16,550 nucleotides of DNA from UHGV virus genome UHGV-0152507; one strand, written 5' to 3'. The notes below the pieces were generated by a model. The model ran no database searches. It had not been told where the DNA came from and saw nothing but the letters and a program-made list of their open reading frames with translations. This DNA comes from a virus. The position numbers were made by a program, and so were the translations under genes. Position 1 is the stretch's first letter, and each line of letters opens with the position of its first letter. Below are positions 1 through 16,550 of this stretch, in pieces.

Positions 1-53
1 TCGGTGGACCGTATTTCCTGTGGTTAATACTGCGTAGCCGGAGGGTGTCATGA
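1..53 (+). CDS. hmuU: C-terminal fragment of heme/hemin ABC transporter permease (FecCD family, HmuU/ChuU-like)
   Basis: The frame starting at nt 3 reads [16 protein letters not shown]-stop, a typical FecCD-permease C-terminus. Its TGA (51-53) overlaps the ATG of the next gene (ATGA coupling). Only 16 codons are visible. Confidence 0.6.
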
Positions 54-820
54 TCGTCGCTGAAAATCTGGTCTACCACATTCAGGAAAGACGACTGACC
101 GACGACGTTTCCCTGACGCTACCTGATGGAGAGATCATCGCGATTCTTGGCCCGAACGGAGCCGGGAAATCGACGCTGCTACGCCAGCTTACGGGATATC
201 TGCAGCCCCACAGTGGGCGTTGTAGCATGTTTGGCAAGCCGCTGGACAAGTGGTCAATCACCGAGCTGGCAAAAACCCGTGCCGTGATGCGCCAGAATAG
301 TCATATGGCCTTCCCGTTTAGCGTTCAGGAGGTCATTCGCATGGGCAGACATCCGTATCGGACGCGCAATACGGGCGATGAAACGGAGCACATCATGGCA
401 TTGTGTGATTGCCAGGCGCTGGCCGCACGCGATTACCGGCATCTGTCGGGAGGAGAACAACAGCGGGTACAGCTGGCGCGCCTGCTGGTTCAGCTTTGGG
501 AGCCCGAGCCTGGGCCGAAATGGCTGTTTCTTGATGAACCCACCTCCGCGCTGGATATTCACCACCAGCAGCACCTTTTTCGTCTGCTACGTCGTCTGGT
601 GCGTGAACGGCAGTTTAACGTCTGCTGCGTCCTGCACGATCTCAACCTCGCGGCGCGCTATGCCGACCGCGTGGTATTGATGGAGCGCGGCAGGATAGTT
701 GATAACGGATATCCGCAGGATGTCCTGAAGCAACGGTCGCTGAACGCGCTGTACGGTGCCGATCTCACGGTCATAAATGAACCGGAGCATCGAACGCCGA
801 TTATCGTCCTCAATCAATAA
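50..820 (+). CDS. hmuV: Hemin import ABC transporter ATP-binding protein (HmuV/ChuV/ShuV-like)
   Basis: 256-aa ORF with Walker [13 protein letters not shown] signature LSGGEQQRV, Walker [12 protein letters not shown] and H-loop VLHDLN. Over its full length it resembles ChuV/HmuV as I remember it. Confidence 0.93.
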
Positions 821-825
821 CAGAC

Positions 826-856
826 CGGGAACCCCTGGCGTGGCGTTCCCGTTTTT
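826..856 (+). terminator. Rho-independent terminator of the heme-transport operon
   Basis: 7-bp stem CGGGAAC/GTTCCCG (826-832 / 845-851), a 12-nt loop, then T5 (852-856). It begins 6 nt after the hmuV stop. Confidence 0.75.
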
Positions 857-973
857 CTCCCTTTACACCCTTTTTTCACCTTTTCTAAAAACGCCCTTGA
901 CCTTCCCCTTGCTGGGAGGTTTTCAAGTAGCGCAGTACCGCAAGGCACTGCGCCAATTCAGTATTTTACAGAC

Positions 974-1996
974 TTAACTAACCCGCAAAACCCCCGCATT
1001 GCCTCCAGAGTGTGGACGCAATGTGGACATTCCACTAAGGGGATTATAACTCACCGCATCCAGTAAATAGTCCGGCGCGAAGTGAGCATAGGTCATAGTT
1101 TGCGATATGTCGGAATGACCAAGAATTCGTTGTAACGCGATAATATTTCCGCCCTTAATCATGAAGTGCGTGGCGAACGTATGACGTAGCGCGTGCGCGG
1201 CTTGCCCATCTGGAAGATTGGGCTTTGCTTCTTTCATGCGCAGACGGAAGGTTTTATAGCTCACGCGGAACAGTCTTCCCGATTCCTGATGTTTCACTAT
1301 TTTTGCAATGTCGTCAGATATGGGGACCACACGCCGATCTCCGTTTTTAGTGATCGTAAACATCACCCTGTTACCGACAATGTTTTCCGCTTTAAGCTGG
1401 TAGGCTTCACCCCATCGAGCACCGGTAGCAAGCAGCAGAACGGCGATGCGGTAGTAATCACCTGAGCACAGGGATAGCAGCCGGTTTACTTCCGACTCAG
1501 TGAAATACGACATTTCCGTTTTTGGCTCTTTCAGCGCTGAAATTGCTGTTACCGGGTTTTCACCGTGAAACTCATCAATTTCGGCCATAGCTTTAAACAC
1601 ACCACTAAGTGCAAACAGGTCATGATTTATCGTTGAAGCCTTGATCCCTTGCTCCAGCCTATATGCCCGGTAATCAATAAGACATCGCGCATCAATCTGG
1701 TAAATCATGGGATCCCCCATATCGTGGCAAATACAGTTAACAGCACTAAGCCTGCGGTTTGCGTAGTTCTTATTCCGTCCGATTAACTGCCACCATAACG
1801 CGATAAATTCGCTTAGTTTTCGCTTATCAGCCGGTCTATTTAAAAAATCATGGTTCTGATACTTGGCAATAATGCTTCGCTCAAAAGCGTGCGCATCTGC
1901 CTTTCTCTCAAACTTCCGCCGAATGCGCTTTCCGTCGCGCCCGCGCGGCCTGACATCCACTTCATAGCGACCATCTTCGAGTTTCTTAACGGACAT
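974..1996 (-). CDS. int: Tyrosine integrase (P2 Int family)
   Basis: Shows the catalytic signature ATGARWGE, HALRHTFATHF, LGHSDISQTMTYAH. I prefer the ATG at 1996 (GGAGGG 7 nt upstream) to the TTG at 2011 used by the ORF track. Confidence 0.93.
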   Translation of the reverse strand: MSVKKLEDGRYEVDVRPRGRDGKRIRRKFERKADAHAFERSIIAKYQNHDFLNRPADKRKLSEFIALWWQLIGRNKNYANRRLSAVNCICHDMGDPMIYQIDARCLIDYRAYRLEQGIKASTINHDLFALSGVFKAMAEIDEFHGENPVTAISALKEPKTEMSYFTESEVNRLLSLCSGDYYRIAVLLLATGARWGEAYQLKAENIVGNRVMFTITKNGDRRVVPISDDIAKIVKHQESGRLFRVSYKTFRLRMKEAKPNLPDGQAAHALRHTFATHFMIKGGNIIALQRILGHSDISQTMTYAHFAPDYLLDAVSYNPLSGMSTLRPHSGGNAGVLRVS

Positions 1997-2065
1997 AAGA
2001 AAACCCTCCAACAGTCAGATCACTATCCTGGTAACAAATAGTGAAAATGTAATGTTTATATAATG

Positions 2066-2368
2066 TTAACCAGTCTTTTTCCCGGAGGGGTCTGATTGAA
2101 TTTCGTCTTGCCCATTGTGTGCGAGAGCCGGTGCTATTTGGCCTCGGCTCGGATCTGTACGGTCGTACATGAACCAATCCTGATACTTATGGAATCGGGG
2201 ATGACCAAAGAGTTTGATCGCAGCATCTAATGACATTTTTGATTTGCCTAATTCATATCCATTATAGGTTACGGGATTTACTCCAATTAAATCAGCAACT
2301 TGTTTCGATCTAAGTCTTTCAGAGTCTCTTATCAATTGAAGCTTTTCACTTTGGCACATTGACTTCAT
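2066..2368 (-). CDS. C: Immunity repressor, P2 C type (HTH)
   Basis: 100 aa with an HTH (SKQVADLIGVNPVTYNGYELGK). The C-terminus RGQIAPALAHNGQDEIQSDPSGKKTG parallels the P2 C tail as I remember it (SGQIAPALAHFGQNETTSPHSGQKTG). Its position between int and the early operon matches P2. Confidence 0.9.
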   Translation of the reverse strand: MKSMCQSEKLQLIRDSERLRSKQVADLIGVNPVTYNGYELGKSKMSLDAAIKLFGHPRFHKYQDWFMYDRTDPSRGQIAPALAHNGQDEIQSDPSGKKTG

Positions 2369-2402
2369 CTATCTATTCTCTTATCGTCTATCTAAATAGA
2401 TA
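2359..2402 (+). promoter_or_regulatory. Candidate early promoter Pe with C-repressor operator repeats
   Basis: TTGACT (2359-2364), a 17-nt spacer, then TATCGT (2382-2387). The 8-bp direct repeat TCTATCTA at 2368-2375 and 2387-2394 brackets the -10. An inverted half-site TAGATA lies at 2397-2402. The layout resembles P2 O1/O2 direct-repeat operators. Confidence 0.55.
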
Positions 2403-2432
2403 CAGCAAGCGACATTAGACGCTCACCACCAA

Positions 2433-2471
2433 TGAGGCTTGCTAGTGCTAAAGATGCCTCAGCAAGCCTCA
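2433..2471. repeat. 11-bp perfect inverted repeat in the switch region / early leader
   Basis: TGAGGCTTGCT (2433-2443) pairs with AGCAAGCCTCA (2461-2471) across a 17-nt loop. A third partial copy CAGCAAGC lies at 2403-2410. The repeat ends 2 nt before the AAGGAG RBS of the cox-like gene. Confidence 0.8.
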
Positions 2472-2487
2472 ACGAAGGAGTCTATCA

Positions 2488-2949
2488 ATGAAAGAAATCC
2501 GAGAAAACGAATTAAATGCGAGATCTCAGTATTTACGTCAGTTTCCGTTAGATGGTGCTCGCGTCGCACGAATCTGCAAGATGACAGAAGCGCAAGCAAA
2601 CGCTATTCGCGATATGAACACCGACGAACTGCAAAAGCAGGTTTTCGTTACACCTGTTGAATTTGCATATCTGACGGGCCGGACTCTTAAGTCAGTACGT
2701 AACTTAATGGATCGTGCTCAGTTACCGGTCCACCGCGAAGGGATGCCGGGTTCCAAACGTCCTAAGCGTTTCATCATGCTGCAAGAGTATTGGGACGCCG
2801 TAGCACACTGCCGCGCACTAATTACCCCAGAAGAAAAGCACTACATCGATCGTCTGATGCGCGACAAGAAAACATATCGCCGCGTAACTGGTAACAATCA
2901 TCAGACGCATACGCGCACAAGCCGCAATTCAGCAAGGGCTGTCGCATGA
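2488..2949 (+). CDS. cox: Cox/Apl-like early regulator-excisionase (extended, 153 aa)
   Basis: Strong RBS AAGGAG 8 nt upstream, and it is the first gene of the early operon. The central segment VTPVEFAYLTGRTLKSVRNLMDRAQLPV...FIMLQEYW resembles the P2 Cox HTH region (IPYQEFAKLIGKSTGAVRRMIDKGKLPV...YWVYLPAW, from memory). Confidence 0.7.
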   Translation: MKEIRENELNARSQYLRQFPLDGARVARICKMTEAQANAIRDMNTDELQKQVFVTPVEFAYLTGRTLKSVRNLMDRAQLPVHREGMPGSKRPKRFIMLQEYWDAVAHCRALITPEEKHYIDRLMRDKKTYRRVTGNNHQTHTRTSRNSARAVA

Positions 2950-3404
2950 AAAACAGCAAATCAGTAAACGAACTTATTTCCGCTGTGAATGAGTTTTTGC
3001 GTAACAGCAACCCAGAGCGCTTGATCGATAATGGCATTCACGAAGCCTTATGCAACCTCGTTGATGCCGTAAGCCAGCAACAAGAAGAAATCGACTCCCT
3101 GCTGGAACGGCTGAATGCGCATAGCCCCGTTAATAGCGCGATAAAGGAAGAATCCGGTACTGTATTTCGCCGCCGCTATTACCGCAATGGTGTTCACGCG
3201 GGAAATGTTTATTTCCGAATTGAAGCGTTTGAAGGGATTAAAAGTTGGGCAGAAGAACTAAGGGCTGATTTTGAATCTTGTCTTAACGATTTTATTTCAC
3301 GACTTCACCCTGAACACCGTGCTTGCTTCGTTTCTACAGTAATAAGTCGCGCCCACAGTTTGACGTCGGAAGAGAAAGCGGAGTGGGAGCGACTTCAGAA
3401 GTAA
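2946..3404 (+). CDS. Hypothetical early protein (152 aa)
   Basis: ATGA start/stop overlap with the cox-like gene and an AAGGG RBS-like element upstream. I recognised no family. Confidence 0.7.
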   Translation: MKNSKSVNELISAVNEFLRNSNPERLIDNGIHEALCNLVDAVSQQQEEIDSLLERLNAHSPVNSAIKEESGTVFRRRYYRNGVHAGNVYFRIEAFEGIKSWAEELRADFESCLNDFISRLHPEHRACFVSTVISRAHSLTSEEKAEWERLQK

Positions 3405-3410
3405 AAATGA

Positions 3411-3641
3411 TTATTTATTTGCCGTCGCATTTGCAGGGCTAAATTGCATCAGCTCCTTATAGAGTTTCTGCATATGCGGATTGTCCATTTCTTTCAGTGA
3501 CTTCATAACCCTTAAAGCGTGCTCATGTGACTGAGAGAAAATGGATAGGGCTAGGGCCATTTTTAATGCACTGATTTCGCCGTTGATGTCATTGAGATCA
3601 GTTTCAAAAGTGACGTTATTGACTTGATAACTATTGCTCAT
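3411..3641 (-). CDS. Hypothetical 76-aa protein, reverse-oriented moron-like gene
   Basis: AAGGA RBS 7 nt upstream of the ATG on the minus strand. GC is visibly lower (~40% by eye) than in the neighbours. The predicted protein looks helical and I recognised no family. Confidence 0.65.
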   Translation of the reverse strand: MSNSYQVNNVTFETDLNDINGEISALKMALALSIFSQSHEHALRVMKSLKEMDNPHMQKLYKELMQFSPANATANK

Positions 3642-3726
3642 TTTTTTCCTTTGCGTTGGTAAAAGTTATGCCTGATTCACCGCTCAACGTTTCACAGGCA
3701 TAGCGATGTTAGCACAGGAAACACGC

Positions 3727-3758
3727 GCCGGGCGTGGGGTTATATCCCGGCACTTTTT
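3727..3758 (+). terminator. Terminator-like hairpin inside the early transcription unit
   Basis: GCCGGG (3727-3732) pairs with CCCGGC (3746-3751) across a 13-nt loop, followed by AC-TTTTT (3752-3758). On the minus strand no T-run follows the stem. Confidence 0.45.
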
Positions 3759-3777
3759 CAATTTGACGGAGATCAAC

Positions 3778-3999
3778 ATGGACTTAACACAATGCCCTTC
3801 ACTTGCCAGCCTGCTAACCCACGGCCAGCAGATCACCCACCGTCAGCATCAACGCGGCTGGATTGAAACCCCGGACGGGCGTTTCTTCCAGCCTAAAGCA
3901 GCAGATGTTCAATTTATTAAAAACTGCCGTTTACCGTTTATGTCGCGCCCGCGTAATAAGCGCCGCTGGTTTTCCCGCTTAATGGGTATCTTCGCGTAG
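3778..3999 (+). CDS. Hypothetical early protein (73 aa, basic C-terminus)
   Basis: I prefer the ATG at 3778 (GGAGA 5 nt upstream). The track start at 3706 lacks an RBS and would place the 3727-3758 hairpin inside the coding sequence. Confidence 0.6.
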   Translation: MDLTQCPSLASLLTHGQQITHRQHQRGWIETPDGRFFQPKAADVQFIKNCRLPFMSRPRNKRRWFSRLMGIFA

Positions 4000-4014
4000 T
4001 TCGGGGAGGTGGTT

Positions 4015-4404
4015 ATGTTGATGGATAAGACAGGACAACAGCCAGGCCGCCGCCAGTTCTTAGAGCAACGGGCGCGGCTGCAAGCCAGTTTGAACGCCTC
4101 ACGCGTGAATGACACTGCAACCCGTTTTAACCGCCTGGATGATGCCTGCAAAAAGGTGATTTTCATCCTGGCAAACGATGCGTCCAGATACATAGCCGGA
4201 ATGCCGAAGCTGACCGCCAAACAGTTGGGTTGCACTTACGAAAATCTAACCGAAAAGGAGCAAACGTGCCTTTTGATGGGCATTAAGCGCCTTTCCGAAT
4301 TTGCAGCATCAATGCCGTGGGAATTTGAGGACTACGCCGCACCACGCGCCGAAATTCAGGCGATACGCGACAAACCACCCGCGCCAGATAACGCAGTCAA
4401 TTAA
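4015..4404 (+). CDS. Hypothetical early protein (129 aa)
   Basis: I prefer the ATG at 4015 (GGAGG 5 nt upstream) to the GTG at 4009. I recognised no family. Confidence 0.7.
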   Translation: MLMDKTGQQPGRRQFLEQRARLQASLNASRVNDTATRFNRLDDACKKVIFILANDASRYIAGMPKLTAKQLGCTYENLTEKEQTCLLMGIKRLSEFAASMPWEFEDYAAPRAEIQAIRDKPPAPDNAVN

Positions 4405-4474
4405 CAACTAACTACCCACAAAAAAGAAACAGGCGCTAACGCGTCGGGCTTCTTGCACCCTGGAGAAAGTAAAA

Positions 4475-5479
4475 ATGATTCGATCTCTCGTTAAATGGCC
4501 CGGTGGTAAAGGCCGCGTTATGCCTGATTTGCTGCCGATTCTGCCGAAAGCCGATTGCCTGGTGGAACCGTTTGTCGGCGGAGCTTCTGTTTTCCTCAAT
4601 ACTGAATATCGCCGTTATATCCTGGGTGATATCAACCCAGATTTAATTAACCTGTATCGCCAGATAACCCGCTGGCCTGATGCGGTGATCGACGCTGCTC
4701 GCCCGCTGTTTAAAGTGTACGGTGATAAAGACGGCTATAAGTGGATCCGCGACGATTTCAACGCCCGCGCCCATGACCTTCTGTCATCGCGCAATGTGTT
4801 TGAGGACGGACCGGACGCGGGCAAGATTCTTCGTGCAGCACAGTTTCTTTACCTGAACCGTCACGGATATAACGGCGTAGTGCGCTACAACCAACAGGGC
4901 GGATATAACGTTCCCTTTGGTAGACACAAAACCCCGCCTTACTTCCCGGAAGAACAGATCCGTTTATTCTCTGAAAAAGCTAACGACACGAAAGCTATTT
5001 TCGTGTGCTGCGATTTCCAGAGCACGTTAAAAATCATGATTGGTAGTGACGCGGTTATCTACTGCGATCCGCCATACCTGCCAGCAAGCGACACCGCTAA
5101 TTTCACCCAATACCACACCGCCCCGTTTGGCATTAAAGAGCATCGCCAGTTAGCTGCCGCCCTGCTGGATATTAACCGCCTTACTGGTTCGCCGGTGATC
5201 CTGTCCAATAGCGACACCCCATCTACCCGCGAGATTTATCGCGCTTTCAACTTCCAGGAAATCAGCGTTAACCGTTCTGTCAGCGCGAACGCCATTACCA
5301 GAGGGGCCGCCAGTGAAGTGATCGGCGTGCTGCCTGTCTGTGATGGCTGCGGGCGCTATGAAGGTGGTCACTGTGCGAAATGTTGCCCAGGTATCGCCGC
5401 ATGTGAGGAGGGATGGTCGTTTGATTGTCGAGGCAACTGCGATATTTGCGAGCCGTCCGATAACCCGGAAACGTGGTAA
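4475..5479 (+). CDS. dam: Dam-type N6-adenine DNA methyltransferase (D12 class) with a 49-aa Cys-rich C-terminal extension
   Basis: Shows KWPGGK, EPFVGGASVF (SAM-binding) and the catalytic DPPY. The canonical domain ends near ...RGAASEVIGV. The tail (5330-5476) carries 9 Cys. RBS GGAGAAAG lies upstream. Confidence 0.92.
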   Translation: MIRSLVKWPGGKGRVMPDLLPILPKADCLVEPFVGGASVFLNTEYRRYILGDINPDLINLYRQITRWPDAVIDAARPLFKVYGDKDGYKWIRDDFNARAHDLLSSRNVFEDGPDAGKILRAAQFLYLNRHGYNGVVRYNQQGGYNVPFGRHKTPPYFPEEQIRLFSEKANDTKAIFVCCDFQSTLKIMIGSDAVIYCDPPYLPASDTANFTQYHTAPFGIKEHRQLAAALLDINRLTGSPVILSNSDTPSTREIYRAFNFQEISVNRSVSANAITRGAASEVIGVLPVCDGCGRYEGGHCAKCCPGIAACEEGWSFDCRGNCDICEPSDNPETW

Positions 5480-5495
5480 TAGCGAGGGATCTGCA

Positions 5496-6125
5496 ATGAG
5501 AAAAACACACGAATTAAAGATTTGGCCGGAGTTTTTTCAACCTGTTATGGACCGCGTGAAATACGCTGAATTGCGCCTAAATGATCGCGACTATAGCGCG
5601 GGCGACGTTTTGTTTTTGCGGGAGTTTTTACCCGCTAGCGGCAAATATTCGGGCAGCTATAACGTAGTAATAATATCTCATGTCGCTGATGTATCGGCGT
5701 TTATGCCGGGGTACGTCCTGCTTAGTTTCACTTCTTTCGTTACGCGCGGCGCTAACTGGCCTTTCCATAAGCCAACTACAGTGGAGGCTGCTGTAACTGC
5801 GGAAGATACTGGTTTTCTTTCGGCGCTTGTCGCCTGCGAGCCTCCCTGTAGCGTGATTCACCAAATGGCACGCCGACTGCTTGATGAACATCCATCGCTT
5901 CCAGTGTCCGAAAAATCTGATCTGTTGCCATGCCCCTTTTGCGGTGAAGCGGCTTTCTTTGACTCTATTTTTGATTACCAGTCAGAAACGCGTGTTTATG
6001 CCCCGTCTTGTACGGAGTGCTCATGCGAATTGATGGACGGCCCGATCATTAACAAATATGGGCGCGGTTGGTATGCCTCAAAGCAGGATGCCGCCGAAGC
6101 CTGGAATAAAAGGCGCTCGCAATGA
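5496..6125 (+). CDS. Fusion protein: N-terminal DUF3850/ASCH-like (PUA fold) domain plus C-terminal Lar-family restriction-alleviation zinc ribbon
   Basis: I prefer the ATG at 5496 (GAGGG 7 nt upstream) to the track start at 5340. The N-terminus HELKIWPEFFQPVMDRVKYAELRLNDRDYSAGDVLFLREF fits the DUF3850 pattern. The C-terminus LLPCPFCGEAAFF...CTECSCEL...AAEAWNKR fits the Lar pattern. Confidence 0.8.
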   Translation: MRKTHELKIWPEFFQPVMDRVKYAELRLNDRDYSAGDVLFLREFLPASGKYSGSYNVVIISHVADVSAFMPGYVLLSFTSFVTRGANWPFHKPTTVEAAVTAEDTGFLSALVACEPPCSVIHQMARRLLDEHPSLPVSEKSDLLPCPFCGEAAFFDSIFDYQSETRVYAPSCTECSCELMDGPIINKYGRGWYASKQDAAEAWNKRRSQ

Positions 6126-7126
6126 CTGCCTATTACAACGAAATCGATCCATATGCAGCACAGTGGCTGCGCAACCTCATTGATGCCGGGCATATTGCGC
6201 CAGGCATTGTTGATACCCGTTCAATTGAGGATGTAACCCCCAATGACCTTAAAGGCTTTACTCAATGTCACTTCTTTGCCGGGATCGGTGTGTGGTCATA
6301 TGCCCTGCGTCTTGTGGGCTGGCCGGACGACAAACCGATCTGGACTGGATCCTGCCCATGCCAGCCTTTCAGCCCGGCAGGCAAAGCAACTGGGTTTGAT
6401 GACGAGCGGCACTTATGGCCCGCCTTTCATTGGCTCATTGCTCAGTGCCGCCCTGTCGTTGTCGCTGGCGAGCAATCTGGAAGCGCTAACGCGAACGTCT
6501 GGCTCGACCTTGTACAAACTGACATGGAAAGCCTGGGCTATGCCTTCGGGGCGGTCGCGTTTCCGTCTGCGAGCGTCGGTGCGCCACACATCTGGGACAG
6601 AGCTTACTGGGTGGCCGACACCAACGGCGAGCGCATGGAAACACCCTGGAAACCAGGGGAGGCAGGGAGGCTTGAATTTGCAAACGGCCACAGCATTAGC
6701 TGGGTGGCCGACACCAACAACGCAGAGCAACAACCAAATCTCAGGAGTTGGAGCTGCTGCAGATCACCCGAAGCGCGGGACAACTTTGGGCGGGGCTGCT
6801 CAGCTGTCGGGGTGGCCGACACCAGCTTCAAGGGACGGCAAGGGGGGGTATCAGGGCGGGAGGATACGCAACGGGAAGCTGTCGACGGACACGCTGGATG
6901 TGACGGCGCAAATTGCGGGACCGGTCCGGTTAACGGTTTCTGGCGATCTGCTGACTGGCTGTATTGCCGGGATGGAAACTGGAGGCCAGTTAAACCCGGA
7001 CTTAAGCCGCTGGTTGATGGGGTTACCGGACGAGTGGGAAAAATCCGCGCCTACGGAAACGCTATCAACGTTGAAGCTGCAACAGCGTTCATAAAGGCTT
7101 ATATGATGGGGGCGTCAAATGTCTGA
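6122..7126 (+). CDS. DNA (cytosine-5) methyltransferase, phage type (frame A)
   Basis: Motif I FFAGIG, motif IV SCPCQPFS, motif VI-like AGEQS, motif VIII-like GAPHIWDRAYWVA and motif X YGNAINV. ATGA overlap with the upstream gene and an 8-nt overlap with gene A. Confidence 0.85.
   Translation: MTAYYNEIDPYAAQWLRNLIDAGHIAPGIVDTRSIEDVTPNDLKGFTQCHFFAGIGVWSYALRLVGWPDDKPIWTGSCPCQPFSPAGKATGFDDERHLWPAFHWLIAQCRPVVVAGEQSGSANANVWLDLVQTDMESLGYAFGAVAFPSASVGAPHIWDRAYWVADTNGERMETPWKPGEAGRLEFANGHSISWVADTNNAEQQPNLRSWSCCRSPEARDNFGRGCSAVGVADTSFKGRQGGVSGREDTQREAVDGHAGCDGANCGTGPVNGFWRSADWLYCRDGNWRPVKPGLKPLVDGVTGRVGKIRAYGNAINVEAATAFIKAYMMGASNV
6243..7094 (+). CDS. Long +1-frame ORF (frame B, 283 aa) nested in the C5-MTase gene. 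It carries GWPTP modules and a motif IX-like segment. Coding status is unresolved.
   Basis: There is no stop from 6237 to 7094. The ORF contains STLYKLTWK...RASVRHTS, three GWPTP modules, GWPTPASRDGKGG and GGQLNPDLSRWLMGLPDEW. No convincing RBS precedes ATG 6243 or ATG 6399. Confidence 0.3.
   Translation: MTLKALLNVTSLPGSVCGHMPCVLWAGRTTNRSGLDPAHASLSARQAKQLGLMTSGTYGPPFIGSLLSAALSLSLASNLEALTRTSGSTLYKLTWKAWAMPSGRSRFRLRASVRHTSGTELTGWPTPTASAWKHPGNQGRQGGLNLQTATALAGWPTPTTQSNNQISGVGAAADHPKRGTTLGGAAQLSGWPTPASRDGKGGYQGGRIRNGKLSTDTLDVTAQIAGPVRLTVSGDLLTGCIAGMETGGQLNPDLSRWLMGLPDEWEKSAPTETLSTLKLQQRS
6607..6826 (+). repeat. Three in-phase copies of a 19-nt repeat within the MTase gene
   Basis: CTGGGTGGCCGACACCAAC occurs at 6607-6625 and 6700-6718, both perfect. 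The copy at 6808-6826 matches 17/19. Offsets are 93 and 108 nt, both multiples of 3. Confidence 0.95.
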
Positions 7127-9737
7127 CGCCGCCTTTGCATGGCCCTGGAACGCGCCGCGCCCAGCTGTTGGCCTGTACACCTACGAACCGAAAAAAATCG
7201 CCCCGCTTGCCGGGGCGGTGGCGCATCATCCTGCCGTAAAAAAACACATCGATCACATATTCAAACGCGCCGGTTACAACCCTGACGACGTTCGCGACCG
7301 TGACGCGCTGATCCAGACGCTGGACAGGTACGAACCGTGCGGCCTGCCACTGGCCGCCCAACAAAATATCATCCGGCAGGAAAGTGCAGCCGCGAAAGCT
7401 GCGGCGGCCGCCTGGGCCAATACGCCGGAAGGTGTCGAAGCGCGTTTGTTGTCTGAGCCGTTCTTCATCCGCGAAGTCTGGCGCAAAAAAATTGAATGGT
7501 TACGGGCCAACCGTGAAACCAGACACACCAATGATTTTCTTATGGGGACCGTGAAAAAATCATTGCTGCGTCTTGATGTTGTGCGCACAAGGCAAGGTGT
7601 TTCGCCTGATATCACCGGCGAACTGGCCGCGTACTGGTTCGGGCGCTGGCAACGGCTGGCTGATTTCACAAAGCGGGAAGCCCTAAGCGCCGCTAATGAG
7701 ATCGCCAGCCGCATGGCTGAAATGCTGGGGACGGAATGCGAAGCCTTGGGACGAAATGTTTCAGACATGAACGTCGAAGAACTGGACTGGCTTTATTGCC
7801 ACCTGGGCCGTGAAATGCTGGCGCTTCGCATTGTGCCGCCTGCATGGTATGCGCCGTGGGAACGCGAGCGCATATGCACGGCCATTTTGCGTATGGCTTC
7901 GCCTGACTGGTGGGGGCGCAAAATCTGGCGCTTGCGTTGTGACTGGCGCGAAAACCAGCTGCGTGCTGTTGGCGCGGTAAATAAAAAAGCGCATCCGTAT
8001 ATCAGTGCATCAAGCCTGATGGAATGGCAGGAACAGCGACGTAAAAACCGTAATTTCTTCAAAAGTCATGAACTGGTAGACGAAGACGGCAACGTTTCGT
8101 CGCTTGAGGACATGATTAACAAATCCACGTCTAACCCTGCAATTCGTCGTCATGAGCTTATGGCCCGTATGGCTGGCGTGGAGCTTGTCGCCCAGAGTCG
8201 TGGCGATGTTGGCATCTTCCTGACCATCACTTGCCCGTCGAAATATCACGGCAATATTGCGTCCGGCCACCATAACGCAAAATGGAACTACGACACGGTT
8301 GCACAGGCGCAACGCTATTTATGCCGCGTATGGAACCGGGCAACCGCCAAACTGAAACGCGAAGATTTGCGCCCTTACGGCTTCCGCGTCGCCGAGCCGC
8401 ATCACGACGGAACGCCACACTGGCACGCCCTGCTATTTATGCCGCAGGCAGAAGTTAAAGCCACGGTAGCGATTTTGCGTGATTACTTTGTCAAAGAGGA
8501 CCGCGCCGAACTGGGGCGTAATACCGGTGCTCGCTTCAAGTCCAAAAAAATGGACCCACGGAAAGGGTCAGCAACGGCGTATATCGCGAAATACATTTCG
8601 AAGAATATCGACGGCCATGCGCTGGCCGGTGAACTGGACGACGAAAGCGGCAAGCCGCTGAATGAAACAGCCAAATATGCAATGGCCTGGGCATCACTTC
8701 ACCGCATCCGTCAGTTTCAGCCCATCGGACAGCCGCCCATATCGGTTTACCGCGAGCTGCGCAAACTGAGCAATCAGATCACGACGCGCCAGAAAATTGA
8801 CAATACCTTCAAGCGCGGTGCGCCGTTGCTTGTGGATCCTGCTATGGATGCGGTTTGCGCCGCTGCGGATGTCGGGTGCTTTGCTACCTACATCATCCGC
8901 CAGGGTGGTGTTTTGATCCCGCGAGAAAACTATGTCGTCCGTCTGGCCTATCAGCCAGCTGATGAAATGAATGCTTATTGTGAGATCCCCGAAAAGGTAT
9001 TCGGGGTCTGGTCGCCACGTCTGGGGGATGCCTCCCGCATTTGCACCCGTCTGGTTAAGTGGAAAATCCGCGCCAAATCCAAAGCCACCACCGGGGCCAA
9101 AAACGGCCCCGGTTTGGGGGTTGACCTTTTGCCGTCGCCAACCGGCGACGCTTGGAGTTCTGTCAATAACTCTACGGAAGACGAAAAAATCACCGATTTT
9201 TCGCCTGATGTGGAAGGGGTGACAGGAGGAGCAGAAGGGGAAATCGGCGATGTTGAAAACATGGACCAACCGACACGGCGAAAATTGATGCGGCGACTAC
9301 GTGAAACACCATTCAAAAGGCAGCAAAACGGATCACCTTATGAGCCAGGCAGCGAATTAGATGTCGCCTGGCGTTCTGCCGTGGAAAAAACCGAGGCCAG
9401 ATCGGCGGCAGAAAAGGCCAAACGGGCGGCGCTTGCCCCTGCTGTTGCCAGCCTGCTGGCAGATGCGGCGTTGTATTCGGTTGAGATTTCAGAGATTCAG
9501 GCCGTTTCGCTGTTAATGGGGAGTTGTCTGGAGATTGGCGGCAAAGTTTATCGGGCCAGTGCTGACGGCCAGTTGATAACGCGTCAATTACCCGACGAGT
9601 CACGGACGGTGAATAAATTATGGGAACGTCTGCGGGATAACCACGGCATAGATGCCACGCGCCTGCGGTTCGACCCTGCGGGCGAATACGCAAAGATGTT
9701 AACGAAAGCAATTAATTGCGCTGACAAAAAGGGGTGA
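7119..9737 (+). CDS. A: Replication initiation endonuclease gpA (HUH rolling-circle nickase, Phage_GPA family)
   Basis: 872 aa with HUH motif PHWHALLF and Tyr motif AYIAKYISKN. Its position, last in the early operon, matches P2. Confidence 0.93.
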   Translation: MSDAAFAWPWNAPRPAVGLYTYEPKKIAPLAGAVAHHPAVKKHIDHIFKRAGYNPDDVRDRDALIQTLDRYEPCGLPLAAQQNIIRQESAAAKAAAAAWANTPEGVEARLLSEPFFIREVWRKKIEWLRANRETRHTNDFLMGTVKKSLLRLDVVRTRQGVSPDITGELAAYWFGRWQRLADFTKREALSAANEIASRMAEMLGTECEALGRNVSDMNVEELDWLYCHLGREMLALRIVPPAWYAPWERERICTAILRMASPDWWGRKIWRLRCDWRENQLRAVGAVNKKAHPYISASSLMEWQEQRRKNRNFFKSHELVDEDGNVSSLEDMINKSTSNPAIRRHELMARMAGVELVAQSRGDVGIFLTITCPSKYHGNIASGHHNAKWNYDTVAQAQRYLCRVWNRATAKLKREDLRPYGFRVAEPHHDGTPHWHALLFMPQAEVKATVAILRDYFVKEDRAELGRNTGARFKSKKMDPRKGSATAYIAKYISKNIDGHALAGELDDESGKPLNETAKYAMAWASLHRIRQFQPIGQPPISVYRELRKLSNQITTRQKIDNTFKRGAPLLVDPAMDAVCAAADVGCFATYIIRQGGVLIPRENYVVRLAYQPADEMNAYCEIPEKVFGVWSPRLGDASRICTRLVKWKIRAKSKATTGAKNGPGLGVDLLPSPTGDAWSSVNNSTEDEKITDFSPDVEGVTGGAEGEIGDVENMDQPTRRKLMRRLRETPFKRQQNGSPYEPGSELDVAWRSAVEKTEARSAAEKAKRAALAPAVASLLADAALYSVEISEIQAVSLLMGSCLEIGGKVYRASADGQLITRQLPDESRTVNKLWERLRDNHGIDATRLRFDPAGEYAKMLTKAINCADKKG

Positions 9738-9739
9738 GC

Positions 9740-9955
9740 ATGAAAATTATTATTGGGCATAAGAAGCAAAATAATCAGTTAGATGTAGTTGTAAGTGCCT
9801 GGTGTTGGGAAGTGGAGCAACTCAATAAGCTGACAAAAGAAGTGATCCGGGTGTTTTTTGTGGAAGGTGAAGCAACGTGCGTGCCGTCGTCATTTCTTCT
9901 GCGTCGTAAATACAAGGTAAGCGGGCCGGAGAGTTCTAAATCTTCCACCAGATAA
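9740..9955 (+). CDS. Hypothetical 71-aa protein downstream of A
   Basis: The ATG at 9740 lies 2 nt after the A stop, with AAAAGGGG upstream. It is AT-rich relative to A. I recognised no family. Confidence 0.5.
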   Translation: MKIIIGHKKQNNQLDVVVSAWCWEVEQLNKLTKEVIRVFFVEGEATCVPSSFLLRRKYKVSGPESSKSSTR

Positions 9956-9968
9956 AACAGTCAATCGC

Positions 9969-10000
9969 GAAAACCTGCGTTACTTGTTGCGCGGGTTTTC
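9969..10000. terminator. Bidirectional rho-independent terminator ending the early operon
   Basis: GAAAACCTGCG (9969-9979) pairs with CGCGGGTTTTC (9990-10000), 11 bp with one G-U pair and a 10-nt loop. The GC core is flanked by an A-run and a T-run. Confidence 0.6.
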
Positions 10001-10008
10001 ACGATTCT

Positions 10009-10032
10009 GCGGGTGCGGGCGGCAAAGAGTCC
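10009..10032. other. Candidate cos (cohesive end) core
   Basis: GGTGCGGGCGGCAAAGAGT (10012-10030) is a G-rich tract ending in AAAG. It resembles the P2/186 19-nt cos GGCGAGGCGGGGAAAGCAC (from memory), with ~11/19 ungapped identity. The location between the early terminator and the packaging genes is where it would be expected. Confidence 0.3.
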
Positions 10033-10066
10033 GCATGTTTTGATTCTAAAAGTGAGATAAGAAAAA

Positions 10067-10282
10067 ATGAAAGCGAGTTATATCAGTTACTTTGAAGGTT
10101 ACGATGCTCTTGGCCGAATGATTTTTAATGGCAATGGTTCATGTTCGGTTGAATACGACGAGACTGAGGGAATCGATCCTGAAGGGTTGCAGGTCGCGCA
10201 TTGTGAGCATCTTTTAAAGGTGGCCCAGGCCAAAAATAACAGTGTCGTGAGAGTCACGATTAATAACATGATGAAACTGTAA
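10067..10282 (+). CDS. Hypothetical 71-aa orphan protein
   Basis: A stand-alone ORF bracketed by two terminators. It is AT-rich and has only a weak RBS (GAGATAAG). I recognised no family. Confidence 0.5.
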   Translation: MKASYISYFEGYDALGRMIFNGNGSCSVEYDETEGIDPEGLQVAHCEHLLKVAQAKNNSVVRVTINNMMKL

Positions 10283-10302
10283 TTGTTATCAATTCCAATA
10301 GT

Positions 10303-10334
10303 TAAAAATGCCCGCTTTATGCGGGCTTCGTTTA
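10303..10334. terminator. Bidirectional rho-independent terminator (serves the P-Q-ogr operon and the 71-aa ORF)
   Basis: GCCCGC (10310-10315), loop TTTAT, GCGGGC (10321-10326). It is flanked by AAAAAT on the left and TTCGTTT on the right. Confidence 0.8.
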
Positions 10335-10658
10335 TGCCGTCTGACCGTTGAGCAGGTCCAGCGCGAATTGACGTTCTTCGGGCTTGAGCCGGTCAATCAG
10401 AAATTTAACCAGCTTGTTGCCGGTCAGCCCGCTGGGGCTGAGGGTATGTGAAAACTCAACGCTATAAACAAATGTATGACCACATTCCACTTCCGTGCAG
10501 CCACAGTATAAAGACGCCAGTTTTTTATCTTTCCAGTCAGATTTACGAATGATGGCCGGTGAGCCGCATTCAGGACATTTAATTTTAAAAACTCGCATGT
10601 TCACCATCCCGCACGCCATTGCTAACAATGGGGATGATTTTAACTTAACTGCGCTCAT
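10332..10658 (-). CDS. ogr: Ogr/Delta-family zinc-finger late-gene activator
   Basis: KCPECGSPAII...YCGCTEVECGHTF gives the CxxC...CxxxxC pattern aligned with P2 Ogr (CPLCQH...QCQNVNCSATF, from memory). The ATG at 10658 overlaps the Q stop (ATGA). The alternative start at 10598 (MRVFKIKCPEC, 88 aa) would fit the family N-terminus better. Confidence 0.8.
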   Translation of the reverse strand: MSAVKLKSSPLLAMACGMVNMRVFKIKCPECGSPAIIRKSDWKDKKLASLYCGCTEVECGHTFVYSVEFSHTLSPSGLTGNKLVKFLIDRLKPEERQFALDLLNGQTA

Positions 10659-11716
10659 TTTTCGCCCTTTTCGACGGTGATTGCCGGGATATCTACATCA
10701 AAATGCAGGTGCAAATGTGGGGGGATCTCCGGGTCATTGTTGACGCCGTTCATTAGCTTGCGCTGCAACGGGATAACTTCATCCTTGCGATAGGTTGTGC
10801 GGGCGGTTTCAGGGTTGCCCATTACCGCGCCATTGGTCGGGATGATACCGGCCAGCCCTGCGGGGAAACGGTGAGCGGTAAAGATATCCTGCGCGGTGAT
10901 CCCTTTGATGTTGGCAAATTCATCCTTTGCGCTGACTTCGCCCACTGGCATGATTTTAACCCCTTCCGGGTCGCCCTTCGGGATGTTGATAAACATATTG
11001 CGGAAGTTACCCAGCCCTTTGGACTGGGCGATCTTCTCTTTGATTTCGTTTTCCATTTCCAGCGTCAGATTCGGATCGCTGGTATAGAGAATAAAGCCCA
11101 TATGCGCCCCGTTATTGTAGTAACGGCGCCGGAAGATGGTTGCCTCACTGTTGAGTAACACCGAATGGATGCCGCCGATATAGTCAGGCAGGCCATATAC
11201 CTGCTGGCGCGGGTCGTACATTTTAAAGAAAACGATGTCTTCCGGGTCATAGATAAGCGCTGGCCCTTCCTGCAAAACAGCAAACGAGCCGTCTTTCCGG
11301 CAGCGCAGGTACAGCGACGGCAGCGGCAGCAGGTCGATCACTTCCCCGAATACGTTACGAATTTTCAGGATAGCGACGTCACCAAACAGCAGGTAATCAA
11401 AGACAGCCTGTTCGACCTGGTCAGGCGTCAGGCCGCCGCCAATATAGCCACCGGCCACCATATTGCGCCGCGCATACAGCACCCCACCATGCTGGCCGTT
11501 AAGGTTCGGCAACTGGGCCAGCGCCAGGCGATCAATCGGGAGTCGCCAGTGGTCATATTCATTGTCATACCAGATATTGTGATAATCCGTGCCGGTCGTC
11601 AGGATGGGTTCGGGTTCGCCAAATGTGATCACGCTTCCGCGCCCTGGCGTGAAGGTTTCAACCTTGCTGCCGGTCATGGACCTGAATTTTTTATTATTAC
11701 GCTGTTTCTTTGTCAT
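10655..11716 (-). CDS. Q: Portal protein gpQ
   Basis: 353 aa, a P2-type portal by overall sequence and by synteny next to P. ATGA overlap with P. Confidence 0.95.
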   Translation of the reverse strand: MTKKQRNNKKFRSMTGSKVETFTPGRGSVITFGEPEPILTTGTDYHNIWYDNEYDHWRLPIDRLALAQLPNLNGQHGGVLYARRNMVAGGYIGGGLTPDQVEQAVFDYLLFGDVAILKIRNVFGEVIDLLPLPSLYLRCRKDGSFAVLQEGPALIYDPEDIVFFKMYDPRQQVYGLPDYIGGIHSVLLNSEATIFRRRYYNNGAHMGFILYTSDPNLTLEMENEIKEKIAQSKGLGNFRNMFINIPKGDPEGVKIMPVGEVSAKDEFANIKGITAQDIFTAHRFPAGLAGIIPTNGAVMGNPETARTTYRKDEVIPLQRKLMNGVNNDPEIPPHLHLHFDVDIPAITVEKGEK

Positions 11717-13524
11717 GCTGCTTTCCCAAAGTACCAGCCCGATGGGCGGTCATATTCGTGATCGATAGGTTCGTTAATTACGGCGTGCGAGATAGCGAAG
11801 AAAACATCTGCATGGCCGGTCGCGTCTGAACGTTCAGCAACAAACGTCAGCGCGTTGCCGCTGTTGGTTGTCGTGCGCCGGATAGCCATAAAGCTGGCCG
11901 GAATTTCGACGCGCTCTTTGTTCGTTTCGTCTACGGCGTCTTTTGCCCATTCGATGCGCTTACGCTCGACAACGTCGATCATCTTCATTACCAGACGGTT
12001 TTTGCTTTCGACGCTGTAAAGAATCGGTGTGGCTTCGCGTGGTGCAAACTTGCTGACCAGGTCATAAACGCCCTTACCTATGCCGGTTGTATCGATCCCG
12101 ATGTAAGTGATGTTAAAGCGGCGCATAAGTTGCTTTATCTGGTCGGCCTGCCAGCTGAAGTTAAAGCCCTGCCATTGCCAGACGGCCAGCACGCGGAAGC
12201 GCTCGCCGTCCTCTATGGGGGGCGCGATTAACACAAAAGTGGAGTTGTCGCCGGATCGTGACGGGTCAAAGCCTGCCCATACTTCGCGATTGCCGAAGGG
12301 CCGCGCAGCAGTCAGATCAAAGTCGCCCCATGTGGCCCGGTCCACTTCGCAACCGACAAGCGCGGAGAACTTGAACACCGCGTCCTTGCTGTCAACAAAC
12401 TGGCACATGTAGAGCATGGCAAACGCGGTCGGGCTGTATTTGTTGCGCAGTCGTTCAATATCGACAAGCGCCCCGAGGCCGCCTTCGATGGCGTCTTCCA
12501 TTGTGATGATATAGCGCCAGATCTGGTCCGGGCAGAGAATGCCCTGGCGCATTTCGCTTTCTTTCGGGAACGTCACACCTTTGCGTTTCGGGTCGTCCCC
12601 GCGCCAGGCTTCGCCAGTCCAGACCGGGTAAGCCTGGTGCGTTTTCGCGCTGGGCGTCGAAAAGTAGGTCGTGCGGTATTTGTTGTGCGTCGCCATTGCG
12701 CTGGCAACTTCGTGCAGGCGCGTGAATTTCGGGATCCAGAAAACCTCATCACCATACAGGTGGCCGTTAAAGCCCTGCGCGGTGCTGGCGTTCGTGGACA
12801 AAAAGCGCAGTATTGCGCCGTTGCTGAGGCGGATATTTTTACCCGTCAGCGTCACGCCGAAATGGTTCTGAGCGATCTGGACGATGTATTCACGGAAGAT
12901 TTCAGACTGGGAGCGGCTTGCAGAGAAAAAGACCTGGTTATCACCGGTAATGACAGCATCTTCGAATGCCTCCCAGGCGAAATAATAGGTCATGCCGACC
13001 TGTCGGCTTTTCAGAATGAAGCGCCAGTCTTCGCCTTTATGTTCGCGGCAGTGCAGCTGGTACTCGAAGAGATGTTCCCGCGCCCAGGTGTCGAGCATTT
13101 CCGCTGTAATACCGGAAACGTCGTTTTTCTTATACCGGCGCTTTCTTTCCCCTGGTTCCCCGCCTGCGCTGCTGAGGCAGTACCCTTCACCATCATAAGC
13201 CGCTTTCTGGGCCTGAATTTCTGCCAGCTTTTCGGCGTGCTTGTTGCGCTGCGCCATGAGTTTCACATGGTGAGCAATCAGATCGCGCAGTTCCTCCAGT
13301 TCCAGCGCTGTTTTTTTCTCGCGGCGGGAGAGCTGGTCGATACGGCGGGCGATGACATTTTCCACCGATTCAACAGGCAGCAGTGATGCCCACTTCCCGA
13401 CGTCAGCCCAGTGGTAAATTGTACGCGGTGGAATATTCAGTTCCTGCGCAATATCTTTCGGCGTCCAGCTTTTTATATAAAGCGTGCGGGCCGCTTCTTT
13501 TAATTCATCGGAATATTTAGCCAT
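11713..13524 (-). CDS. P: Terminase ATPase (large) subunit gpP
   Basis: 603 aa with an N-terminal HTH-like PKDIAQELNIPPRTIYHW and a Walker A-like KSRQVGMT. P2 gpP-type by sequence and synteny. Confidence 0.95.
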   Translation of the reverse strand: MAKYSDELKEAARTLYIKSWTPKDIAQELNIPPRTIYHWADVGKWASLLPVESVENVIARRIDQLSRREKKTALELEELRDLIAHHVKLMAQRNKHAEKLAEIQAQKAAYDGEGYCLSSAGGEPGERKRRYKKNDVSGITAEMLDTWAREHLFEYQLHCREHKGEDWRFILKSRQVGMTYYFAWEAFEDAVITGDNQVFFSASRSQSEIFREYIVQIAQNHFGVTLTGKNIRLSNGAILRFLSTNASTAQGFNGHLYGDEVFWIPKFTRLHEVASAMATHNKYRTTYFSTPSAKTHQAYPVWTGEAWRGDDPKRKGVTFPKESEMRQGILCPDQIWRYIITMEDAIEGGLGALVDIERLRNKYSPTAFAMLYMCQFVDSKDAVFKFSALVGCEVDRATWGDFDLTAARPFGNREVWAGFDPSRSGDNSTFVLIAPPIEDGERFRVLAVWQWQGFNFSWQADQIKQLMRRFNITYIGIDTTGIGKGVYDLVSKFAPREATPILYSVESKNRLVMKMIDVVERKRIEWAKDAVDETNKERVEIPASFMAIRRTTTNSGNALTFVAERSDATGHADVFFAISHAVINEPIDHEYDRPSGWYFGKAA

Positions 13525-13701
13525 GCGGCTATTATGGCGGGATTATTTGGCGGAATTGATAATTAAATATCGGTAAAAGGTGGTTAACCATTTATAACCG
13601 AATGCATAAGAAATAAAGCGGTCGCGCTGTTTTAACCAATTCGCAATACTGACCACCACGAACGAATCATTGTTATTTAAATTCATTATTAAAGGTCAGT
13701 T
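13525..13701. promoter_or_regulatory. Divergent late promoter region (PP leftward, PO rightward)
   Basis: A 177-bp AT-rich spacer between divergent P and O, as in P2. It contains the GGTTAACC palindrome (13582-13589), TTAACCA at 13584-13590 and 13632-13638, and an imperfect dyad TGT-N12-GCA (13628-13645). Confidence 0.5.
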
Positions 13702-14745
13702 ATGCCGCAATCTCATTACCGCACGGATTGGCTATGTATTGCCACATCTGGACAGGCTGTGGACGGTCGCACCATTGAACCGCAATGGTTGATTGATGCG
13801 GCAGAAACCTACTCCCGCAAAACCTACACCGCCATGATTTGGCCGCACCACCCGCAATACGATATCAGTGAGCGTGAATTTACCTGCAACCTGGGGGAAG
13901 TGGACGCGCTGAAAGTGGAAACGGAAGGTGACGTCACGAAGTTATATGCCCAGTTAATCCCGAATCAATTTTTAATTGATGCCAACCGTATGGGGCAAAA
14001 GTTATTTACGTCAGCCGAGTTTGTCACTGATTTTGCAGGAAGCGGTCGTGAATATCTTTTCGGGCTGGCCGTGACTGATATTCCGGCAAGTCTGGGAACG
14101 GAAAAACTTAAATTCGTTTTAGCCGGTGAAGAAAAGGACGCCGAGCGCGGGAGTCTGGAAACATTCAGTTTAGGAAAATTACAGACAAGTTCTTTCTGGT
14201 CGCGTTTATTTTCGGACCGCAAAGATTTTACGCCAACCCCAGAGCCAAACACTGACAAGCCCACCGAGGGCGACGGAGAAAAAATGGAAGAATTAAAAGC
14301 GCTCATTCAGCAAATGCTGGATCTGCTTAAAAGCGGTAAAGACGCCGCAACGGGTGACGCCGACACGGTTGATACACCGGAACAGGCCGCCGATGTGGTG
14401 GCAGATGTTGCCGCCCAGATCGCTGATGCTGCCGACGAGGTGGCCGAGCTGGCGCAGGACGTTATCGAAAACCCGGAAGACGAAGTCAAAGCGGAAGAAT
14501 TCAGCGCTGCCAAAGCTAACCTGGCAAAAGTCATGAAGTCATTCAATGTGACGCCAGCGAAGCGCCCACGCGCCAGCCGCCGCCGTGACTTTTCCGCCAG
14601 TCGCCAGCCAGCTGGCAACCAGATGGACAACCTTACCACGCAGCTGACTACCGTCCTGACCAAGTTGTCAGCGATGGAAAACGGCAATACGCGCCGCCCT
14701 GGCAGTGCGCCAGGCGGAAGCAAAGAACCGTTTGAGTTTATTTAA
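13702..14745 (+). CDS. O: Capsid scaffolding protein/protease gpO
   Basis: 347 aa, GPO family by sequence (N-terminal domain plus an acidic Ala/Asp-rich helical region). RBS AAAGG upstream. Synteny fits. Confidence 0.93.
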   Translation: MPQSHYRTDWLCIATSGQAVDGRTIEPQWLIDAAETYSRKTYTAMIWPHHPQYDISEREFTCNLGEVDALKVETEGDVTKLYAQLIPNQFLIDANRMGQKLFTSAEFVTDFAGSGREYLFGLAVTDIPASLGTEKLKFVLAGEEKDAERGSLETFSLGKLQTSSFWSRLFSDRKDFTPTPEPNTDKPTEGDGEKMEELKALIQQMLDLLKSGKDAATGDADTVDTPEQAADVVADVAAQIADAADEVAELAQDVIENPEDEVKAEEFSAAKANLAKVMKSFNVTPAKRPRASRRRDFSASRQPAGNQMDNLTTQLTTVLTKLSAMENGNTRRPGSAPGGSKEPFEFI

Positions 14746-14773
14746 CAGCCATTCTTTTCAGGAATAAAAGATT

Positions 14774-15796
14774 ATGCAATTAACCCCAAAAGCAGAGCAG
14801 ATGCTGCGTAAGTTTGCCGCAGGCCTGGCGAAAGCTAACGGCCAGGTGGACACGTCGCGCTACTTCTCGCTGACCAATCCGAAAGAAACCCAGCTGCGCA
14901 ATGCCCTGCTGCAAAGTTCTGAGTTCCTGCGCCTGCTACCCAATGTGCTGGATGTGGACCAGATCACCGGCCAGGTGGTCAGTACCGGTAAGCCGGGTAT
15001 TTACACCGGGCGTAAAAAAGATGGTCGTTTCTCCCGCGCCCTGGGCGTGTCCGGTAACGAGTACAAGCTGGTAGAAACGGATTCCGGTTCGTATCTGCCT
15101 TACTCCTTGCTGGTTGTCTGGGCGAACGCGGGCAGCGAAGAGGAGTTCTTCCAGCGTATTCAGGCATTCAGCAACGAATCTTTCGCGCTGGATATGCTGC
15201 GCGTGGCGTTCAACGGTACGAGTGTTGCAGAAGATACAGACCCGGAAGCCAACCCGAATGGCGAAGACGTCAACATCGGCTGGCACAAAATAGTTAAAGA
15301 GCGTTCATCTGAGCAGATTATTTCTGATGCCGTCACTATCGGCGCGTCGGGTGCTGACTTTATTGGTCTGGATGCGGCAGTCACTGACCTGGTGCACACC
15401 TGTATTTATGAGCCATTCCGCAATGACCCGCGTCTGGTCGTGCTGGCTTCCGCTGACCTTATCGGCAACGACGCCACCACCATGATGAATAAGATTGATC
15501 GCCCGACTGAGAAAGTCGCCGCGCAGCTTATTGGCCGTCAGATTGCTGGCCGTACCGTGTACACCCCACCGTTTATGCCGGAGGGCCGTCTTATCGTCAC
15601 CACGCTGGACAACCTGCATATCTACACCCAGCAGGGTACACGTAAGCGTAAAGCAGAATGGAACGACGACCGCAAGCGCTTCGAGAATAACTATCTGCGC
15701 ATGGAAGGTTACGGCGTCGAGCATGACGAGCTGTATGCGGCATTCGACAAAATCACCCTTGCGACCGGCGAAGTTGCACCGGGAGGGGGCGCGTAA
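14774..15796 (+). CDS. N: Major capsid protein gpN (P2 family)
   Basis: 340 aa, P2-family major capsid by sequence and synteny. Confidence 0.95.
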   Translation: MQLTPKAEQMLRKFAAGLAKANGQVDTSRYFSLTNPKETQLRNALLQSSEFLRLLPNVLDVDQITGQVVSTGKPGIYTGRKKDGRFSRALGVSGNEYKLVETDSGSYLPYSLLVVWANAGSEEEFFQRIQAFSNESFALDMLRVAFNGTSVAEDTDPEANPNGEDVNIGWHKIVKERSSEQIISDAVTIGASGADFIGLDAAVTDLVHTCIYEPFRNDPRLVVLASADLIGNDATTMMNKIDRPTEKVAAQLIGRQIAGRTVYTPPFMPEGRLIVTTLDNLHIYTQQGTRKRKAEWNDDRKRFENNYLRMEGYGVEHDELYAAFDKITLATGEVAPGGGA

Positions 15797-15798
15797 AA

Positions 15799-16500
15799 AT
15801 GGCAATGACCCCGTGTCAGCGACACCGAGCACGCATGAAAGCCGCAAAGGCGCTGGATAAGTGCGAAGCCCTGACGGCATCGCCGGTCAGCTTTCACATT
15901 CAAATGCTGGAACTGGAAAAGGATGTTGAACGGCTTCGCAGTCTGACACGCGCAGACCGTATGGACATGAAGCGCGATGTTCTTCTGCCGCGCTGGATGC
16001 CGACCGTTGAAGCATACCTCGCCGGTGATGCCCGCTTTGCCAATCCGGCCCTGGTTTACTGCGTGATCTGGCTGTTCGATACGGGGGAAATGGGCAAGGC
16101 GCTGGACTGGGCTGACGTGGCTATCAGTGAGAGCCAGGCCACGCCGGAAAACTTCAAAAGCAACCTGCCTGCCTTTGTGGCCGACACGGTGCTGGAGTGG
16201 GCGATCATGCAGGCGGAAGCCGGTCACAGCATCGAACCCTATTTCAGCCGCACCTTTGAAAACATCCGCGAAAAATGGCGTTTGCACGAAGACATTAACG
16301 CGAAGTGGTTCAAGTTCGCCGGTCTTTACCTGCTGCGCGACGAGAAGGGGCAGCCGCGTGCCACTGCCGTGGATGATATGAACACGCTGGAGCAGGCCGA
16401 CGCCCTTCTGGCCCAGGCGGCGGCGTACAACAAAAACGCCGGAGTTAAGACCATGCGCGAAAAAATCCGCGCCCGGATTAACGGTCTGACCCAGCTTTAA
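15799..16500 (+). CDS. M: Terminase endonuclease (small) subunit gpM
   Basis: 233 aa. RBS GGGAGGGGG upstream. P2 gpM-type by sequence and synteny. Confidence 0.93.
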   Translation: MAMTPCQRHRARMKAAKALDKCEALTASPVSFHIQMLELEKDVERLRSLTRADRMDMKRDVLLPRWMPTVEAYLAGDARFANPALVYCVIWLFDTGEMGKALDWADVAISESQATPENFKSNLPAFVADTVLEWAIMQAEAGHSIEPYFSRTFENIREKWRLHEDINAKWFKFAGLYLLRDEKGQPRATAVDDMNTLEQADALLAQAAAYNKNAGVKTMREKIRARINGLTQL

Positions 16501-16550
16501 AGACTCCCGCTAGCCGGGACGGGCGCGGGGGAGGCATCAACCATACGGTT

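Follow-up and report, generated by a model that had tools for sequence, protein, structure and literature searches.

Known two-chain and single-chain C5 methyltransferases

The C5-cytosine methyltransferases (MTases) of Bacillus phages SPR, phi3T and rho11s are multispecific enzymes made as single polypeptides, with tandem exchangeable recognition modules between motifs VIII and IX. The heterodimeric C5 MTase M.EcoHK31I reportedly has its source study in the work of Lee, Kam and Shaw in 1995. M.EcoHK31I is described as recognizing YGGCCR and its beta subunit, which carries motif IX, as being encoded entirely inside the gene for alpha in another reading frame (PMC2836561, PMC3404938); the two are separate polypeptides expressed from separate genes, and both are needed (PMC2836561). 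In M.AquI, a large subunit contains motifs I to VIII and a small subunit contains motifs IX and X (PMC3404938).

Here we describe a candidate two-chain C5 MTase in a 16,550-nucleotide stretch of viral DNA (UHGV-0152507; the whole stretch is referred to as the window). It resembles M.EcoHK31I in that beta is nested in alpha in the other frame and alpha contains motifs I to VIII and X (PMC2836561, PMC3404938); the nesting and the apparent motif split recall the architecture of that enzyme. Unlike M.EcoHK31I, the MTase of the window is an orphan without a cognate endonuclease, like the large family of phage MTases to which it belongs, and is located in a phage early operon. Its beta has 283 amino acids (aa) and spans almost the whole alpha gene, whereas the M.EcoHK31I beta reportedly has 176, and its TRD-like cassettes are apparently on beta, whereas the M.EcoHK31I TRD is reported to be on alpha. 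As in M.AquI, whose two polypeptides must associate (PMC3404938), the C5 MTase would be divided into two chains within its variable region. In contrast to M.AquI, the chain that keeps motif X is alpha; a split of the M.AquI type was rejected, since YGNAI (motif X) is encoded in the alpha frame past the beta stop. The beta gene of the window is contained entirely in the alpha gene, in the other frame.

Mycobacterium phages Yorick (gp69) and Fushigi (gp80) encode single-chain enzymes with a core homologous to that of alpha (hhalign probability of 98%). Their xPTPxAxD TRD, EW(L/M)MGxPxGW motif IX and GN(A/G)V motif X follow the order seen in the window, but all of their motifs are in one frame and on one polypeptide, whereas the window splits them over two frames. 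Yorick still has a 178-codon +1 open reading frame (ORF) with a beta-N-like sequence. The SPR, phi3T and rho11s enzymes resemble that of the window as phage orphan C5 MTases with tandem modules between motifs VIII and IX; they are single chains, whereas the window contains a two-chain candidate whose WPTP cassettes may each specify a separate target.

The DNA modification block upstream of gpA

The block occupies positions 4475 to 7126 of the window and consists of a Dam gene (4475-5479), a DUF3850/ASCH-Lar fusion gene (5496-6125) and a C5 MTase ORF (6122-7126), all of which lie 5' of gpA. The Dam gene is separated from the fusion gene by a 16-nt gap (5480-5495), the fusion gene and the C5 MTase ORF overlap by ATGA at 6122-6125, and the C5 MTase stop shares 8 nt (7119-7126) with the start of gpA, which encodes the replication initiation endonuclease (plus strand, 7119-9737; PF05840, E = 1.4e-105). 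These ORF coordinates, the gap and the two overlaps had been given by a first-pass annotation and are all read directly from the sequence, and its domain calls for the three genes agree with Pfam, NCBIfam and PHROG profile matches. Its gene count requires revision from three to four, as a conserved nested gene sits inside the C5 MTase ORF. The tight packing that it described was borne out, and the proposed co-expression with replication functions fits a promoter and terminator scan of the region bounded by an early promoter-like site (~2351-2387) and a terminator-like hairpin (~10310). Within this region no plus-strand promoter-like site was found upstream of or inside the block, the sole plus-strand sites being at 7344-7372 and 9721-9750, inside or just past gpA, and the plus-strand terminator-like hairpins were all weak. 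The lack of internal promoter-like sites and the presence of weak hairpins only are consistent with cotranscription of the block with the replication genes.

The first gene (plus strand, 4475-5479) encodes a 334-aa Dam-family (D12 class) N6-adenine DNA MTase that matches PF02086 (E = 2.8e-57; 194.8 bits against a cut-off of 22) and TIGR00571 dam (258 bits against a cut-off of 114.85). Its translation contains YCDPPYL, with the catalytic DPPY, and EPFVGGASV, an AdoMet-binding FxGxG-like sequence. The Dam core (aa 1-283) is followed by a Cys-rich C-terminal tail (aa ~285-334; nt ~5326-5476) that is common to SEN5 and the Citrobacter BR102 prophage and is absent from the Dam of the E. coli 2011C-4251 prophage. 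The score against the NF008152 equivalog was below its cut-off, and a host-type Dam orthologue was therefore ruled out.

The second gene (plus strand, 5496-6125) runs from an in-frame ATG at 5496, with a Shine-Dalgarno-like GAGGGA 6 nt 5' of it, to a stop at 6125 and encodes a 209-aa fusion of DUF3850 (ASCH-like) and a Lar-type zinc ribbon. The DUF3850 part (aa 4-78) matches PF12961 above the curated cut-off (E = 7e-17), the Lar_restr_allev part (aa 142-206) matches PF14354 (E = 1.3e-10; 41.8 bits against a cut-off of 28.6), and the protein scores 41.9 bits against TIGR03655 (cut-off of 39.6). The fusion is rare: it is represented by 2 clusters among 5.8 billion proteins, by 2 contigs in IMG/VR and by 1 of 185,579 species genomes, and no phage record spanning 80% or more of it was found. 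The family name suggests a role in restriction alleviation, in an atypical architecture that joins Lar to DUF3850.

Among backbone relatives, the E. coli 2011C-4251 prophage is the nearest; it aligns to positions 3647-5325 (96%) and 7130-9688 (91%) of the window and has only 45 nt between these stretches, with its Dam core joined to A. Compared with this prophage, positions 5326-7129 (plus strand), comprising the Dam tail, ASCH-Lar and the alpha/beta MTase, are variable cargo. Wphi, annotated by similarity to P2, has orf80-83 ahead of A. The same slot contains only Dam in SopEPhi, Dam and a C5 MTase in SEN5, Dam, a 75-aa ORF and a C5 MTase in SI7, and Dam, ASCH-Lar and, where the MTase would be, a PAPS-reductase gene in a Citrobacter prophage. 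The earlier suggestion that the block is accessory cargo agrees with this variation of the B-to-A slot among the Wphi, E. coli, SopEPhi, SEN5, SI7 and Citrobacter relatives, and by these alignments 5326-7129 is exchangeable DNA modification cargo in a P2/186-like prophage. As an island it is not new: Dam before A and Dam plus Dcm before A are recurrent Peduoviridae modules that have already been sequenced and annotated. The modules of SopEPhi, SI7 and SEN4/SEN5 have the position, the Dam family and the alpha/beta MTase family in common with the window, which has in addition the rare ASCH-Lar fusion and a beta allele with three cassettes.

A layered counter-defense role, as first proposed for the block, is a putative one, drawn from the family names of its proteins. 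It is also possible, if unlikely, that counter-defense is not the main role and that the methylases serve the timing of replication or packaging, the avoidance of mismatch repair or the reprogramming of host expression, while ASCH-Lar acts on RNA or modified bases; such functions would be compatible with counter-defense. The location of the block in the replication operon directly before gpA, the label "RNA-binding protein" that DUF3850 carries in PHROGs and the ability of a PAPS-reductase-domain gene to occupy the same slot point in this direction, as does the expectation that a phage Dam adds little protection because the enteric hosts of the block's relatives are Dam positive. However, the modification genes swap rapidly at one slot, which is typical of arms-race cargo, and the Lar family takes its name from restriction alleviation.

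The alpha chain

The C5-cytosine MTase alpha chain (plus strand, 6122-7126; 334 aa) is covered over its full length by phrog_363 (E = 1.4e-87) and by PF00145 over aa 73-175 only. It contains motifs I (FFAGIG), IV (PCQPFS), VI (GEQS), VIII (PHIWDR) and X (YGNAI), and FFAGIG, PCQPFS, GEQS, PHxRxR and YGNAI are conserved in 73 unique alpha family members. Only residues 72-178 of M.HhaI, spanning motifs IV to VIII, align to alpha (hmmsearch, E = 7e-17), within the same part of it as the PF00145 match (aa ~71-175), and the Foldseek matches to M.HaeIII and M.HhaI extend over ~170-190 columns. Between motifs VIII and X, the PF00145 and M.HhaI alignments gave no match to a TRD or motif IX. The expected place of these elements, aa ~170-283, is a linker that is unconserved in the family alignment and predicted to be disordered, with an AF2 pLDDT of ~25 compared with 80-90 for aa 1-169; alpha has a strongly conserved FW..ADW..C.DGKWRP segment ahead of motif X. 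A canonical monomeric C5 MTase was rejected, as the matches to a TRD and motif IX are located in the beta frame and not in alpha.

The copy of alpha in the window carries a TGG codon (plus strand, 6593-6595) for W158, in place of the first Arg of motif VIII, at a position that aligns with M.HhaI R163. The residue is Arg in the other 72 of the 73 unique members and in the closest relative, which is 99% identical. The implied CGG-to-TGG change would be silent (Ser) in the beta frame. Because R158W affects an otherwise invariant motif VIII Arg, the activity of this copy is in doubt, and the substitution may inactivate or impair it.

A conserved gene nested in alpha

The nested ORF (plus strand, 6243-7094) lies wholly within the alpha gene in the +1 frame and encodes the 283-aa beta chain candidate. 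It matches two PHROG "DNA methyltransferase" families (phrog_31772, E = 6.6e-42; phrog_1008, E = 5.4e-33); searches of Pfam, NCBIfam and PDB sequences gave no significant match, and the AF2 model was uninformative (pLDDT of 31). More than 4700 homologues were found by a word-index search, and there are 10,610 cluster representatives at 50% identity. The nested ORF occurs in phages of Proteobacteria, Firmicutes and Actinobacteria, and the same nesting is present in E. coli phage Bas77, Rhodobacter RcPescado, Paenibacillus Arcticfreeze, Lactobacillus Lc-Nu, Microbacterium MoxS-R1, Stenotrophomonas SBP2phi2 and Sulfitobacter phiGT1. Gene 58 of N15 gave a near-full-length beta match by tblastn and is a candidate for the same arrangement. 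The canonical single-chain Wphi Mth has no nested ORF.

All 85 family loci, at 50-67% aa identity, have both the alpha and the beta frame open, with indels that keep both frames, and the +1 frame of these loci is open for 248-385 codons versus 39-162 codons in the +2 frame. When the synonymous codons of alpha were shuffled, the +1 ORF reached 285 codons in 0.14% of trials (P = 0.0014), and for two relatives the same null gave 0/5000; shuffling of the beta synonymous codons left alpha open in 0/5000 trials, and the Dam and gpA controls were not significant. The nested ORF might be regarded as a noncoding accident of G+C content and alpha amino acid composition, given that the shuffle null by itself yields long +1 ORFs (mean of 135 codons) and that the test was not significant in a GC-rich Rhodobacter phage (P = 0.075). 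This explanation is effectively refuted by the openness of the frame at every locus, by its presence in low-GC Paenibacillus and Lactobacillus phages (P = 4e-4), by a conserved start and by a region, described below, in which the beta third position is the most variable and cassettes are conserved as protein where alpha is not. Beta is more than a chance open frame.

Codon-position variation followed alpha alone at 6122-6360, reflected constraint on both frames at 6362-6600 and 6902-7020 and was dominated by beta at 6600-6900, where the beta third position varies most; the alpha signature returns past the beta stop. By the same measure the first ~40 aa of beta are unconstrained, and the first part of the M.EcoHK31I beta is reported to be dispensable. 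The beta start region (plus strand, 6227-6245) consists of GAGGA at 6227-6231, an ATG-TAA start-stop at 6231-6236 and the ATG at 6243. All 73 unique family members have an ATG either 125 or 113 nt ahead of the PCQ codon (-125 or -113), and 49/52 and 21/21 members have a Shine-Dalgarno-like sequence at the start. The start has two covarying forms, and in the -125 group AGGAG is spelled by the frame-A codons GAA AGG AGY, which include the rare Arg codon AGG. The conserved ATG and Shine-Dalgarno sequence make beta a candidate for an independently translated protein.

Putative recognition cassettes and a motif IX-like segment in the beta frame

The N-terminal part of beta is conserved (...SGTYGPP...GSTLYKLTWK..MPSGR.RFRLRAS.R.TS) and the protein contains three GWPTP cassettes (WPTPxAxD) and a C-terminal ...GGQLNPDLSRWLMGLPDEW... 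segment. A repeat search identified three direct repeats on the plus strand between 6601 and 6824 (6601-6623, 6694-6716 and 6802-6824, spaced by 93 and 108 nt). These repeats, whose core GGGTGGCCGACACCA is read as GWPTP in the beta frame and as WVADT in that of alpha, mark the cassette boundaries. A close relative (P0001) lacks precisely one cassette, the 108-nt one that repeats 2 and 3 enclose, and family members have between 1 and 4 WPTP cassettes. At the protein level the cassettes are conserved, whereas the overlapping alpha sequence is not.

With single-chain MTases as queries, motifs I to VIII and motif X match the alpha frame, whereas the TRD (PTPSAADGGGGH) matches the beta frame only. 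Motif IX of Yorick gp69 and Fushigi gp80 (EWMMGWPAGW and EWLMGLPRGW) was likewise found in the beta frame only, in 7/10 and 8/10 targets, respectively, and the SRWLMGxPxEW segment of beta, like the WPTPxAxD cassettes, matches the TRD/motif IX region of the single-chain relatives in the beta frame only. Each motif IX comparison is weak (E = 0.004 to 0.6; hhalign E = 0.011, probability of 4%; BLASTP E = 0.02), and the similarity gains weight only through its recurrence at one position and in one frame. Beta is probably the missing DNA recognition subunit of the enzyme, supplying the TRD and motif IX.

It is distinctly unlikely that beta is real but was overprinted for an unrelated job, such as a regulator or an anti-defense protein, on a self-sufficient alpha that recognizes DNA via its C-terminal segment. 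The conserved segment ahead of motif X in alpha would suit such an arrangement, as would the lack of a significant Pfam, NCBIfam or PDB match for beta and the lack of an in-frame counterpart of its N-terminal LTWK...RFRLRAS part in the single-chain MTases examined. However, the C-terminal half of beta is colinear with the single-chain TRD and motif IX, with matches in the beta frame only, while alpha has no TRD or motif IX match and is predicted to be disordered there; the nesting is tied to this MTase clade in phages of three phyla; and the M.EcoHK31I precedent points to an MTase subunit (PMC2836561).

The DNA order of motifs I to VIII in frame A, the TRD and motif IX in frame A+1 and motif X in frame A is the canonical motif order, which would also be expected of a single-chain MTase produced by two programmed frameshifts, one of +1 past motif VIII and one of -1 between motifs IX and X, with the alpha and beta ORFs as by-products. 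We consider this very unlikely. Motif VIII lies a long way downstream of the beta ATG, which is conserved in 73/73 members together with a Shine-Dalgarno sequence, the beta N-terminal part over alpha motifs IV to VIII is itself constrained, and the alpha linker is kept open despite its unconserved sequence (0/5000 shuffles). For M.EcoHK31I, too, two polypeptides were expressed from separate genes, and both were needed (PMC2836561).

A proposed two-polypeptide enzyme

From the ORFs and their domains, the dual-frame conservation, the conserved start, the split of the motifs over two frames and the mosaicism of the block, we favor, with a probability of about 0.65, the reading that the block is exchangeable early-operon cargo of a P2/186-like prophage encoding four proteins, including a two-polypeptide C5 MTase. 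In this reading, alpha (6122-7126) would provide the AdoMet-binding and catalytic core, with motifs I to VIII and X and a linker in place of the TRD and motif IX. Translation of beta (6243-7094) would start inside alpha, in the +1 frame, at an ATG with its own Shine-Dalgarno sequence, and the protein would supply the TRD-like WPTPxAxD cassettes and the equivalent of motif IX. By analogy with the biochemistry of M.EcoHK31I, alpha and beta would assemble into an active heterodimer. Relatives differ in how many of the repeat-bounded cassettes they have, and the gain or loss of a cassette could thus alter DNA specificity, a change that the alpha linker would merely tolerate. Expression of all four genes would come early after either infection or induction, and their products would modify phage DNA as it replicates, protecting it from restriction in the next host.

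We hypothesize, more tentatively, that obligate alpha/beta nested-gene C5 MTases may constitute a very large phage family that spans three phyla and ~10,000 clusters at 50% identity and includes P2-like prophages and probably N15 gp58, with beta overprinted on the disordered alpha linker and the WPTP cassettes acting as exchangeable, possibly multispecific modules. Specificity would then evolve through cassettes being gained or lost while the catalytic core is left untouched.

Taken as a whole, the block is ordinary exchangeable cargo of the anti-restriction type, in which the ASCH-Lar fusion is rare and the C5 MTase copy may be crippled. Alpha is named "DNA cytosine methyltransferase" by NCBI, and Prodigal-type callers often take beta as a hypothetical protein and drop alpha (loci L003 and L004). 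Because callers choose one frame or the other, thousands of database entries would describe half an enzyme, and alpha cloned alone may yield inactive "orphan methylases." To our knowledge, few same-strand nested gene pairs in phages are as long or as widely conserved as alpha and beta, with ~850 nt in which both frames are selected. The pair offers a natural model for a structured protein overprinted on a disordered linker, and its cassette system may explain the fast change of specificity in phage C5 MTases.

Organization of the modification block

The modification block consists of plus-strand open reading frames at the positions reported in the first-pass annotation, as judged from the ORF map and the translations. 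ORF1 (4475-5479) encodes a D12/Dam-type N6-adenine methyltransferase (MTase) (PF02086, E = 2.8e-57; TIGR00571, above the cut-off). ORF2, for which the ORF map lists GTG 5340, has a plausible start at ATG 5496, which is preceded by GAGGGA, and stops at 6125; in its product, a DUF3850 domain (ASCH-like, aa 4-78) is joined to a zinc ribbon of the Lar type (aa 142-206), and each domain scores above its cut-off. ORF3 (6122-7126), here called alpha, is a C5 cytosine MTase in which PF00145 coverage is limited to aa 73-175, and gpA follows on the same strand at 7119-9737 (PF05840). The spacing between genes was likewise as described, with its 16-nt gap, ATGA overlap, and 8-nt overlap. The block had been counted as three genes, however, and a fourth is present: an open reading frame (beta, 6243-7094) nested in ORF3. 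The window can be assigned to a P2/186-like prophage from its Fil-like gene (3706-3999) and its Ogr/Delta gene (10332-10658; PF04606).

Coexpression with the replication genes had also been proposed, and the layout of promoters and terminators, as seen in a consensus scan only, fits cotranscription. On the plus strand, the scan placed an early promoter-like site at ~2351-2387 and a terminator-like hairpin at ~10310; between them, the only promoter-like sites were at 7344-7372 and 9721-9750, inside or just past gpA, and the terminator-like hairpins were few and weak. The perfect GC-rich hairpin at 10310-10326 (GCCCGCTTTATGCGGGC) scores as a terminator on both strands and separates the early operon from the convergent Ogr/Delta gene.

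The block as exchangeable cargo

Local BLAST searches and annotations bore out the proposal that the block is accessory DNA modification cargo, with modules that swap at gene boundaries. An Escherichia coli prophage matches the window at 3647-5325 (96%) and 7130-9688 (91%) and has its Dam core joined directly to A, a junction that defines 5326-7129 as cargo. SI7 has a 75-aa ORF in place of the ASCH-Lar gene, SEN5 has Dam followed by an alpha/beta MTase, SopEPhi has Dam only, and Wphi carries orf80-83, annotated by similarity to P2. In a prophage of Citrobacter meridianamericanus BR102, 96% identity extends across Dam and ASCH-Lar and ends precisely at the alpha start codon, where a gene with a PAPS_reduct domain (L101 4627-5646 in our locus set; PF01507, E = 7e-30) takes over. 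This gene lies before gpA and replaces the alpha/beta MTase; the slot therefore appears to exchange different genes of the DNA modification type. Of 5,426 complete E. coli genomes searched with the entire block, 25 gave a match, in each case to the Dam core alone, and an E. coli origin of the window is therefore unlikely. The first-pass interpretation is supported in part: modules that pair Dam with Dcm ahead of A are already common among the Peduoviridae, and the counter-defense role proposed for the block is inferred. P2-like phages can also have a canonical C5 MTase, single chain and unrelated, at another site: the mth gene of Wphi (L091 6044-6982) lies downstream of A. This phage group has thus gained cytosine methylases on two or more occasions, at different positions.

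The ASCH-Lar fusion is rare. It forms two 90%-identity clusters among 5.8 billion proteins and occurs in two IMG/VR contigs and in 1 of 185,579 species genomes, and none was found in sequenced phage records. The closest fusion-bearing genomes are from Citrobacter, and Salmonella has unfused relatives that are DUF3850 only (134 aa) or Lar only (133 aa). The Dam protein has a C-terminal extension of 50 aa that includes 11 cysteines (CDGCGRYEGGHCAKCCPGIAACEEGWSFDCRGNCDICE; window 5326-5476, aa ~285-334), had no Pfam match, and may bind metal. This tail is common to the Dam proteins of SEN5 and Citrobacter BR102, gives way to another sequence in SI7, and is absent from the Dam of the E. coli 2011C-4251 prophage.

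Evidence that the nested frame is coding

The beta ORF (283 codons, plus strand, +1 frame) lies entirely within ORF3, and its product matches two PHROG families annotated as DNA methyltransferase (E = 6.6e-42 and 5.4e-33), both distinct from phrog_363, the family matched by ORF3 itself. The comparison covered SI7, SEN5, a pair of Klebsiella prophages, and 80 loci from IMG/VR with 50 to 67% alpha identity. Both frames were open in 85/85 loci, the +1 frame over 248 to 385 codons versus 39 to 162 codons for the +2 frame, and indels of up to ~60 codons left both intact. A sequencing frameshift or pseudogene as the cause of the two frames was rejected, since both are intact in all of these diverged loci.

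When the synonymous codons of the window alpha gene were shuffled, 0.14% of trials produced a +1 ORF that reached 285 codons or more. The Klebsiella and Bas77 alleles each gave 0/5,000 trials, and the low-GC allele from a Paenibacillus phage gave 0.04%. The window's own Dam and gpA genes showed no signal in this test. In the reverse test, synonymous shuffling of beta left alpha open in 0/5,000 trials, and the tests in the two directions together indicate that both frames are maintained. Variation by codon position, computed over 73 unique sequences, changes along the gene. Alpha codons 1 to 80 (6122-6360) show an ordinary single-frame pattern for alpha (0.5 at the third position, 0.1 to 0.2 at the first and second). 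In codons 81 to 160 (6362-6600; motifs IV to VIII), the alpha third position falls to ~0.3 and the first rises, a sign of dual constraint. Beta dominates in codons 161 to 260 (6600-6900), where the alpha first position, which is the beta third, is the most variable, and all three positions are low in codons 261 to 300 (6902-7020), marking strong dual constraint. The single-frame alpha signature returns after the beta stop, in codons 301 to 334.

Predicted translation start of beta

A beta-frame ATG lies at -125 or -113 nt from the PCQ codon in 73/73 unique members, in two covarying forms. In the -125 form, which provides the beta start in most relatives, the ATG has its own AGGAG 8 nt upstream, composed of the alpha codons GAA AGG AGY (Glu-Arg-Ser); AGG is a rare arginine codon in enterobacteria. 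The window has the -113 form, in which GAGGA precedes the ATG by 11 nt and the -125 ATG runs straight into TAA. This beta-frame start-stop is at 6231-6236 in the window, 6 nt ahead of the beta ATG at 6243. The use of two frames could also be explained by programmed frameshifting from alpha; we downgraded that explanation because of the conserved beta start upstream, and the start-site conservation supports independent initiation of beta.

Proposed division of the methyltransferase motifs between two chains

Comparison across the family divides beta into four parts: an unconstrained stretch of the first ~40 aa, a conserved N-part (SGTYGPP...GSTLYKLTWK..MPSGR.RFRLRAS.R.TS), one to four cassettes that each open with GWPTP(T/A)A.D, and a conserved end (P.RLT.SG..LTG..A.ME.GGQL.P..SRWLMG.P.EW). 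The number of cassettes differs across the nested family. They are delimited by direct repeats; in the window the DNA repeat GGGTGGCCGACACCA occurs three times, at 6601, 6694, and 6802, and encodes GWPTP in the beta frame and WVADT in the ORF3 frame. The beta allele of a close relative (P0001, 87% identical) lacks exactly the 36-aa/108-nt cassette between repeats 2 and 3, a difference that fits loss or gain of a cassette via recombination between the WPTP-coding repeats (6694-6824).

In single-chain relatives, the motifs of the target-recognition domain (TRD) (LLPTPSAADGGGGH and STPQARDYKG), motif IX (FPEWMMGWPAGW or YEWLMGLPRGW), and then motif X (GNGV) are all in one frame. Two of these proteins, Mycobacterium phage Yorick gp69 and Fushigi gp80, were used as tblastn queries against ten nested-family genes. 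Their motifs I to VIII always matched the alpha frame (E = 1e-11 to 1e-40). Motif X also matched the alpha frame, whereas the TRD motif matched the beta frame and the motif IX segment matched the beta frame only, in 7/10 and 8/10 targets. The motif IX matches are individually weak (E = 0.004 to 0.6; hhalign, E = 0.011; BLASTP, E = 0.02), and the case carries weight because they recur at one position and in one frame. An hhalign comparison of beta with Yorick gp69 aligned just the motif IX stretch, at low probability. The canonical order I to VIII, TRD, IX, X thus appears to be kept on the DNA and divided over two frames, with alpha as the predicted catalytic core and beta as a predicted module of TRD and motif IX with an extra N-terminal domain. 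Searches with beta gave nothing meaningful against PDB sequences (profile), Pfam (E up to 10), or NCBIfam (E up to 0.01), and an AF2 model from a 22-sequence alignment was unusable (pLDDT, 31). The single-chain Yorick gp69 (L088 1048-2274) reads in one frame through its TRD, motif IX, and motif X and yet harbors a +1 ORF of 178 codons with a product similar to the beta N-part (…ETWPKTGYMSDGRAYELPTSEPHTSESECSSSLPTPRGS…); this MTase could represent an intermediate stage in evolution between the two forms, nested and single chain.

In alpha, motifs I (FFAGIG), IV (PCQPFS), VI (GEQ), VIII (PHxRxR), and X (YGNAI) are invariant or nearly so. Alignment to M.HhaI is restricted to motifs IV to VIII (residues 72-178, E = 7e-17), and Foldseek matched M.HaeIII and M.HhaI over just ~170 to 190 columns. 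Between motifs VIII and X, alpha is low complexity, variable in length, and unconserved, with an AF2 pLDDT of ~25 versus 80 to 90 at aa 1-169. The window copy has tryptophan at position 158 (TGG, 6593-6595), which aligns with M.HhaI R163 in motif VIII and is arginine in the other 72/73 unique relatives and in the 99%-identical nearest relative. It is possible that this alpha copy is inactive or weakened. The change is silent in the beta frame, and the overlap can therefore conceal damage to one partner.

Distribution and precedent of the nested pair

A word-indexed search with beta gave >4,700 matches, and 10,610 50%-identity cluster representatives were recovered at E values up to 1e-3. In 234 phage records, including that of N15 (gene 58), beta lies beneath a gene annotated as a cytosine methylase, and the nested pair occurs in Bas77, Rhodobacter RcPescado, Paenibacillus Arcticfreeze, Xanthomonas PhiXhv-18, Lactobacillus Lc-Nu, Microbacterium MoxS-R1, Stenotrophomonas SBP2phi2, and Sulfitobacter phiGT1. 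The canonical single-chain Mth of Wphi had no nested beta-type ORF. The family is annotated inconsistently in public data; in Arcticfreeze and PhiXhv-18, both coding sequences are already annotated as methyltransferases. At ~3880-5022 in two Klebsiella P2-like prophages (L003 and L004), gene callers kept only beta, as a hypothetical protein without a Pfam match, and omitted the catalytic alpha ORF, which has a GTG start there.

Our literature searches returned no account of gene nesting within phage C5 MTases, and the only precedents found for nested or split C5 MTases were M.EcoHK31I and M.AquI. According to two articles (PMC2836561; PMC3404938, citing Lee et al. 1995), the beta gene of M.EcoHK31I is nested in its alpha gene in a different frame, with motifs I to VIII and X on alpha and motif IX on beta; both chains are required, and the first ~42 residues of beta are dispensable. 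By this reported description, the architecture is the same as that of the window pair. By analogy, alpha and beta would together form the active C5 MTase, the alpha linker would simply read through whatever beta encodes as cassettes change, and the pair would belong to the known but little-cited EcoHK31I kind. We consider the nested beta gene a more interesting result than the block itself, as it suggests that the EcoHK31I architecture is the rule for a very large family of phage MTases, a generalization of which we found no account in the searchable literature.

What the first reader, a model, noticed from the sequence alone, without database searches (positions are those of the whole stretch)
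6237..7126. C5-MTase gene readable in two same-strand frames for ~860 nt, with canonical methyltransferase motifs split between the frames
Seen directly: frame A (6122-7126, 334 aa) and the +1 frame B overlap almost completely. Frame B has no stop from 6237 to 7094 (286 codons), with ATGs at 6243 and 6399. Frame A carries motif I FFAGIG (6272-6289), motif IV SCPCQPFS (6350-6373), motif VI-like AGEQS (6464-6478), motif VIII-like GAPHIWDRAYWVA (6578-6616) and motif X YGNAINV (7052-7072). Frame B carries STLYKLTWK..RASVRHTS and three GWPTP modules, each preceded by an L..A.L(A/S)G-type segment. The third module reads GWPTPASRDGKGG, like the PT(L/P)TxRDxKG segment that opens the target-recognition domain of many C5-MTases. 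Frame B also carries GGQLNPDLSRWLMGLPDEW (6984-7037), which resembles motif IX (..LTxxExxRLMGFPDxW). Frame A has no motif IX-like segment, and its central ~140 aa (DTNGERMETPWKPGEAGR..SWSCCRSPEARDNFGRGC..) is low-complexity. Frame B has no motifs I, IV or X. A textbook I-IV-VI-VIII-TRD-IX-X enzyme can therefore only be assembled as A then B then A. There are three alternatives. (a) True overprinting, with a second protein made from frame B. (b) Recoding or slippage that gives isoforms. (c) Frame A alone is the enzyme and the frame B similarity is a by-product. From memory, peptides resembling both readings (..GFWR.ADWL.CRDG.WRP..YGNAI and ..GQLNP..SRWLMGLP.EW) occur in annotated phage proteins. 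That would imply both frames stay open across the family, but I cannot verify it here. Two caveats apply. First, 6413-6831 is also open in all three minus-strand frames, so part of the stop depletion is compositional. Second, codon usage by eye does not discriminate the frames, since both contain AGG and GGA. The candidate shift sites are weak: GGG-AGG at 6665-6670 for +1, and GGGAAAAAT at 7036-7044 for -1, which is not a canonical X-XXY-YYZ heptamer.
Basis: partly seen in the sequence, partly recalled or inferred. Interest (0 to 1): 0.8.

Follow-up and report, generated by a model that had tools for sequence, protein, structure and literature searches.

The report
Two-frame phage cytosine methyltransferase gene
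One prophage gene for a DNA cytosine methyltransferase really does encode two proteins in two overlapping reading frames, both kept by selection in every relative examined; the layout matches the long-known two-subunit enzyme M.EcoHK31I, but databases almost never annotate the second protein.

Summary
Frame A (6122-7126, 334 aa) and frame B (+1; 6243-7094, 283 aa) are both open in the window. They are also both open in about 165 of the 170 homologous genes I inspected, from phages and bacteria of many genera; the five exceptions carry a point lesion. The third forward frame carries 6-27 stops.

Substitution patterns by codon position show where each frame is selected:
- 5' third: frame A.
- Central about 290 nt: frame B only; frame A is merely kept open.
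- About 6500-6620 and 6908-7040: both frames.
- After 7040: frame A again.

Frame B has its own conserved Shine-Dalgarno plus ATG, with SD/start covariation. No conserved slippery site exists, so a single A-B-A chain made by recoding is not supported.

AlphaFold folds frame A as a C5-methyltransferase large domain, then a disordered linker of about 110 aa, then the motif X helix. Frame B alone does not fold.

Best model: a heterodimeric alpha/beta C5-methyltransferase. Beta, with its modular GWPTP cassettes and a motif IX-like end, is encoded inside the alpha gene, as in M.EcoHK31I. The subunit role of B is inferred, not shown. Its motif IX identity is not statistically supported.

The parts
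6122..7126 (+). Frame A ORF (proposed alpha subunit, 334 aa): C5-MTase large domain, then an unconstrained linker, then a conserved C-terminal segment with motif X
   Evidence: ORF. PF00145 E=3.4e-10 over aa 73-175. phmmer hit to M.HhaI over motifs IV-VIII. phrog_363, E=1.4e-87, full length. AF2 confident for aa 1-170 and 310-331. Foldseek top hits are M.HhaI and M.HaeIII.
6243..7094 (+). Frame B ORF (+1 relative to A; proposed beta subunit, 283 aa)
   Evidence: ORF. 4707 database proteins at E<=1e-3. 10,610 50%-identity cluster representatives at E<=1e-3. phrog_31772 and phrog_1008. Open in every inspected homologue whose B frame could be read.
6227..6231 (+). GAGGA, Shine-Dalgarno-like element for the frame B start at 6243 (11-nt spacer)
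   Evidence: Read from the sequence. All 19 homologues that use this '+25' start have an SD-like motif upstream.
6231..6236 (+). ATG-TAA in frame B: remnant of the start position used by most of the family ('+13'), here closed at once by a stop
   Evidence: 47 of 66 unique genes start frame B at this position, and 46 of those have (A/C)GGAG 8 nt upstream.
6272..6289 (+). Frame A motif I (FFAGIG)
   Evidence: Conserved in the family.
6350..6373 (+). Frame A motif IV (SCPCQPFS; catalytic Cys)
6464..6478 (+). Frame A motif VI variant (AGEQS, in place of ENV)
6578..6616 (+). Frame A motif VIII region (GAPHIWDRAYWVA)
   Evidence: Aligned to M.HhaI 'GIPQKRERIYMI'. Conserved.
6350..7037 (+). Part of frame B under amino-acid constraint (ASLSARQ..TSGTYG .. 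GSTLYKLTWK .. RLRAS.RRTS .. GWPTP cassettes .. RLTxSGxxLTG .. GGQLNPxxSRWLMGLPxEW)
   Evidence: Sliding-window substitution rates by codon position. Consensus and identity per block.
6500..6620 (+). First doubly constrained stretch: A motifs VII-VIII overlapping B GSTLYKLTWK..RLRASxRRTS
   Evidence: Rates at A codon positions 1/2/3 are 0.15/0.07/0.14. Mean pairwise aa identity is A 0.64 and B 0.61.
6620..6905 (+). Central stretch where only frame B is constrained. Frame A here is an open but freely evolving, predicted-disordered linker.
   Evidence: Rates at A positions 1/2/3 are 0.27/0.11/0.12. Frame A stops: 0 observed vs 142 expected; third frame: 293 vs 314. AF2 pLDDT 24-43 for aa 172-283.
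6609..6701 (+). Frame B GWPTP cassette 1 (type T1)
6702..6809 (+). Frame B GWPTP cassette 2 (type T6)
6810..6920 (+). Frame B GWPTP cassette 3 (type T0, GWPTPxxRDxKGGYQGGRIRNGKLSTDxLDV; the usual last cassette)
6601..6824 (+). Three direct DNA repeats (6601-6623, 6694-6716, 6802-6824; spacing 93 and 108 nt) that encode GWPTP in B and (W/G)VADT in A
6908..7040 (+). Second doubly constrained stretch: A NGFWxxADWLxCRDGKWRPVxPGxxPLxxGxxxRVG overlapping B RLTxSGxxLTGxxAGMExGGQLNPxxSRWLMGLPxEW
   Evidence: Mean pairwise aa identity is A 0.66 and B 0.69 over the same 132 nt in 65 unique genes. Rates.
6981..7037 (+). Frame B motif IX-like segment (GGQLNPDLSRWLMGLPDEW)
   Evidence: Position. Gap-free resemblance to LxPRExARxxGxPDxF, recalled from memory. 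No profile support.
7052..7072 (+). Frame A motif X (YGNAINV), at the start of the confident C-terminal helices
6842..6848 (+). G7 tract (Gly-Gly in both frames): a possible indel or slippage hotspot, not conserved in the family
   Evidence: G runs of 6 or more in 19 of 66 genes; a natural 1-nt deletion in the equivalent G6 tract fuses A to B.

Best explanation
The locus is a dual-coding gene of a P2-like prophage that makes two proteins from one mRNA by two independent initiations.

Alpha. Ribosomes starting at ATG 6122 read frame A to 7126. This gives the AdoMet-binding and catalytic large domain of a C5 DNA methyltransferase (motifs I, IV, VI, VIII). It is followed by a sequence-free disordered tether of about 95-110 aa, then a conserved C-terminal piece ending in the motif X helix.

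Beta. Ribosomes starting at ATG 6243, which has its own Shine-Dalgarno GAGGA at 6227-6231, read the +1 frame to 7094. After a dispensable N-terminal leader, beta carries a conserved hairpin-like segment (GSTLYKLTWK..RLRASxRRTS). It then has one to seven interchangeable GWPTP cassettes; the window has three. It ends in an invariant core with a motif IX-like LNPxxSRWLMGLPxEW.

I propose that alpha and beta assemble into one enzyme. Beta would supply the small, DNA-recognition domain that alpha lacks. This is the arrangement of M.EcoHK31I, whose beta chain is encoded in another frame inside the alpha gene. The enzyme would methylate phage DNA to protect it from restriction.

Shown: both frames are open and under purifying selection family-wide; each frame is constrained in defined places; frame B has a conserved start signal; frame A has the large-domain fold plus a disordered centre.

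Inferred: translation of B in vivo, alpha-beta assembly, beta as TRD plus motif IX, and the anti-restriction role.
For: 1. Frame B is open over 80-98% of the gene in 84 of 84 phage genes, while the third frame has 6-26 stops. The same holds in six further phages, including Rhodobacter, Pseudomonas, cyanobacterial and Komagataeibacter phages, and in 78 of 80 bacterial genomes.

2. Shuffle tests. Frame B stops: 0 observed vs about 313 expected. Frame A stops in the centre: 0 vs 142. Third-frame control: 293 vs 314.

3. Differences at A codon positions 1/2/3 in 239 pairs of 80-98.5% identity: 0.06/0.04/0.31 before B; 0.11/0.09/0.29 over motifs I-VI; 0.15/0.07/0.14 from GSTLY to GWPTP; 0.27/0.11/0.12 in the centre, where B's third position is the most variable; 0.11/0.07/0.17 in the C-terminal overlap; 0.15/0.11/0.30 after B.

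4. Both translations of the same 132 nt are conserved: A 0.66 and B 0.69 mean identity.

5. All 66 unique genes have a frame B ATG at one of two positions 12 nt apart. Of the 47 that use the first position, 46 have (A/C)GGAG 8 nt upstream, made by AGG or CGG for one Arg codon. The 19 that use the second position have CGC, CGT or CGA at that codon and a GAGGA instead. AGG is only 8% of the other Arg codons.

6. AF2 of frame A is confident for aa 1-170 and 310-331 and disordered for 172-283. It matches M.HhaI and M.HaeIII over about 200 columns. Frame A therefore has no folded small domain.

7. Precedent: the M.EcoHK31I beta chain is encoded entirely in another frame of the alpha gene. Alpha has motifs I-VIII and X, beta has motif IX, and both are needed (PMC2836561; PMC3404938).

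8. Context: the gene sits with a Dam-type methyltransferase and a Lar restriction-alleviation domain, just upstream of gpA.

9. Some depositors already annotate both ORFs (phage K1ind2) or only frame B (PMG1 and Cr-LKS3).
Against: There is no experimental evidence here that frame B is translated or that it binds alpha.

The motif IX assignment of frame B rests on a short gap-free resemblance only. Pfam gives no gain for a chimera. Profiles of B find no methyltransferase in the PDB. hhalign against E. coli Dcm is at noise level.

AF2 gives no fold for B alone (pLDDT 31). That fits a subunit that folds on its partner, but equally fits a disordered protein with another role.

Frame A's own C-terminal segment (KWRPVEPGTFPL) could be a degenerate motif IX, which would leave no gap for B to fill.

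The M.EcoHK31I sequence could not be obtained, so homology to it is untested. In that enzyme the TRD was assigned to alpha, not beta.

The substitution counts use non-independent pairs.
Confidence: 0.62

Rival explanations
1. Frame B is a genuine second protein, overprinted on the methyltransferase gene, but its job is unrelated to methylation. It could be, for example, a disordered regulator or an anti-defence factor. Frame A alone is the enzyme.
For: B has no significant similarity to any solved structure or Pfam family. AF2 sees no fold. Its composition (S, T, G, P, A, R-rich) is typical of overprinted frames. The cassette shuffling of 179 architectures in 326 proteins would also suit a protein in an arms race.
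Against: Frame A has no folded domain between motif VIII and motif X. C5-methyltransferases need a small domain to recognise DNA (PMC3404938). In every locus inspected, B was found only inside an A-type gene. The only experimentally studied gene with this layout, M.EcoHK31I, needs both chains.
Confidence: 0.2
2. Recoding. Ribosomal +1 frameshifting or transcriptional slippage moves ribosomes from A into B, and perhaps back. This would give fused isoforms (I-VIII, TRD, IX, with or without X) as the functional enzyme.
For: The window has a G7 tract (6842-6848) and GGGAAAAAT (7036-7044). Single-chain A-to-B proteins are numerous in databases. One of them, a 1-nt deletion in a G6 tract, occurs on 20 contigs.
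Against: No slippery heptamer or homopolymer is conserved. G runs of 6 or more occur in only 19 of 66 genes, and A-frame heptamers in at most 11 of 66 per segment. The junctions of the database chimeras are scattered from before GSTLY to late in the centre, and most are singletons, as expected from sporadic indels or sequencing errors. B is kept open, with its own SD+ATG, about 370 nt upstream of the first GWPTP. Both frames are constrained over the same nucleotides in two places, which one chain cannot explain. A chimera gains nothing against PF00145.
Confidence: 0.07
3. Frame B is not translated. Its openness and apparent conservation come from base composition, from strong constraint on frame A, or from DNA or RNA-level signals such as the three 17-23 nt repeats next to the replication gene.
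For: GC is 59% and the region carries direct repeats. B has no recognised domain.
Against: The third forward frame and all minus-strand frames carry 5-15 stops in the same span. Shuffles that keep frame A's protein and codon usage expect about 5 stops. In the centre the most variable position is B's third codon position and A evolves freely. That is a protein-coding signature in B, not a nucleotide-level one. The SD/ATG covariation has no explanation under this view.
Confidence: 0.03

Closest known systems
M.EcoHK31I (YGGCCR) heterodimeric C5-methyltransferase (Lee, Kam and Shaw 1995; described in PMC2836561 and PMC3404938)
   Same: The smaller chain is encoded entirely inside the gene of the larger chain in a different reading frame on the same strand. 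The large chain carries motifs I-VIII and X. The small chain carries a motif IX(-like) segment. The N-terminal part of the small chain is dispensable or unconstrained. Sizes are similar: alpha about 38 kDa and beta about 23 kDa, judged from the plasmid names pET3a-M38 and pET3a-C23, against 334 aa and a constrained B core of about 230 aa here.
   Different: Sequence homology could not be tested because the sequence is not held here. In M.EcoHK31I the TRD was assigned to alpha. Here the alpha region between motifs VIII and X is unconstrained and disordered, and the TRD-like GWPTP cassettes are in beta. M.EcoHK31I belongs to a restriction-modification system, whereas this gene is an orphan in a prophage early operon. 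No cassette modularity is reported for it.
M.AquI split C5-methyltransferase (alpha: motifs I-VIII; beta: IX-X)
   Same: A C5-methyltransferase made of two polypeptides, split within the variable region (PMC3404938).
   Different: In M.AquI the two chains divide the enzyme in series, and motif X goes with IX in the small chain. I recall that its two ORFs are consecutive, with at most a short overlap. Here the ORFs overlap over 852 nt and motif X stays in the large chain.
Multispecific C5-methyltransferases of Bacillus phages (SPR, phi3T, rho11s); from my own knowledge
   Same: Phage-borne orphan C5-methyltransferases with tandem, exchangeable modules of about 40 aa between motif VIII and motif IX.
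   Different: Those are single chains in one frame, and their modules are proven TRDs. Here the cassettes are in a separate overlapping frame and their role is untested.
Programmed frameshift genes of phages and bacteria (tail chaperone G/GT, dnaX, prfB)
   Same: Two same-strand frames are used within one gene.
   Different: Those have a fixed slippery site and give a fused product, and the second frame is open only downstream of that site. None of this holds here.

Membership tests
C5 DNA cytosine methyltransferase (PF00145), frame A | Significant match to the family profile | tested here: met
   PF00145 E=3.4e-10, 40.3 bits (cut-off 22), covering only profile positions 64-171. phrog_363 E=1.4e-87.
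C5 DNA cytosine methyltransferase (PF00145), frame A | Catalytic motifs I (FxGxG), IV (PCQ), VI (ENV), VIII (QxRxR) | tested here: met
   FFAGIG, PCQPFS, GEQ (a variant of ENV) and APHIWDR (most relatives have APHIRDR), aligned to M.HhaI.
C5 DNA cytosine methyltransferase (PF00145), frame A | Large-domain fold with the motif X helix returning to it | tested here: met
   AF2 pLDDT is 80-90 for most of aa 1-150 (lower for 81-90, 121-130 and 151-160) and 71-84 for aa 310-330. Foldseek gives M.HhaI 1e-7 and M.HaeIII 2.6e-7.
C5 DNA cytosine methyltransferase (PF00145), frame A | Folded small domain (TRD plus motif IX) between motifs VIII and X in the same chain | tested here: not met
   aa 172-283 have pLDDT 24-43, with no amino-acid constraint and no profile match.
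M.EcoHK31I-type alpha/beta C5-methyltransferase | Small-chain ORF nested in another frame of the large-chain gene | tested here: met
   6243-7094 lies inside 6122-7126, in the +1 frame. This is conserved family-wide.
M.EcoHK31I-type alpha/beta C5-methyltransferase | Independent translation start for the small chain | tested here: met
   Conserved SD+ATG with covariation. Computational evidence only.
M.EcoHK31I-type alpha/beta C5-methyltransferase | Small chain carries motif IX | tested here: inconclusive
   LNPDLSRWLMGLPDEW aligns without gaps to the motif IX pattern as I recall it. No significant profile hit.
M.EcoHK31I-type alpha/beta C5-methyltransferase | Both chains are required for methylation and they associate | not testable with these tools
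   Needs expression and assay.
M.EcoHK31I-type alpha/beta C5-methyltransferase | Sequence homology to M.EcoHK31I alpha and beta | not testable with these tools
   The 1995 paper and the sequence are not held. There is no name search of the protein collections.
Programmed ribosomal frameshift or transcriptional slippage gene | Slippery site conserved at a fixed position | tested here: not met
Programmed ribosomal frameshift or transcriptional slippage gene | Second frame needed only downstream of the shift site | tested here: not met
   B is open from its own ATG near A codon 41 in all genes. For that upstream stretch, 0 stops are observed vs 124 expected.
Multispecific phage C5-methyltransferases (tandem TRDs) | Tandem exchangeable modules, each conferring one target specificity | not tested
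   Modularity is seen: 1-7 cassettes, about 100 types, 179 architectures. Specificity cannot be assessed here.

The most novel reading that the evidence does not exclude
Frame B is the DNA-specificity subunit of a very large, essentially unannotated class of heterodimeric phage C5-methyltransferases. Its GWPTP cassettes (about 100 types, shuffled into hundreds of architectures) would be exchangeable target-recognition modules. Each phage would then carry a multispecific, rapidly re-programmable methyltransferase whose whole specificity subunit is written in the +1 frame of the catalytic subunit's gene. The catalytic subunit's own central 100 or so residues would serve only as a read-through tether.
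Probability: 0.3. Interest if true: 0.8.

Novelty: new member of a known kind. Interest (0 to 1): 0.6.

Why it matters
A same-strand overlap of about 850 nt, 85% of the gene, is to my knowledge very long for bacteria and phages. Here it is conserved across phages and prophages of Enterobacterales, Pseudomonas, Burkholderiales, Rhodobacter, Sphingomonas, Xanthomonas and cyanobacteria. More than 10,000 50%-identity clusters of the frame B product exist.

The annotation problem is practical:
- PGAP-annotated and most other records inspected name only frame A.
- Some phage records name only frame B as 'methyltransferase'.
- Some pipelines split frame A into two 'partial' pseudogenes.
- Frame A's central 100 residues in the databases are in effect not a protein sequence under selection.

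If the two products form one enzyme, then any expression of frame A alone to determine specificity, or any knockout designed on frame A, would be misread.

The locus is also a clean natural test case for methods that detect overlapping genes. It contains stretches constrained in A only, in B only and in both, in one gene. It also offers a route to understanding how phages diversify methylation specificity.

Tried and rejected
1. Pfam on frame B, on an A-B-A chimera and on the two alternative C-termini: no gain over frame A.

2. phmmer or hmmsearch of B, of the B family alignment and of its 46-aa invariant core against all PDB sequences: only chance hits, to eIF6 and an NTF2-like protein.

3. 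hhalign of the B profiles against E. coli Dcm: probability below 1%.

4. AF2 of B alone: pLDDT 31, unusable, so no fold search was run on it.

5. Search for single-frame relatives that would show the ancestral layout. tblastn of the B C-terminus against 50,697 phage records gave 219 hits. All eight I inspected have the dual-frame layout. The 27 hits on plasmid records were not inspected for frame layout.

6. A chimera query to fish for natural fusions found many. Their junctions are scattered and most are singletons, so I read them as sporadic indels. One was traced to a 1-nt deletion in a G6 tract.

7. Slippery-site scan: nothing conserved. A frequent G_GGT_TTG heptamer in the B phase is simply frame A's Gly-Phe codons and would shift B into A to no purpose.

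8. Attempts to obtain the M.EcoHK31I sequence or the 1995 paper failed. Searching E. coli genomes and plasmids for a restriction-enzyme-linked family member found only prophage or phage-plasmid contexts.

9. Literature searches for a description of this phage family's overlap found none in the held library. 'Mte8-like' is only an annotation label.

10. A paired alpha+beta structure prediction could not be attempted.
Full report
**1. What is in the window**

The window is part of a P2-like (Peduoviridae) prophage. Its genes are:
- an integrase (974-2011, minus strand);
- a D12-class Dam methyltransferase (4475-5479);
- a DUF3850 plus Lar restriction-alleviation protein (ending at 6125);
- the gene in question (6122-7126);
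- the replication endonuclease gpA (7119-9737).

Frame A is an ORF of 334 aa. The +1 frame (frame B) is open from 6237, and its ORF runs 6243-7094 (283 aa).

The frame B motif IX-like segment is at 6981-7037. The claim that 6413-6831 is open in all three minus-strand frames is wrong, since each has 3-5 stops there.

Over 6237-7094 the stop counts are 0 (A), 0 (B), 15 (third forward frame) and 15, 5 and 7 (minus frames). The depletion is therefore frame-specific.

**2. Is it more than chance?**

Shuffling synonymous codons of frame A keeps the protein and the codon usage. It gives 5.1 +/- 1.5 stops in frame B over its span, and zero stops in 0.15% of shuffles.

The decisive evidence is comparative:
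- I collected 80 homologous genes from IMG/VR (frame A 50-67% identical) and three from GenBank phages.
- In all 84 genes, counting the window, frame +1 is open over 80-98% of the gene. Its few stops lie at the two ends. Frame +2 has 6-26 stops.
- The same layout holds in phages K1ind2, epsilon15, Rhodobacter RcWata, Pseudomonas PMG1, cyanophage Cr-LKS3 and Komagataeibacter phiKX1.
- It holds in 78 of 80 loci from bacterial genomes: Enterobacterales, Pseudomonas, Comamonas, Burkholderiales, Sphingomonas, Massilia and others. The two exceptions carry a nonsense codon in frame A with frame B intact.

Summed over 66 unique genes, frame B has 0 stops where shuffles expect about 313.

The frame B product has been called as a protein thousands of times: 4707 hits at E<=1e-3 among the 8000 scored, and 10,610 cluster representatives at 50% identity. 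It has no Pfam or NCBIfam family, but there are two PHROG families.

**3. Which frame is under selection where**

In 239 gene pairs of 80-98.5% identity I counted differences by codon position of frame A. A position 1 is B position 3, A position 2 is B position 1, and A position 3 is B position 2.

| Segment | Rates at A positions 1/2/3 | Reading |
|---|---|---|
| Before frame B | 0.06/0.04/0.31 | ordinary coding in A |
| Frame B start to GSTLY (motifs I-VI) | 0.11/0.09/0.29 | A coding |
| GSTLY to first GWPTP | 0.15/0.07/0.14 | both frames |
| First GWPTP to NGFW | 0.27/0.11/0.12 | B coding; A free |
| NGFW to end of B | 0.11/0.07/0.17 | both frames |
| After B | 0.15/0.11/0.30 | A coding |

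A 30-nt sliding window refines this. B is constrained from about 6350, and clearly from about 6440, to 7037, exactly the end of ..PDEW. Its last 18 codons are free. A is free from about 6620 to about 6905.

Frame A is nevertheless kept open there. With B treated as the coding frame, shuffles expect 142 frame A stops over the central segments of the 66 genes and none is seen. The third frame has 293 against 314 expected.

Mean pairwise amino-acid identity, A/B:
- motifs I-IV: 0.82/0.42;
- the PCQ block: 0.83/0.61;
- the first overlap: 0.64/0.61;
- the 132-nt C-terminal overlap: 0.66/0.69;
- downstream of it: 0.58/0.42.

Two stretches, about 6500-6620 and 6908-7040, therefore encode two conserved peptides at once. 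A single chain cannot contain both readings, so at least two polypeptides are made.

**4. How frame B is started**

Every one of the 66 unique genes has a frame B ATG at one of two positions. These lie 13 or 25 nt after the first base of the Arg codon in frame A's R-S-I-E-D-V.

Of the 47 genes with the +13 start, 46 have (A/C)GGAG 8 nt upstream. It is created by using AGG (31 genes) or CGG (15 genes) for that Arg.

The 19 genes without an open +13 start all use CGC, CGT or CGA. They have a GAGGA ahead of the +25 ATG. AGG makes up only 8% of the other Arg codons in these genes.

The window belongs to the second group: GAGGA at 6227-6231, a remnant ATG-TAA at 6231-6236, and the working ATG at 6243.

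This covariation of ribosome-binding site and start codon is what a functional internal initiation site predicts. It also explains why frame B must stay open through the first 100 or so codons even though its sequence there is barely constrained.

By contrast, no slippery heptamer or homopolymer is conserved.

**5. What the two products look like**

Frame A:
- It matches PF00145 only over motifs IV-VIII.
- It matches M.HhaI over the same part.
- AlphaFold2 with 45 sequences gives a confident large domain (aa 1-170), no structure for aa 172-283 (pLDDT 24-43) and confident C-terminal helices (aa 310-331, motif X).
- Foldseek places it with M.HhaI and M.HaeIII over about 200 columns.

Frame A thus lacks a folded small domain.

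Frame B alone is not folded by AlphaFold2 (pLDDT 31 with 39 sequences). It has no significant match to any solved structure, whether as a sequence, as a family profile or as its 46-residue invariant core. It has none to E. coli Dcm by profile comparison.

LNPDLSRWLMGLPDEW lines up without gaps with the LxPRExARxxGxPDxF pattern of motif IX as I recall it. GWPTPxxRDxKGG resembles the PTLTxRDxKG start of many TRDs.

**6. Modularity of frame B**

Across 326 family proteins, B carries 1-7 cassettes, most often 3. Each begins with GWPTP and ends with a hydrophobic L-A/S.

Clustering gives about 100 cassette types, about 15 of them common, and 179 different architectures. The window has types T1, T6 and T0.

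Cassette gains and losses are in whole codons, so both frames stay open. In the DNA they appear as 17-23 nt direct repeats spaced 93 and 108 nt apart.

**7. Comparison with what is known**

C5-methyltransferases normally work as monomers, with two exceptions cited in the literature I could read.

The first is M.AquI. Its alpha chain has motifs I-VIII and its beta chain has IX-X.

The second is M.EcoHK31I. [quoted passage not shown] Alpha has motifs I-VIII, X and the presumed TRD, and beta has motif IX. Both are needed for activity, and the first 42 residues of beta are dispensable (PMC2836561; PMC3404938).

That is the same gene architecture as here, so the kind is known. I could not obtain the M.EcoHK31I sequence, so whether it belongs to this family is open.

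The held literature has no description of the phage-wide family. GenBank records show the confusion:
- K1ind2 annotates both ORFs: 'C-specific methylase' and an embedded 'Mte8-like protein'.
- PMG1 and Cr-LKS3 annotate only frame B as methyltransferase.
- PGAP splits one E. coli homologue into two 'partial' pseudogenes.

**8. The single-chain A-to-B proteins**

A query made of A's N-terminal half joined to B's C-terminal half retrieves many database proteins that cover it fully.

Their A-to-B junctions are scattered, from before GSTLY to late in the centre. Nearly all are singletons.

One that is seen on 20 contigs differs from phage SI7 by a 1-nt deletion in a G6 tract.

These are what sporadic indels or homopolymer sequencing errors produce in a region where two frames are open. 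They do not point to a programmed shift. G tracts of 6 or more, including the window's G7 at 6842-6848, occur in 19 of 66 genes.

**9. Conclusion**

The best-supported reading is a dual-coding gene with two independent starts. I am about 90% confident that both frames are coding and selected. I am about 60% confident that the products form an alpha/beta methyltransferase of the M.EcoHK31I type, with beta as the DNA-recognition subunit.

Recoding, by-product and non-translated readings are each poorly supported. The placement beside Dam and Lar suggests an anti-restriction role. That role is an inference.

Noticed in passing
window 4475-6125: Directly upstream lie a D12-class Dam methyltransferase (PF02086, 4475-5479) and a DUF3850 plus Lar restriction-alleviation protein (ORF listed from 5340, ending at 6125). 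Its stop overlaps the frame A start (ATGA at 6122-6125). With the C5 enzyme this forms an apparent anti-restriction block ahead of gpA.
   Followed up: partly
window 6231-6236: ATG-TAA in frame B sits at the position where most relatives start frame B. In this subfamily the start has moved 12 nt downstream, and the Shine-Dalgarno element has moved with it.
   Followed up: yes
window 6842-6848; L172 about 1040-1060; L001 about 2135-2150: G7 tract in the window. In a Citrobacter or SI7-like prophage, a 1-nt deletion in the equivalent G6 tract fuses frame A to the end of frame B. This variant is on 20 contigs from different samples. It could be a clonal mutation, a phase variant or a homopolymer sequencing error.
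   Followed up: partly
L087 (Pseudomonas phage PMG1, NC_016765), about locus 950-1030: Frame A appears interrupted near ..ERSI.., which I read from the translations as an extra 4-nt CGAT unit in a (CGAT)n run, just at the frame B start region. I did not check the DNA directly. The record annotates only frame B as the methyltransferase.
   Followed up: no
L111 and L121 (Variovorax sp.; Pseudomonas saxonica): Frame A carries a single nonsense codon (W58* in L111; codon 17 in L121) while frame B is intact. These may be recent pseudogenes, or cases where B outlives A.
   Followed up: no
L171 (E. coli Ec1117, NZ_CP126602): PGAP annotates a homologue as two 'incomplete' DNA cytosine methyltransferase pseudogenes, with the gap falling where this family's unconstrained centre lies. 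I did not check whether frame A is intact in this locus.
   Followed up: no
L084 (phage K1ind2, GU196280); P0472 (Pseudomonas putida Q9Z406): The label 'Mte8-like protein' on the embedded ORF probably traces to a 1990s P. putida entry named 'MTE8-ECOLI homolog'. That entry is itself an A-to-B chimera lacking motif VIII. I could not establish which E. coli enzyme MTE8 is.
   Followed up: partly
H125 (Streptococcus phage MM1 1998, DQ113772, 8350-8625): A feature is annotated 'C5 methyltransferase alpha subunit' in a pneumococcal phage, so split C5-methyltransferases may exist in unrelated phage groups.
   Followed up: no
window 7119-7126: The gpA start (ATG 7119) overlaps the last codons of frame A by 8 nt. 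Frame B ends 25 nt upstream of it. Translational coupling of gpA to the methyltransferase gene seems likely.
   Followed up: no
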